Assembly (NCBI GenBank): GCA_965113315.1
Contig: OZ220363.1
DNA: 64,000 bases
Source of the DNA: Podarcis vaucheri
Taxonomy: Eukaryota
Reading direction: 5' to 3' (one strand)
Part shown: one piece after another, positions 1 to 64,000 of the stretch
Layout of the letters: every line of letters begins with the position of its first letter
Position numbering within the stretch: the stretch's first letter is position 1
The notes under the pieces: generated by a model
Seen by the model: only the letters and a program-made list of their open reading frames with translations
Told to the model about the DNA's origin: nothing
Database searches by the model: none
Made by a program: the position numbers and the translations under genes

Positions 1-939
1 CGATTACGAGCAAAAGCTACAAAATTTTACTGTAATGTGAAATACTGTAATGTCAGATAGCATTATTTATCTGCTTAATATGACAAAAAGCATTAATTGC
101 TGGGAGCCATGATTCAGTCCAGCAATATGGAAATCCATTTTGTGCCTATCTCATCAGTTGTTGCAGAGTTTTCCTAATGAATTGTGATGTGAGATTCTGC
201 TGGGAAATGTGTTTGTCTCTCCCCCCTCCACCCCCACTTGCAGGTTCAGTGTGCTCACTGTTGTGACATAGATCCTCCATTAACTAAATGTTTTCATTAA
301 GGTAGTGCCACGACACATCACGGGCGCATCTCTTTCCTCTTCGATATCTGGAATAGCCGTAATCATTACTCCACATGCAGTTTTAATTATTAGGATTTAC
401 CAAACGGACTAAGTGGCTAATGCTCATTGTTTTAAAAGTCCCTCTTAACTATTCACTCAGATTAATGTGTCATCCATTTCCAATCAAGGTGGTATGCATA
501 TATCCCACAGGAAAGGGAAAATGCAGCACACTCTGATCTAATGACTTTTACATAAAGGTTGCCTTAATGCTTTACATTTTGCAACGCAGAAACTGATCTT
601 AATTCCCACTGAAGTTAGTGGTAAGTTTCTCATAAAATTGAGGAGAGGAGCAGAAACCACACCTTCCTGGTTAAGAGTGATCATTGACTATAAGAAAAAC
701 TAGTTTTACACACAAACACAAACGTTTGACCTCAAGTGCATTCACCCCTGCCCATGGTAGTACATATGATCACAATGCTCACGTAGACCCCATTAACTGG
801 ACGCATATTTTGATGTGGATGCCTGGAGGTGGTGGTCTCGACCACTTTGGCCACACCAGCCACTGGCATATGACTCCCAGAGGGTGGGTGAAAAGACAGC
901 CCTTCACCCACACCAGTATTGCTGCAGCTTACCTGGTGA

Positions 940-1130
940 TGTAGGAGCCAACTCCTAGAGGCCAAAGGGGCTTCATCCCTCCAAGAAAATATTTGAGGAG
1001 GCTGCCCCCCTCCCCAAGTTGATGGGCATTGCCATTCAAATGGTGCATGTGCGCCACACCATGTGATTGATTATGTGGGGTGGGGCTTACCTGTCCCTCA
1101 ATACTTTATTCAAATTGCACCCCCTGCCAG
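940..1130. repeat. Interspersed repeat fragment, probably non-autonomous DNA-transposon derived; related inverted copy at ~34800-34960
   Basis: TTGATGGGCATT...AAAT(G/A)GTG..TGTGCG...ATGTGATTGATTATGTGGGG recurs as its reverse complement near 34860-34925; boundaries approximate. Confidence 0.45.
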
Positions 1131-4100
1131 GTGTGGGGGGTGGTGTTGCACTTGTAGGAGCCTTCCACCAGGGTACTGCCCACCCCTCACCTCCCCACCA
1201 CTCTGCCCAGCCTATAGCATCCAGGTTAGATGTAGCAACACCAATCAGGAGGCTGGCACAGCTTATGCCCCACCACATGGGGGACTACTGCTAAGAGTAC
1301 TGTTAAAAGGTTCCCTGCATTATACAACCAGCGAGGTGATATTCTTTGTCTTATCTTTAAAAATGATTTCTGCTTTCCAGAGCTTTCGATAGGCCCTATC
1401 CACCCCCCTTGCAAAGAATGTCAACCATGGGATAGAGGTGCCTCTCATCCTTGCAGACAATGGTCATAATTATGCACCCATGTTAGAGGTTACCTTTAAC
1501 ACCCTTTGTGATCTGTCTGTATGAGTGGAATGGATTGTTACAGTCCAGAGAGTCACCAAATCTTGCACAGGAAGGATGAATGGTCTGATTCCAAATAGCA
1601 TGAAGTGACTTTGTAGACAAACTGCAGAAGCTTGCCCTCCTAAGGGTCAAACTAGGTGTTATGTTAACACAGTGTTTTAAATTGTATTTTTAGGATTCAT
1701 CACATCTCTCTTGCAGGGGGGGGGAATCTATGTGGGCCTCTAATCTGGATCAGAAGTGCAGTGTTGGAGGTGAGGTTCCTTCCCACGCTATTTTCCTGTT
1801 CAGAACTATCCCTGAAGCTGCTAGCTTCCCCCAAAGCAGTATGGTTAAGAAAAGGATATTGTATTGCTTTTCCTTGTAGATAAATGGAATCTGTTGGTCT
1901 TTATCCACTGAATTGGAAGTGGAGAGGAGGGGAAATTAGCATCCCATCAGAAAGATTAGATTGTAGGACAGGTAAACGTAACTAAATTAGAATTACCAGA
2001 TTCTTTCTGGCTACAGAAGTCAAGTGGATACAGAATCTAGTGCAACAACTGAGGATGACCCTCAGACGCTAATTCTGAATGGCTGCATGCAGATTAAATG
2101 GATATTTTTAAAAACAGTATTTTTACATTTTGCAAGATAAGTCACATATCAATGTGGCCGAATAAACACAAATGCATCAGACATGTTAGGCAAGCATATG
2201 CAAACAGTATTTGACATTGTGCTATTTTGGGTGTTTGTTTCCCGGGAAAGAATTGGCAATATACTTCTGGGTTGCATTGTATTTTACATGCTCCCTTTTG
2301 CAAGATATATTAGCTACTCAAATCAGAATGCTACATTAACCACACATTTAAACCAAAATATTCATAATAGACCTTAAAAAAAAAAAAGAGCGGAGAGGCC
2401 AAATCACAACAGTGCAACAGATTAACCCATATTTTGCTATTCACTCTGGTTTTACACTTGCACAGCTAAAAAGTTAATAAATTGGGGGGGGGGATGCAGG
2501 CTAAGTAGGAAGCTGCCTGTAGGTGTGCTTGCTGTGGATAAACCAAGTCAACTACCATGTGCATATGTCATTCTGCAAGGAAGCTGTTAGGGAGAGCCAA
2601 AATTAGAATGGCCTTTTCCAATAAGAGAAGGAAATGAAGGTAAGGAAAACAGCAATTCTTAATAGAACACAGTTGCTTTCTTAAAGAGAGGGGGGGAGTT
2701 ACAATCTGATCCCTTAAGCCTTTGCTCCTGGCAATTATGTGTTTGATCAATTGCTATATACAGCATCTAGAGAGCATTTTGACAACCACAGACGATGCCA
2801 GTGAAACTTAAGCAGGGCTTCAGCTTAGAGATCTGTTTTTAGTCTAGGGCTCGATCCTGGAATATGTGCAGAGGATAGGACCTCGGAACTATGAGTAGAA
2901 GACTATTCTGTCATAAATGAATTCCCTTTCTCTCACACATGACGAAGTACAGGAACTACTGTCCTGTAGCGCTATCCTACAGTTCTAAGTAGTAGGTATA
3001 TGAATGAATGAATCCATATGTCATATTTTTGTATACCATATAGACATTTTTAAATGTTAAGCAGTGTAGATATGTGTTTCAAAAAATAAATAAAGTTAAT
3101 TACTGGACTCTGTGCTTCCCAAGTTTTATTATGCTGAGACACTGAAATGCTGTAAGTTTCACCAGAGCTATTGTTGTCTACATTTTACACAAGCTTTCAG
3201 CTGTGATGGAAATTATTCTCATTCCTAAGCAATTCTTAGGCCTTGTGGTCCAACGCATTTCAGAGATGACAAATATGAATTAAAGATCACTTCACAGAAA
3301 GGTAAACTGTGAAAGTTCATGGCTCTTTCCCTGTTAGAATTATTGAAATGGCAATGTGAAATTTGAAAAGATTGGCAATTTTTGAGGGGAGAAATCGTAG
3401 AAGGCTATTATTGCTTATAATAATTTGTATATACTTTTAAGTCACTTGCATTCAAGCTTCTGACTTACGTCTTTGAAATGCTTGTGACAGTCTAGAATGG
3501 ATTTGCTACTGAGCTGTAATTCAGTGCAGATTTCCTATTGCTGCAAAAGATAAAATGGATTTCTCCAGCTCCTATTCAGCTGTAGCCTTTCTCTCTGTCC
3601 CTGTTGAGCATGAAAGAGAAAAGTAACAGCCTCACAGCAGCTGCTTCTCTCTTTGCACTGTGGCCCTCAATTCAGGTAACTGGTGCAGAGGCAAAAGAGG
3701 AGTAGGAGTTGCTCTCTTGTTCCCTGTACAGGCAGTATAAATCATCCCATGGTGGAGTCCTAAGGAAGCCTGGAGACCAGATGTCATCTATGCAAGAGCA
3801 CAAAAAGAAAGTGGGAATGGAAATGTAGAGAAGTCTTCATTGACATCCTACAAGTTCACATAGTTCAAGCAAGATCCCCACAGACAAGAAAGAGACAATT
3901 ATATTGCCATTAGTTCAGAAACACTGTGGGAAACAGAAAGCGTATGAGGAAGAAAAGATTTTTAAAGAAATAGTTTAGGAGACCAAGTTGCAGAGGTGGT
4001 GGGAAGAAGTCTTTAAGCAGGCACAGCAGATAAAATATTTAAACAGCCAGCACATTCTTAGGCATCCTGTTCCTATGCATGTTGCTTTTGAAATGACTAA

Positions 4101-4149
4101 AGGAGCTAACTTCTGCCATTTAGTGTGCAGCCTTAAAATATTACTTTTG

Positions 4150-4279
4150 GGATAGGCTTCCAACAAAAGATTAAAAACACATTAAAACATCAGACATTTA
4201 AAACTTCCCTAAACAGGGCTGCCTTCAGATGTCTTCTGAATGCCAGATAGTTGTTTATATCTTTGACATCTGATAGGAG
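4150..4279 (-). mobile_element. L2-clade LINE 3' fragment
   Basis: Reverse complement matches the 3' part of the L2 copy at ~60555-60695 (AAAACTTCCCTAAACAGGGCTGCCTT...GAGGGCATTCCACAGG). Confidence 0.7.
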
Positions 4280-4427
4280 GGCATTCCACAGGACGGGCGG
4301 AAGGTGGGAAGACCTGGTCTAGAAAGGTATTCTGAAGTTCTAAACTGCAGTGTCCACATGTCATTGTCAGCATTGAAATGCCATTTTATATTCTCCTCAT
4401 ATTAATCCAGATTTCTGCTTTCCATGG

Positions 4428-4429
<2 letters not shown>

Positions 4430-4469
<40 letters not shown>
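4430..4469. repeat. (CA)n microsatellite
   Basis: Directly visible. Confidence 0.95.
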
Positions 4470-4471
<2 letters not shown>

Positions 4472-6922
4472 TCGTCAGTGACATGCTTGTGATAGCTGAA
4501 TAAGCTGTTTGCAACTTCAGGTTCTTGTCTGAGAGCTTCCCTGGAGAATAAATTACTATGGCTGCAACCTTACCCACCTGCTCCTTATGCTGTTCTGGGT
4601 GTGTGTGAATTGAGTGTTGGTATCTCTCTGCTCACTTCTTCAGCCGGCTTCCCATCTGAGTGATGCTCTTCTGCCTACTGAAAAGTGTGGATGGAATGCC
4701 CACCAGTGGTATCTGCACTAGAGAAAACCACTGGGAAATCCTGGAATGGCAGAACCAAGCCTGAACTGGCCTTCAATCTGCTGGATCCAAACCACTCTTA
4801 ATGGCCAGAACTAGCTTGCATCAGGCCTGATTTCACGAAGCTAGATATTAGACAAAAAAGAGTCCCAAATGGAATTGGGAATATGGTACACTCTGAGAGG
4901 GGTCTGCTCCCCCCCTCCCTTGCTATTCTTAAGGAATATCAACTCTCTCCCCCAGCAGCTATTATTATTGGCCTTGGGAGGGTGCGTAAATCAAGTACTG
5001 CAAGGGGCCAGTCTCTTCTCTGCAAGCCCATTGCATAGCTTTTTTTTTTGGGGGGGGTGCCACACCCTTGAGGAGAACTCAGCATTTTCACACACACTCT
5101 CTCTCACACACACCAACCTCAATACTTTCTGCAAACTCTTCCTGTTGGCCCCGAAGACTGAACTCCAAGGTATTACCAAAATGGCACTATAGATTCCAAT
5201 GGGAATTGAATAAAGCCATTCCAGTGCAATTTACTTCGCCCCCACTTCAGATCCCAATCGTACAACAAGTCATTTAGGATAACTTTAGTTGCTGGTTATT
5301 CCCACCACTACCACTTAGTGTGCAACGTAAGCACCTCTGAGATGTGCCATACAGAAAAGGCCTCCAAATAGTGAAATCTCCATGGGGAGGGACTGAAGTT
5401 AATATAGAAAATTCTGTATGAAGTTAACAAAATATGCATTACTTTGTTGCCTGTGATGAGGGCTCTTAACGCAACTCAGGGGACTCAGTCCTAGGCTGAT
5501 GGAAATCGACATGCCTCCATTAGCTTCAATTCTTAATTGGCTTAATTGAATTCCGTTGGAATTTGATGGGTTTTTCGAAGCTGCTAATATCGTATGTTAC
5601 AGGAACTGGGGCTGGTGTATAAAGCATCATCTCAATCTCTCCAGCAAAGGAACTAACCTGATTTCTGCTGTAGAAATGGCAGATGCCCAAAAGCTTGTTG
5701 ATGGAACACTTACTGGTCCAACTGTATTCTTAACACACTTCCTCAAGAGTCACAAGAGAACCCTGCTTCCCACCTTCCTCTTGATGTGTCCACAGGGGCA
5801 GGGGAAAGCAGCATGCTAAATTGGTCAGGAGAATATCTCCCATATCCCTCTTCCCGCCCTTTCCTCCCCCTTCTGTTCAGTCAAGTGACTTGAGCTCCAA
5901 AGTTCATATAATTTGCCCGAATGGAGAATGCTGGAGGCTAGATATGGGGATAGGGCACATAGACTTTCCTTTCTCTGTAACAGCCCATCATTCTTATTGT
6001 GAACATGGGAAATGGGTGCAAAAGAAACCTAACTGGGATTCCTCCATATCAGGGATGCTGTGGCAGTGGATTTCCTTTGTCGGCCCAGGTGGGTGCAGGT
6101 CTAGGTGAGCTTTGGGAACCCTTCCGACACTTTGATTCTTTGAGTCCTATACAAAGTCTGCAGCTGTGCTGGGAAGGATCATGCCCTAAGTATTAGTTTA
6201 GAAAGGTAATCTTCTAACGGCATTTAAAAATCAGTGAATACCTCTTCAAAAATTGCAGCTACTATTCAAGAAACATTTACTGACATTAACTATAGAAGAT
6301 GTATAGCTTTCTGTAATTAGTGTGCACCCTTTAGATGTGGCTAATTACCTCTTATCAATTAATTTTTTCTCATTAGGAAAAAAAAATGAGACTGTAGTCA
6401 TGAGAGAGAAACGAGAGGTCCAGACCCATACGGCAGCAGAAAATTCAGCTAGATAATGTCTCCGATTTGGTTAATTCCAGGTGACTATCGGGTTATTCAA
6501 CCTAGGAGAATTTAATGATTCTGGACAGTTCATGCAATGAATGCCCCTGTAAATCATTCATAATTACAAACATAAAAATTAAAAGTCAGTCTGAGGAGAA
6601 AGATAACATAATATTAATGATGGAGGGCAATAAGCTAGAAATGGACGGCTTGGCCTTTTAATCAAGGACACACTGATGGGAGACCTGTAAACCTTATAGG
6701 ATTGTATTGGAAATTCAGAACTATATAATTTAATCAAATTAAGTCATTAACTAAAGGTAGATCCCATATTTTTCTCCACAAATAAGTGGGCTTTTCCTAC
6801 TGTCAAGGAGAGTCTAATCTATTCTAATAGTTTAGTTTTGCTTCTGTTCTTCTTGAAAACTGGGATCATTGAGTTGAGAGGAGCTATATACCCTTTAAAA
6901 GGACCTAAGGTCAAATGAATCT

Positions 6923-7603
6923 AGGATCTAAGAGTCTTGGTTGACCACAAACTTGACATGAGCCAACAGTGTGACGCGGCAGCTAAAAAAGCCAATGCAA
7001 TTCTGGGCTGCATCAATAGGAGTATAGCATCTAGATCAAGGGAAGTAATAGTGCCACTGTATTCTGCTCTGGTCAGACCTCACCTGGAGTACTGTGTCCA
7101 GTTCTGGGCACCACAGTTCAAGAAGGACACTGACAAACTGGAACGTGTCCAGAGGAGGGCAACCAAAATGGTCAAAGGCCTGGAAACGATGCCTTATGAG
7201 GAACGGCTAAGGGAGCTGGGCATGTTTAGCCTGGAGAAGAGGAGGTTAAGGGGTGATATGATAGCCATGTTCAAATATATAAAAGGATGTCACATAGAGG
7301 AGGGAGAAAGGTTGTTTTCTGCTGCTCCAGAGAAGTGGACACGGAGCAATGGATCCAAACTACAAGAAAGAAGATTCCACCTAAACATTAGGAAGAACTT
7401 CCTGACAGTAAGAGCTGTTTGACAGTGGAATTTGCTGCCAAGGAGTGTGGTGGTGTCTCCTTCTTTGAAGGTCTTTAAGCAGAGGCTTGACAACCATATG
7501 TCAGGAGTGCTCTGATGGTGTTTCCTGCTTGGCAGGGGGTTGGACTCGATGGCCCTTGTGGTCTCTTCCAACTCTATGATTCTATGATTCTATGATTCTA
7601 TGA
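6923..7603 (+). mobile_element. CR1 LINE, 5'-truncated young copy (ORF2 C-terminus and 3' UTR)
   Basis: ORF 6937-7422 ([20 protein letters not shown]...[12 protein letters not shown]-type) is the CR1 ORF2 C-terminus; (ATTCTATG)n tail; candidate TSD ATGAATCT at 6915-6922 and 7600-7607 overlapping the tail. Confidence 0.95.
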
Positions 7604-7828
7604 ATCTCTATGGAAAAATCCAAGGTAAAATTTCTTAACTTATGCCTTCAGCTCATAGGTTATTCTGTTAGTCTGTATGGCTGATAACAAACTTTGTCCA
7701 GAAATCTACATCACAAATTTTGTGTCTTTGAGCTGAAGCTGCACCAGCCAACCAAGTAGGCTCTTGTCTGAACACAGAGGAGAAAGAGAATCCAAGTGCT
7801 ACAAAACTGTAATAACTCATTGGTTATA

Positions 7829-8070
7829 CAGTGGTACCTCGGGTTACATATGCTTCAGGTTACAGACGCTTCAGGTTACAGACTCCGCTAACCCAGAAAT
7901 AGTACCTCAGATTAAGAACTTTGCTTCAGGATGAGAACAGAAATTGTGCGGTGGCGGCACAGTGGCAGCAGGAGGCCCCATTAGCTAAAGTGGTACCTCA
8001 GGTTAAGAACAGTTTCAGGTTAAGAACGGACCTCCAGAACAAATTAAGTTCTTAATCTGAGGTACCACTA
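7829..8070 (+). mobile_element. Tc1/mariner (pogo/Tigger-type) MITE, copy 1
   Basis: TIR CAGTGGTACCTC...GAGGTACCACT(A), TA TSD, internal CAGGTTA repeats; four copies in the window. Confidence 0.9.
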
Positions 8071-8450
8071 TATACTAATGTATTCCAGACATCCAGTATG
8101 ACAGAAAGTGGGCTTTGGATATAATAAAGCTTATTCTGAACTTGACAAAAGATGGGATATTTTATATTTACAGTAGAAAAATCAGGTGGCTATGGTCTAG
8201 TTCACACAATGGTATTTACATGCCTCCAGAAGCCTCCAGAAGCCTGTAACAGTAATAGGTCCCCCCCCCCATACAGGCAGCCACTGACTTGCAGTTTAGT
8301 GCACATTTACTGTCCCATTGTAGAGGTGCCATCAATAGGCTGGTTGGTTGGTTGGTAGGGGTTGTAATGCAATTGTATGTTCATCACTTGCCAGCCTTTG
8401 CAGAGCTCTGTTCAGCCCACATTTCAGCGCATCCATTTGGTTGTGTGAAT

Positions 8451-8622
8451 TAGGGCTATGCACTGAATCTAGCTGAACGCCAGATCCTTTTTAATTTTTT
8501 TTATTTATATCCAAAGGCCAAATCCTGAACTGAACTGGGCTGATTTGAGCAAATCCAGGTTTTGATTGGATCGGATTAGGTCCAATGAGGCAGCCTAGGG
8601 AGGGAGTAGGTACACAGCCCTA
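8451..8622. mobile_element. Degenerate hAT-like MITE
   Basis: TAGGGCT...AGCCCTA termini; flanking 8-mers only partly match (GTGTGAAT/GCAGGAAT). Confidence 0.45.
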
Positions 8623-9641
8623 GCAGGAATCTTCTCCATGTACAACCTACTAAGTGATTAGTTTTCAAGGGTGGGAGGTTAAACATGTAAGACATATTCT
8701 AGTTTTAAAATTCCCAACACAGAAATGCCCCCAAAGTAGTACCTGTAGGCTATAATTGCCACTTGGGTGCTTTTGGTGCCATTCTCAGTGACCAAACTGT
8801 GTCTCCTCCTTGCCAATTGAAAACATGTCTCCTTCCATCTGAAACATAAAACTATTGAAATCTTTCTGCTGTAGCATATTTATAGGATATTGGTCTTTGT
8901 TTTACCCTGTAAAATAGTCAAGTGTAGTCACATTAGCACATTTCATTGTAAGTTAGTAAAAATGAAAGTTAATATGACCTGATCATAATCATCCATGACA
9001 GAAAGTTCCTAATACGATAAAACTTTCATATCATATTAGAAGGAAAAAAAGTCTGTTCCTGCCTGTTCCAGGTCACTTTCAATGTTGCCCTTGAGCGTCA
9101 AATAATTGCACACATTTGTCTCTCTGTATAAAAAGAAGTCCCTTACAGAATTCAATGGAAAACTGAAGATATTATACTGCACATCACCTTTTGCATTCTC
9201 AGAATAATTAGCCCTGTACTAAATTATCAACAATTCATTAATTAGGTTTCATTTCCCTGGGATTTGAATTCATATCAGACATATCAGCGTCAAATAAATA
9301 TTGGGATCCATGTTTCCCACTTGCAAAAACATCAGCAGGAAGCAAGGGTCTCTGCTTATTTTACTTATCTCCTCAGAAAGAGCTCCTCCCTTCCTGGCTC
9401 AGGGTCCAGTTGATCATGAGAGCTCCTGAGATTATCCTGGCTTGAGGTCATTCATTATCAGAGGAGTCATTAACCAGAAGTTTGTGTGCTGGGTTCCACC
9501 ACTATACTGTTTTGTATTTAATACTGATCAGAATTTCACTGAATAAACATTTTAATAAAATACATTTTTAAATATCCACTTTTCATATTTTGAAACAAAA
9601 GAGAGAAAAGAGGAGGAGGGAGTATGAAAAGAAATGGCCAG

Positions 9642-9643
9642 GA

Positions 9644-9690
<47 letters not shown>
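9642..9690. repeat. (GAAA)n microsatellite
   Basis: Directly visible. Confidence 0.95.
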
Positions 9691-9691
<1 letters not shown>

Positions 9692-11459
9692 AGAAAGTGC
9701 CGATTTCAACGGTATCGTTGCCAGTGAAATATTACGAATGCAAAATGTAATTACCTTAATGCTATTTTTGATATCATATCAGCAAATTGCACCGAGTCCC
9801 CACTGTGACACTTATATTAGGGTAAGAATTATCCTGTTGTGAGTGTCGATCCCAAGGGAAAATGAGGCAGCACAAATGACTGTGATGCTCCAGCAATTAG
9901 CTACCTCAAGACAGCAACCACTTTCAATCTTTTTTTTTTTTAAAAAGATACTTATGGAATGTTTAACCTGTAAACATCTAGCGCGTCCCTTTCCAGTTTG
10001 TTTTGATATTTTAAAGCAATTAATTCTCTAGAGGTTTTCATGCTACATGTATATCTTCTTTAGCTTTCTTACCCTTCTTCCTTCCCCATTTCTCTCTCTC
10101 TCTCTCTCTCTCTCTCCCCCCCCCCCGCGACTTTTTAATAAGAATAAAAATCCCTCACTGCTCTTGAAATACGCGCTGTGGAAATGCGGACGCTTGCAAC
10201 AAGCATGCCTTATTATTAACACTAATGCCATAATGCCATAAGACAACAATGTAATGTGCTGGAGGATTATATAACTTCATGTTGAGCAAACAAAAATTAG
10301 ACCTGCTACAACCCTTTTGATGTGTTTTTTTTAAAAGCTCTCGAGGATTAAGAAGCAGAGACGAAAGAGATGCTTATAGCATTACCTTTCCTGGCAAATG
10401 CTTTATACTTTGTCTTGGTCTGTGGGAGATGCCAGCATGGATATCAGAATAAGGTTTAAGTCCCAAAAGCTACAGTACTGTCTACTGTTTTATAACCATG
10501 CAGGGTCTGAGGAAAGCATTGCATTGGAGATGCCATTCAGAATTCAGCAGTATCTTGTACAGTCCATTATTAACACAGCATGCGGGTCTCATATTTTATC
10601 TCATTGTCAGTCTCTTAAACAGCCTGACTACTCTCTAAGGCTGCCACCTGCCCATTATTTTATGGGATACCCCTTGACTCAAAAACATTGCAGCCCATAG
10701 AAAGTAACCGATGTCTCCTTTTTGTGTTTCACATAGTGTAGAGCCTGTACATTGCTGATGCTAGGGACAAACAAAGGATATGTTCTATGGTGTCCTGCGC
10801 TGTCCCATGTTGTCCCATGGGATCTAGCATTGCAATTGTCATGTTCTTCCACAAAATGCCCCATATTTCTGCACTTCCCTATGATACCATACATGCCTAC
10901 CATACCACCATCCCCAAATAGCCCATTTCCCCCTGAAATTCTTTTCTAGCATCCTTTTTAGCCTCTTTTAATTAGGCTTTGCACATTTGCCTCTGTCTCA
11001 GTCCCAATGAACACAAAGGGACTTACTTGTGAGAAAACATGCCTAGGATTGCATGTTTGTAACTGATTAAAGTAAATATTGCAGCACCTCAATATAGGGT
11101 GTTTTTGGAAGATATTTGGTGGTGGTTGCTGTTTCTGACATCTAAACAACATAACGCTGTGTGTTCATTTGTTGTTGGATAAAGAATCACAAAAGCTTGG
11201 CTGAAACAGCTGCTAAGACAGAACGTTGCTGCAATGTCAGTGAAACCCATTAACAGTTTTTAGGGACTTCTTGCCTTAGAACTGGATTTCACATCATCCT
11301 CAGCCAAAATTTTGAAAAGACTGTCTTTACACCAACAAATCTGGGTGCAACATTTGTACTAGTTGCCAACTTTCAGCATAAACAGATTCACATTAGCAGA
11401 TAGCAAAGACTTGAGTATCATTCCTTCAAAATGCATACAAAGTAAAGGATCTTTTAAGG

Positions 11460-11803
11460 AAGGTGTGAGGAATCCTTTTCAGCCCAAGGGCAGTGTCCCT
11501 TTATGAGCCACCTTCCATGGGGCGCTTGCCAGTGCTGGGCAGAGCAACAAATGCCTGTTTTAGGTTTGTATAGTTGGTTATTTTCTACATACACTCCTCT
11601 CTGTCCTTCTCCCAAGCAGATAAAAAACATTGTCAGAGATCAAGAACACATTTCGGTCAGGCAAAACCACTTGAGGATGAGAAGCAGGACCAGCAAGGGG
11701 CATTGCTTGGGGAGAGGATGTGCGGCATGGGGAGATTCCTGAGGGCCGGATAGAGAGACTGGAGGGCCACATTTGACCCCTGGGCCAGAGGCTCCCAATC
11801 TCC
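11460..11803. mobile_element. Old hAT/Charlie-like non-autonomous element
   Basis: Degenerate termini (AGGTGTGAGGAATCCTTTTCAGCCCAAGGGC...GGAGGGCCACATTTGACCCCTGGGCCAGAGG) typical of Charlie-type ends; boundaries approximate. Confidence 0.5.
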
Positions 11804-13694
11804 ATTTTAAGGATATTTATGAGTTCTAGTAAACAAACAATATCTCAGGATCAGCCATGCCTCTTCTGAATAAGGAAATTTAAGTGGAGTACTGAAAACA
11901 TTGTGATAACCTTACAATGGAGAGATTTTGGAACTGAAACATAATTGGAAATGTTAACAAGAGCAATAGATTTCCACATCAAAAATTGTAATTAGATATG
12001 CCCTTCTTATGGACTAAGGACATCTTAGAAAGACAAATGCTTGAAGTGTTCAGCCATTGGACCATCTAGGCTGAGGTACTGCTTCCCTTTTCAGTACATC
12101 TATCTCATTATCTGTGGATAGGACAGCAAGAGACCAAGTGGTGTGGAATAATCCTACCGCTTCTCAGAGGAAAAATAACAAACAAGAACATTTCACCCTT
12201 CCAATAATATTCACTGACTGTAAAAGTGGATAAATGATTCACAGCCTAATCCTATGGACGGGCCTTTGCTGTCATGATGCAAGCAATATAGTTTGCCTGG
12301 CTACAATAAATATAATATCTCTTTTCTGGAAAGTGGCACATAGGCTAGCTTGGCCTTCTTTATCTCAGGAGAGACAAATTAACAGTCTCTTGTGGGGTAC
12401 AATGGCCAGTTTTGTCCTGTGAAATTGGATCCTAAAGACCTTAGTTCTAACCCCATCATATTATCTATCATCTCAGAGGCTTGCTCCACACTAGGATATA
12501 AGGAGAGTTGTTGACCCTTCTTTGCTTGCTTGCTTCTTCAAGTCTGTACCAGCAGCGTTGTCATATCTTGACCCTTGGAATGCCAGACTTGAACCAGTGG
12601 TTCATTGGAGCTGTCCAAAAGTTGCAAAAAGAAACTATATCCAAAGTAGCAAGTGGCCTTTATTTGGTAAAATTGTACAATGCCTGCTCTGGGAGTAGAA
12701 CAACATACTTTCTGTGTCTTCAGAAAAGGAAGCTATTGTTTCTTGTCTTGCTCTTCAGCTGATCAGAACACATCTAGATGCCTCTCATCTAGCAGAAAAA
12801 TGGAATATATCATTCTCCATCCATGCATTAGTGATCTGTTGATCCTAAGAGCCTCTCTCTTGTTCCTCTCCTCTGTAGAAACACACTGTACATGATAGCT
12901 CTCTCCTATAATCTATACTTGAGGCTATTAATGTCAATCTAATGCTAAGTCTATGCCAGTCTAATCTCCACCAAAGACAATGAGTATAATTATTAATGTT
13001 ATATGCTCTGCCTATGTGTGTGAAGAAAGAAGCAGGGCAATAAATAGAAGTGAAATAGCCTGTTATGTGCATAGCTGTAGAAAGGATTCTTACTTAAAAG
13101 ATTTACCCCTCCATAATAGTGTGCATATGTCACATACTCCTTCAATGCACGTCTAAGCTTATTTCTCCTCCTGTATATGGTCTTCCCTCAACCCTCATAA
13201 TGGGTTAGGATGTAGATGGGGTCTTGCTTAGGATTTTAACAAGTTTCTCCACTTCTCACTCTGTGGAAAGTGTGCTGCAGTGCTACAGATAGAGTGCACC
13301 ATTTTCTAAAAATAATGATCAGGATGATGAAAGGGGTCTGTGCAATAGTGAAAGGACTGCTGCAAACAGAGCAGGCAGCTTTGGAAGCAGCAAGCAGCTT
13401 GCACCTTTGCACAACCGCAGGTGAACCCTATTGATTGGAGTGAATCTTATATACCCAGGAGCTCACCCACAGCTGCAGCACCACAGTAATGGTCGAGTCA
13501 ACATGATTCATCCAGAAGAAGTGAGTGATGGGTTGTGGCCTTAGAATGGCAGGAAAGGAATTCTGATTGGACATTTTGATTGCATAAAACAACTCATATG
13601 CACTTTAAAAATGTTCATAAATACATTCACACATCTGCAAAAGAGGCATTTTGTAGCATGTGGGATTGGCGGGGGAGAGTAAATATGGTTACTT

Positions 13695-13835
13695 GGGGAG
13701 AGGTCATCACTCAGTGGTAGACTGCATCCTTTGTGCACAGACGGTCCTAGGCTTATCTACAACGTCTCTAGTTAAAACTACCAGGTGACAGCTGATGGGA
13801 AAGACCTCTTGCTGCCAGTCAGAATAGACTAGATC
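13695..13835 (+). mobile_element. Degenerate tRNA-derived SINE (Squam3-like)
   Basis: A-box-like CTCAGTGGTAGA head and GCTGCCAGTCAG body shared with the SINE at 42270-42790. Confidence 0.5.
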
Positions 13836-13861
13836 AGAGAAGAGATGTGTGCCCTTTTATA

Positions 13862-14091
13862 CAGTGGTACCTCTGGTTACGTACTTAATTTGTTCTGGAG
13901 GTCCGTTCTTAACCTGAAACTATTCTTAACCTGAAGCACCACTTTAGCTAATGGGGCCTCCCGCTGCCACCGCACAATTTCTGTTCTCATCCTGAAGCAA
14001 AGTTCTTAACCCGAGGTACTATTTCTGGGTTAGTGGAGTCTGTAACCTGAAGCGTATGTAACCTGAACGTATGTAACCCGAGGTACCACTG
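13862..14091 (-). mobile_element. Tigger-type MITE, copy 2
   Basis: CAGTGGTACCTC...GAGGTACCACTG with TA TSD; inverted relative to copy 1. Confidence 0.9.
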
Positions 14092-16847
14092 TATTCCGAA
14101 TGAAGATTCAACTCCAACTTTTTTCTTCTTGTGATACATGGTTAGCATATTTTACATACATATTTTAGCATATATCACAACTCAACCAATACTCTTGCAA
14201 GTTCACATTCTTTTTAAATATAGACTTATGATATAGCAATGTTTAACACCTCCTTTTCATATTAGTCCAACATACCTTAAGTTAGCCTTCTGTGCAATTT
14301 TACATTGTTATAATTTACTATCTGGACAGGCAAATGTATGGTGATAAGTGCAGGAATACATCACACTTGGTATAACTTTTGTGCTGAACATAATCTACAT
14401 CTCAGTTAACGATCCTTCCTCTGGGGGAAGAAAACTACTGAATTAAAGAAACTGACATGCTTAGGATACAATATTCTGATGAATTATAACAAATTTGAAT
14501 AGTTCAATGAATTTCAGTATTACTGCTTTTTAATCATATGTGATAACCAAACAAATGTGAATTCTTCCATGCGTTTTTGACCATTTACCTGTCAATCAGG
14601 ATGACTCTGATGTTTCTTTTTTGGTACTTGAATGCTTTGGCAGCAGATACTAATGAGATAAGCCAAATATAACTACAGTGACAGGGTTTGCCTTGTCCTG
14701 CTGTGAATGTTCATATCAGGGTAAATGTTACTGTAACTTCTGGCAATGGACACTGAGATTTATAACATGAGTGGCAAGAGTGTTATAAAGGGATTAACAC
14801 TACTTCTGTTATTTATCCTGAATGTCTCCATGCTTGTCTCCATCCTTCAAACCAAAGGGCAGTTTGGGGTTGGAGGAAACCTGAACATAAGTATCTAAGC
14901 CTGCATATTCCTATACCTGGGAAGAAGCCCTATTATACTCAGGGGGGCTTATTTCTGTAGCTCTCTGAATCACAAATCTCTCCATGGCTGTGCACTAAGC
15001 ACAACTTGCCTCACTTTTATCCCTTCCTCTCCCACTATCTTTCTATTTTTATGTCAGTTCAAGAGGAGAAGAGGCAGGTATTGCTGAGAGTCTGTTTTGC
15101 ACTGTTGCACTCACAAAAACGTTGTGTTCAACTTTACTTTGCAAATGCATGTGCTTGAGTTCATCCTTCCGCACTTCCCCTTGGTAAATGCTTGCCTTTT
15201 GGTTTGTCCCTATCTTATTTCTTATGAGTGAAATGACAAGAACATGAACCGATATGAATGCTCCAGATCTGCTGCACCCATTGAGCTCCCTTCACTTTCC
15301 GCGACATCAAGAGCAATCATTTTGACCTGTATATTTGGGTAAGCGCTTGCTGAACACAATTCTCTCTGGCAACATCCTTTGCCTCTGAATACCCAGGAGT
15401 TATGGGAAATCCCTGCAGCAAATCTCTGCTGGAAGCTTTTCCTCATTGTGCCCCAGGAATGCAGGCAGACTAACCTTGCTGTATGTGATAGCTGATGGAG
15501 CTTGTGGCTGTTTTGCAAATAACTTTTCAACTTTTAAAGGCTGCAGTATCCAAAGCAAGCCCCCACTGAATGCCAGCCAAAGTAGACTGCCAACCTGAGA
15601 CATGAAAGTGCTTGATTATGGCCATACATTGAAGTGAAGACACAATGGACAGATCTTTGCACTGATCCTCTCCATCCAGATTCCAGAGTGATGCCCGCAC
15701 TTTACCAAAGTAACTTTTCTGTCCTCAGTCATATGTATATATAGATGAATGTCTTTTTAATTGCAGTCAGAGTTCACGTCCCCTGAAATAAATGAGGTCA
15801 TAGGACACATAAGAATTCAGAACCATTTTGGTGCCGTTTTAGCACCATTATAAAATTAAAAATCCAGCAAATATTCCATGCATTTGGAAAACACACACAA
15901 ACCCTTAGTGGAGAAGAAAAAAAGATTCACACAAATCTCACGGAGCGAAGCATGTTAAGAAATGTTTGTGATCAGATCATCTAAATGTGGCTCATTTGGG
16001 CTTCTTAAAGAGGTTTTGAAAAATATTCAGCTAAAATTAATGAATGCAACCACAGCTTAGTGACAACTGAGTCTCATTAAAAAGAATGGCGTAGGAAGTT
16101 CCCTTAATTTCAATGGAATGTAGTCATGAGTAACTGTTGCTAGATTATTCCCCAATGACTACAATTCAACACAGAATTAGGCATGCTTCCACTCTCTGAA
16201 ATCAATGGCCTTAGGTACTCTGGGCAGAATCACAAACAAGCACCCCAACCCAGGAGCAGGAATCATGCCCTGCATGCATGTTCCCCCACATTCACAAGCT
16301 AAATCTCTCACTTGATCGTTGTATATAAATATCCTGCTAAAAACAAATAAATGCCCTCTCAGACAATTTCCTCATCTCTAATGGCATATTCTGTTGATTC
16401 TTTTTATTCAAAATCGCTAGGAAGACCCCTTGTGTTACACTTAGCTCTTTATTTGTCACATGGGGTTCTGTGTTCCTAATGAACTGTTAAAAAGCCGTTA
16501 ATTAGTTATGTAAATTAGAGAAAGAGAGCACTGTAGAATTAATGGAACTCGGGAATTATTCAGCTCAGCTTTCCGCCCAGTCCAAGCTACTGCTTGACGC
16601 GGCAGAATTGCTAAAAGCTCCTAAGAACAAGATCACTATAACCCAGATTTTAAGAACCAACTACTCTCTCTATATTTTTTAAAAAGAACTAGGTTTGGGG
16701 TAGACTCCACTGGGAAATTATCCTGCACAAGCTGTACTGAAATGAAGACCTATCTGGTGCAGTCTGCCCTTAATATAGAGCAAGGATGGTAAGTTCTACA
16801 TTCTTGAACTCTCAGGGGTGGGGGGGGGGTTCACTGTATATCTAGGT

Positions 16848-16930
16848 CAGGGTAGCCAACATGGGGCCCTTCAGATGTTGGTGGACTACAATTCCCATCA
16901 TCCTTGACCATTGGCTAGGCTGACTGGGGT
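16848..16930. mobile_element. hAT/Charlie-type MITE fragment
   Basis: CAGATGTT..GGACTACAATTCCCATCATCC core shared with 47714-47849 and 49569-49704. Confidence 0.6.
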
Positions 16931-17384
16931 CCATCTAACCAAGTTGACTACATTCACTCTGGGTTACGAACTGGGAGCGAAAGTGCATTTGTGCAAAATA
17001 TTGAAAATATGGGCTGTTGTGCACATGTGCTCAAAGTGGGAAAGGGTGGCATGGGTTAGCCCCTAATGCAGCGCACCTCCTCATGAACTAGAGCAATCAG
17101 GGACAAGTGAATTAGAGGGGGAGAAGAAGCTGCTGTTCCTTCTTCTGCAGCTTTGCCAGCTATGTAAGTATGACTGCTGTTTACTAATGGTTTTCTGGCC
17201 AAAGAGCCAGTGTAGTTAGAATGCTGGACTAAGGTGGAATCTATGCTCATATAAAAAATGCTGTGATTTTTTTTTGTTTTTTTAAATTTTAAAATAGATA
17301 TATATTGAATTTGCCATTAGCTCACCATTGCCATCTAGTGTCACATTTGTATAATGCACTTAAAATTTTATATTTGCAGCTATA

Positions 17385-17560
17385 CGGCTGAGTCCCAAGT
17401 TCAAATCCCTACTCAGCCAGGAAGCTCTCTGGGTGACCTTGGGCCAATCACTTTTCTCAGCCTAAACTACTTTACAGGGTTGTTGTGAGGATAAAATGGA
17501 CGGAGGGGCAAGAATCGTGAGCCTTGCCTTGAAATCGTTGGAGGAAATATAGTGGGACAT
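17385..17560 (+). mobile_element. tRNA-derived CORE/MIR-like SINE remnant
   Basis: B-box GTTCAAATCC, GTGACCTTGGGC core and AGGGTTGTTGTGAGGATAAAATG segment. Confidence 0.65.
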
Positions 17561-20500
17561 GTATTTTCTATGTTATCGTGGCATGATTGATGCACAACTG
17601 TTCAGGTCATGAGGAACTGTCCAAGAGAAATGCTGTGATTGGCTGGGGAACTGTTCAGTTCCTTTGGCTTCTACCAGAGCAGTTGTTGCAGTCATGTTAT
17701 TATTCACAGTGATGTGAATGACGATAGGATGCAGACTCTCTTGCAGTAGTGGACCCAGGGGCTGCTATCTTATCAGGACTCTAGAAATTGACTAGCAGAA
17801 AGGACTGAGAAATATAAATGTACAAACAAGCAACATGTGCATACAAGCAACTGTTTAAGGATGGTCCAGTCAATGACTTCACTCCAGTGCTCAATTTATT
17901 GGGAGGTGAGAGTAGGGAACAAAGGGTCCAGTTACTGAAAGCCAAAAGTCCCATCACTTGACTCTTCCAAATGGTAGCCAAAGCAAGGCTCCCCTGTAGC
18001 CTTTTAAACAGGGACATCACAAAATGGGATTAGGGCCCTTTCCTAGCATATAATTCAAGCACTGTTTTATACTTCACCATGGAAGCATACAAGATACTCA
18101 TACAACATAGAATTCATCAGCTGCTGTACTTAGTCAAAGCACGTTTTGCAAGTACACAATGTAGGAACAGTCAGGTAGGTATACAGTTGGAATGCACAAA
18201 CTCCATAAAGTATTAACATTTCCAATCTGAACATGTCAGGTTCACATTTTGTCCTCTAGTGTGCATTGTTAACTGCTTATAAAGGAATGCACAATAAGAA
18301 CTCAGGTATCAAAGGGAGGCAACAGCTCTAGTCTCAAGCAGAACTCAGTTATTCCTATGAAAATCCCTACTATTAAAGAGCTTGCTTTTAATGTTCCTGT
18401 ACAACGATGGCATCAAAACACAATGAATGACTAGGACCATCTGCCATTAAGCATCCGCTGCACCTGAGCTCAATGGGAACTTTAGTAACAATTCTTTTAA
18501 GCAAATCAGTATAACCCTTATGTATGCCACTTTTGCAGGGACACTCAAGATTCCTCATTTTCAAGGGTAAATTACAACATACAGGATGAAGGAAGCACTT
18601 ACGAGTTGTGCCACACAAGTGTTAATATAATGCTCACATCATCAGCACTGTGGCTTTTTAATTTAAAGTGTGTATTCCCTGTGAGAATAACTATTATCTC
18701 TCTCTCTCTTTTGCACTCTACCTATTTCATTATACCATTCTTTTCATGGATCTTAACTGTCATGGCATCTGAAAAGAAGCTTTCTCTACCCCCAGCCAGA
18801 AGCCCTTTAAAAGGACCCACAGGGGAAAGTCAGCACATGAATTACTGTAGCTTTCAATGCGCCTTTTTAATAAATGAAGCTTTAAGCGTTATTTTCTCTA
18901 TTTTCCCCATGCACATTGTCAGTTATTTAACAGTAAATATACACTGGAGACTGCAGACGTTTTCTTTACAGAAGTTATAACTAAGTTAAAAACATAAGAG
19001 CCCTGCTGGATCCGGCCAAGGGCCCATCTAGTCTAGAATCCTGCTCTCACAGATGTCTGTGGAAAACCTGCAGGCAGGAACCTGAGCAGTTTCATCTATA
19101 TCTCTCTATCTGCACCCATATTGCAAATTCAGATTTGAACTTGCCACACTTTCTCTCTCCCCGTTTTTCTGAAAATACCTTGTGCCTTGTGTGGAAGCCA
19201 GGCTGTGGAAGAGGCTGCTCTGACTGCTGCTGCTCTTCACTTCTGCAGCATCAGCTAAGGGCAGTGAAGTTCATAGCTATTCACCATCTACCAGTACTTG
19301 CCCTAAAAGCCCTGGCAGGAGTGGAGGGTAACATGGGGAGAATCTTCTGGGGAGCCAGCACCATTTTAGATTCTGTGCGCGAGCCCACCATATGAAACAG
19401 TACTAGTCAGAAAGTTCCTTCTTGTTATTCAATTACTAACTTTAAAAAAAAAACCCCACAAAAACACTAAAACTTTTATTATGTGAAAAGTGGGGGGAGG
19501 GGATCAGAGGCATCAACCGCAACAGACTTGGGTGCCTCAAGTCCTGGGTCCGCATCCCACCCTCAGCAAGGAGCCCACTTTCATCTTTCATTGTGTGTTA
19601 GCAGCACACTCTGAAAAGTTTTTGTAACCAGATGATTCTCAAATCATCAGGATCAGGCATGCATGAGCTGTGCCTGCAAGCGCTGTTGGCGGGAGCAAAA
19701 GGAAACGATGAAAGAACCCTCTTCCTCATTCTCTTCCTTGCATAGTGGGACGAGTGCCCTTCCTCCTCTGCTCACTTGTTCTGCTGCCATTTTGGGGTAA
19801 GTGCCAGCCTGTTGTCAGTGCCACCACGCCCAGGAAAGCAGCCAGCACACACAGCAGCAGCAGCAGCAGCATCAGGTCCCTATTGCCACTAGACTTCAAA
19901 CAGCCATGGCTTCCCCCAAAGAACTCTGGGAGTTATCGTTTGTTAGGAGACACCCCATTCCCCTGACAGAACTACAGTTTCCAGAGTTCCCTATGAAGAG
20001 GGATTGGATATTGTCACACTACTCTGAAAACTGTTGCTCCGTCAGGAGAACCGGAGTCTCCTAACAACTCTCAGCACCCTTAACAGACTTAGCAGGACTC
20101 TTTGGAGAAAGCCATGACTGTTCAAAGTGGTATGGTGCCGCTTTAAATGTACTGTGCCCCTTCCTTTCTCCTTCCAGGTAAGCAATAGCAACCCATTTGC
20201 CAGGAAGCTAGCATAGTGGCGATACAACACCCGGCGAACTGCTTCTGCTAAGTAGCCACAAAGTTTCATAGGAGTCCACTTCAGTACGTAAACAGAAAGA
20301 GTTGAGTACAGAATGGGAACAGGGTTGGGCAGGCTTCTTCAGGCTGATGACCACACCATGAAGGACATTTGGCTTTTGCACAGTTGGCCAATTTCTACCC
20401 ATACTCACGCTACCCCTCTCTGTCTCCCATCCAGGCAAGCAAGTGTTATCAGGGTCCAACAGGGTAAAAACACTCAAGAAAGGAGTGAAGCAGGACCAGT

Positions 20501-20751
20501 GTAGGGTGTGGCCTGGAAACAGTTTCCAGACCACATTTCACCTCCAGGCCTAGGGTCCCCCAACCCTGAATTAGACAAACAGTGGAGGCAGCAAACAATA
20601 TTTTAAAGTGGCAACTACTGTTGTGAGTTCTCTAGCATAGGAATGACCAGTATTCTCAGACAGATGGACCTCTTCCCAAAAATTATGCTGAAACGTTACA
20701 GCCAAAGTCAAATATGCAAAAGCAAACAAAAGTGTCGAAAACTGTTCCCAC

Positions 20752-23700
20752 GTTCAAGAGACCCACGTAGCTAGGAAGCACAAAAAAATATTAATCAATA
20801 AAAGACTGGGAAATGAATTTGAATCCTCGGATAAAGAAAAGAAAAGAGGGGTGGTACTGTACGTTAAAAATAAAATTGAGGCTAAACAGATTTTTAAGGA
20901 TGAAGAGGGGAGGATGGTAGCGGTTAGACTAAATTGGCAAGGAGAAAATGTGGTTGTGATCGGGGTATATGCACCAAATGGCAACAAGACTGATTTCTTT
21001 AGAAACTTAGAAGAGAAAATACTAGAACATATGGATCAAAAGATTATTCTAATGGGAGACATGAATGGTGTGGTTTCGTTAGAGGCAGATAGACTAAGGG
21101 AGGGTGTAAGTAAAGAAGGGAAACTACCAAAATCCTTTTTTTCGATGGCTAAAAATTGCAACTTGGTGGACATTTGGCGTTTGAGACATCCACTGGATAA
21201 GCAGTTTACCTTTTATTCCGAACCACACCAATCGATGTCACGAATAGATCAGGTTTGGATCTCGAGTGAACTCTGTCCAAGAGTTAAACAAATAGAAATA
21301 AGACCAAAAGTAATCTCAGATCATAGTCCGATAGAACTAGAATTGGAGAGTCTTGAGAGAAGAACTTTTAGATGGAGGTTAAGAGAATACCTCCTAGACG
21401 ACCAAAATATTGTAGAAACAGCACAAAAACAGCTAAAAGATTACTTTGCAGACAATTGCGACAAAGGGACAAAGATCAATGTGATATGGGATGCAAGCAA
21501 AGCAGTAATAAGAGGATATTTCATTCAGCAGAATGCGATCAAAAACAAAAATAGAGAGAAAGGGAAAAAAGAAATCTTAGAACAAATAATGGACAACGAA
21601 CAAAAATTAATCCAGAAACCCAATTGCCAGAAAATAAAGGAAAATATCAAAATCCTACAAGCGCAATTTGCCACTATAATAAATAGAGAGGTAGAGTGGA
21701 ATATAAAGAAACTAAGGCAAAAGAACTTTGAATTCTCAAATAAATCAGGTAAATGGCTTGCATGGCAAATTAAAAAAAGGAAAGAACAAGGTACAATAAA
21801 CAAAATTATTGCAGATGGAGAAGAGATAACAGATCCAAAAGGAATTAGAAAAGAGTTTCTGGATTATTATAAAAACCTCTACAAGGATAAAGAGAGAAAT
21901 AACTTAAGGAAAATAGAGAGGTTTTTGAGAGACAAAAAGGTGCAGAAAATCCCAACAGATAAGAAACAACGATTGAATACTCCAATTGAAACAGAGGAGA
22001 TAGAGGAAGCCATAAAAGATTTAAAGAGAGGAAAGGCCCCGGGCCCGGATGGCTTCACAGCGGGTTATTATAAAGAGATGAAATCTATCCTGGTGAATCC
22101 TCTGAAGGTGACTATGAATAACATTCTGAAAAAAAGGAGAAATTCCGGAAACCTGGAAAGAAGCATTTATTACATTTATCCCCAAACAAGATGCGGACTT
22201 AACTCAAGTTAAAAATTATAGGCCGATTTCTCTTCTAAATACAGATTATAACATCTTTGCTGGTATCCTTGCGAGAAGATTGAAGTCGATATTATCAGAA
22301 ACTATCCACAAGGATCAGGCTGGCTTTCTTCCTGGCAGGCATATGAGGGACAATACAAGAAATATAATTAATATGCTAGAATATCTGTCTGCCAGGATTG
22401 ATAAGCAAGCCATAATGATGTTTGTGGACGCAGAGAAAGCATTTGATAATGTGATATGGGACTTCATGTTGAAAAATTTGGAGCATATGGAAGTGGGCAA
22501 GGACTTTTTTAAGGGGGTAAAAGCAATATATACGGAACAGAAAGCCAAACTGATTGTAAACAATATAGTAACAGAGGAAATAAAGATACAGAGGGGAACA
22601 AGACAGGGGTGTCCACTCTCCCCGCTACTATTTATAACAGTCTTAGAAGTTCTCCTAAACTCAATTAGGCAAAACAAAAAGATAAAAGGAGTGACAATTG
22701 GAGAAAACGTGTATAAGACTAAAGCATTTGCAGATGATTTAGTAATAATGACTGAAGATCCAGTGATTACAATAGAAGAAGTACTAAAGGAAATTGATCA
22801 GTTTGGGAAACTGGCAGGTTTCCAACTAAACAAGAGAAAAACGAAAATGTTAGTCAAAAATGTGGACCAAAGTGTGATAGACACAATCCAACACCAATAT
22901 CAGATAGAGGTGGTTAAGAAAGTGAAGTACCTTGGAATCTGGATAACACCCAAGAATATAGACTTGTTTAAGAATAACTACGAGTTGGTATGGAGAGAAA
23001 TAAGGAAAGATTTGGAAGTGTGGGGAAGATTAAAAATGTCATTCTGGGGAAGGATAAATACGATCAAAATGAATATACTACCGAGGGTACTGTTTCTGTT
23101 TCAGACTATTCCCATAATTAAGGGGAGTCGTATTTTTAAAGAATGGCAGAAAATGCTCTCAAGATACATCTGGCAGGGCAAGAAACCCAGGATCCAATTT
23201 AAACTTTTAACAGACATAAAAGAAAGGGGTGGGTTTGCCCTGCCAGACCTGAAGCTGTACTACGAGGCATCATGCCTCTGCTGGTTAAAAGACTGGATAA
23301 AACTAGAGAACAGGGAGCTGCTCGACTTAGAGGGCTTCGATAACAGATATGGCTGGCATGCCTACTTAGGACATGAGAAAAGGAAAGTACATAAGGGGTT
23401 TGGAAACCATGTTTTCAGAGGTCCAATTATTGAAATATGGGAAGGATACAGAAATTTATTAGAACCTAAGGTCCCACATTGGTTTTCACCTCTCGAAGCG
23501 ATGAGTGTGAAGAAAATCAATATGAGGAGTAACTGGGCGACATACAGTCAACTATCAGTTAAAGAAGACGGGAAGTGGAAAATAAAGCCCTATGAGCAAG
23601 TTAAGGAGCATGTGTATGATTGGCTACATCATCGTCAAGTTAACGAGATGTTCAGGAAAGATACTAAAGAAAGAGGGTATGCGGACAAAGACTCCAAATT

Positions 23701-24409
23701 TCAGATGGAAATTATAAATAATGATGTAAAAATAATATCTAAAATGTACCGGATGTTGCTGGATTGGAATCTAGGAGATGAAGAAGTGAAATCAGTAATG
23801 ATCCGCTGGGCTATAGATGTAGGCCATAGTATACAATTTGAGGAATGGGAGAAATTATGGAAAGAGGGTCTAAATTTCACAGCATGTATAACAGTAAAGG
23901 AAAATGTCATGAAGATGTTCTACAGGTGGTACATAACACCTGTAAAACTATCAAAAATGTATAAGATATCCAACAAATGCTGGAAGTGTAAAGATAGGGA
24001 GGGCTGCTTCTACCACATGTGGTGGGAGTGCCGGAAAGTTAAAGAATTTTGGGAAAGAATATATGTTGAGTTAAAGAAAATCTTGAAATATACGTTTAAA
24101 AAGAGGCCTGAAATCTTTCTGTTAGGGTTATTAGGGGAGGACATCGAAAAGAAAGATTGTAAATTTGTATACTATGCGATTACGGCAGCAAGGATAATTC
24201 TTGCCCAGAAGTGGAAAAAACAGGAGATGCCAACGATAGAGGAGTGGAGATCAAAGTTACTAGATTACGCAGAGTTAGACAGACTGACAGGAAAGATCAG
24301 ATACCAAAGAGACCAAAAGTTTATCAAGGACTGGGGAAAGTATTTGGAGTACCTGGAAAGTATCAGTGAGGGAAAAACGACGTTAAAGGGATTTAGAGAA
24401 GCACTGTGA
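20752..24409 (+). pseudogene. L1 ORF2 (APE endonuclease, RT, C-terminal Cys/His motif), N-truncated with one frameshift
   Basis: QETH, GDMN, RID and SDH endonuclease motifs; KAPGPDG; QGCPLSP; FADD; CWKC...HMWWEC. ORFs 20851-22212 and 22280-24409 join if one A is removed from A7 at 22129-22135. Confidence 0.93.
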
Positions 24410-24707
24410 AAAGATTAAGAGTTATTGTTTTAAGCAAACAGAAGTTAACAAAGAAGACCAATGACAATACAAACTAAGAAATGTGGGATTAGGGGTACGG
24501 CTACGAAAGATTTACGGACAAGTTGAAGGAAGTCTACAAAGAAATGACAATGTAAAGTTTTAAGTGAAATATATCTTTAATGTATGTATATTGCGCGCGG
24601 GGTGTTTGGATTTTTTTTTCCTTTGATATGCTTTTTTTTTCTTTTTTATTTTTCTTTTTGTTTCTTTTTTGGAAAATCAATAAAAATCAATTTAAAAAAA
24701 AAAAAAA
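20752..24707 (+). mobile_element. L1-clade LINE, 5'-truncated within the endonuclease domain
   Basis: 15-bp TSD GAAAACTGTTCCCAC (20737-20751, 24708-24722); AATAAA at 24679-24684; poly(A) at 24694-24707; ORF2 domains present; no ORF1. Confidence 0.97.
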
Positions 24708-25417
24708 GAAAACTGTTCCCACCCTACATTTAAACACAAAGTTAAATTGCAAGGTCAATCAAGATTTAACCACAATGCTTGATTAAAATTTGATAGATAC
24801 ACCGGGGGAGAGATAAATTTTGTACATGGACTGCTGGGTCCAGTCCACAAAGCTATCAGTAGGCTATCTGCCCTCTAACATACAGTACCATCCATATATG
24901 AGGAGCTTGTCCCTTATCTCCTCCTGGCTCACCCTAATTTGAAATTAATCTGGAAAGATGGTGAACCAGAGTGCTTGAATGAGTCCACACACCCAGCCAC
25001 CGTGACACCCTCTGCCAAAGCATCCCTAATTTCAGTATCTCAATAGTTCCTCTGAATTATTTAGCAAAAGGTATTTTCAATTGGAGACCTAAAAGATTAT
25101 TTTTGAGAAAAGGGAAAGATGAACCTCAGCTCCTGGTCTAACAAATCAAGCCTATATTTGGTCACAATACAGTAATCCTCCTTAAAGCTCTCTCTCTCTC
25201 AACACCTTCCCCCTCTCAAAGCCATCACAATAGGGGTTTTAATATATTATTTGTGGCTACCTCGTGCCCTCTAGTGGGCAACAGAGGCATGTTGCTTTCC
25301 TTCTCTGACAGCGAGCTTCACAAATGCTATTGTCAGCCCCCCAACAAATCCTCCTTATAACATCATGAATTTTGATAAGCCCATTAGCCAGCCAAGCAAC
25401 CAGGAGGAGAATGCCTT

Positions 25418-25653
25418 NNNNNNNNNNNNNNNNNNNNNNNNNNNNNNNNNNNNNNNNNNNNNNNNNNNNNNNNNNNNNNNNNNNNNNNNNNNNNNNNNNN
25501 NNNNNNNNNNNNNNNNNNNNNNNNNNNNNNNNNNNNNNNNNNNNNNNNNNNNNNNNNNNNNNNNNNNNNNNNNNNNNNNNNNNNNNNNNNNNNNNNNNNN
25601 NNNNNNNNNNNNNNNNNNNNNNNNNNNNNNNNNNNNNNNNNNNNNNNNNNNNN
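25418..25653. other. Assembly gap (N run)
   Basis: N bases. Confidence 1.
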
Positions 25654-27189
25654 GGAAATTAAGATGCACATGCACAGAGCATGATTAGCACAACTATTGT
25701 TTTCCCCCAACAATATAATTTAATGGGGTTTTAGAATTACAGAAAGGGAGCCTCAGTGCTGGTTTGAGTTGATTATTCACCACAGAGCTTTGAAATATAG
25801 AAAAGATAGAAAACATCGCGAGCCAAGAGGGGCTGGCAAGGAAGCGAGGCGAGAACAGGGATCCCGCATTTTGAAGGGATGTGGTTTCGGCGACAGAACA
25901 AATAGCAAGACGCGCCTCCGCTGTGCATCAGAGTCTCACAAGGCATGTAACAGGCCTCTCCCAGGAGCAGCCCGCCTTTCTTCTGGGTTTTGGCTGCTTC
26001 CTCCACTCCCTCCCTCTCCCCCCTCACCTCAATATAGCATCAGAGAATAATTCCTCATTGTCTTACTCATCCTAAGGGGGCAACTCACATCTCGTTGAAA
26101 TACATGGCACAACTCCCATGGATTAGAGCATTTGAGGATTGCACCCTCTGAGACAAGGAACACTTTTCAGCCTTCGTAATGCTGGGGGGGGGGACACACT
26201 ACCCGAATGGGGCTCTATAAACAGCAACAGTGAGCAGATGGGGAAATGAAGCGAGCAGAAAAAGAGGAGGGAAAATGAAGAAGGGAATTAAAGTCATTTG
26301 AGCTTATTGCTAGGTTGTGCAGCCTGAGCTGCAATCCAGTTAGGTAGATGAAGAAGATGGGTGGAAGTACATCGGAATCCCATCAGAGTCGGATGAAAGA
26401 AATTGGCTTAAATCCAAGCACATTGTGTTCTGCTGGATTATGGACTGAGCTGTTTGCTACTCAGGGGGTTGCTTAAGACTGTGCTTCAGTTGTTGTGTGG
26501 GGGCAGGCACATGTTGCTGAACAGCATCTGAAGATTCCTAAAGGCATTGCTCTTCTTGGAGAGGTGTATTTTGGCACCATTCTCCGGCCTGAGATTTTGT
26601 CCTCTGCGTTTTTCGGTGGAGACACCTAGGAGAACTAATGGATTTTGGGTGGTTGTACAGAATGCTGGTCCCATGTTCAGTATCTCTTAACTTGTTCTTC
26701 TCCTCTCTCCACACCCGCACACCAATGGAAAAACAAGGGTAGCCCTCTTCTTGCTCTCAGACTCTGATTCTGGAGAATTTGCGTGCTGCGAACCAATCTA
26801 GGCTCAAAGCCGTCATTGGAAATAAGTCACAACGGTCCCATAAAGAAGTATAGTAGTAGTGCTCTAAGGTAGTTCTGGGGGTAGCGGTCAGCCAAACTGG
26901 GCACTGGCCAATAGTCCCAGTGCTTTGAATGGCTTCTCACTGGCCCAGCTGTGCTGCATCACACTGCCCTTCCTGCTGGCCTCTCAGGTGCTTTTCGGCA
27001 ATGGGGCAGTGGTCTCACTTACTTCACATCCACAATAGCCTTCTGCCATTTTAAGCTACCCAAAACGTAATGCCCTGACCCATAGATCTATGAAATGCAT
27101 TGATTTCATATATCTATAATTTAGATAAGGCTGTGTTCAGCCCTGGGCCTCATTAGGTTAGAAAGTACTTCTTCAAAGAGTGTACTTGC

Positions 27190-27458
27190 TCCCATAGGCA
27201 ACTTGGGTGGTTTTAAAACAGGATTAGATGAAAATTCATGCAGGAGAGGGCTGTTGATTGCTACTAGCCACAATGGCTATGCTCTGCCACCACAGCAGTA
27301 ATGCTTCTGAATACCAGTTGCTGGAAACCACAAGAGGGCATAGAGCTCTTGTTCTCAGCTCCTGCGTGCTGGTTTTTCACAGGCATCTGGTTGGCCACTG
27401 TGAGAAGAGGGTGCTGGACACGATGGGCCATTGGCCCGGTATAGCAGGTTTTTATGTT
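27190..27458 (+). mobile_element. Old CR1-like LINE 3' end (different subfamily); inverted relatives at ~18990-19090 and ~34045-34290
   Basis: TTTAAAA.AGGATTAGA...TTCATG.AGGAGAGGGCT...GGCATCTGGTTGGCCACTGTGAGAA.AG..TGCTGGAC pattern; boundaries approximate. Confidence 0.6.
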
Positions 27459-27946
27459 TTTTTAAAACTCAGAAAAATTAGGGCAGGGAAATGTCCCGCT
27501 CCCCTCCCCCCCCCCCCAAGAAAAACCTGGGATGTAAGAAGACAGTGATTTCCATCCTATCATGGGTTCATCACAACCAGTGCTGTTTCTGTTCCACTAC
27601 ATTTCGGCTACCACTAAAGCCTACGTTGTTCATCTCACAATCCACCATGGCTGAAACCATATATAGTCAGCTAATTATGTAATTAATTCCAGTGCATTTC
27701 AATAAAAGGAAATTACATAATTATGTAACATTTGCATACTAAAAAAAATGATAGGAAATAGTGTGCATATTTGCTTGTGTGATATCCATTCCTGACCTCA
27801 GGTGAACATGCAAATTGCAGGAATTTCCACTCCCATTTCCACCAAATGCTCCAACATCCCTAGTTCCAAGAGGCTTTAAAAGAGGTCCCATAAAGTTCCT
27901 TAGCAAGATAATCCATTCAAGGAATTGTTGGAAGTTGTTCACATAG

Positions 27947-28399
27947 TGTCAGGGGATGATTAGCTGCTTGTGCGTAAAATAGTGCCCCTTCAGAGTTTGT
28001 GCGACCCCACAAACCTCTGTGTGTGACAGAGCTCCTCAGACATGTCTGCTCTAGTCACTTGTAGAGTCCGACAGTGGCTGTCTGCGGAAGCGCTTCCAGC
28101 AAAGAAGTTCCTTAACGGAAACGCGTCTCCTGGACTCACGACGTGACAGCTTCCGGCGAAGCATAGGTCTCCCTGCAGTTGCTTCTGACACCTCCCCGCT
28201 ATTTTCGCTCGAAGTGTCTCTCACCCCTTTCTCTCCCCTTCTGCTTCCTGCCTGGGCTGCTGCGTCTCTCTCAGCATTACTGAGATCCTCCTCCAGAGAC
28301 CCCGCGCTCCCCCTACTGGTCCCTGCTTTAGCTGTTGACTCTCTCCCAGTCTCTGGGAGCCCTACCACTTCCCTTTCCTCCGATGTCAGTTCCCTGACA
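27947..28399 (-). repeat. 3' LTR of the Gypsy element
   Basis: No difference from 33066-33518 seen on manual comparison. Confidence 0.97.
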
Positions 28400-31300
28400 T
28401 CCACCTCCCCTCCAGGGCCCCCCTCTCCCCCGCCCCTACTCTCTCCTCTGGGCGGTGAGGAGCTGAAACCCCTAAAAGAATCCTCCTCATCTTCCGACGT
28501 CTCGAACATTTCCCTCCATCGGTCTTCGTTCCGACTCGCTGAATCCTCCTCCACCTCGGAATCAGCGAACCCCTCCAACTCTTCTTCTTCGTCGGTGGTG
28601 GCGAAGTATTCCCTCCGGAACCTCGCCACTGGCTGGGGTTTCCGAGGGAATCTCTGATGAAAAGTTTCAATCAAAACCTCGTCATCTACATCCTCTGCCC
28701 TGACCCAGGTGTTTTCTGACTCCGGCTCCCCTTCCCACATTACCAAATACTCTACTTGCTCTCCCCTCCACCTGGAATCGAGAATCTCCGCTACATGGTA
28801 GCTGTGTTCTTTTTCCTCCATAGCTGGTCCCCTATTGACCCTCCCCTCTCTGTCCCCTATATACGGTGACAGCAATGATCTGTGGAACACTGGGTGCAAC
28901 TTCATGTGGTTAGGTAACCGGAGTCTGAAAGCCACTGGGTTGACCTGTTGCGTGACTTCAAATGGGCCCAGTCTTTTGGGTCTTAACTTCTTACAACCTC
29001 CTTTAAATGGTAACCCTTGGGTGGACAACCACACCTGATCCCCCACCCTAATGCTTTCTCCTTCCCTTCTGGTTTTGTCTGCCTGCCTCTTATATGCCTC
29101 CTTCGCCCTGTTTAAATTAAGTTGGAGCTGGCGATGGATCGCTTCCATTTCTTCAACGAACTGTTCTGCGGCTGGAACGCTCCAGTTCTCCCCCTCCCCC
29201 CCTGGGAAGGCTCGGGGATGACACCCGTGATTGGCCAAAAAAGGGCTCATTCCCGTGGACACGTTCTCCGCATTGTTATAGGCAAATTCTGCCAACGCCA
29301 GCTTCTCCACCCAATCATTCTCTCTGTCATTCACATAACACCTCAAATATTGCTGGAGGACACCATTAGCTCTTTCCGCCTGCCCGTTGGTTTCTGGATG
29401 ACGGGCAGTTGAGAAATTCACCTCTACATGCAATAAGCTCATGAGCTTCCTCCAGAACCTGGAAGTAAATTGTTTCCCTCGGTCCGAAACCACCCTCAAG
29501 GGGGCACCATGCAATCTAAACACATTTTCCACAAACAATTTAGCGGTTTCTTCTGCTGTGACCGCATGTGAGCAGGCTATAAAGTGGGCCATCTTGGTTA
29601 ACAGGTCTACCACAACCATAATGGCTGTCTTCCCTTTGGACCTGGGCAGATCAGTCATAAAATCTATTGCCACTGCCTCCCATGGTCTTTCCGGCGTGGG
29701 TAGTGGTTCTAATAAACCTGCCGGTGCCCGCCTCTCCCCCTTGGCTCGTTGACATCGGTCACACCCTCTCACATACTCCCGCACATCTTCCCTGACCTTG
29801 GGCCACCAGAATTCCCTGGTAACCAGCCACATGGTTTTGTGTTGCCCAAAATGCCCTGCTGTGGGGCTATCGTGCAGTTGCTTGAGTACCTTTTCCCTCA
29901 ATTCTCCTTCAGGTACGTATAACGCTCCCTTGTAGTACAACGCCCCGTTTCTCTCCTCAAAACCCCCGGGTTTGTCTCCCTCCCTCCTGAGACCCCTGAG
30001 TTTGTCCTGGGCATATTCATCCTGCACCGTTCCCTCTATCAGTTCCCTTAGCCCCACCAGTGCCGCCCCACACACCCAGCGATCCTCGGGAATGACATGG
30101 GTCTCTTCGGGTGCACCCTCTCCCTCCAAATATTCAGGTTTGCGTGATAGAGCGTCCGCCCTAACGTTCTCCTGGCCTGGTACGTAACAAATCTCAAAGT
30201 TAAATTTGGAGAACTCCTGGGCCCATCTCAACTGCCGTTGGTTGAGCACTCGCGCAGTTCTCCAATACTCTAGATTCTTATGGTCCGTGCGTACTTGCAC
30301 CTTCTGTTGTGCACCAATTAGTAGGTGCCTCCATCTCCGGAAGGCCTCATAAATCGCAAGAAGTTCCCGGTCATACACCGTGTAGTTTCTCTCCGATTTG
30401 TTCAGCTTTCGCGAAAAGAAGGCACACGGTCGCCACTCGGACCCCTCCTTCCCTGGCTGCAGAAGAAGCACCGCCCCTATGGCTCTGTCAGAAGCGTCTG
30501 TTTCGACCCTCAGCTTTTTTTGTAAATCCACATGTAGAAGTTGTTCGTCAGAGGCGAAGGCCTTTTTCAGTTCCTCAAACGCTCGCTCCGCCTCCCCCGT
30601 CCAAACAAACTTCTTTTTGCTGCTGAGACAGTCCGTGATGGGCGCCGTCAGGTGAGCGAAGTTTCGGATGAACTTACGATAAAAGTTTCCAAACCCTAGG
30701 AACCTCTGCACATCCTTCTTAGTCTTGGGGGTTTTCCATTCCAGCACCGCTTGAACCTTGCCGGGGTCCATGGCCAACCCCTTGTCTGACAAGCGGTACC
30801 CCAGGAATTCCACCTCCTTGGTATGAAACTGACACTTCTCCAGTTTCACCCACAGTCTGTTGGCATGCAGCCTGCTCAACACTTCTCTGACGTCTCTCAC
30901 ATGTTGCTCCTCATTCTCCGAATACACCAACACGTCATCTAAGAAGGCCACGCAATTCTTGTAGAGCAAAGGCCCCAGTACATGGTTCATAAAGGCTTGA
31001 AAACACGCGGAGCCTGCTTGTAATCCAAAAGGCATAACGAGATATTCAAATGCCCCCAAAGGGGTGAACATGGTGGTCTTCCATTCATCCCCTTTCCTTA
31101 TACGTATCAGGTTGTACGCCCCCCTTAGGTCCAGCTTTGTAAAAATCTTTCCTTTTCGCACCCTGGTCATAATATCATCAATCCTGGGCATAGGAAAAGC
31201 CACCGGCTCTGTCACTGCATTTAGGGCCCGAAAGTCACATACCAGTCTCGGCTTGTCCGTGTTCTTTTTATCCACAAAAAACACTGGGCTACCCCCCGCT

Positions 31301-32013
31301 GCCTTGGACTCTCTGATGAAGCCTCTCTTCAGGTTCTTGTCAATGAACGCTCGCAACTCCTGCATCTCCCTGTCTGACATGGCATACAACCTGCCTACAG
31401 GAAGCTGTGCTCCAGGGAGTAAATTGATCTGGCAATCAAAGGGCCTATGCGGGGGTAGTTGGTCAGCTTCCTTCTCGCTGAACACGTCGCTGAGATCAGC
31501 ATACTGTGATGGCACCTTCCCCTTCTCCATCACTTCCGTCCCTGCTAGGGTGGCTTGGGCCCCTGCTGACCCCTTTTCCCCCCTGCAGTGTTCTAAGCAA
31601 TGTGCGGAACCGAAGGAAACCACTCTTTGATGCCAGCCCACCAGCGGATCATGTAGGGCTAGCCAGCTCATTCCCAAAATAATGGGAGCGCCTCCCAAGG
31701 TGGCCACATTAAACGCTATCAGTTCTGTGTGCCTTGCCACCCTCATTATCATTGGGATGGTCTGCAAGCTGACGCCTCCTCCCAACAGTTCTCTGCCATC
31801 GATCGTGGTCACCTGCAGGGGGTTGCTTAAGGGGATAGTCTGTATCTGGTGTTCAGCCGCAAACTCCTTGCTCATGAAATTGCAGGAGCTGCCTGAGTCC
31901 AACAGCGCCTTTATTTTTAGGGGGTGTCCATTTTGCAACTCTAGCGACACTTCAATCACTAGAGCAGGTCGAGGAGCTTCTGGCACTGGCACTTGGGAAA
32001 GGGGCACTTTCAC
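28051..32013 (-). CDS. pol: Pol polyprotein (aspartic protease, RT, RNase H, integrase, chromodomain, long C-terminal tail); probably entered by -1 frameshift at 32061-32067
   Basis: LLDSGS protease; MPFGL...FLDD RT; TDAS...ELLA...TDH...ADALSR RNase H; H-x6-H...CDRC and D,D,E integrase; GPF; YHVAEILDSR...EYLVMWEG...ENTW chromodomain; 1320 codons without a stop. Confidence 0.97.
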   Translation of the reverse strand: MKVPLSQVPVPEAPRPALVIEVSLELQNGHPLKIKALLDSGSSCNFMSKEFAAEHQIQTIPLSNPLQVTTIDGRELLGGGVSLQTIPMIMRVARHTELIAFNVATLGGAPIILGMSWLALHDPLVGWHQRVVSFGSAHCLEHCRGEKGSAGAQATLAGTEVMEKGKVPSQYADLSDVFSEKEADQLPPHRPFDCQINLLPGAQLPVGRLYAMSDREMQELRAFIDKNLKRGFIRESKAAGGSPVFFVDKKNTDKPRLVCDFRALNAVTEPVAFPMPRIDDIMTRVRKGKIFTKLDLRGAYNLIRIRKGDEWKTTMFTPLGAFEYLVMPFGLQAGSACFQAFMNHVLGPLLYKNCVAFLDDVLVYSENEEQHVRDVREVLSRLHANRLWVKLEKCQFHTKEVEFLGYRLSDKGLAMDPGKVQAVLEWKTPKTKKDVQRFLGFGNFYRKFIRNFAHLTAPITDCLSSKKKFVWTGEAERAFEELKKAFASDEQLLHVDLQKKLRVETDASDRAIGAVLLLQPGKEGSEWRPCAFFSRKLNKSERNYTVYDRELLAIYEAFRRWRHLLIGAQQKVQVRTDHKNLEYWRTARVLNQRQLRWAQEFSKFNFEICYVPGQENVRADALSRKPEYLEGEGAPEETHVIPEDRWVCGAALVGLRELIEGTVQDEYAQDKLRGLRREGDKPGGFEERNGALYYKGALYVPEGELREKVLKQLHDSPTAGHFGQHKTMWLVTREFWWPKVREDVREYVRGCDRCQRAKGERRAPAGLLEPLPTPERPWEAVAIDFMTDLPRSKGKTAIMVVVDLLTKMAHFIACSHAVTAEETAKLFVENVFRLHGAPLRVVSDRGKQFTSRFWRKLMSLLHVEVNFSTARHPETNGQAERANGVLQQYLRCYVNDRENDWVEKLALAEFAYNNAENVSTGMSPFLANHGCHPRAFPGGEGENWSVPAAEQFVEEMEAIHRQLQLNLNRAKEAYKRQADKTRREGESIRVGDQVWLSTQGLPFKGGCKKLRPKRLGPFEVTQQVNPVAFRLRLPNHMKLHPVFHRSLLSPYIGDREGRVNRGPAMEEKEHSYHVAEILDSRWRGEQVEYLVMWEGEPESENTWVRAEDVDDEVLIETFHQRFPRKPQPVARFRREYFATTDEEEELEGFADSEVEEDSASRNEDRWREMFETSEDEEDSFRGFSSSPPRGESRGGGEGGPGGEVDVRELTSEEREVVGLPETGRESTAKAGTSRGSAGSLEEDLSNAERDAAAQAGSRRGEKGVRDTSSENSGEVSEATAGRPMLRRKLSRRESRRRVSVKELLCWKRFRRQPLSDSTSD
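28400..28413 (-). promoter_or_regulatory. Polypurine tract (plus-strand primer)
   Basis: Minus-strand GGAGGGGAGGTGGA directly before the TG of the 3' LTR. Confidence 0.85.
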
Positions 32014-32067
32014 TGCTCTTTGGCCTGGCTGCAGTGCCCTGCTGGCAACCAGGCGTTGGCTTTTACC
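32002..32067 (-). promoter_or_regulatory. -1 ribosomal frameshift signal (slippery heptamer and H-type pseudoknot)
   Basis: G_GUA_AAA in the gag frame, 6-nt spacer, stem 1 GCCUGGUUGC/GCAGCCAGGC, stem 2 GGGCACU/AGUGCCC; pol is in the -1 frame and open across this site. Confidence 0.8.
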
Positions 32068-33020
32068 TGCTCCGTTTCTCCCTGCTCTTCCCCCTCAACA
32101 GTTCCCACCATCCCTTGCCATTCCTTCCTCTGGGGGCAGACTCTGGCAAAGTGGCCTGGCTGTTGGCAGAGATAGCATTTCCGGGGTCCCTTTCCCTCCT
32201 TCTTCGCCCCCTCACTGGGCTTTGAAACTGCGCGCGCGCGGGCTGTTCCAATTTCCATCGGCTCTGCCGGCGGGAAAGCTGGCTCAGGAATGTCTGGAAT
32301 GCGTAACTCCTTCCAACGTTCCCCTCTCCCTTCCCGCCTCTCCAAGGCTCTTGCCTCCTGGCGCGCTCCAATGGTCAGCGCAGATTTGGTCAGCTGATCC
32401 ATAGACACCGCCCTGGGGCTCCTGGCCAGCTCGTCTTTCACAGCTGAAGAAAGACCTTCTTCAAATAGCATCTGAATGGGTGCTGCCGATAAATCCCACC
32501 CCAATCTGTGAATCAGCATGGTAAATTCAGTCCAGTACTCACGGACAGATCTGCTTCCCTGCTTGCAAGCCATTAGCTGTCTGCGCACTCCCCCCTCCTC
32601 AATATCGCTGGAGAACATGATATCCATTGCACGAAAGAATTTCATAGCGTCCTTCAGGATATCGTTGTGCGTTGCCATCAGGGGTCGAACCCAGTCCCGC
32701 GCCCCCTTCTCAAGATGCCCAATTACGAAAGCAACTCGGGATTCCTCATCAGGGAACTCATCAAACTGCACATTCAGGGCATATTGCATTTCAGTCCTAA
32801 AGGCATGGTAATCCTTGGGGTCCCCCCCAAACTTCTGCACTAATCCTGGTACCTTTCTGGGGAACTGAGTGGTTCTCCCCTTCTTGTCTGCATCTTGAGC
32901 CCTCCTCTCCTCGAGCCTCGCCGTCTGCAGCGCAAGTTGGACCTCCAATGCTCGGTATCTGTCTTCCAAGCTTGGACCAGCTCCACCCCCTGCGGCTCCG
33001 GCTCCTGCTGGGTCGCTCAT
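32010..33020 (-). CDS. gag: Gag (capsid and CCHC nucleocapsid), sushi/PEG10-like
   Basis: ATG at 33020 downstream of the PBS; KQGSRSVREY retrotransposon-gag motif; PMEIG; zinc knuckle CYLCQQPGHFARVC. Confidence 0.93.
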   Translation of the reverse strand: MSDPAGAGAAGGGAGPSLEDRYRALEVQLALQTARLEERRAQDADKKGRTTQFPRKVPGLVQKFGGDPKDYHAFRTEMQYALNVQFDEFPDEESRVAFVIGHLEKGARDWVRPLMATHNDILKDAMKFFRAMDIMFSSDIEEGGVRRQLMACKQGSRSVREYWTEFTMLIHRLGWDLSAAPIQMLFEEGLSSAVKDELARSPRAVSMDQLTKSALTIGARQEARALERREGRGERWKELRIPDIPEPAFPPAEPMEIGTARARAVSKPSEGAKKEGKGPRKCYLCQQPGHFARVCPQRKEWQGMVGTVEGEEQGETEQVKANAWLPAGHCSQAKEQ

Positions 33021-33052
33021 GATGCCTTCTCCTGCACAGGCAGCGTACAGAG

Positions 33053-33063
33053 ACTGTCGGACT
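33053..33063 (-). promoter_or_regulatory. Self-priming primer-binding site
   Basis: Minus-strand AGTCCGACAGT 2 nt after the 5' LTR, with no TGG/tRNA-type start; exact complement ACTGTCGGACT in the LTR at 33194-33184. Confidence 0.85.
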
Positions 33064-33065
33064 GC

Positions 33066-33518
33066 TGTCAGGGGATGATTAGCTGCTTGTGCGTAAAATA
33101 GTGCCCCTTCAGAGTTTGTGCGACCCCACAAACCTCTGTGTGTGACAGAGCTCCTCAGACATGTCTGCTCTAGTCACTTGTAGAGTCCGACAGTGGCTGT
33201 CTGCGGAAGCGCTTCCAGCAAAGAAGTTCCTTAACGGAAACGCGTCTCCTGGACTCACGACGTGACAGCTTCCGGCGAAGCATAGGTCTCCCTGCAGTTG
33301 CTTCTGACACCTCCCCGCTATTTTCGCTCGAAGTGTCTCTCACCCCTTTCTCTCCCCTTCTGCTTCCTGCCTGGGCTGCTGCGTCTCTCTCAGCATTACT
33401 GAGATCCTCCTCCAGAGACCCCGCGCTCCCCCTACTGGTCCCTGCTTTAGCTGTTGACTCTCTCCCAGTCTCTGGGAGCCCTACCACTTCCCTTTCCTCC
33501 GATGTCAGTTCCCTGACA
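33066..33518 (-). repeat. 5' LTR of the Gypsy element
   Basis: Direct repeat of 27947-28399; followed on the minus strand by the PBS and gag. Confidence 0.97.
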
Positions 33519-34481
33519 CATAGAAGCAAATGGAAATATCTTATGTGCTGGATGAGAATCTCATAGATCTTCTGTAAAAACGTTGGATCTTTTATCCACA
33601 AATAGTTACAGCTGTATGTCCATAATTCTAGCCTTTAAGGAGAAGCACTATGTTCCTTGGACAAGGATTGTGGAGCTTTACATTTTTACATTGGAAGGCG
33701 GGATAGCAGGATATATTCTAAAAAATAAAAATCAAGATTACAGTGTTAAAAGAGTGCGTCAAAAAGGATGTGCAGGAAGGAGGTGAAAGGAATATAACCA
33801 AATCGAAAGAAACAAGCCAGCTCTGCTTTAGTATGTAGAAGGCAGCCTATGGGAGAGCGAGTGTGACAGTTAAATCAGCAGGGTGTAAACAGGACAATCG
33901 ATGAGGATAAAGAGATTGCAGAGAAAGAAAATGATTTATTCCCATTGGTATTCACTACAGGAGAAGAACCACCTTAATGCTAATCTCTGTGGCTACTGAA
34001 GAAGAGACCACAAAAAAAAGAAAAGGAGCTCACAACACAGAGACAAAGGGGGAACCCTGTTGGATCAGGCCAAAGGCCCATCTAGTCCATCATTCTGTGC
34101 TCACAATGGCTAATCAGATGCCTGCAGGAACCCCAGAAACAGGAGCTGACCACAATAAGACCTGAGCACAAAACAGCACTCTCCTGTGTTTCACAGCATA
34201 TACCTCCTGGTAATGGACGACTAGCAGTCACTGAGAGCCCCATCTTCCATGAATTTGTCTAATTTCCTTTCAAAGCTGTCCAAGTGGGCAGCTCTCAAGC
34301 CCCTATTTAATATAAGGCAGGGTTACTCACTTTTTAAAGGCCTTCAATAGGAGGATATTTACTGATTTACAAGTTAACACAACTGCAAAGCACAATAAAA
34401 GCACAAGTACCAGCTTAAATAAGGGTGGGGAACTTGCTGCCCATGGGCCTATCTATTTGAAGTGAGCTTTCTCACTAAAGT

Positions 34482-34547
34482 GCATTGCATGTAGCGGGTT
34501 GGATTAGATGACCCCCAGGGTCCCTTCCGACTCCACAATTATACGGT
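34482..34547 (+). mobile_element. Short degenerate CR1 3' tail
   Basis: GGGTTGGATTAGATGACCCCCAGGGTCCCTTCC..CTC.ACAATT resembles the CR1 ends at 49800-49849 and 7540-7580. Confidence 0.6.
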
Positions 34548-35334
34548 TCAAAATTTGTGGCACTGAATTGACTTAAAGCGTGTCCCTTGTGGCTTACTCC
34601 CAAATAAATGTGTTTAGGATTTCAGCCATAGGCTTTTAAAAGACCCACTTTGAAAATGGCATTGTTGCTTAGCTGCCAAGACATTTGAAGTACAGAGCAG
34701 GCTGAAAGTTACATAGGCTAAGGCAAATTTCAGTGTAGCGCTAAGAAGATTTCCCAACACTGCAAACATTTTTGCTTGCCTGACGGAACTATCTCCCCTC
34801 TCCTCCCCACCCCCCAGTCCCAACTTGAATAAAATATTGTGGGGGCCCAGGTCAGTCCCACCCCACATAATCAATCACATGACACAGTGCGCACACACTA
34901 TTTAAATAGGAATGCCCATCAACTTTATGGGGGCCCAGCCTAGGAGTTGTCCCCTATGCCCCCCATGGTGTCCTGGGGTTTCTCCTGACCCTCCAGAGCA
35001 GATTTGGGGTAGGCTTGGGGAGAAAGCATGGGGGAAGAGCCCCACTGTGCTAGCAGGAGTCCTTGCAGTGACTTCCGCTAGCAAAACAAGGTAGCTGAAT
35101 CCGCGCCCTAAGGCTTACATTGATGTTTTGTTCTGAATCTAAACGTGTCAGTCCCGAATTTCACTAAGTTCAGCAGGATTCATTTCTAAGTAAGTGCACT
35201 TAGGATTGTAGCCTCCACCACACTACTTGAGAAAATCCTTTTTGGAATCCATGGAACATTTCCAGAAATTTGTCAACGTAAAGTGCCATCAATATGCTAA
35301 CTACAAGACTTTTCCTCCTTTTCATTTCAGTCAG

Positions 35335-36322
35335 CTGAGCTGAATCAATGTCTGGATATGGTAAAAGACTGGAGGACAGCCTACTAAATGATGCTCAATC
35401 CTGACAATACATAGACACCATTAGTAGGTGGTTGCACTGTCCAAATGCATAGAGTCCAACCTGTTCTGTAAAGGATGAAGTCTGTAACTTGGAAGAATCC
35501 AGTACTGTCACTGGAGGCATAAATGCCCTTGGTGACATGGAGTGCATTTGACCAGCTTAGACTGGCAGTCCAGCTATGTCCCTATCAGGATGTGGATAAC
35601 CTGGCTTCCTTGGTCTATGCTCTTGTAATATCCCATCTGAATTAATCTCAATGTACCTAGGGGTGCCTGTGAATTCAGACTGGTATTTCAGATAGTGCGG
35701 AATCTGGAGGCTAGATTGCCAATGGAGAGTCGGCATTTAAAATTTATTACACCGGTCCCTGCCCATCTACACTGTCTTCCAATTCATTTCCAGGTCTAAT
35801 TCTATAGAGCCTTGCACAGCTAAGGACCCAGGGCCTAATGGTATCCCTCTTCTCATTTGTGTCCTGCCCTAAGACCCTCCACAAAGGCTCTCCTCTAAAG
35901 TCTCTGTCCTTCTAAATTACAGACAGTGGCAACAAGTTAGAGTGTTTTTGGTGGCCCCCTCTCCATCTGTGGAAAGAGGCTCACATAGTCTCTACTCTAG
36001 TCATTTCAGTGCCAGGCAACCTTCCTCTTCCCCCATTTCTCAGAAATGGTTGATTTTTACACCCTTTAACATTTTAATATTTTGAATACTATTTATTGTA
36101 GTCCCTGTATAAATCTGGCAGCAATTGCTTATTGCTTGTATTGGTGTGGTTAGGTTGCTGTGACACAATTGTGTCAGGGTTGAAGTTGTTTTCTAATTGT
36201 GGTTTGACTTGTTTTATTCATTAATAGTTACGTATTGAAAGTTTGTGTTGATTATTCTCTGATGTTTTAAATCTGTTTTATTATAGATAGCCTAGAGGCT
36301 TCTGCACAAGGCGACAAACAAA
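35335..36322 (+). mobile_element. Old, degraded L2-clade LINE 3' part
   Basis: Recognisable similarity to 60094-60796 (AATCCTGACAA, CCAGCT..G.CCCTA.C.GGA, TGGTCTATGCTCTTGTAA, CTACACTG.CTTCCAATT) with many stops and indels; boundaries approximate. Confidence 0.65.
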
Positions 36323-36324
36323 TA

Positions 36325-36565
36325 CAGTGGTACCTCAGGTTAAGAACTTAATTCGTTCCGGAGGTGCGTTCTATACTGAAACTGTTCTTAACCTGAGGTA
36401 CCACTTTAGCTAATGGGGCCTCCTGCTGCCCCTGCGCCGCCGCTGCACGATTTTTGTTCTCATCCTGAAGCAAAGTTCTTAACCCAAGGTACTATTTCTG
36501 GATTAGCAGAGTCTGTAACCTGAAGCGTCTGTAACCTGAAGCATCTGTAACCTGAGGTACCACTG
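36325..36565 (-). mobile_element. Tigger-type MITE, copy 3
   Basis: CAGTGGTACCTCAGGTTA termini, TA TSD. Confidence 0.9.
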
Positions 36566-36581
36566 TACAGTAGATAGAGAA

Positions 36582-36614
<33 letters not shown>

Positions 36615-39108
36615 GAACAGGGTGAAAGTGTGCCTAGCACATTTGGAATGAAATCTGCTGTGACAGATTAACAGACGCTCTCTCTCTCTGACTCCAGTCT
36701 GCAAAGAATACACGAAATGCCTTTTGGAAGCAAAGTGAACAGCAAAACCATCTTTGGTTATGAAATGTTTAAAGAGTGAGTAGAGGCATAAGGCAGGATT
36801 TCATCACTTCTAAAATGCTAGACATGGATGCTATAAAACATTTAATGGGTCAGAAAACCAGGGGGCACAGACATAATCTCAGCAAATACATGGCCACAAT
36901 CTTGCATATGTCATGGTAACAAGATTGTGCGAGCGGGGAGTCATTTGCAAGAGATGATAGGTAGGTGGAAAAGAGGTTGCTTAACCCCTACCCTGTTCAC
37001 CTAGTCACCCCTGAAAATGATCCTCAAGGATGCTTTCCTATGTTTTCCACCAGTTTGCATAGTTCCCTGGGGGAAACAAATTCAAAACCGCTGCAGAGGA
37101 TTTGCAGAGGATTATTGGTAGGATAGATCAAGCATTCCTCTTATATTGACTTTAAAAGGAAGGCAGAAGGCTGGAGACTATCTATTTTCATGCTCCTGAC
37201 TCAGGGAGCATCCAGACATAAAATTATGCAATGAGGTAGCATAGTGCATGATCTGTCTCCCCCACCCCCTTCTCCATTTGCACAATTGATCTGAAAATTT
37301 CTCATGCCACCCAGCTTCCTAGCCAGTGCCCTGCCCCTTCTTCAAGATCAGAATAATTTCATTTTTAAAAAATGTCTGAAGTTTTGTCTAGCTGCTCCCT
37401 TCCCATGAATTGTGGTGGTGTTCTGTTGCATGTCCATTTATGGATGCCATTTATTTCTAGTTCCTGTTTGAAACTTTTCAGTTAATCAAGAGAAAAGAAC
37501 AACATAAAACATGGGTTGTCCACAGACATACTCCTGGGTGGAGGAGCGGGGGAGAGGCTAATTTATAAGGACCAGAGGAAATTTAACTGCTGTGTATTTT
37601 AGCATGATTCATTGGAATTTGCTACTTCAGTGAGTCATATTATGTAAGAAACATGCCTTACAGCAAGCTTTGTCATTGATAGTGTTACTGAGGGATGTTC
37701 ATGTCTAAAGGTGGAATTTTAATCCAATGAATAATCAACCCTGTAAAAATAATCTCTGTCTTTGGACATAAGAGGATGGTGATAAAGGGGACATATATAA
37801 CGACACTTCCCTGTGTCCACCCCCCACCCATTAGAGAAGTCTAGAGTTAAAATCCAGATGGGCATCCACTTATGTAAATTATGAATTTGATTCATCATTT
37901 GTAATTACTCCACCAGAGTCCATAATATGCGATGAAATCTACAGAGTATAACGTTGTGCTGCCTCCCTAGCCCATATCATACAACCTTGTTTGAGTTCTA
38001 TTTTAATTTAAACAAGGATTGAAAGGTTTGCCACACTAATTTCACCCACTGACCAGTGTCACACAAGACACTGGATTCTCTCATCTAATATAGGGGCACT
38101 AGATGTTTCCTAATTACAATTTATCATTATTTGTGCCAGGATTTGTTGGTTCATTTTACCAGCTGTTTCCAGATATGATTTCACAACTCCTTCCTTGAAT
38201 ATATTCCTTAATTCATTCAATCCATTCCCCCCCCCTCCACACACACACTTGCAGATTACCTAAGGTTTTTATTACCCATTCCTTCATTATTCTGGGTAGA
38301 ATTCAACTATGTGGTCTTCTGGTAGTTCCATGGGTGCAAGGACTGCAGCTCGTCAGATAAAATGATCCCTCTTTGACTGTCCCTGGCCAGAGCTTATTTA
38401 GGGAGGTGGGGGCACACTGGGGGAGGAGAGGGAGGAATCCCAATGGCACAAGCAGAAGTCATGTGCAGGATTTCCACTGACAGGGCTAGTAAAATGAATC
38501 CTGCCCTACATACAGCTGTGACTATGCCCTCCTAATCCCCCCCCCCCGCGTCTGAAAATGCAACAACAAGGGGAAAGGAACAGGTTCCTGGCTCCTCCCA
38601 CCACCACCACCACCACCCTTCATTGAAAAACTGCTGAGGAAAGGTCTGCCTCTCATTTGAAATAGGACCTTCTCCCTTGAACTTTCAAAAACAGACAGGC
38701 ATTTGGACATAACAACATGAAAAGGGAGTTCCATTTGCAATAGTAAACACTAGAGCATTAAACTTGGCACAGACATCAAATATCCTTCTTCATTTATGGT
38801 CCTTACAATGGGTGAAATGCAACATTAGTAACACTCAAGAGTATAACTTGTCCATGGAATTCAGTGGATCTCCTCTGAGTATGACTAATGTTAGATACCA
38901 CCCCAGTCAAACAGCAGCCTTATTCAGATGGATGTTGTTGTTGTTTAAATGCATTACAAAATCACAGTGTGAACAAGGAACAAGGAACCTGACTATTTCT
39001 GTGCTCTGCAATGTAGGGCAGCTGGAAGCGATGGAGTAAAAGTACAAAACATCTGAAGGGCACTCAGTTTAGGAAGGCTGGTGTAGGAAGTCAACAATAT
39101 ATCCAGAC

Positions 39109-39372
39109 TGTTATGTACTGAAGTTCTCACCCTGGGCCAGCAGGGGGATACTGTAGATAGTTTTCACTCAGGTCCACATATGCAAATAAGGGATTGAAAG
39201 TGACATTCAGTGATTGGAAAGTTACAGAAAGTGGTTACTTTTGCGTTGTAGTGGAGCTCTATATAAGCAGGCTGGCTGAACCCTTCAGTTCAGTTCCGTT
39301 CTGGCCTGTGAATAAACAAGAGCTGTTTGAAGAATCGCTGTGTCGTCTGATATGTTCACCCACAACTTAACA
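39109..39372 (+). mobile_element. Solo LTR (264 bp)
   Basis: TGTTA...TAACA termini; 5-bp TSD CAGAC; TATATAA at 39260-39266; AATAAA at 39311-39316. Confidence 0.92.
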
Positions 39373-41497
39373 CAGACAGCTCATACAAGCAGACAATGTC
39401 CTATTCTGAAAAAGAAACAGAGGCACAGATGCTGCCTAGCCAATAAGACATGGGTGGAAGTGACTTTGTTGATTCCAGATACTGCAGAAACCATAAGTAT
39501 GCACAAGTGGTATTTCATATGATGCCTTTCCTAAAGGAAGCTCGGGCACTGTACATCTTCCAGAAGTCAAGCACTTTAAAGTCCCATGATTTCAATAGAA
39601 GATTTCCACTGACATCTCTTTCACCCTCTGTTTTAAGGTCACACAAGTGGAATCAATTTATACATCCTGCTTATGAGGCTCATGAGTGCTTTTTTACAGA
39701 CTGCACCACATCTGTGGCTGCTGGAATCCCCTTCCTGCCAGCCTGCAGGCCGCACCCGTTGGGGGGGTGCAAGGTGCATTTCTGAGAGTGTTGCTATTAT
39801 TATAAGTAACTGCTCTGGTGCTTCTATTGGGGGGGCGGGAAGCTCCATGCAAAAGCATCTTCACCACCCCACCTCAATGCTCATTGCACCAGCGGGTATG
39901 ATTTATGCCATGCTTGGAGTCATAGGAGCGCAAAATGTCGAGATAAATTGACTCTTGTCTGGGGACCCTGGGATGCACTAACTCTTAGGCAGAGTTGATG
40001 TGCTTTTTTTCCGTGTGTTCTATGGGAAAAAAATAAAATAAAAATAAAAGAGGTTCCCTGGGAGAACTTCCATGCCAAGTTTTAGGAGTACTAGGGATTT
40101 ATAATGGATTTTTAAAAGTAGCAACTGTAATCACTGGAGCTATAATTTTAAGCAAAGTGACAATGCTGAACAAATAGTTTCTCCTCAAAGGTATTCCTCA
40201 CCTGTGAACGCACCACTGACAGGTCTCAAAAGCTGGCCACTGAAATGGTTTTCTAGCTTTAGATTTAAGCACCTAGTTCACAGCCTAGCTAAGCAAAAGT
40301 GTGGGGAATTGCTAAAGGAAGGCCCATCTAAATATTCACCATGGCCTCCTCTCATTGAACTGTATCACCCCAGTTTTTCACACAGGGAGCCGCTTGTCTG
40401 AAGCTATCCTGACATGAAAATCACAGTTCTTGTCAAAAAGGAGCACTGGAATATTAAGATTCTCCTTCCAGCGGTAGGTTTTGACGCAAGCACAGTTTTT
40501 CACAGGCTGCAATCACACAGCTGTTTTATTTCATTTCCCCAATATTTCCCTGTTAATTTCTGCATTATATTTGAGCTTTCATATGCTGTAAAAGGCACTT
40601 CTGGGAAACATATAGTGCATGTCAAAGGCGAATTTAGGGAAGAGCTTCTGGGACATTGCAGCAGGCACCGAAACTATGACATCTGCCACTGAGCTTTGAG
40701 ATGCCAAGGTCCTCCACTGTGCAGGTTCAGTGCTCATTTCCATGTTATTTGATTCCAGAAAATGCCCATTTGCAGCCCACTTAACCTATAAATTGTAGGA
40801 ATAAAGTGGTGAAATTTGGGGATGTATACCAGCATATAGTTCTTTCCTGATGTTTCCGTTGTGGAACATGTGTGGAAAGGGTGGAGTAACAATGTAGTCC
40901 AATGATGTTCATTGCTATATCATACCATACCCACTGGTGTGAACAAAATTTAGCACGACATGCTGGTATTGGGGTGAAAAAGCTGCAGTTCCAAAATAAA
41001 ACAGGCACTGCAGTGTGAAAGGAACGTTAGAAAACAGGGCAGAAACTCTAGCATTATAATCAGGAAATTCTCTATGCTGAATGCATCCTCAAATGCTGAT
41101 GAATTTTCATGAGAACTTCTTTTAAAAAAATCAAACTGATGTGGAAGCATGGAGAATGGAACTTAAAACTGCAAAAAGTAGAAACAGAAAGAAACTGAAA
41201 TAGACATATTTGCCCCTCCCTAGTGCCCCCATAGCCAATGGCACAGTTGCAGCTTACCCCCAGTACCACTAACTACTATGGAGTGGAAATATACTAGAAA
41301 GCTGAAACTGAGTGAAGTCTAAGTATTTTCTCATAGCCTAGATATAAATAGGGGTGAACAGGGCATTGTTTCATTCAATAAATTTCACAGCCAAGTTGCT
41401 TTTTTTTAATTGCTATTGAAAGTTCATCTTGATTAGCATGCCAGTGCTTGATGTTTTCATGTCAATGTGATATAGACTGTTTTACTTATAACACTAA

Positions 41498-41838
41498 CAG
41501 ACCCTCCAAGTGTCCCTATTTTCTAGGGACAGTCCCAGATTTGCAGAAGCTGTCTTGGTTTCTGATTTGATCCCAGAATCCGCTTTTCCTTAGGACATCC
41601 CTATTTTCATTGGAGAAATGTTGGAAGGTATGGAGTTATTTGACCCCCGAGCCATCTAAAGCCTAAAGTATAGGGAAGGTTTTTTTAAAAAAAATATTAA
41701 TATTTTATTATTATCATTTATATGTTGGAAGCTGTCCAGAGGGCTGAGGTAACCCAGTCAGATGAGTGGGGTATAAATAGTAAAATTATAATAGAATAGG
41801 ACGTCCCTATTTCCATCGGAAAAATGTTGGAGGGTATG
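41498..41838. mobile_element. Non-autonomous TIR element with 6-bp TSD, containing an L2 3' tail
   Basis: TIRs CA(G/T)ACCCTCCAA; CACTAA on both flanks; internal GGAAGCTGTCCAGAG...GATGAGTGGGGTATAAAT matches the L2 tail. Confidence 0.75.
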
Positions 41839-42269
41839 CACTAATCAGTTCTACACATTGCTAAAGCATTTTGACCACAACTTTTCTATGAGGTTTGAAG
41901 GTGTGGCATTGATGAGCTCAAATTCCCAATCCCTTGCTTCTTCTGTGCTTGCAAGCATGATTTCAAGGGTGTCCTCTTGAAGAAAGGTGTGGTGTACATA
42001 GCCATTCAAGGTGGCTGCCTGACTAATCCCTAGAAAAGCCTACCAAAGCCCCAGATCTTCTGGAAGCACTGAGGGTCTTCCATGCAAACTGGTTTTCAGA
42101 ACCCCTGGTTGAAGCAGTCTTAGAATGGTTTTCTTGCTTTGAATAGAAGATATATTTTGTCAGCAGGTCATTTTCCCTGAGGGTTCCCTTTGAGAAAAGG
42201 TTCCAGGATGCTTCAAACTCCACCTTGAATGAGTCCTTTTGTTTATCAACTGATTTCACCTCCAGAAAA

Positions 42270-42790
42270 GGGCCACAGTTCAGTGGTACAGCACCTGCTT
42301 TGCCTGGAGATGGTTTCTGAAATATACTTGGAGTCGAGAGTGGATTTCATGCTCTTTATTCAACTCATAGAGGCGAGGAGGAATGGAAGTTCCCCCAGAA
42401 TGTCTGCCTTAGATACATTATTTGCACAATGGGCCCCATGTGAATGGCTAATTCTGGGATTCTCCTATAGGCCAATCAGGTTGCGGATTCCCTTCCACCT
42501 GGAGCTGGATTGGGTGGCTTCTGTGGACCAATCAGACAGCTGCATTCTGGATCCTATTGTTCTAGGACCAATCAGACTGCTGCATTCTGAATCCTATTGT
42601 TCTAGGACCAATTAGACTGCTGCCTTTGGGATCCTATTCAACTCAGTACATAACAGTTTCAGGTTCGATCCCCGCCATATCCACGTAGGGCCTAGAGAAA
42701 GGCCTCTATCAAACCCTGGAGAGCTGCTGCCAAGACAATGCTGAGCTACTTAAACCACTGACCTGCTTCAGTGTAAGGCAGCTTCCTATA
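42270..42790 (+). mobile_element. tRNA-derived SINE (Squam3-like) split by a solo LTR
   Basis: A-box TTCAGTGGTACAGC before the LTR; B-box GGTTCGATCCC after it; 3' end GCAGCTTCCTAT. Confidence 0.75.
42318..42655 (-). mobile_element. Solo LTR (338 bp) with three 40-bp CCAAT-box tandem repeats
   Basis: Minus-strand TGTTATGTACTGAG...TTTCA; 5-bp TSD GTTTC; minus-strand AATAAA at 42360-42355; repeat units start at 42525, 42565 and 42605. Confidence 0.9.
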
Positions 42791-43537
42791 GGTTGGATGA
42801 CCAGGTTACTAGGACTGCGCAAGGCAACTCTGATTCTCTTTAGAGCCCCATTCAGCAATCCAGATCCAGGCCTTGAACTGACTCAGGGGCTTCATACAGT
42901 CCTAATGTTTAATTAGGGTTTAAAACCTTAATTAAACATAAGGTCAGCAGCAAGTGGTGGTGGAAAGAAGAGAAAATGCAGGCAGACAACTCACCTGCAA
43001 TGCCGTCTTCTGCACTCCCTCCAAAACACATTTAATCAGGCCTGCTTCATATCCTCTGCCCCCTCTCCTCACGGCCTAACTCTGCTCTCATTTGACAGCT
43101 CCAGATTGCTTGTGTACCTGACCCAGGGAAGTCCAGGTCCATCTGAACCTGCTCTGGACAAATCCTGGATCAGCCTGGGATTCGGAATTTGTCCAAACCA
43201 GATTCACAACCTTGCTCTTAGTGTCACCTGACATGCAGAGATTTCTGTGCTTTACAAAAATACAAAGTAGAAAAAAAGCCAAAAGTAAAGTAAGTTATTT
43301 ACTTTAACACAGAGAGTGGGAAGACAGAGTGAACTGCTACCGACCCAACAAAAAATTGCATCTGCGCTAAGGTAGGACCTTTCAACCCACCTGCCGGCAA
43401 GGGGTTAACCTTACACATTTAATATCCTACCTCATACAGGTATAATTGTGGTAAGGATCAAGGTTTGATAGTAACCTTAGTATGTGGGTGCTCCTCCTTC
43501 AGAACACAACAGTATAAAAGCCATGCAAATGGAGATG

Positions 43538-43716
43538 NNNNNNNNNNNNNNNNNNNNNNNNNNNNNNNNNNNNNNNNNNNNNNNNNNNNNNNNNNNNNNN
43601 NNNNNNNNNNNNNNNNNNNNNNNNNNNNNNNNNNNNNNNNNNNNNNNNNNNNNNNNNNNNNNNNNNNNNNNNNNNNNNNNNNNNNNNNNNNNNNNNNNNN
43701 NNNNNNNNNNNNNNNN
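43538..43716. other. Assembly gap (N run)
   Basis: N bases. Confidence 1.
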
Positions 43717-44250
43717 NGCCCTCCCACTTCTCTCATCCCAGTCAGTCAAAGTCATAGCTAAGCGGAATTGACAAGCAATTGATATGGTGGAGGCACGAAG
43801 CCGCCGAGGCGGGCAAGGTAATCAAGGGGCTGCAGCTGTTGAGGGCTAAGCGCTTCCAGGTGAATGTCGCCTGAGATTTTGCATCCTGCCACTCGGAGGA
43901 CTTGGGACATACAGCGGTGGCTGACAACACATCTGGTGCCAGGTGGGCTGGGAGGGGATACTGCAAATCCAGGAAGGGAACAGAAGGGTGGACAAGGATT
44001 GATGAATGGACAAGACTCCGAAACAAAACACCTTTTCAAAGGCTCGCATCCCACTACCAACTACCCCGGGATCAAACAAGTTTAGCTGCATGGAACAATG
44101 ATGCGTCCTTGACTTGGACTCCAGATGTGAGAATGCCCACTTAAATCTAAAACCACCATCAGGAGGCTCCCTGTTCACATGGGAAGTTCATCACACAGAT
44201 GGGCTCCCAGGTCACCGTCATCTCAGGGAGAGCTTCGTGCTTCCCAGGTG

Positions 44251-44635
44251 TAGGGATGGAGGAGAAATTGGATTCAGGTTGCATTTAAAGGCAAATCTAC
44301 CTAGTTCACACTTCTGGATGCAGTATGTAAACCAATGCCTAACCTTTCTTCAAAATGCACACCTGTCTGGAGCACTGCATTTTGAAATTTGGACAAGCGA
44401 TGTGTACAAAAATGCCTATGCTAGGGTAAAGAGTGCACATACTAAGGGAAAGCACACACAGTGTGTACAGTAGGCAAAATTATATGCAAAATGTGTCTAG
44501 TAGGAGAAATGCTGGTGAATTTACATGTGGACTTAAAAAATAAGAATCACAAACTGATATGTGGAAATGTGCACTAAAGATTGGAAAAAATTTGAAGCTG
44601 AGAGACACCAAAAGTGATATATTTGCCCATCCCTA
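44251..44635. mobile_element. Old hAT-like non-autonomous element; related fragment at ~41030-41222
   Basis: TAGGGATGG...CCATCCCTA termini; shared AAACTGAT.TGGAA...ATATTTGCCC.TCCCTAG end; no clear TSD. Confidence 0.55.
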
Positions 44636-45454
44636 GATAGCAATTTCACCCCTGGAGGATCTACCATATGCCAAAATTGACAGATTTGCCCCTCCCTACC
44701 AACGTGGACCACAATAAAACACTGGACAATCAATGCAATTCTGTGGGGCCACTTAGTTACATCAGAGATTTGCACTTCTACAATTAAGGTGGCATCTTAA
44801 GCCTATAATCTTCAAGGAATCGTATTGGGATCAAAGCTCCCAGCTGTGGTGCAGGGGAACCCCTGCTTTGATCTTGAAAGTCACTCCAGAATGGTACAAT
44901 GCTTAAGCACTAACTAGAAATTTCTAGTTAGTGTATGAATGCTTGGCATGATTTTGGATGTCCATTGTTAGCTCTTTGCATGCCTCCTTAAGGCCCACAT
45001 CTACTATCAGTATAAGTTTACCCTTGCTTAATGGTGTAGCCACACTATGAAGCTTTCCTTTCCCCTTTTTGTTGTCTTCAACACACAGCGTTTCAAAAGA
45101 CAAATGAGATTTAAAAGTACAAATGTTTTAATGAGCAGAACCAAAAGGTCATACTTGCCTGCTTCTATACAATCCCCAGCATTTATTTCAGTACATTTAA
45201 TGAGCATCCACATCTGGGACAAGAAAATAATATTAACAACACTCCCTCTGATGCTTTGTGAGTACTTTCTGAATGATTTGCAGAGCTTGCACGTCACCAC
45301 AAGCTATTATATCTTACTGAATTCATCATCTCAACAACAGCAGACCCACAATTCCTCTTTGCTTTTGCAGACAGTTGGGATGGCCTTCTCCAGCTATGCC
45401 CTGCAAACCCTGTTCAGAATTCCCTTAGTTCCTTAATGTAGTAGATGCAACCAA

Positions 45455-45566
45455 TCAATCAATATTTATACCCCGCCCATCTGGCTGGGTTTCCCCAGCC
45501 ACTCTAGGCAGCTCCCAACAGAATATTAAACAGAATAAAACATCAAACATTAAAAACTTCCCTAAA
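45455..45566 (-). mobile_element. L2 3' tail fragment
   Basis: TTTATACCCCGCCCATCTGGCTGGGTTTCCCCAGCCACTCT is the reverse complement of the L2 tail at ~60700-60740. Confidence 0.8.
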
Positions 45567-47559
45567 CTTACTTGCTGTGCAGGAAGCTGTGGCAGTTCTT
45601 GAAGCATGAGAATCTGCTTCATCATAACAGCTATAGGACAGGATGCCATTAGCCATGGCCAAATTCCTCATGGCTTGATTTGGACCTGGGCTTGCCAAAA
45701 CCAAGCTGTTTCCCAAAAGTGACTAAAAAAGTACATTTTTCCTGAGTCAACTAGACACCAATTTGCAAAGAACAGCTTGTTTAATATCAAAACTTAATAT
45801 TCCTAAATAAAGAGTCATTCCTTGAAGTAAGGGTCAGGTAAGCTCCCCGTTATACCATCAGTACAGGAACAGAGTCCACATGCATCACCTCACCCAAACC
45901 CTTGAGACCCTCAGCCCCTTTCTCTTCCCACTTATCTAGCTGCAGAAAGTGGGAGGCATTCATGTGAGGAATCATTCCCTCTCAGGCATCAAGGGAAGCC
46001 AATAGCAAGGAGATTGTGCTAGAGACAGAAAAGGACTTGCAGGCCTCATCTTCAATAGTGCTAGATGGTTGTTCTTGAACATGCAAAGGAGGACTACTTG
46101 CAGTAAATGGGAGTTACCGTTTCCTGCATGACCTCTCCAGTGTCCAGTGAGACCTTCTTGCTGTTGATTCCACCTCCCCATTCACAAAGATAAAATTTGT
46201 TTGGCAAGAGGGTGGGATGACCATCAGTGTTGGAGGAGAATCATATCTGAGCCAGGCTCAACTCCAGAGGAATGTGAGATCAGCTTGCAATGCAACATGG
46301 AATTCTGAATTTGAGGAGTTCATATTCCCCATTTTTCAGTTCTCCGTCACATGATGTAATGGGAGTTCCAGCATAGCAGCTGCCCACGTACTTCTCCTTT
46401 ACTGCACCACTTCCCTGACCTCCCTTTGACTGAGTCACTGGAATAGAGAGAGGAGGGGCAGTGTGGTTAGCACTGTGCAAACGCATCAACAGAAGCTTCA
46501 GATTGGCATAGTGGAAACACACTGGTGAAGCCACTCTCACCACCACCTCTCTCCTCCCTGTCCCCATCTCAGTATACAGCAGTGACTTGGCCAGGAGGTC
46601 AGCTGAGGAGTGCCGTTCCAATGTCCACTACTGATACCGGCATGCGGTTCCAAAGAAAGAGTCCCCCATCCAACTCAATCCCAAACAAAAACAAATCCTT
46701 GTGTATAACCGTCCAGGGATCCTTTACCTTTTTCCTCAGACCTTATTTAAAAGCTCCATCCCCTCATTTCCCACATGTTCAACACAAAAGGCTTTAGAAT
46801 GGGGAGGCCATTTAGAAAACTCATCTTCCTCTCCTAGCTTTGCACAAGGCTTTTGCTTAGAAGCCAGAGACTACAAGGCCCTGTGAATGGATGTGGGGAA
46901 AGGGTATTCTTTGGGGGCAGGCTCTTTTTGCCTCCTCCTTAGGCAAGGATCGACACTCCCTTACAATAGGACAATAACCAGGGACAATTATTTAACAGGA
47001 GAGCAGTCCTGACAAGCACCAGTAGTAAGATCTCAAAGATACTTTAGCACAGATAATCACATCCATTAAAGTATTGTTCATCACTACTAATTAACTGCTT
47101 TTAACATACCGTGTATTCAAGAGCATGGTAGAAAGACATATGTTGTACTACAAAGACAAAAATCACTCAGTGAGTAAGGGAACTGCTGTCAGTCAATCCT
47201 ACACATAGTTTAGCAAGCTCACCCCCTGTAATGGCAGATTAAACCTGGCAGATTTGATGAGGCATGATCAGCTCTAGGTATTTCCATTTTCAACAGCAGG
47301 AGTCCCCCCACCCCAATGCTACGGCATGTTCTCCTTCATATCTAGCTCAGAAACCACACACGCACACCCTCTGCCAGTTCACCCAGCTCTTAGCAGAAGA
47401 GTAAGAACATTTGAGGTAATTGACTTGTATATTCCATTTCAAATTATCCAACTTAATGTAGAACGGAGGGGGCAGGAGCAGAAAAACACTCAGGTCTGAA
47501 TGAAGTCTATGCTATGACACAGTTGGACGGGTGAAACTAACACATAGCTGCCATTTTCT

Positions 47560-47895
47560 ATAAGAGCTGTTCAACAGTGGAACAGACTAGTTCAGAAGGT
47601 GGTGGATTCTCCTTCATTGGAGGTTGTTAAACAGAGGTTGGATGGCTGTTTGTCAGATTTTTTTATTTTTATTTTTTGTTGTGGCTCCTGCTTTGCAGGA
47701 GGTTGGACTAGATCAGGCACCCCCAAACTCAGCCCTCCAGATGTTTTGGGACTACAATTCCCATCATCCCTGACCACTGGTCCTGTTAGCTAGGGATGAT
47801 GGGAGTTGTAGGCCAGAAACATCTGGAGGGCCAAGTCTGGGGATGCCTGGATGAGATGAACCTTTGGAGCTCTTTCAACTCTACAATTCTATGAT
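47560..47895 (+). mobile_element. CR1 3' fragment interrupted by a hAT MITE
   Basis: TAAGAGCTGTTCAACAGTGGAACAGAC...TCTACAATTCTATGAT tail. Confidence 0.8.
47714..47849. mobile_element. hAT/Charlie-type palindromic MITE
   Basis: CAGGCACCCCCAAAC...GTCTGGGGATGCCTG; degenerate 8-bp TSD GACTAGAT/GATGAGAT. Confidence 0.8.
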
Positions 47896-48614
47896 CAATG
47901 CCACACCTCAATTTGACCTTAGTTCATAAATAGGTTGCTGGCTTTACCAAACCTTTATTTTATTTATTGATTCAAGTATTTACATGTTGCCCTTTCACAT
48001 AAAATATCAAGGTGGTAAACAGCAAAATATCATAAAACAATACAAAATAATCGCTTAAAAGACTGGCTCATCTAAAAAAAAAAAAAAGACTGTACAGGCA
48101 TGTTGGCATAAAAATCATTAGCAAATACTAAAATTAGATGCATTCCTTGGCTAGGAATTTTCATTTTTGTCTTTATTAAGAGTTGTGACTTCTTGCAACA
48201 GAATTGTAACTTCATCCCTATAACGATCGCCCATTACGGCTCAATATCTCATGAGCAGCAAAGTAAAAGACTCAACAGGGAATGGCTATGAGGGAGGTAT
48301 CTTACCCCTGCTAAATCCCAGGATGAAAAATAAACATTGGTAGTGACTTTGTTTCCAAAATGTGCACTATAGTACATTACAAAACAACTTGTTATATGTG
48401 TTCATGAAATATTCCAGATGCTCATTTACGCAGCTGTTTGTCAGTCATCCATTTAATTTTGCGCTGCCACATCCTAATATGCCTTTAGCACTCTGCAACA
48501 AAGTTGCACAGGTGTGCTCTGCCCTGTTATTGTACAAAAGTACGGGGTAACAAATAACATGTTCTGCAACAATTCAGAAGGTCAGGAGATAATTTGATCA
48601 TTTCTGTAACATGT

Positions 48615-48618
<4 letters not shown>

Positions 48619-48683
<65 letters not shown>
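48619..48683. repeat. Compound (TC)n(CA)n microsatellite
   Basis: Directly visible. Confidence 0.95.
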
Positions 48684-48686
<3 letters not shown>

Positions 48687-48921
48687 GTTCATGTTTAAAG
48701 AAACATAAAAGTAGTAGTAAAAGTAGTAATTCTATACACATGGTATATCCCTTTGTTCAATGAACAGAAGTGCTTTTGCTCCAGTAGATGCCCCACCAAT
48801 GAAAGAGGGTAGCAATTTGCATGGATTCACCTCTGCATCCTCTTCTATCCACCAGATAATTGCATTGGGGGAATCCTCCAGACCTGTGAATAAGGTGCAC
48901 GAAACTGCATTAGGGAGGGGT

Positions 48922-49849
48922 AGCCAATGCCAATGAAGACGGAATCAGGATTCAAGATGACCTTAACACATTGGAGAACTGGGCCAAAGCTATCAAAATG
49001 AATTTTGATAGGTACAAATGTAAGATTCTACATTTAGGCAGGAATAACCAGCTGCACAAATAGAAGATGGGGAATGACAAGCTTAACATGAATCAACAGT
49101 GTGGTGCAGCAGCAAAGAAAGCTGATGTTATTCTAGGCTGCATCAATAGACGTTTAGTGTCCTGATAAAGGAAAGTAATAGTCCCACTCAATTCTGCCTT
49201 GATCAGACCACACCTGGAGTACTGTGTCCAATTCTGGGCACCACAATTTAGGAAGGATATTGACAAGCTGGAATGTGTGCAGAGGAGGGCAACCAAGATG
49301 ATCAAGGGTCTGGAAACCAAGCCCTTTCAGGAATGGTTGAGAGAGTTAGTTATGTTTAGCCTGGAGAAGAGGAGACAAAGGAGACATCATAGCCATTTTG
49401 AAATATCTAAAGGGATGTCACATAGAGGATGGAGCCACCTTGCTTTCTCCTGCTCTGGAAGCTAGGACCCAAACAAATGCATTCAAGTTATAAGAGAGGA
49501 GAGTCCACCTAAACATCAGGAATAACTTTCTGACAGTAAGAGCTGCTTGACAGTGGAAGGTGTTAGACCAGGCTTCCTCAACCTCGGCCCTCCAGATGTT
49601 TTTGGCCTACAACTCCCATGATCCCTAGCTAGCAGGCCCAGTGGTCAGGGATGCTGGGAATTGTAGTCTCAAAACATCTGGAGTGCTGAGGTTGAGGAAG
49701 CCTGCATTAGATTATCCTTCCTTGGAAGTTTTTAAGCTGAGGTTGGGTGGCCATCTGTCTTTTATGATCTAACTGATTCCTGCACTGCAGGCAGTTGTAC
49801 TAGATGACCCTTGGGGTCCCTTCCAAATCTACAATTCTCTTATTCTATC
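48922..49849 (+). mobile_element. Older CR1 LINE 3' part, interrupted by a hAT MITE
   Basis: Translated [24 protein letters not shown]; similar to 6923-7603 with stops and deletions; degenerate ATTCT tail. Confidence 0.9.
49569..49704. mobile_element. hAT/Charlie-type palindromic MITE
   Basis: Perfect TIR CAGGCTTCCTCAACCTC/GAGGTTGAGGAAGCCTG; degenerate 8-bp TSD TGTTAGAC/CATTAGAT. Confidence 0.85.
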
Positions 49850-50587
49850 TGTCCATTACTGGAGGGCTCTATTAAATCAAAGATTAGTAAAAAGGACTAT
49901 TTCTGTTTATATAATGATGCAGCTGGACACAATCCTGACCTAGCAGTAAATCTCATTGTATTCACTTGGATGTACTTCTGAGAAGACCTGGATAGGTACT
50001 GTAAGTGTGTGCAAGCTTCAGTTCATACACCAATTTGGTGCTTTGGAAATTGGCTCAATTTGGATCAGATTGCTTTCGAAGCAGGGTTCTAGAGAAGAAC
50101 CCTGATATTGAAAACCCAAAGCATTTTGCCTTCCCATTAACTATAATGGATAAATAAAGGGCTGTAACTTCCCTGCCCCATGTTGGACAAAATCTGCAGG
50201 TATAGTAGCCCTTTCTGAATGAACTGAGCCTTTCAAGTTATAGACAGATGGATAAAGTTTGTGCTGGACACCTTTGGCGCCACCCCATGCAGTATGTCTG
50301 ACTTCTGCATTATTCACTATCTGGAATAATTTTAGTAAGAATAATAATTTTATTATTTAAAGCCCATCCATCTGGCTGGGTTTCCCTAGCCACTCCTGTT
50401 AAGAAGGATTCACCTGTGTCCACACATACTTACACACCACACACAATTTGTATGGAAATGTCACAGAAGTGCTTCCAGGCAAGAAGCCTGCCAAATTTCA
50501 GAAGAATAGATACAGGGGGGTTAAACGTTGATTTCTGCAGAATGAAAAAGGGGATCACTTTGTTCCGTGGTAGTTTTCTGAGCATTA

Positions 50588-51775
50588 CAGTGGTGCCCCG
50601 CAAGACGAATGCCTCGCTAGACGAAAGGGTTTTTCGTTTTTTGAGGTGCTTCGCAAGACGAATTTCCCTATGGGCTTGCTTCGCAAGATGAAAACGTCTT
50701 GCAAGTTTGTTTCCTTTTTTGTAAAACCGTTAATACCCAGGGTGCATTGCTTGAAGAGGTGCAGTTGCGACTTGACTTTGAGGAGCAACTCATAGCATGC
50801 GGTGTGGTAGCCTTTTTTGAGGTTTTTGAAGACTTTGGTGATTTTTGAAGCTTTTCCAAAACTTCTTTTGCAGCCATTTGGTAAGTTAAACTTTTAAAAC
50901 TTTTTTGGGGGTTTTTGGATTTTGGGTTGGGGTGTTTGGAATTCAAGGACTTGGTGTTGGGGAGGGGTTTGCAAGAATCTGGAAGCTTGTGTGTTTTCTG
51001 GGAGGTTTGGTGCTTTTGAATTTTTTGGATGTGAAGCACTGATTTTTTTTGGGGGGGGTTGCGAAGGTAGGAGCTATGCTGCCATGGGACCCAAGAAGAC
51101 TGCTGCAGAGGCCGGCGAGAGGAAGAAGGAGAAGGTTACGCTGGAAATGAAGGAGATCATCCAGGAGCTGGTCGAACTGCAGGCAGAGGCTGCGCAGGAG
51201 CAGGCCTCGCTGGAAGAGGAGGAAGCAACTGAGGAACGGTTGTCCTCCAAAGAACTGAGGGACATTTGCCTGAGGTGGAAGGATGTGCAGGCTTTTGCAC
51301 AGCGGCACCACCCTGACAAGCACGTGGCACATGACCTTGCGAACACTTTTGATACGAGGGTCATGTCGCCTTTCAGGGAGGTGCTGAAAAGGCGGATGAA
51401 GCAGCAGACCATGGACAGGTTCTTCAGCAAGAAGCAAAGAGTGGAAGAGGAACCTTCTTCGAGTTGTCCCCCAGAGTCTTAGAAAATGTACTGTACACTT
51501 TGTTGATTTTTAAATGTTTTTCTGTCATGTTTAGAAACTTAATTTATTGTTCCTTCAATTTTCGAAATGCTCTTTACAGTATGTGTGACTTTAAAGAGCA
51601 CTTAATAAACTCTTGTTGTACCAAATTTGGCTTTGTTTGGACTTTTTTTGACCATAGGAACGCATTAATTGAATTTCAGTGCATTCCTATGGGATTTCGT
51701 GCTTTGCAACACGAAAAATTCGCTAGACGAAAAAACTCGTGGAACGAATTAATTTCGTCTTGCAAGGCACCACTG
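50588..51775 (+). mobile_element. Internally deleted pogo/Tigger DNA transposon
   Basis: 22-bp TIRs CAGTGGTGCC(CC/TT)GCAAGACGAA; TA TSD; residual transposase N- and C-termini; AATAAA at ~51604. Confidence 0.92.
51084..51482 (+). CDS. 132-aa mini-transposase remnant (Tigger N-terminus fused in frame to C-terminus; no HTH or DDE domain)
   Basis: GCCATGG start; MGPKK...KVTLEMKEII joined to ELVELQ...HPDK...FREVLKRRMKQQTMDRFF, resembling Tigger transposase ends. No evidence of expression. Confidence 0.55.
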   Translation: MGPKKTAAEAGERKKEKVTLEMKEIIQELVELQAEAAQEQASLEEEEATEERLSSKELRDICLRWKDVQAFAQRHHPDKHVAHDLANTFDTRVMSPFREVLKRRMKQQTMDRFFSKKQRVEEEPSSSCPPES

Positions 51776-51838
51776 TATGTCCTTCTCCAGAAATGTGTTA
51801 TGTGAATCCCAATCTCTAAACAAGCAACGGTCACTGGG

Positions 51839-51900
51839 GGTTGCTAGCTTTTGTGGCATAAGGTTTATTGGTTGCTAGCTTTTGTGGCATAAGGTTTATT
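51839..51900. repeat. Perfect 31-bp tandem duplication
   Basis: GGTTGCTAGCTTTTGTGGCATAAGGTTTATT twice. Confidence 0.95.
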
Positions 51901-54665
51901 GGTACATATATACAGGCTGAGCATAAAATGAAAGGTTCACAGTATGAACACTCTCACAGCCCCTGCTCCCCCATTAGGTTTCTGGAACCAGCAAACAGCG
52001 AATCAGGACTCTCTGGTGCTTTTCAGCTCTAGTCCCAAGACTGACTGTTTTATGGGGGGGGGGGGTTTCTAGACACACCCCTCAATGACTCCACCTCCAG
52101 ACAGAAGAGAGGGGCGAAGACATATCTGCTTCAGTTCATCTTCCCAAATTGTAAAGAAATTAAATATATGGAGACAACACTTTGGCCCAAGTTTACCTAA
52201 CAAAGCATCTATTTAACAGACCTTAGAAAAGAAACTGATTTGATCATTCCAGCAGTCCTCTTTCCCCGCAGATTCAAATATTACAGCTAAAAAACCACAG
52301 GACTGAAGGGGACCCCAAAAATACATTTATTCTAACCCGAGACTTATTAGAGTGTTAATGACTCATAAGGCAATTGCACTGACTCAATCAGTTGTAGGAC
52401 GCCACCACTGGCTCCTTGTCACCACCAGCCTCCTGACCCGTTTTCCTCAGGACAAACATGCAGAATTTTAAATTGCTTACTTTCAATAAAAATGCAAAAA
52501 GGGAAATTAGAACAAATCTTTCCTGGATGTTTTCTACCCTCCCTCCTTCACTTTTATGTGGCAGAGACCAACCAGCAATAATCAACCAGGGCCATTTAGT
52601 TATAGTCTCGTCTTGCTGTGACTAATAGGATGATTGGTTGTATAGCTTCTTTATGGTTGTTCATTATATCACCCTTACATAAAGTAATTTAATTTCAGTG
52701 GGATAATTAGGGCATTTCTAATCTAACTGATAGTCTGAATGAAATTAGATTCTCAGAGGGAGATTTGTGTATCGGGAGACTGGTGACCTTTGGCCCCAAT
52801 TTTCACACAATGTATTAAACTGACAGCCCGACTCCAAAGCTCTGCTCTACTGTATCTTTGCAACTTGTGCTGATCCTGGTGCTACTGGAAGGAACCTTAA
52901 ACAAGCTCCTGGATCCCAGTAGATTCAAATTGACTAGGAGGTTGATGGTGTAAAGGAAACATGCACACCTCAGATTAATTAAATGGACATTCCAGCAAAG
53001 GCATAATCTGAGCTATTCCTGCCCCATGACTCTGCTCTGGAATATCTGAAGTAATAGCAAAGAAAGAAAAAGCCACTGAGCATGTGCAGAATACTCCATC
53101 CTCCACAGGCACTTAGTGTGTGAGGACGGATATAGACCGCGCCTGCTGTCCACACCCCCAAACCCATATATGTTCAGCAGAGCAGGTGAAACATGTCCCT
53201 ACACACCTACAGATCAGAAAATATTGAGTCACTTACCTTTGCTGACTATGCTAGGCTTTCGTTGGTGTTCAGCGAAAGGATCTATAAGTGCTCAGTGTTG
53301 TCTCCTTGGAGCCATCAAGACTATGGGTGCTGATCTGGAAACTTGGCTAGAATTCTTCAAGTACTACAGGGTTTTCTTATGGGGTGGTGAGCTTCTGGTT
53401 GAGGTTGACCTTAAGGTACATACTGAAGCAGACGGGGATTTGGCCTTTGAGATATTCTATAGAGAAGAATAGGTCAACACACTCAAGTTTGGTCACCTAA
53501 ATGAAAGTTTAGGTGGGTTCCAAAGCCTCCGAGATAACCAGATAAGTATACTGAGCAGACAATTAATTGACTGCTTTGACTCTGAGAAAGGTGAATAAGG
53601 ACATTGGCGTCTGGTGTATCTTCCTTCATCAGACATTTGCTGCCACTCAGGCACAGGTTAACATGTGATTAGTGAGGGGAAGAACATTCTTCATGGAAGA
53701 TCTGCAAAATTTACCTGCTCAACTTTTTCTAGGCAGCTGGAGAGAAATGTAGTAAGGGAAACTAGTGCTTTCCTGTGGCAGGATCAGTGAGGGTCAAAGA
53801 AGGATGAGCATCCCAAGGCATTACTCAGAGTGAAGAGCTTTCCCCCTAACCCGCCTCTATGGGCTAGTAGGCTGGGGTGGTGGTCCAGGGTCTTGAATAC
53901 CCTTGGAATATTTATGTGCCATCCCCCACTCCCATGACTTCATCTCCTACAGCCTATCTTTAACGCAAGGGCTGTGTTGAGAAGAGTGTGGAACTGTCAG
54001 CTGCTCCAGGGTTGAGTTTGTCCAGATAAGAGACAGAGGATGATTGAGATAGAGTGTGCACCATCTCACCCATGAGATACATACAGTGGCTGGAGCCATA
54101 ATATCATCTGATTGCACCTCATTGAAAATTGTTGTCCCTTTGGACATGAGAGGATTAATGGGGCACGAAAGACTGTTTCCAGCTGGTCCAAAACAAAAAG
54201 ACTGTTTCCAGCTGGTCCCAATCCAAAACAAAGTAAACTGGAGCGGTCCCCCTGACCTCCAAAAAGGGGGTTCAGGGGTATTTAGTATCACAGTTGTAAG
54301 TAGGCTTCCCATATTAAATTTACTTCTGCATCATCAAATGTAAGTGAGATGTTAAATTTTGATAATGGTGCATCAACACAGCCCAGAGAGGAGGAGATAA
54401 AAAATGAAGACCAACTTATTTCTGGAGTGTAGTCTCCTAGTTGCTGAGGGTGGTATTCAACTACCATAGTCACACTAATGCAAGGATTAGCTGTGGTGTA
54501 ATTGGATTTCCCTCCTCTCCTCCTCCAGTACTGCTCCATATTGGCTGCAAATCTCTGAAAAGTTGGGGGAGCAGATTTAGGGGATGCGCAAGGAGAGAAG
54601 GGGGAAGAACATTCCATTGCACAAGTTGAATCCCTTACTCTGACAGGACATTTTGCTTAGCTTTA

Positions 54666-55286
54666 TGTTGAATATAATGTATTCCAAGGCCAAGGTGGAA
54701 AGCCCCCCTTCTCACAGAAAGGAGCCACAGTACTGCCATAAGTTATGTGAAAGCTTTCCTTTCACTGATAGAAAGAGCCACTGACAACTCTGGAGAAGCT
54801 AAAAATTCAAATCCAGTTGAAGATGCCCTAGATTAGACTGCAGCAAACTTATATAAGGAGCCAGCTGAGGAAGGTTTGTTGGAGTCCTCTGGGTCTCTTC
54901 CCTGCACGGAACAGAGAATGATCCTTGGCACATTAAATGCTCTGCAACAAAAATTATTAGATAAAAGCAATCTTCTTTAAACCTGGCAACCACCACCAAA
55001 AAAAGCTCTCTCAGAGAACTCTGCAGAGAATGCCCTCTTGTCAGTGCCATTTATGAGGCAAGTAAACCAAACTATGACTGAGGTATCTAGAGGATCCTCT
55101 CTCTGGAGAAATGTGAGAACAGTAGAGTTGCTTATTTGAATCATCTAAACATCCTGCCTACACCTATACTCAGCCTGTATATTTGTAAATAAACTCAAAC
55201 ACTACACAAGTCCCCAATGATCTCTTTCTCCAATGGAAACCAAACCCAGGTAAGTGGTGGACCCCTTAAATGGAATACACCTAACA
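54666..55286 (+). mobile_element. Possible degraded LTR remnant
   Basis: TGTTG...TAACA candidate ends, TTATATAAGG and GTAAATAAAC signals in order; no TSD found. Confidence 0.35.
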
Positions 55287-55291
55287 GTTGT

Positions 55292-55934
55292 TGTCCTGAA
55301 CCCTTGGCCTACCTGGCAGCAAGTCAGTGTGCCACGTCCAAAGCTCAAAATCCAAGGGTCAATCCACACAAGAGAAATCCAAAGTTCAGGAATGTGGTTC
55401 AGGGTTAATCTAAGTAACCAAGTCTGAAGTCCAGCAGTCAGAATACAAACCCAAAGCACAGTCCTGTGAAGATTCAGGAGCACCCATGTCAAGGTCCCTC
55501 AACAACTGGCAGTTGACACAGCACCTCAGCTTTACTGCTCTTTTATATTTTGCCTGTTGATTGCAGCATCTGGGCTTGATGAGGCATGTGACCCTCAGTT
55601 GTTCTGAGCCTACTCCAGCTGAGGAATCACACTCCTCTTCCCAGAGCTAGAGAGCCCCACCTGGCTGTGGGCCCTTGCCTGCCTCAGCCTCCTGGAGCAC
55701 CTCTCCCGCTGCTCCCTAAGCCTCAGAGCCCACCATGTTTGTGGAGACCTCTCTGGCTCTGGTGATGGGTCCTGCTGCTCCGGTTCCTGTGCACTGACCC
55801 CCATCCCCTTGTCATCCTCCATCACCCTGTGAGTACCTTCCCCATCCCCAGCTTGCCCTGGTGTGTCCCAGTCCCACCTACACCCCTCGCTGGGATCCTC
55901 TTCCTCCTCCCTATAGGCCTACCAGTTCATGACA
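55292..55934 (-). mobile_element. Solo Gypsy-type LTR (643 bp)
   Basis: Termini TGTC(A/C)TGAAC inverted; 5-bp TSD GTTGT; minus-strand TATAAAA near 55541-55547. Confidence 0.88.
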
Positions 55935-56026
55935 GTTGTTAATTAAATAATTTGTGTCTTGTCTCTTCATAGTCTTTCTCAGTTTCCACGAAAGGGAGCT
56001 TCAAAGTACAATGGACAGTTTTATTG

Positions 56027-56227
56027 GCCAGTGAGGTGTAGTGGCTAAAGTGTTGGATGAGAGACCCAGGTCCAAATTGTCACAACTTCACACTAAAAAA
56101 GCTTACTTGAGTCAGTCATATCATATACCTAAGGTACCTCACATGGTCATGAAGATAACATGAAAGTGGGAGAAGCACATGTCACCTGGAGCTCCTTTAA
56201 AGAACACTGAAATACATATGCACCAAA

Positions 56228-56270
<43 letters not shown>

Positions 56271-56271
56271 A
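56027..56271 (+). mobile_element. Degenerate tRNA/CORE-type SINE with (TAAA)n tail
   Basis: GGTGTAGTGGCTAAAGTGTTGGA head, TACCTCACA.GGT..TGAAGATAA body, (AAAT)n at 56225-56271. Confidence 0.6.
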
Positions 56272-57150
56272 ATAACATTTCATACTTACATTCATTGTTC
56301 TATCAAAACCACATGCCCACAGTTGCATCATTGTTTATTGTCATATATCCAGGATGAGTGTGAAAAACTGTTGTCTCTTCTCTTTCTGAAACGTCTTTAG
56401 GAAAATGTTGGCATGAAGATATTTTAACTTGACTAAATGCAATGTCTCCCTTCAAAAATTCTTCATTAGACTTGCTTTTCAGATCTTTTATCGTCTTTGT
56501 AGCTCTCTGTTTTCAAAATCCTTGTTGAACACAGGTTCTTGACATTCTAATTGCAAGCAATATCTTTTCTGTTTTGTTCATCTCTCTGCAGCATACGTAG
56601 TTGGATAGTTGTATTTCAAGAGATTAGCATTGTTATGCTGCATGGAAGTCAGGTAACAAATCAAAGCAAACTTCAAATGCTAGGAGAGTTACCAGCAATG
56701 TAGAGTTTGATTGCCAGCTTACAATTGTCTAATGACCCATTGGTGATGGTCCATTTCCCTGTTAGATTAAGAGTACAGTCCTGTGCTCTCCCAACACCTG
56801 CAAGAGTGGCACAGGACCTCACATTTAAGTATTATCAATGGTAAATATACAGTAAGCATAAAACTGGTGAGGAGGAACAATAATGAGATGGCACCAGGGA
56901 CAATGCAGGGGATGGGACCTGCATACACTCAAATGTTCAGGCCCAGAAGACTGAAATTGCTGAATTAGTACTTATCCCGAGATTGACTCTATCCACTTAG
57001 GTATGAATAAAGACAATGGCTTCCTGTACCATTGCAGGTGTTAATTAGCAATGCTAGGAGGTTTCATCACCATTTACTGCCATTGCAAATGGACATTTAG
57101 GCAGTTTGTCACAGACTGTACCTTTTGCATTTCATTGTCATCTGATTCTG

Positions 57151-57157
<7 letters not shown>

Positions 57158-57203
<46 letters not shown>
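57158..57203. repeat. (CA)n microsatellite
   Basis: Directly visible. Confidence 0.95.
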
Positions 57204-57205
<2 letters not shown>

Positions 57206-57278
57206 GCCCTGCACAACTGAAGATAGCACTTCTGATGAAATGGACTCTAGTTCATGAAACCACATGCCATAATAAATA

Positions 57279-57504
57279 CAGTGGTACCTCGGGTTACAGA
57301 CGCTTCAGGTTACAGACTCCACTAACCCAGAAATAGTACCTCAGGTTAAGAACTTTGCTTCAGGGTGAGAACAGAAATCATGCTCCGGCGGCGCAGCAGC
57401 AGCGGGAGGCCCCATTAGCTAAAGTGGTACCTCAGGTTAAGAACAGTTTCAGGTTAAGAACAGACCTCCAGTACGAATTAAGTTCTTAACCCGAGGTACC
57501 ACTG
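57279..57504 (+). mobile_element. Tigger-type MITE, copy 4
   Basis: CAGTGGTACCTCGGGTTA...TAACCCGAGGTACCACTG, TA TSD. Confidence 0.92.
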
Positions 57505-57760
57505 TAAAGGCTAGAAGATTCTTCATTGCTTGGGGGTAAACGATGAAGGGTTCAGACACCTCACATGGTTCCAAATATCCTAAGACATGCCAGTAAATGT
57601 TTAACATTTGCCAAAGTGCTAATATTCATTATGAAATATCTGTCATTAAATGCTTACCTCCTTTATTCTTTCTGCACACCACAGTAAGATACTGAGCATG
57701 AGAGATGAGTAGAATGACTTGCCCAAGGCTGCCCAGTGATTCTATGATTGGATCAAATTT

Positions 57761-58122
57761 TGTTGTTGTTGTTTAGTCGTTTAGTCGTGTCTGACTCTTC
57801 GTGACCCCATGAATCAGAGCACACCAGGCACTCCTGTCTTCCACTGCCTCCCGCAGTTTGGTCAAACTCATGCTGGTAGCTTCGAGAACGCCATCCAACC
57901 ATCTCGCCCTCTGTTGTCCCCTTCACCTTGTGCCCCCCATCTTTCCCAACATCAGGGTCTTTTCCAGGGAGTCTTCTCTTCTCATGAGGTGGCCAAAGTA
58001 TTGGAGCCTCAACTTCACAATCTGTCCTTCCAGTGAGCACTCAGGGCTGATTTCCTTAAGAATGGATAGGTTTGATCTTCTTGCAGTTCATGGGACTCTC
58101 AAGAGTCTCCTCCAGCACCATA
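57761..58122 (-). mobile_element. RTE-BovB LINE 3' fragment
   Basis: (CAA)n tail; ATGGGGTCACGAAGAGTCAGACACGAC 3' end; WCWRRLLRVP-type coding remnant; 14-bp TSD ATTGGATCAAATTT (57747-57760, 58123-58136). Confidence 0.92.
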
Positions 58123-58238
58123 ATTGGATCAAATTTAGCCTGTGGATTTATCCAGTCATGAAACTAGCCAGTGAAAGCATCCCTCTAGGAGAGCTGGGAC
58201 GCGGGCAATCACATCTGATCTCAGATAGCACATGGGTA

Positions 58239-58593
58239 AAGTAAAGGTAAAGGGACCCCTGACCATTAGGTCCAGTCATGGCTGACTCTGGGGTTGCGGC
58301 ACTCATCTCGCTTTATTGGCCGAGGGAGCCGGCGTACAGCTTCCGGGTCATGTGGCCAGCATGACTAAACCGCTTCTGGCGAACCAGAGCAGCACACGGA
58401 AATACCATTTACCTTCCCACCGGAGCGGTACCTATTTACCTACTTGCACTTTGACGTGCTTTCAAATTGCTAGGTTGGCAGGAGCAGGGACTGAGCAATG
58501 GCAGCTCGCCCCATCACGGGGATTTGACCTGTCGACCTTCTGATCGGCAAGTCCTAGGCTCTGTGGTTTAACCCACAGCGCCACCCACATCCC
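58239..58593 (-). mobile_element. Full-length Sauria SINE (Squam1 type)
   Basis: Head GGGATGTGGGTGGCGCTGTGGGTTAAACC; (TTTACC)n tail; BovB-like 3' end; 14-bp TSD ATAG(C/A)ACATGGGTA. Confidence 0.92.
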
Positions 58594-58795
58594 ATAGAAC
58601 ATGGGTAGACAAATCTAAAAAAAACCTGGACATAAATTTTCATGGCCCTCTAGCAGTTATGGTGGCTCATTCACCAGAAGTAATGTATTTAGCGTTTACT
58701 CTGGAAGTGTATACTCGATTCTGACCAAACTAAGCTTCCTGATGTATATTTTTATAAGAATTTTTTAAAGTGTAGAACAGCTGGTGGGAAAGTGT

Positions 58796-58915
58796 GAATC
58801 ATAGAATCATAGAGTTGGAAGAGACCACAAGGGCCATCGAGTCCAACCCCCTGCCAAGCAGGAAACACCATCAGAGCACTTCTGACATATGGTTGTCAAG
58901 CCTCTGCTTAAAGAC
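58796..58915 (-). mobile_element. CR1 3' end, same young family as 6923-7603
   Basis: Nearly identical to the reverse complement of ~7472-7590; flanking AGTGT direct repeat. Confidence 0.93.
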
Positions 58916-59612
58916 AGTGTTTTGTAAGGCAGTCTAGAGAACCGCACTTCTTGCCATGCCCACTTTTAAAGACTCTGGTCACATCGACTTTTACATACCC
59001 ACTCCCCAGAGGGTTAACCATGGGTCAAGAAAGGTCAGCCACTCCATGCTAATGGCTATCAAAACATCCTATAGCAATGAATTACACAAACTAATTACAT
59101 ATTGCTGCATTCAGTCCTACTATCTATCAACTGGAGGGGACTTGATTTAGCAGAATAGCATTAACTGACTTCATTACCTCATGTCAAGGAAGAGTTATGT
59201 TGTATTGGCGCAGCAATTCCCTTATGTGCTTTATAAAAGTTTATTGTCGTTTTGGAAGAAAATGTCTGCATATATAAGGTGGCATGCCAGAGACATGGAG
59301 GGTGCCAAGCCCATAGAGAAGTAAGACAGGGAAGTCAATGTGGATGCTTTTTTTTTACTTCCATTGGAAAATCTGTGTTTTTTCCTTTCCTTTTTGTAAA
59401 GGGTTATATCCACTCTGACCAAATGGGGACCAACCCCACTGCCTATTATCACACAGCCTCACTTCCATTTTAAGGATGCCCCTGGAAGGCAATCTCTCAG
59501 AATGCCAATTTTCTCTGGGAAAGGTGAATTAAGCGAAGGTGTAGTACCAAGACAAAAACCATCCCTAAGCTTCTGGAATAACACCCTGCAGCTATACAAA
59601 GTGATGTCAGTG

Positions 59613-59616
<4 letters not shown>

Positions 59617-59685
<69 letters not shown>
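59617..59685. repeat. Compound (TG)n(TA)n microsatellite
   Basis: Directly visible. Confidence 0.95.
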
Positions 59686-59687
<2 letters not shown>

Positions 59688-60029
59688 TCAAGACACGAAA
59701 GCTTTAGCAACTAATCTACACTTAATGACCCACCCAGTGGTATTCAGAATATCACTCATGAAATCACTCAAGATATCCCTCAAGTAATTAAGGAACAAAA
59801 GAAGAAAAGGCACACTAATCTAGGAACTTCCTCTCTGCCCAGAACGTTGGAGGCTATACACCACACCCCTCAACAGTATTTATAGGAACTCAAACACCAG
59901 ATTCTGCTCTGTTCCAGTAACAAGAAGCCGAAAGCACCAGCCTGAAGATGACGAGTGAGACCTCGTCGAAACGTCGCACAGACACCCCGACTCTTACACG
60001 GGAAGACACCCGAAGACACCAAAACCTGC
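59686..60029 (+). mobile_element. Penelope-like element terminal fragment inserted in a (TA)n tract
   Basis: (TA)n on both sides; contains the minimal hammerhead motif typical of PLE pseudo-LTRs; no ORF to confirm the class. Confidence 0.65.
59940..59977 (+). ncRNA. Minimal type I hammerhead ribozyme motif
   Basis: CUGAAGA (59942-59948), extra U, stem II GACGAG/CUCGUC, GAAA, palindromic ACGU stem III, GUC triplet ending at 59975; stem I only about 2 bp. Confidence 0.7.
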
Positions 60030-60093
60030 ATATATATATATATATATATATGCCTTCTTCTTGTTTCATTTCTGAGTAGGGTTACCCAATGCC

Positions 60094-60746
60094 CTGTATC
60101 CAGGGCAGCTGTCTACCAACTCCACCTGGTATGCAGGCTGAGACCCTACCTGCCCGCGGACTGTCTCGCCAGAGTGGTGCATGCTCTAGTTATCTCCCGC
60201 TTGGACTACTGCAATGCGCTCTACGTGGGGCTACCTTTGAAGGTGACTCGGAAACTACAGCTAATCCAGAATGCGGCAACTAGACTGGTGACTGGGGGCA
60301 GCCGCCGAGACCACATAACACCGGTCTTGAAAGACCTACATTGGCTCCCAGTACGTTTCCGAGCACAATTCAAAGTGCTGGTGTTGACCTTTAAAGCCCT
60401 AAACGGCCTCGGCCCAGTATACCTGAAGGAGCGTCTCCACCCCCATCGTTCTGCCCGGACACTGAGGTCCAGCGCTGAGGGCCTTCTGGTGGTTCCCTGA
60501 TTGCGAGCAGCAAAGCTACAGGGAACCAGGCAGAGGGCCTTTTCGGTAGTGGCGCCCGCCCTGTGGAATGCCCTCCCATCAGATGTCAAAACGATAAACA
60601 ACTACCTGACATTCAGAAGACATCTTAAGGCAGCCCTGTTCAGGGAAGTTTTTAATGTATGATATTTTAGTGTTTTTTTGGTTTCTATGGAAGCCGCCCA
60701 GAGTGGCTGGGGAAACCCAGCCAGATGGGCAGGGTACAAATAATAA

Positions 60747-60796
<50 letters not shown>
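60094..60796 (+). mobile_element. L2-clade LINE, 5'-truncated young copy
   Basis: SRLDYCNALYVGLP...LQLIQNAATRLV...HITPVLKDLHWLPV ORF2 C-terminus; (TTA)n tail. Confidence 0.92.
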
Positions 60797-62759
60797 GCAT
60801 TCCCACTGCTTGGCTTTTTAACAGCCCTGACTGAGGATTCTCCATGCCTGAAACATTGGACAACAGTCACACTTCAGGCACTTAGCCAACAACATCCATC
60901 AAGCAGCCATTCAGGTCAGGAACTGTGCCCAAACTGTACTCACCGAACTCTTTTTGCAACCTCAGTTTGTACTCAGTAGCCATGGCAGTACTCTGCTATG
61001 TAGCTTCTCCTCCCTGTGTTCTAGGAAAACTCTGCTTCTTTAAGAAAGACTCCAAAAACAAAGAGTGCGCCCCGCCCTTCAAAGATTGCAGATAGGTTTA
61101 GTAAGAACACCCACTTTCCATGCCCTGCCAGGGTTATCTACATTCTTCACCTAGTGCAACTAGTGTCTCTCTGGCCGTGCTTTTTTGTGATGGTACATAC
61201 CAGTAACCTCATCTCTTTTTTTGCTCTCCCCTGTTGCTCATTGGAAATAGGTTCATCCACTCTTTACCCCCCCCTACTTAGATTTAACCAAGTAACTGCC
61301 AGTCCATTCTGAATACTAATAGTTTAATTGGTTCTTTTACCATTGTAATAATCAGAAAAAGTAATGTCTAATTAGAATGCCCTTCATTCAATATTTATGA
61401 CATTTAATAGCCTGGAACTGGGATATCTAATCAAAATAGTGAAGAAGTTTGGCTTGGCCTTCAACACCACCGAAACTTATATCCAAGACCAAACTGAGAG
61501 ACAGTGATGTTTATTCCATAGCTCTGTTGGTGGGGAGAGGCAGGGGAGAAATGAATCTAATCTCATTCTGCTTTTGATTGGGTTTATCTTATTCTTGCGC
61601 TGTGCTATTTTCTGTGCTCCAGTTTCTCAAAAGTTTTCTTCTTCTGTGAAAGAAGCTTTCGTTTTTCGTCATTCTCAGTGGATGGTGGGTTTTGAGCTTA
61701 GCTTATCATTGCACAGATGCCAAGACTGGTGTGTTTTCTTTCCAGGGATACGTTTTTTCCAGCCCTCTGCAGCCTCCTTTACTGCCTGTGGCTCCTGATG
61801 TGAAGAAGTCTGGTGGAAAGTATTATCTCATGATGTGCTCCCTTGGACTTTTATTAAAGTTCGACACCCAGGAAGGCTGCAGTGCAGACCATTGGTGAGA
61901 TGATTTATAAAATGAAAAGCCCCTTGCTAAAGAGTTATCTTTTATTGCAAGAAATGAAACTTACAGAAGTTTAAAGTAGGTGCTATAAAAAAAAACTTGC
62001 ACCCCATCCATAAGAATTTTCCTCAAAATTTCTCTCCTCTTTGATACATTTTAATTTTATTTCATTTCTTAATTAATTTTTAATAAATGTTATTTATTAA
62101 ATTTGTTTACTGATCTATACTCATAGATCTCAGAGTGGTTCACAACATAAAATCGCAATATAAAAAACAGAAAATACATAGTAAAAACAAAAACAATAAT
62201 TTTTGGATTGATGGATGAAGAATGGACAGGACAAATGTCCATCTAATTGTCTAATTCCCTCCATCTAATGAGGGGCAAGCAGATATATCCCAATCTTCTG
62301 TTCATTGAGGTGAAGTAAAATTAAAAATAAAGGGTATCTTAAATGGCAACCATACGTACACATGCCTGGGAGCAAGCTCCATTGGACACGGTGGGACTTA
62401 TTTTTGAGTTAAACATGCTTAGAATCATGAAGTTCTGTATTGGTTTGCAACATGCTTGTAAAAACACTCCCATCACCCAAAATGCAGAGACCTGCATATC
62501 AAACAGCAGTCATGTTTGCTTTTGCTGAAGGAGTTTACTGTACTGATATATGCAAGTGTAGTGCTGCTCTTAAAGACAACTCCAGGCTTACGTGTGTTTA
62601 CACTAATACCTAATTTGCAATCCAAAAGGCAAGCGAGGTAGGGGAAATTCTGTATAACCCAGCTCCATATCTGCCATGTTTTTCCATCAGGGAGGTTTGA
62701 GGCCAACCAGGACTCACGATAAGTTTTTTAATCTAGATAAACAGGCCTAAGATATCTGA

Positions 62760-62899
62760 NNNNNNNNNNNNNNNNNNNNNNNNNNNNNNNNNNNNNNNNN
62801 NNNNNNNNNNNNNNNNNNNNNNNNNNNNNNNNNNNNNNNNNNNNNNNNNNNNNNNNNNNNNNNNNNNNNNNNNNNNNNNNNNNNNNNNNNNNNNNNNNN
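62760..62899. other. Assembly gap (N run)
   Basis: N bases. Confidence 1.
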
Positions 62900-64000
62900 A
62901 TGTTGAAATACTGTTGATGCTTCAGCATCTGGTTCTAACAACAGCACAGGCTAAAAGATTTTACATTAATTATATCACATAATTTAATATAAACATATTT
63001 AATTACAATTGATGGGTGATAAACTGTTCAAGAATGACTTAACCCCTTACAGATGTCAAAATGATGGCAGCGGCATGTTGTTCTTTCCACTTGAGGTGCA
63101 ACGCTGGAGTCTGGGAGAGAGGTTAGGAGATTCTCACCACTATAAAGCATTCAGAGGCAGCAACAGAGAGAGAGAGAACGATGGCTTAGGTTTTGTTCTG
63201 TAACACACTGGAAGCTTCTGCTTGCACTATAGAAGCATATGTTCAGAACGAAGGAGGTTGCCATAATAAAAGTCTCTCCTTTTATTTATTTTTCCTATTT
63301 TTCTGCCCTCTTCTAACATGTCCTAGAATCAATATGTATTCATCAGTCCATTGCCCACATATTTCCTCTCTTAATTTCTGGCAATGGCATTTATTTTAGG
63401 CACTCATATATGCTTTTTCCCTAGAAAAATAGGTGTTGGCACTCACCATGAATTCACATTTTTTAACAACAATGAAAAGAGGTGCTGGTACTGAGTACCC
63501 TTGAGTACCCCAGGGGGGAAAGCACTGGTCATAGGCAACAGGTTCCTCAAACTCAGATTCCTTCCTGTTCCTCTCAGTGTTTTCTAAAGTACCTCTTTGC
63601 CCACACCAGAGGAGTAAGTTGAACAGACAGACTCCCACACATATAGCTATCTTAAATATTACAATTATATGTATTTTCCCTATCTACCCATTGCATATTT
63701 CAGTCATGTGTCACAAAATTAATCAGGTGAAATATGATAAATATATACAGCTAACAATTAAAAAGTCTCTGTATTCGGTGTGAGCATTTTTGTAAAAATC
63801 TTTAACTTATTTTCTTTATTTCTCTGATGTTTGACATCATCTTAAAAATAACTGATAATATTTTCCAAAATTTAATTCACAGACTGGACTTAAATGGGCA
63901 ACTTACTGTTTTGTGGGTGTTTTTTTAAAAAAAGATTTGCAGGCAGCTTAGAGTTAACATCTTCCTCTGAACATCAGGTTCATTAGTACTAACAGACATG

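What the first reader, a model, noticed from the sequence alone, without database searches (positions are those of the whole stretch)
28465..28611. Tandem acidic-[FL]xGF motifs (LEDGF-IBD/TFIIS-N-domain interaction motif mimics) after the integrase chromodomain
Seen: directly after the chromodomain Pol reads EYFATTDEEEELEGF-ADSEVEEDSASRNEDRWR-EMFETSEDEEDSFRGF, two copies of hydrophobic-F, S/T-acidic linker, [F/L]xGF. Known: this layout matches the IBM/TIM motif by which JPO2/CDCA7L, PogZ, IWS1 and MLL1 bind the LEDGF/p75 IBD and other TFIIS N-terminal domains, with affinity raised by CK2 phosphorylation of linker serines; HIV integrase uses the same IBD for targeting. Inference: this integrase may use a host-type linear motif to dock on elongation or H3K36me-reader factors, giving a two-part (chromodomain plus TIM) targeting module. 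I know of no description of this in a vertebrate Gypsy element but could not search the literature.
Basis: partly seen in the sequence, partly recalled or inferred. Interest (0 to 1): 0.88.

Follow-up and report, generated by a model that had tools for sequence, protein, structure and literature searches.

The report
Host-like docking motifs on lizard retrotransposon integrase
A young, intact lizard Gypsy retrotransposon carries two conserved copies of a short motif at the end of its integrase that looks just like the motif host proteins use to dock on LEDGF/HRP2-type chromatin readers, which suggests (binding not tested) that it picks insertion sites much as HIV does.

Summary
Window 28465-28611, read on the minus strand, gives exactly the quoted 49 residues. 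They lie in the disordered integrase tail of an intact Ty3/Gypsy chromovirus (27947-33518; 453-bp LTRs 100% identical; TSD CATAG).

Both motifs have the same layout: a predicted short helix ending in hydrophobic-Phe, an 8-9 residue acidic Ser/Thr linker, then [F/L]xGF. This is not chance: 0 of 200,000 composition-preserving shuffles gave two copies.

The motifs are conserved while the flanks diverge. All 15 members of a well-supported clade of Podarcis elements keep at least one FxGF. The x position varies freely, and the spacer between motifs ranges from 15 to 42 residues. In related species both Phe codons of FRGF show only synonymous variants. An Anolis Gypsy lineage with no chromodomain carries the same motif.

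Every sequence-level feature of a TND-interacting / IBD-binding motif is met or nearly met. Binding itself could not be tested here.

FxGF lineages have a degenerate methyl-lysine cage (Y-W-E here), so the motif looks more like a replacement for histone-mark reading than an addition to it.

I found no published description. Verdict: a real, selected linear motif. LEDGF/HRP2-type tethering is the best but unproven mechanism (about 0.5).

The parts
27947..33518 (-). Complete Ty3/Gypsy chromovirus (5572 bp) flanked by the 5-bp target-site duplication CATAG
   Evidence: LTR pair, TG..CA ends, and identical CATAG on both flanks. This is the only copy in the window.
33066..33518 (-). 5' LTR (453 bp)
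   Evidence: 100% identical to 27947-28399.
27947..28399 (-). 3' LTR (453 bp). Its first 348 nt are also read as the last 115 codons of Pol.
32010..33131 (-). gag ORF (capsid-like domain and CCHC zinc knuckle). Its end overlaps the pol frame at 32010-32094, with pol in the -1 frame.
28051..32013 (-). pol ORF, 1320 aa: protease, RT, RNase H, integrase (zinc finger, core, SH3), chromodomain, tail
28651..28800 (-). Integrase chromodomain (Pol 1072-1121) with an incomplete aromatic cage (Y-W-E instead of Y-W-Y)
   Evidence: PF00385, E 8.4e-12; alignment; cage definition from PMC3605345.
28567..28623 (-). Motif 1 (Pol 1131-1149): RFRREYF, then ATTDEEEE, then LEGF. A predicted helix, an 8-residue acidic linker with two CK2-type Thr (T1139, T1140), and LxGF.
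   Evidence: It sits at a fixed distance (28-29 residues) from the chromodomain-end anchor in 16 related proteins. In relatives it reads FVGF, FEGF, FKGF, FIGF or F[QHR]GF.
28522..28566 (-). Variable acidic spacer between the two motifs (Pol 1150-1164)
   Evidence: 15-42 residues long in relatives, mean majority fraction 0.48. V1154E variant.
28465..28521 (-). Motif 2 (Pol 1165-1183): RWREMF, then ETSEDEEDS, then FRGF. A predicted helix, a 9-residue acidic linker with CK2-type T1172 and S1173, and a canonical FxGF.
   Evidence: W, F, F, G and F are invariant in 8 A-type lineages; only synonymous variants at F1180, F1183 and E1177.
28400..28437 (-). Purine-rich tract directly 5' of the 3' LTR (putative polypurine tract), read through by Pol as GGGEGGPGGEVD
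   Evidence: sequence. Its function as a PPT is inferred from its position.

Best explanation
The two motifs are short linear docking motifs in the disordered C-terminal tail of the integrase, kept by purifying selection. They mimic the cellular TND-interacting / IBD-binding motif (TIM/IBM). The most likely mechanism runs as follows. After translation, the Ser/Thr residues in the acidic linkers are phosphorylated by CK2-type kinases. The short helix (W-x-x-hydrophobic-F) and the FxGF each fill one of the two hydrophobic pockets of a host TFIIS-N-terminal-type domain. The best candidates are the IBDs of the H3K36me readers LEDGF/PSIP1 and HRP2/HDGFL2, because all their known partners need FxGF. 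The intasome is thereby tethered to transcribed chromatin. Two copies would give avidity, for example towards dimeric LEDGF or several integrase subunits. In this clade the chromodomain's methyl-lysine cage is degenerate, so the motif probably replaces direct histone-mark reading rather than adding to it. Shown here: the motif exists, is non-random, is conserved at the protein level, lies in predicted disorder after predicted helices, and matches the published motif definition. Inferred: phosphorylation, the identity of the partner, and any effect on integration-site choice.
For: Sequence and position.

Shuffle test.

Motif definition from the literature: an obligate helix with F/V/L/I, an 8-16 residue acidic linker rich in S/T and phosphorylated by CK2, and FxGF, which is essential for all known LEDGF/HRP2 partners (PMC9987994). 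Also (S/E)xFxGF and the DPF3a peptide LF-10 residues-FHGF (PMC7337902), and the JIL-1 DFxGFDE motif binding the fly LEDGF homologue (bioRxiv 624023).

Here the linkers are 8 and 9 residues. T1139, T1140, T1172 and S1173 each have D/E at +3 (numbering).

AlphaFold2 puts helices at Pol 1129-1137 and 1160-1170, directly before each linker, in a tail that otherwise has pLDDT below 50.

Conservation: all 15 members of a 99%-supported clade, built from integrase-core columns only, carry FxGF. The x position is E, V, K, I, Q, H, R or L, while F, G and F stay fixed. In 8 A-type lineages the only invariant residues in or after motif 2 are its W, F, F, G and F, and the spacer length varies from 15 to 42 residues.

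Contigs from four coded organisms show synonymous third-position changes at both Phe codons of FRGF and at E1177. The ten residues after FRGF take 7 non-synonymous changes of 8.

An Anolis lineage without a chromodomain has RLRDIF, an 8-residue acidic linker, then FEGF.

Cage loss goes with FxGF presence.
Against: No binding test of any kind was possible.

In this copy motif 1 has Leu, not Phe, at the first FxGF position (Met in P0003).

Position -2 of motif 2 is Asp rather than the published S/E.

Family B has an S/T-rich, non-acidic linker that would depend wholly on phosphorylation.

The helix predictions have low confidence.

Other squamate chromovirus tails are acidic without FxGF (P0173, P0171, Vipera, Rhineura), so acidity alone is generic.

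The cage-loss correlation rests on only about two independent events.

The variant list is truncated (82 rows not shown) and comes from contigs, not reads.

Whether the tail stays on the mature integrase is unknown.
Confidence: 0.5

Rival explanations
1. The motifs are a real, selected linear motif, but the partner is not a TND/IBD. Acidic-aromatic peptides also bind other host modules, such as histone H2A-H2B or H3-H4 surfaces, the TFIIH p62 PH domain, Mediator activator-binding domains and adaptor appendages. The tail could tether or regulate the integrase through one of these.
For: Conservation and non-randomness show selection but do not identify the partner. Related squamate tails are acidic and Ser-rich without FxGF, so a general acidic-tail function predates the FxGF.
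Against: The conserved residues are exactly those that define an IBM: helix hydrophobics, linker length and F-x-G-F with a free x. Conserved G-F spacing is not a feature of the other acidic-aromatic motif classes (my knowledge of those classes, not tested here).
Confidence: 0.25
2. The tail is a generic acidic, disordered spacer between the chromodomain and the polypurine tract and LTR. The [F/L]xGF strings have no specific function and persist only because the copies are closely related.
For: The closest proteins (P0001-P0003) are 71-93% identical in this region, so their agreement alone is weak. The shuffle pattern was defined after the fact.
Against: The motifs persist between lineages whose integrase cores differ by about 1 change per site (family A against B), while the rest of the tail cannot be aligned. 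The x position and linkers change while F, G and F do not. The Phe codons show synonymous-only variants next to a run of non-synonymous ones.
Confidence: 0.12
3. The conserved hydrophobic islands are processing or cis-acting signals. They could be cleavage sites for the element's own protease that trim the LTR-encoded extension from integrase. Alternatively, they could be nucleotide-level signals near the polypurine tract that only look like a peptide motif.
For: Retroelement proteases cut between hydrophobic residues (general knowledge). The Pol ORF unusually continues through the purine tract into the LTR, so trimming would be plausible.
Against: Synonymous nucleotide changes at the conserved Phe and Glu codons argue against a nucleotide-level signal. 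A cleavage site does not explain the conserved upstream W-x-x-hydrophobic-F helix at a fixed 9-residue distance, or the motif at a fixed 28-residue distance from the chromodomain in family B.
Confidence: 0.08

Closest known systems
Cellular IBD-binding / TND-interacting motifs (JPO2/CDCA7L, PogZ, IWS1, MLL1/KMT2A, ASK, MED1, DPF3a; fly JIL-1)
   Same: A disordered context; a short helix with F/V/L/I; an 8-16 residue acidic S/T linker with CK2-type sites; FxGF with a free x; and often more than one copy per protein (PMC9987994, PMC7337902, PMC7835958, bioRxiv 624023).
   Different: Here the carrier is the integrase of an active-looking LTR retrotransposon, not a host transcription factor. Binding has not been shown. 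Motif 1 of this copy starts with Leu, and position -2 of motif 2 is Asp.
Lentiviral integrase with LEDGF/p75 (and HRP2)
   Same: An integrase tethered to H3K36me-marked transcribed chromatin through the IBD/TND of LEDGF/HRP2 (PMC9987994 'viral mimicry' section; PMC7835958). This is the mechanism proposed for the lizard element.
   Different: By established structural knowledge, HIV-1 integrase engages the IBD through its folded catalytic-core dimer interface, not through a linear FxGF motif. The lizard element would instead copy the host partners' own motif.
Integrase C-terminal targeting peptides: MLV integrase tail with the BET ET domain, Ty5 targeting domain with Sir4, Ty1 integrase with AC40
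   Same: A short peptide at or near the integrase C-terminus docks on a host chromatin or transcription protein and sets insertion preference (PMC7459421 for Ty1, listed; MLV and Ty5 from my own knowledge and the reviews listed).
   Different: The motif class and proposed host partner differ. None of these uses an FxGF/TIM motif.
Group I chromoviral chromodomains (for example MAGGY, Tf1, Sushi) that read H3K9 methylation
   Same: The same element class and the same position at the end of integrase. A Pfam chromodomain is present.
   Different: The Y-W-Y cage that defines group I is incomplete here (Y-W-E) and more so in relatives. That resembles the group II state, which PMC3605345 reported only from plants.
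PogZ, a domesticated pogo transposase that binds LEDGF/p75
   Same: A transposon-derived protein carrying an IBM that docks on the LEDGF and HRP2 IBDs (Bartholomeeusen 2009, cited in PMC7835958).
   Different: PogZ is a host gene derived from a DNA transposon. Here the motif sits in an autonomous, recently inserted retrotransposon.

Membership tests
TND-interacting / IBD-binding motif (TIM/IBM) | FxGF motif (essential for all known LEDGF/HRP2 partners) | tested here: met
   Motif 2 is FRGF. Motif 1 is LEGF in this copy, and FVGF, FEGF, FKGF, FIGF or F[QHR]GF in related lineages.
TND-interacting / IBD-binding motif (TIM/IBM) | Acidic, S/T-containing flexible linker of 8-16 residues between the helix and FxGF | tested here: met
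   ATTDEEEE (8 residues) and ETSEDEEDS (9 residues), numbering. The range comes from PMC9987994. Family B has an S/T-rich linker that is not acidic.
TND-interacting / IBD-binding motif (TIM/IBM) | Obligate short alpha-helix carrying F/V/L/I anchor residues upstream of the linker | tested here: inconclusive
   AlphaFold2 predicts helices at Pol 1129-1137 and 1160-1170, ending in YF and MF, but pLDDT is around 40-55. W-x-x-[MVI]-F is conserved.
TND-interacting / IBD-binding motif (TIM/IBM) | S or E two residues before the first Phe ((S/E)xFxGF) | tested here: inconclusive
   Motif 1 has E1144. Motif 2 has D1178, which is acidic but neither S nor E. Relatives have S, E or D. The consensus is from PMC7337902.
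TND-interacting / IBD-binding motif (TIM/IBM) | Lies in an intrinsically disordered region and forms an island of conservation | tested here: met
   pLDDT is below 50 across the tail. Motif columns are invariant while the spacer and post-motif residues have a majority fraction of about 0.47 and variable length.
TND-interacting / IBD-binding motif (TIM/IBM) | CK2-type phospho-acceptor sites in the linker | tested here: met
   T1139, T1140, T1172 and S1173 each have D/E at +3 (sequence). Actual phosphorylation was not tested.
TND-interacting / IBD-binding motif (TIM/IBM) | Physical binding to a TFIIS-N-terminal-type domain (LEDGF/HRP2 IBD or another) | not testable with these tools
Chromovirus (Ty3/Gypsy with an integrase chromodomain), group I | Chromodomain at the C-terminus of integrase | tested here: met
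   PF00385, E 8.4e-12, Pol 1072-1121. The fold is modelled at pLDDT 80-89.
Chromovirus (Ty3/Gypsy with an integrase chromodomain), group I | Y-W-Y aromatic cage for methyl-lysine | tested here: not met
   Y-W-E in this copy. Relatives have [S/N/H/T]-W-[E/A/L]. Family B has N-[R/K]-[T/F]. Cage definition from PMC3605345.
Intact autonomous LTR retrotransposon | Paired LTRs with TG..CA ends, a target-site duplication, and open gag and pol | tested here: met

The most novel reading that the evidence does not exclude
A clade of lizard Gypsy retrotransposons has given up direct histone-mark reading by its chromodomain. Instead it carries copies of the host's own TIM/IBM docking motif, so that its integrase rides on LEDGF/HRP2 (or another TND factor) into transcribed, H3K36me-marked chromatin. 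That would be the lentiviral targeting solution reached independently by host-motif mimicry. It may have been reached twice, because a chromodomain-less Anolis lineage carries the same motif.
Probability: 0.35. Interest if true: 0.85.

Novelty: new variant of a known kind. Interest (0 to 1): 0.72.

Why it matters
How LTR retrotransposons choose insertion sites in vertebrates is largely unknown. The worked examples are from yeast (Ty1, Ty3, Ty5, Tf1) and from retroviruses (HIV with LEDGF, MLV with BET).

If this reading holds, a naturally occurring retrotransposon integrase bearing a host-type LEDGF/HRP2 docking motif would show three things. First, the TND-TIM network is a target of mobile elements beyond lentiviruses. 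Second, it would be a clear case of linear-motif mimicry by a transposon. Third, it would give a natural experiment, because sister families with an intact chromodomain cage and families with FxGF tails sit in the same genome, so the effect of the tether on insertion landscape and host fitness can be compared.

The prediction is directly testable with peptides and with existing lizard genome data.

Tried and rejected
- **Plus strand:** the plus-strand reading of the interval gives no motif and contains a stop.
- **Typed DNA pattern:** It was replaced by BLAST of the element against the window, which showed a single copy.
- **PDB search:** phmmer of the tail against PDB sequences, looking for deposited IBM peptides or fusions, gave no hits even at E up to 10.
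- **First region-restricted protein search:** it returned only three close Podarcis proteins. Wider sets came from the representatives search, the full-length search and a search seeded with P0006.
- **Complex prediction:** not used. It needs a TND/IBD sequence from the session or a bacterial, archaeal or phage reference, and neither exists for LEDGF/HRP2.
- **Paper searches:** searches for TND, TIM, FxGF or LEDGF together with retrotransposon integrases found no prior description. Paywalled papers are not covered.
- **Rejected idea, nucleotide-level conservation near the PPT:** rejected because of synonymous changes at the conserved codons.
- **Rejected idea, the motif as part of a bipartite reader with a functional chromodomain:** rejected as stated because the cage is incomplete.
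- **Safety limits:** Only short motif patterns and per-column conservation are described.
Full report
**1. What is at the coordinates**

The plus strand gives an unrelated frame with a stop. The stretch is residues 1135-1183 of a 1320-aa open Pol frame at 28051-32013, minus strand.

Pfam finds these domains in order:
- protease (28-135)
- reverse transcriptase (248-408)
- RNase H (471-604)
- integrase zinc finger (704-758)
- integrase core (776-873)
- Tf2-type SH3 (991-1051)
- chromodomain (1072-1121, E 8.4e-12)

The motifs therefore lie in the integrase tail, starting 14 residues after the chromodomain.

**2. The element**

Two 453-bp direct repeats, 27947-28399 and 33066-33518, are 100% identical. 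They begin with TG and end with CA, and both are flanked by CATAG. Between them lie two ORFs:
- A gag ORF at 32010-33131 with a capsid-like domain and a CCHC knuckle.
- The pol ORF, whose frame is open for 27 codons upstream of 32013 and overlaps the end of gag in the -1 frame.

This is a complete and very recently inserted Ty3/Gypsy chromovirus on the minus strand. It is the only copy in the window.

A purine-rich tract sits directly 5' of the 3' LTR. Pol reads through it and continues 348 nt into the LTR. The part of the tail that is not LTR-encoded is only about 84 residues, and the two motifs take up almost half of it.

The closest proteins in public collections are from the wall lizard Podarcis muralis, at 85-95% identity over Pol. 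Contigs of four coded organisms hold thousands of pieces of the family.

**3. Is it more than chance?**

The tail is rich in E, D, S, G and F. I shuffled its 84 residues 200,000 times:

| Pattern | At least once | At least twice |
|---|---|---|
| [FLM]xGF | 7.7% | 0.2% |
| Full layout (hydrophobic-F, 8-10 residues with net charge of -4 or lower, [FLM]xGF) | 0.028% | never |

The pattern was defined after seeing the sequence, so this result is only supporting.

**4.

I collected integrase tails from three searches: the representatives search, the full-length Pol search and a search seeded with the relative P0006.

*Motif 1.* It sits 28-29 residues after the conserved F-H-x-x-F-P-x-K-P anchor at the end of the chromodomain in 16 proteins.
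- A-type lineages read R-F-x-x-E-x-F-[A/G]-T-T-D, then acidic residues, then LEGF, MEGF, FVGF, FEGF or FKGF.
- A Podarcis lilfordi element (P0277) has FIGF.
- In the more distant family B (56% Pol identity), the same position reads D-D-W-L-F, then T-P-T-L-S-A-S-T, then FQGF, FHGF or FRGF.

*Motif 2.* It reads W-x-x-[M/V]-F, then nine acidic or S/T residues, then F-[R/L]-G-F in every A-type lineague that reaches it. That includes P0004 and P0006, which are 59-62% identical to the window over the aligned integrase-to-tail region.

*Alignment of eight A-type tails.* The invariant residues in and after motif 2 are its W, F, F, G and F. No column of the 14 residues that follow it is invariant. The spacer between the motifs runs from 15 to 42 residues with a majority fraction of 0.48.

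*Trees.* A tree built from integrase-core and SH3 columns only, leaving out the chromodomain and tail, puts all these lineages in one clade (SH-aLRT 99). All 15 members carry FxGF. The full-Pol tree agrees that family A and family B are sisters, about 1 change per site apart.

*Anolis.* Two Anolis carolinensis Pol proteins (P0244, P0260; 44-48% identity) have no chromodomain. After the SH3 domain they carry R-L-R-D-I-F, eight acidic or S/T residues, then FEGF. They sit on a long branch elsewhere in the squamate part of the tree. The motif therefore needs two changes on the tree, but one origin is not excluded.

*Elements without the motif.* Other squamate chromovirus tails are acidic and Ser-rich but lack FxGF (Podarcis P0173, P0171, Vipera, Rhineura). 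Fish, amphibian, fungal and metagenome elements have short basic tails.

**5. Protein-level or nucleotide-level constraint?**

I laid contigs of four runs on 28350-29150 at 80% likeness or higher and mapped the listed variants to codons.

| Region | Variants seen |
|---|---|
| Inside the finding | F1183 TTC to TTT, F1180 TTT to TTC, E1177 GAG to GAA, S1160 AGT to AGC (all synonymous); V1154E in the spacer (non-synonymous) |
| Ten residues after FRGF | 7 non-synonymous of 8 |
| End of the chromodomain | 6 synonymous of 7 |

Synonymous changes at both Phe codons, fixed in the contigs of the two more distant organisms, argue for selection on the peptide rather than on an RNA or DNA signal.

Caveats: the variant table is truncated (82 rows not shown), and contigs drop rare variants.

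**6. Comparison with the known motif**

The review of TFIIS N-terminal domains defines the TND-interacting motif by three parts (PMC9987994):
- an obligate short helix that inserts F/V/L/I into a first pocket;
- a flexible acidic linker of 8-16 residues, rich in S/T that CK2 phosphorylates;
- an FxGF that fills a second pocket and is essential for every known partner of the LEDGF and HRP2 domains.

Further published examples:
- A consensus (S/E)xFxGF, and the working DPF3a peptide L-F, ten residues, FHGF (PMC7337902).
- Fly JIL-1 uses DFxGFDE to bind the LEDGF-type domain of JASPer (bioRxiv 624023).

The lizard motifs compare as follows:
- The linkers are 8 and 9 residues.
- T1139, T1140, T1172 and S1173 each have an acidic residue at +3.
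- Position -2 is E in motif 1 and D in motif 2.
- AlphaFold2, run with a 17-sequence alignment, models the SH3 and chromodomain well. The tail has pLDDT below 50, but the model places helices at Pol 1129-1137 and 1160-1170, immediately before each linker.

Every sequence-level criterion is met or nearly met. Actual binding could not be tested with the tools at hand.

**7. The chromodomain**

Group I chromoviral chromodomains keep the Y-W-Y cage that reads methylated H3K9 in HP1. Group II lacks the first and third aromatic and was reported only from plants (PMC3605345). The alignment shows:

| Lineage | Cage residues |
|---|---|
| Window copy and P0001 | Y-W-E |
| Other A-type lineages | S/N/H/T, then W, then E/A/L |
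| Family B | N, then R/K, then T/F |
| Anolis FxGF lineage (P0244, P0260) | no chromodomain |
| FxGF-less relatives (squamates, amphibians, fish, fungi, metagenomes) | [Y/F]-W-[Y/F], with one exception (P0171) |

The link between having FxGF and losing the cage rests on about two independent events, so it is only suggestive. It favours a switch from direct mark reading to tethering through a host factor.

**8. Mechanism and rivals**

Best explanation (about 0.5): the motifs are host-mimicking docking sites for a TND, most likely the LEDGF/HRP2 IBD. They would be enhanced by linker phosphorylation and doubled for avidity, and they would steer integration to transcribed chromatin.

Rivals:
- The same selected motif binds a different acidic-aromatic reader (0.25).
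- A generic acidic spacer with no specific function (0.12). This is disfavoured by the conservation pattern.
- A protease site or a cis-acting nucleotide signal (0.08). This is disfavoured by the synonymous changes and by the conserved upstream helix at a fixed distance.

**9. Novelty**

Searches of the held literature found only reviews of retroviral and yeast targeting, with no description of such a motif in a retrotransposon integrase. The terms covered TND/TIM with retrotransposon and integrase, LEDGF with chromodomain and LTR retrotransposon, and linear motif with H3K36me3 and tether. Subscription journals are not covered.

The nearest precedents:
- cellular IBM proteins, including the transposase-derived PogZ;
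- lentiviral integrase, which uses a folded interface on the same host domain;
- C-terminal targeting peptides of MLV, Ty5 and Ty1 integrases.

I class this as a new variant of a known kind.

Two other first-stage notes in this genome raise the same idea at other copies. They are not independent evidence. They do indicate that other copies carry the motifs.

**10. Limits**

- No binding, phosphorylation, processing or insertion-site data were obtained.
- The source species of P0004 and P0006 are unknown.
- The position of the Anolis lineage in the tree is uncertain because of its long branch.
- The variant list is truncated.

Noticed in passing
window 28051-28437 (minus strand): The Pol frame reads through the purine-rich tract and 348 nt into the 3' LTR, adding 115 LTR-encoded residues that end in a basic stretch. 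The same read-through occurs in related Podarcis proteins, and the LTR-encoded end is conserved among P0001-P0003. Other first-stage notes in this genome flagged the same thing at other copies.
   Followed up: partly
window 28651-28800; proteins P0002-P0006, P0274-P0277, P0013, P0159 and others: The chromodomains of this vertebrate clade lack the first and/or third aromatic-cage residue (a group II-like state). A 2013 survey described that state as plant-only. Family B is so divergent that Pfam no longer detects a chromodomain.
   Followed up: partly
proteins P0244 and P0260 (Anolis carolinensis): These are Gypsy Pol proteins in which the chromodomain is absent, yet a helix-acidic-FEGF motif follows the SH3 domain. 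This is either an independent gain or retention of the motif after loss of the chromodomain.
   Followed up: partly
proteins P0020-P0036, P0161, P0266, P0271 and others (fish chromoviruses): Many fish chromovirus integrases end, right after the chromodomain, in a basic R-P-A-P-R-P-R-G-R-P-R-R-R string that resembles an AT-hook. This may be a different tail-borne DNA or chromatin tether.
   Followed up: no
window 20851-24409 (plus strand): Two adjacent ORFs carry an endonuclease/exonuclease/phosphatase domain and a reverse transcriptase domain, forming a LINE-type element about 3.5 kb from the Gypsy insertion. An assembly gap (N run) lies at 25418-25653 between them.
   Followed up: partly
window 32010-32094 (minus strand): gag and pol overlap by up to 27 codons, with pol in the -1 frame. 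This fits a frameshift-expressed Gag-Pol. No slippery site or stimulatory structure was looked for.
   Followed up: no
window 28350-29150, runs X1, X2, X5, X9: The family is highly repeated in at least four coded organisms, with thousands of short contigs at 80-100% likeness. Runs guessed to be RNA (X5) also hold pieces, which does not prove transcription.
   Followed up: partly

Follow-up and report, generated by a model that had tools for sequence, protein, structure and literature searches.

An 11-nt LTR stretch as the likely self-primer of a chromovirus in the lizard Podarcis vaucheri

A retrotransposon of the lacertid lizard Podarcis vaucheri carries, just past its 5′ LTR, a primer-binding site (PBS) of non-tRNA type, and we asked what primes reverse transcription of this element. 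The window, by which we mean the whole stretch of 64,000 nt that was analyzed, had been read in a preliminary description as holding a tRNA-independent self-priming signal, with the PBS pairing to the predicted 5′ end of the element RNA. Self-priming has so far been shown for yeast Tf1; for its vertebrate relatives it is, in those parts of the literature that we cite, only a proposal based on complementarity. The vertebrate Tf1/sushi lineage is the source of PEG10 and RTL1. In Tf1 the RNA is cut between bases 11 and 12 and bases 1-11 become the primer through RNase H (PMC7175516), and the mode, shown for Tf1, is implicated from fungi to vertebrates (PMC6317226, PMC7175516, PMC11011659, PMC4600332). 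The element spans 27947-33518 on the minus strand, with the following parts:

33519..33523, minus strand: TSD, upstream copy
33066..33518, minus strand: 5′ LTR, 453 bp, TG..CA, 8-bp terminal inverted repeat
32010..33020, minus strand: gag, 336 aa counted from the first ATG, with capsid and CCHC zinc knuckle
32002..32066, minus strand: gag/pol overlap, an A-run and then a candidate H-type pseudoknot, predicted -1 frameshift site
28051..32094, minus strand: pol frame, -1 to gag, with protease, RT, RNase H, integrase, chromodomain and tail
28400..28413, minus strand: polypurine tract (PPT), adjoining the 3′ LTR
27947..28399, minus strand: 3′ LTR, same sequence as the 5′ LTR, U3 portion protein-coding
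28065..28075, minus strand: copy of the 11-mer in the 3′ LTR, translated as pol codons, with the stop 7 codons after its second base
27942..27946, minus strand: TSD, downstream copy

Both LTRs are identical at 453/453 positions, a 5-bp TSD flanks the element, and the gag and pol frames are free of stops; together with the TG..CA ends, these features make the element intact as far as its sequence tells, in line with the preliminary description, which had announced an intact amniote example. Such an example is unsurprising, because reptile chromoviruses of the Tf1/sushi lineage are in print, and Amn-san is described as active in reptiles (PMC4131045). LTRs with TSD, gag and a pol of order PR-RT-RH-IN were all found, a chromodomain (PF00385) was detected at the integrase C-terminus (E 8.6e-12, residues 1099-1148) and the best PDB match of Pol was Ty3 Gag-Pol (E 8.5e-137); on these features we classify the element as a Ty3/gypsy chromovirus. 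Pol contains RNase H motifs and lies in the -1 frame to a CCHC gag, as in the members of the Tf1/sushi group outside fission yeast, frameshifting being predicted. Gag resembles the PEG10 capsid weakly (E 7e-4). The nearest named proteins are from Podarcis muralis (92-96%), and the protein relatives listed come from lizards, snakes, amphibians, fish and fungi, many of them with PF00385. An RT query against viral contigs found no relative. The element is very probably a vertebrate member of the Tf1/sushi group. The family is young and high-copy: an LTR-leader query of the genome gave 2,784 candidates, 40 of which were scored, and the LTR pairs were identical in 26/82 sampled elements.

Some further features of the window were noted on the way. 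In the gag/pol overlap (32066-32002, minus strand) the A-run was invariant in 89/89 copies and is not a standard slippery heptamer; after a short spacer comes a hairpin, and its loop is paired with a hexamer further downstream, which makes the structure a candidate pseudoknot for -1 frameshifting. Outside the element, two long overlapping A-rich ORFs of 506 and 759 aa (20692-24409, plus strand) probably belong to a LINE, and short dispersed repeats with terminal or internal inverted repeats (47714-47850, 49568-49704, 7826-8074, 36322-36567 and 57276-57506) are probably MITEs.

The pol frame runs into the 3′ LTR, where U3 (window 28399-28051) encodes the final 116 Pol residues, acidic and then basic. 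It was open through the PPT and the entire U3 in 77/83 3′ LTRs, and in 82/83 it stopped 7 codons into the frame of the primer copy. Variable sites in the coding U3 concentrated at third codon positions (53/117, versus 29 and 25 at the other two; p 1e-4); U3 indel lengths were not usable as a test of the frame, as old copies were aligned in pieces. In more distant lizard relatives (proteins P0041 and P0046) the Pol tails end in a basic Arg-Arg-Ser-Ala-Arg stretch, which we take to resemble the HMGN nucleosome-binding core.

We then considered the PBS itself, together with the LTR sequence that could pair with it:

33053..33063, minus strand: primer-binding site, non-tRNA-type, AGTCCGACAGT
33064..33065, minus strand: spacer between LTR end and PBS, 2 nt (GC)
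33184..33194, minus strand: predicted self-primer, ACTGTCGGACT, 11 nt, predicted RNA bases 1-11, with pairs 7 and 10 covarying with the PBS

The PBS begins two bases past the end of the 5′ LTR (33066), and its exact complement in the LTR forms 11/11 pairs with it; the 11-nt match at 33194-33184 on the minus strand had been claimed before and is indeed there. An LTR complement of at least 11 nt to bases starting 0-5 nt past the LTR arose in 7/10,000 dinucleotide shuffles. In the window's sequence the computed pair probabilities for bases 2-11 were 0.96-1.0. The duplex is not extendable on the 5′ side, 33195 being C in 222/222 copies and facing C in 219, and the pairing ends exactly at 33194 in 220/222 copies.

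A host tRNA, a tRNA half or another small RNA might instead prime, in which case the LTR:PBS pairing would be a packaging or translation-control structure. No TGG was found in the 30 nt after the LTR, as previously noted for the PBS, so that a tRNA-type PBS was not seen there. Among a partial set of 56 distinct host tRNA genes, the best match reached 7-8/11 for each of three PBS versions, which agrees with the earlier expectation that no host tRNA would match. This set spans only 23 anticodons, and tRNA-Ser(GCT) has an 8-nt complement spanning the LTR end and the PBS, both of which leave some room for a host primer. A stronger argument than the partial tRNA comparison is that a host primer should keep the PBS constant, yet the PBS has three states in the window family and two more in a second family. 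Considering also that errors at -1, directly upstream of the 11-mer, are absent (see below), we regard a host primer as extremely improbable.

If the LTR stretch is the primer, the two 11-mers should change together, as had been suggested, and across the family they do. Pattern searches were counted over the whole genome, where a perfectly paired copy matches on both strands and a mismatched copy once. Pair 7 (33188:33059) was G:C in 583 copies, A:T in 828 (calculated as (1,659 strand matches - 3)/2) and mismatched in 3. At pair 10 (33185:33062), A:T replaces C:G in older copies; the 477 strand matches correspond to at most 238 copies and imply at least one mismatch, and 50/50 places among the matches listed matched both strands. 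Altogether, about 1,650 copies stand behind these counts. When 30 old copies were chosen by gag alone, all 30 had A:T at pair 10 and 24/30 were fully paired. Among 60 distinct copies picked by gag or by similarity, drawn from 116 distinct gap-free rows, 98.8% of the primer:PBS cells were paired, versus 18-36% in slid registers. For the two-helix structure, 47 cells were changed on both sides, a number reached by 0/500 shuffles of a kind that ignores kinship. The partner variants at 33188/33059 and 33185/33062 also appeared in contig sets X4, X5 and X6 (X4 and X6 being one sample), which show the partners but not how they are linked.

Copies are not events. When the 22 paired columns were left out and a tree was made from 222 copies, pair 7 changed on both sides 3 times and pair 10 once, so that covariation within the family amounts to about 4 independent events; a sign test on independent pairs had only 4 and 1 pairs (pairs 7 and 10), too few to reach significance. 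The 222 copies remain after 6 duplicates were taken out of the 228 loci that had passed a filter on PBS-leader motif and coverage. The copies lost to this filter include 6 of the 30 old ones, and pattern matches supplied many of the rows, so no frequencies are taken from this set. On these trees, a position outside the duplex was conspicuous as well: window 33050, the third base past the PBS, flips between C and T 19-30 times, far above its neighbors, possibly reflecting recombination near plus-strand transfer.

The same arrangement was found in a second family, present in the flanks, whose Pol is 56-57% identical to that of the window element. Both of the elements with a readable PBS (2/2) pair 11/11 with their own LTR after a 2-nt spacer; between the two elements 2 pairs differ, each with compensation. 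By-eye comparison showed that the pairing letters differ from those of the window at 8/11, and in both families the duplex is 11 nt long, with first base A after C and last base T. A third element of the second family has no 5′ LTR in the DNA examined, and base 11 of its 3′ LTR is C instead of the T of its two relatives, a single case. Further, pol of the second family too ends a few codons past the primer, in the same codon phase, and an AATAAA is present ~65 nt downstream of the primer. A third family is known from LTRs alone, with no internal region. Contig C41, on which both families have nested insertions and many of the oldest copies lie, may be a repeat-accumulating chromosome.

These data bear on the view that the complement is due to chance and that the 11-mer is conserved only for the coding of the Pol tail. 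It is true that the 3′ LTR copy of the 11-mer codes for protein and that both covarying primer bases are third codon positions of pol there. But the shuffles seldom produce such a complement, the PBS, which is non-coding, still follows every change, and the second family contradicts this view, as does the substitution hotspot described next; we assign it a virtually negligible probability.

The hotspot concerns a single base:

33184, minus strand: primer base 11, substitution hotspot, common to both LTRs; predicted cut between 33184 and 33183

Base 11 was other than T in 110 LTRs, while with the same flanks base 10 was other than C in 3 and base 12 other than C in 1; a similar pattern found 0 LTRs with a base other than C at -1. 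Of 100 matches listed, 88 made up 44 two-LTR pairs lying 2-6 kb apart (32 with A, 7 with G and 5 with C), indicating that mostly both LTRs of an element carry the change. PBS base 1 was unaltered in 15/15 5′ LTR loci with a base-11 variant and in 18/18 carriers of the tree set. In 89 elements picked by gag, 82 of which had both LTRs, base 11 was changed in both LTRs of 5 and in one LTR of 1. The 18 carriers require 17 changes on the 222-copy tree, and hence the change recurs and is seldom inherited. Junction events agree in position: in two elements bases 10-11 were replaced by one A, and in one element a 17-nt duplication restarts at base 12 after an A, and both LTRs of each of the three have the junction at base 12. 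We also searched for stray copies with a truncation from -4 to +17; there were none, and all 6 matches came from 3 elements with junction indels. Among the matches listed, 41/44 pairs fall in the A7 background and 3 in the G7 background of the window, a skew that we cannot explain and that counts against the self-priming reading.

Base 11 is singled out by these pattern counts and not by a nearest-neighbor count of private changes present in both LTRs of 82 elements, in which it scored 4 against a mean of 0.42 and one U3 site scored 5 and another 4, so that this measure alone does not distinguish it. A second hotspot just past the PBS (33052) was looked for, and with 3/222 copies changed nothing clear was seen. 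The rate at base 11 is a lower bound, because an added A would be invisible.

How can one base mutate so often, and in both LTRs at once? Such an error would be expected of minus strong-stop DNA that stops opposite base 12, where Tf1 is cut, and this is likely the origin of the hotspot. The hotspot supports placing the end of the copied template at 33183 and would fix the cut, not the start; the position of the predicted cut after primer base 11 is in this way indirectly supported. HIV-1 shows a change to G, in ~5% per cycle, at the base that immediately precedes the capped template end (PMC12172438), and untemplated additions have been reported for Tf1 RT (PMC3185545). The A-rich spectrum in the lizard fits an uncapped template end, although some errors may be of the cap type, G accounting for 7/44 pairs.

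The HIV-1 case suggests another explanation, namely that the RNA has a capped start at 33183 and that the hotspot is cap copying at an ordinary U3/R border, the 11-mer pairing with the PBS from the 3′ copy in the RNA or never. The HIV-1 hotspot is indeed directly upstream of the start and has a similar rate (PMC12172438), and the 7 G pairs would fit. Cap copying gives G, yet 37/44 pairs have A or C; the primer would also be left unexplained, considering that no tRNA of the partial set fits and that the PBS tracks the 11-mer, and the location of the hotspot on the last paired base would be a coincidence. A capped start at 33183 is in our opinion highly unlikely, and we return to self-priming by the LTR stretch.

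Where that RNA would begin was approached from the LTR. The start is predicted at or near 33194, where the sequence context resembles an initiator. No TATA-like box was found in the LTR, and neither AATAAA nor ATTAAA was present in the LTR or in R-U5 (window 33194-33066) of 222 copies. The working repeat for strand transfer would begin at 33183, in which case the 11-mer in new LTRs would come from the 3′ copy, like U3. Self-priming may also proceed with other details, either with an RNA start a few bases upstream of 33194 and thereby release of a longer piece, or with a host nuclease making the cut in place of the element's RNase H. This is compatible with a hotspot that fixes only the template end at 33183 and with the missing TATA-like box. 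On the other side, the pairing stops at 33194 in nearly all copies, as given above, both families share the 11-nt duplex with A after C at its start and T at its end, RNase H motifs are present in pol, and Tf1 uses bases 1-11 and RNase H; we consider such departures unlikely.

As Tf1 requires three duplexes for self-priming (bioRxiv 10.1101/2022.12.06.519325), we examined the leader for the other two:

33082..33092, minus strand: U5 arm of a candidate U5:leader duplex, 0/11 sites variable at >=5% in 222 copies
33034..33044, minus strand: leader arm of the candidate U5:leader duplex, 10/11 pairs

The three-duplex fold is matched in part only: the central primer duplex is present, the U5:leader duplex has 10/11 pairs and the third has at most 3 conserved pairs. 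The U5 arm is invariant (0/11 variable sites, versus 21/91 upstream). The U5:leader duplex was matched by 15/2,000 shuffles in one test, which it passes, and by 251/2,000 in an energy test, which it fails, and showed a two-sided change in only 1/60 rows. Energy folding gave it a probability of 0, the primer and U5:leader duplexes forming a pseudoknot that cannot be represented jointly. The leader as a whole folds no better than shuffles (z -1.3).

With the pairing, the covariation, the non-tRNA-type PBS and the base-11 hotspot in both LTRs next to an unchanged PBS, the self-priming interpretation of the preliminary description is supported, the absence of a match in the partial tRNA set and the independent hotspot at 33184 adding to the covariation. 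We hold it very likely that the lizard chromovirus primes reverse transcription with its own 11-nt LTR stretch, and the element likely works like Tf1. The RNA would start at or near 33194 and fold back onto the PBS, and would then be cut after base 11 (33184), probably by the RNase H of the element, by analogy with Tf1 only. Minus strong-stop DNA would extend as far as base 12 (33183), which the cut would have turned into the 5′ end of the RNA and at which RT may sometimes add an untemplated base. After transfer to the 3′ repeat, extension of the mismatch opposite base 11 would place the change in both LTRs, while the PBS would keep the parental base. The double changes may arise when the PBS is rewritten from the retained primer, as reportedly happens in Tf1 and assumed here from that element only. 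The exact start, too, is modelled on Tf1.

Self-priming in vertebrates is already proposed in print; we add covariation in ~1,650 copies and a footprint that gives the position of the predicted cut. We are inclined to go further and, with somewhat better than even confidence, see in base 11 a fossil of RNA cleavage and minus-strand transfer at single-base resolution; it would be the first in-genome footprint for a vertebrate self-primer, and template ends could be mapped in this way from sequence alone in any high-copy LTR family. In these lizard families the primer would in addition have a coding role, supplying the last codons of the Pol tail, which extends over the whole of U3. The literature searched held no report of a cut-site hotspot at the last base of a primer or of a self-priming lizard element, which is weak evidence, as key primary papers lay outside the search. 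The coordinates are exact enough for RNA tests, the predictions being a capped end near 33194 and an uncapped end at 33183, and the hotspot approach could decide the priming mode of other families from genome sequence alone.

Among the closest known systems, Tf1 and Tf2 of S. pombe and Tj1 of S. japonicus are likewise Ty3/gypsy chromoviruses with an 11-nt LTR stretch complementary to the PBS (PMC7175516, PMC4600332, bioRxiv 10.1101/2022.12.06.519325). With Tf1 the lizard element further shares the inferred template end at base 12, the Tf1 cut position, and a candidate PBS-adjacent duplex with U5. Unlike Tf1, described as having one ORF and no CCHC, it lives in a vertebrate host and has a CCHC gag with a -1 frame pol; its U3 and primer copy are coding, it has no TATA-like or AATAAA hexamer, its third duplex is weak, and the mechanism, shown for Tf1, is inferred for it. 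The vertebrate Tf1/sushi elements are described with the same chromodomain integrase, predicted -1 frameshift, predicted self-priming, 5-bp TSD and TGT..ACA ends; their published support, in the sources cited, is sequence complementarity, to which the lizard family adds covariation and a hotspot. The Sushi LTR model has an AATAAA and an AT-rich box, both absent from the lizard family (PMC3601003). The HIV-1 U3-R junction is similar in that one base directly upstream of the template end is altered at ~5% and fixed through minus-strand transfer, but there the end is capped at the start and the change is to G, whereas in the lizard it is mostly to A and falls on the final base of the PBS complement, with none at -1 (PMC12172438). 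Plant CRM and some beet chromoviruses likewise carry the pol frame through the PPT into the 3′ LTR, while the lizard element has its chromodomain ahead of the PPT and a frame that runs through the whole of U3 and also the primer copy (PMC3605345). Finally, tRNA-primed Ty3/gypsy elements have a PBS that starts with TGG and matches a tRNA 3′ end, features not found in the lizard element when it was compared with the partial tRNA set.
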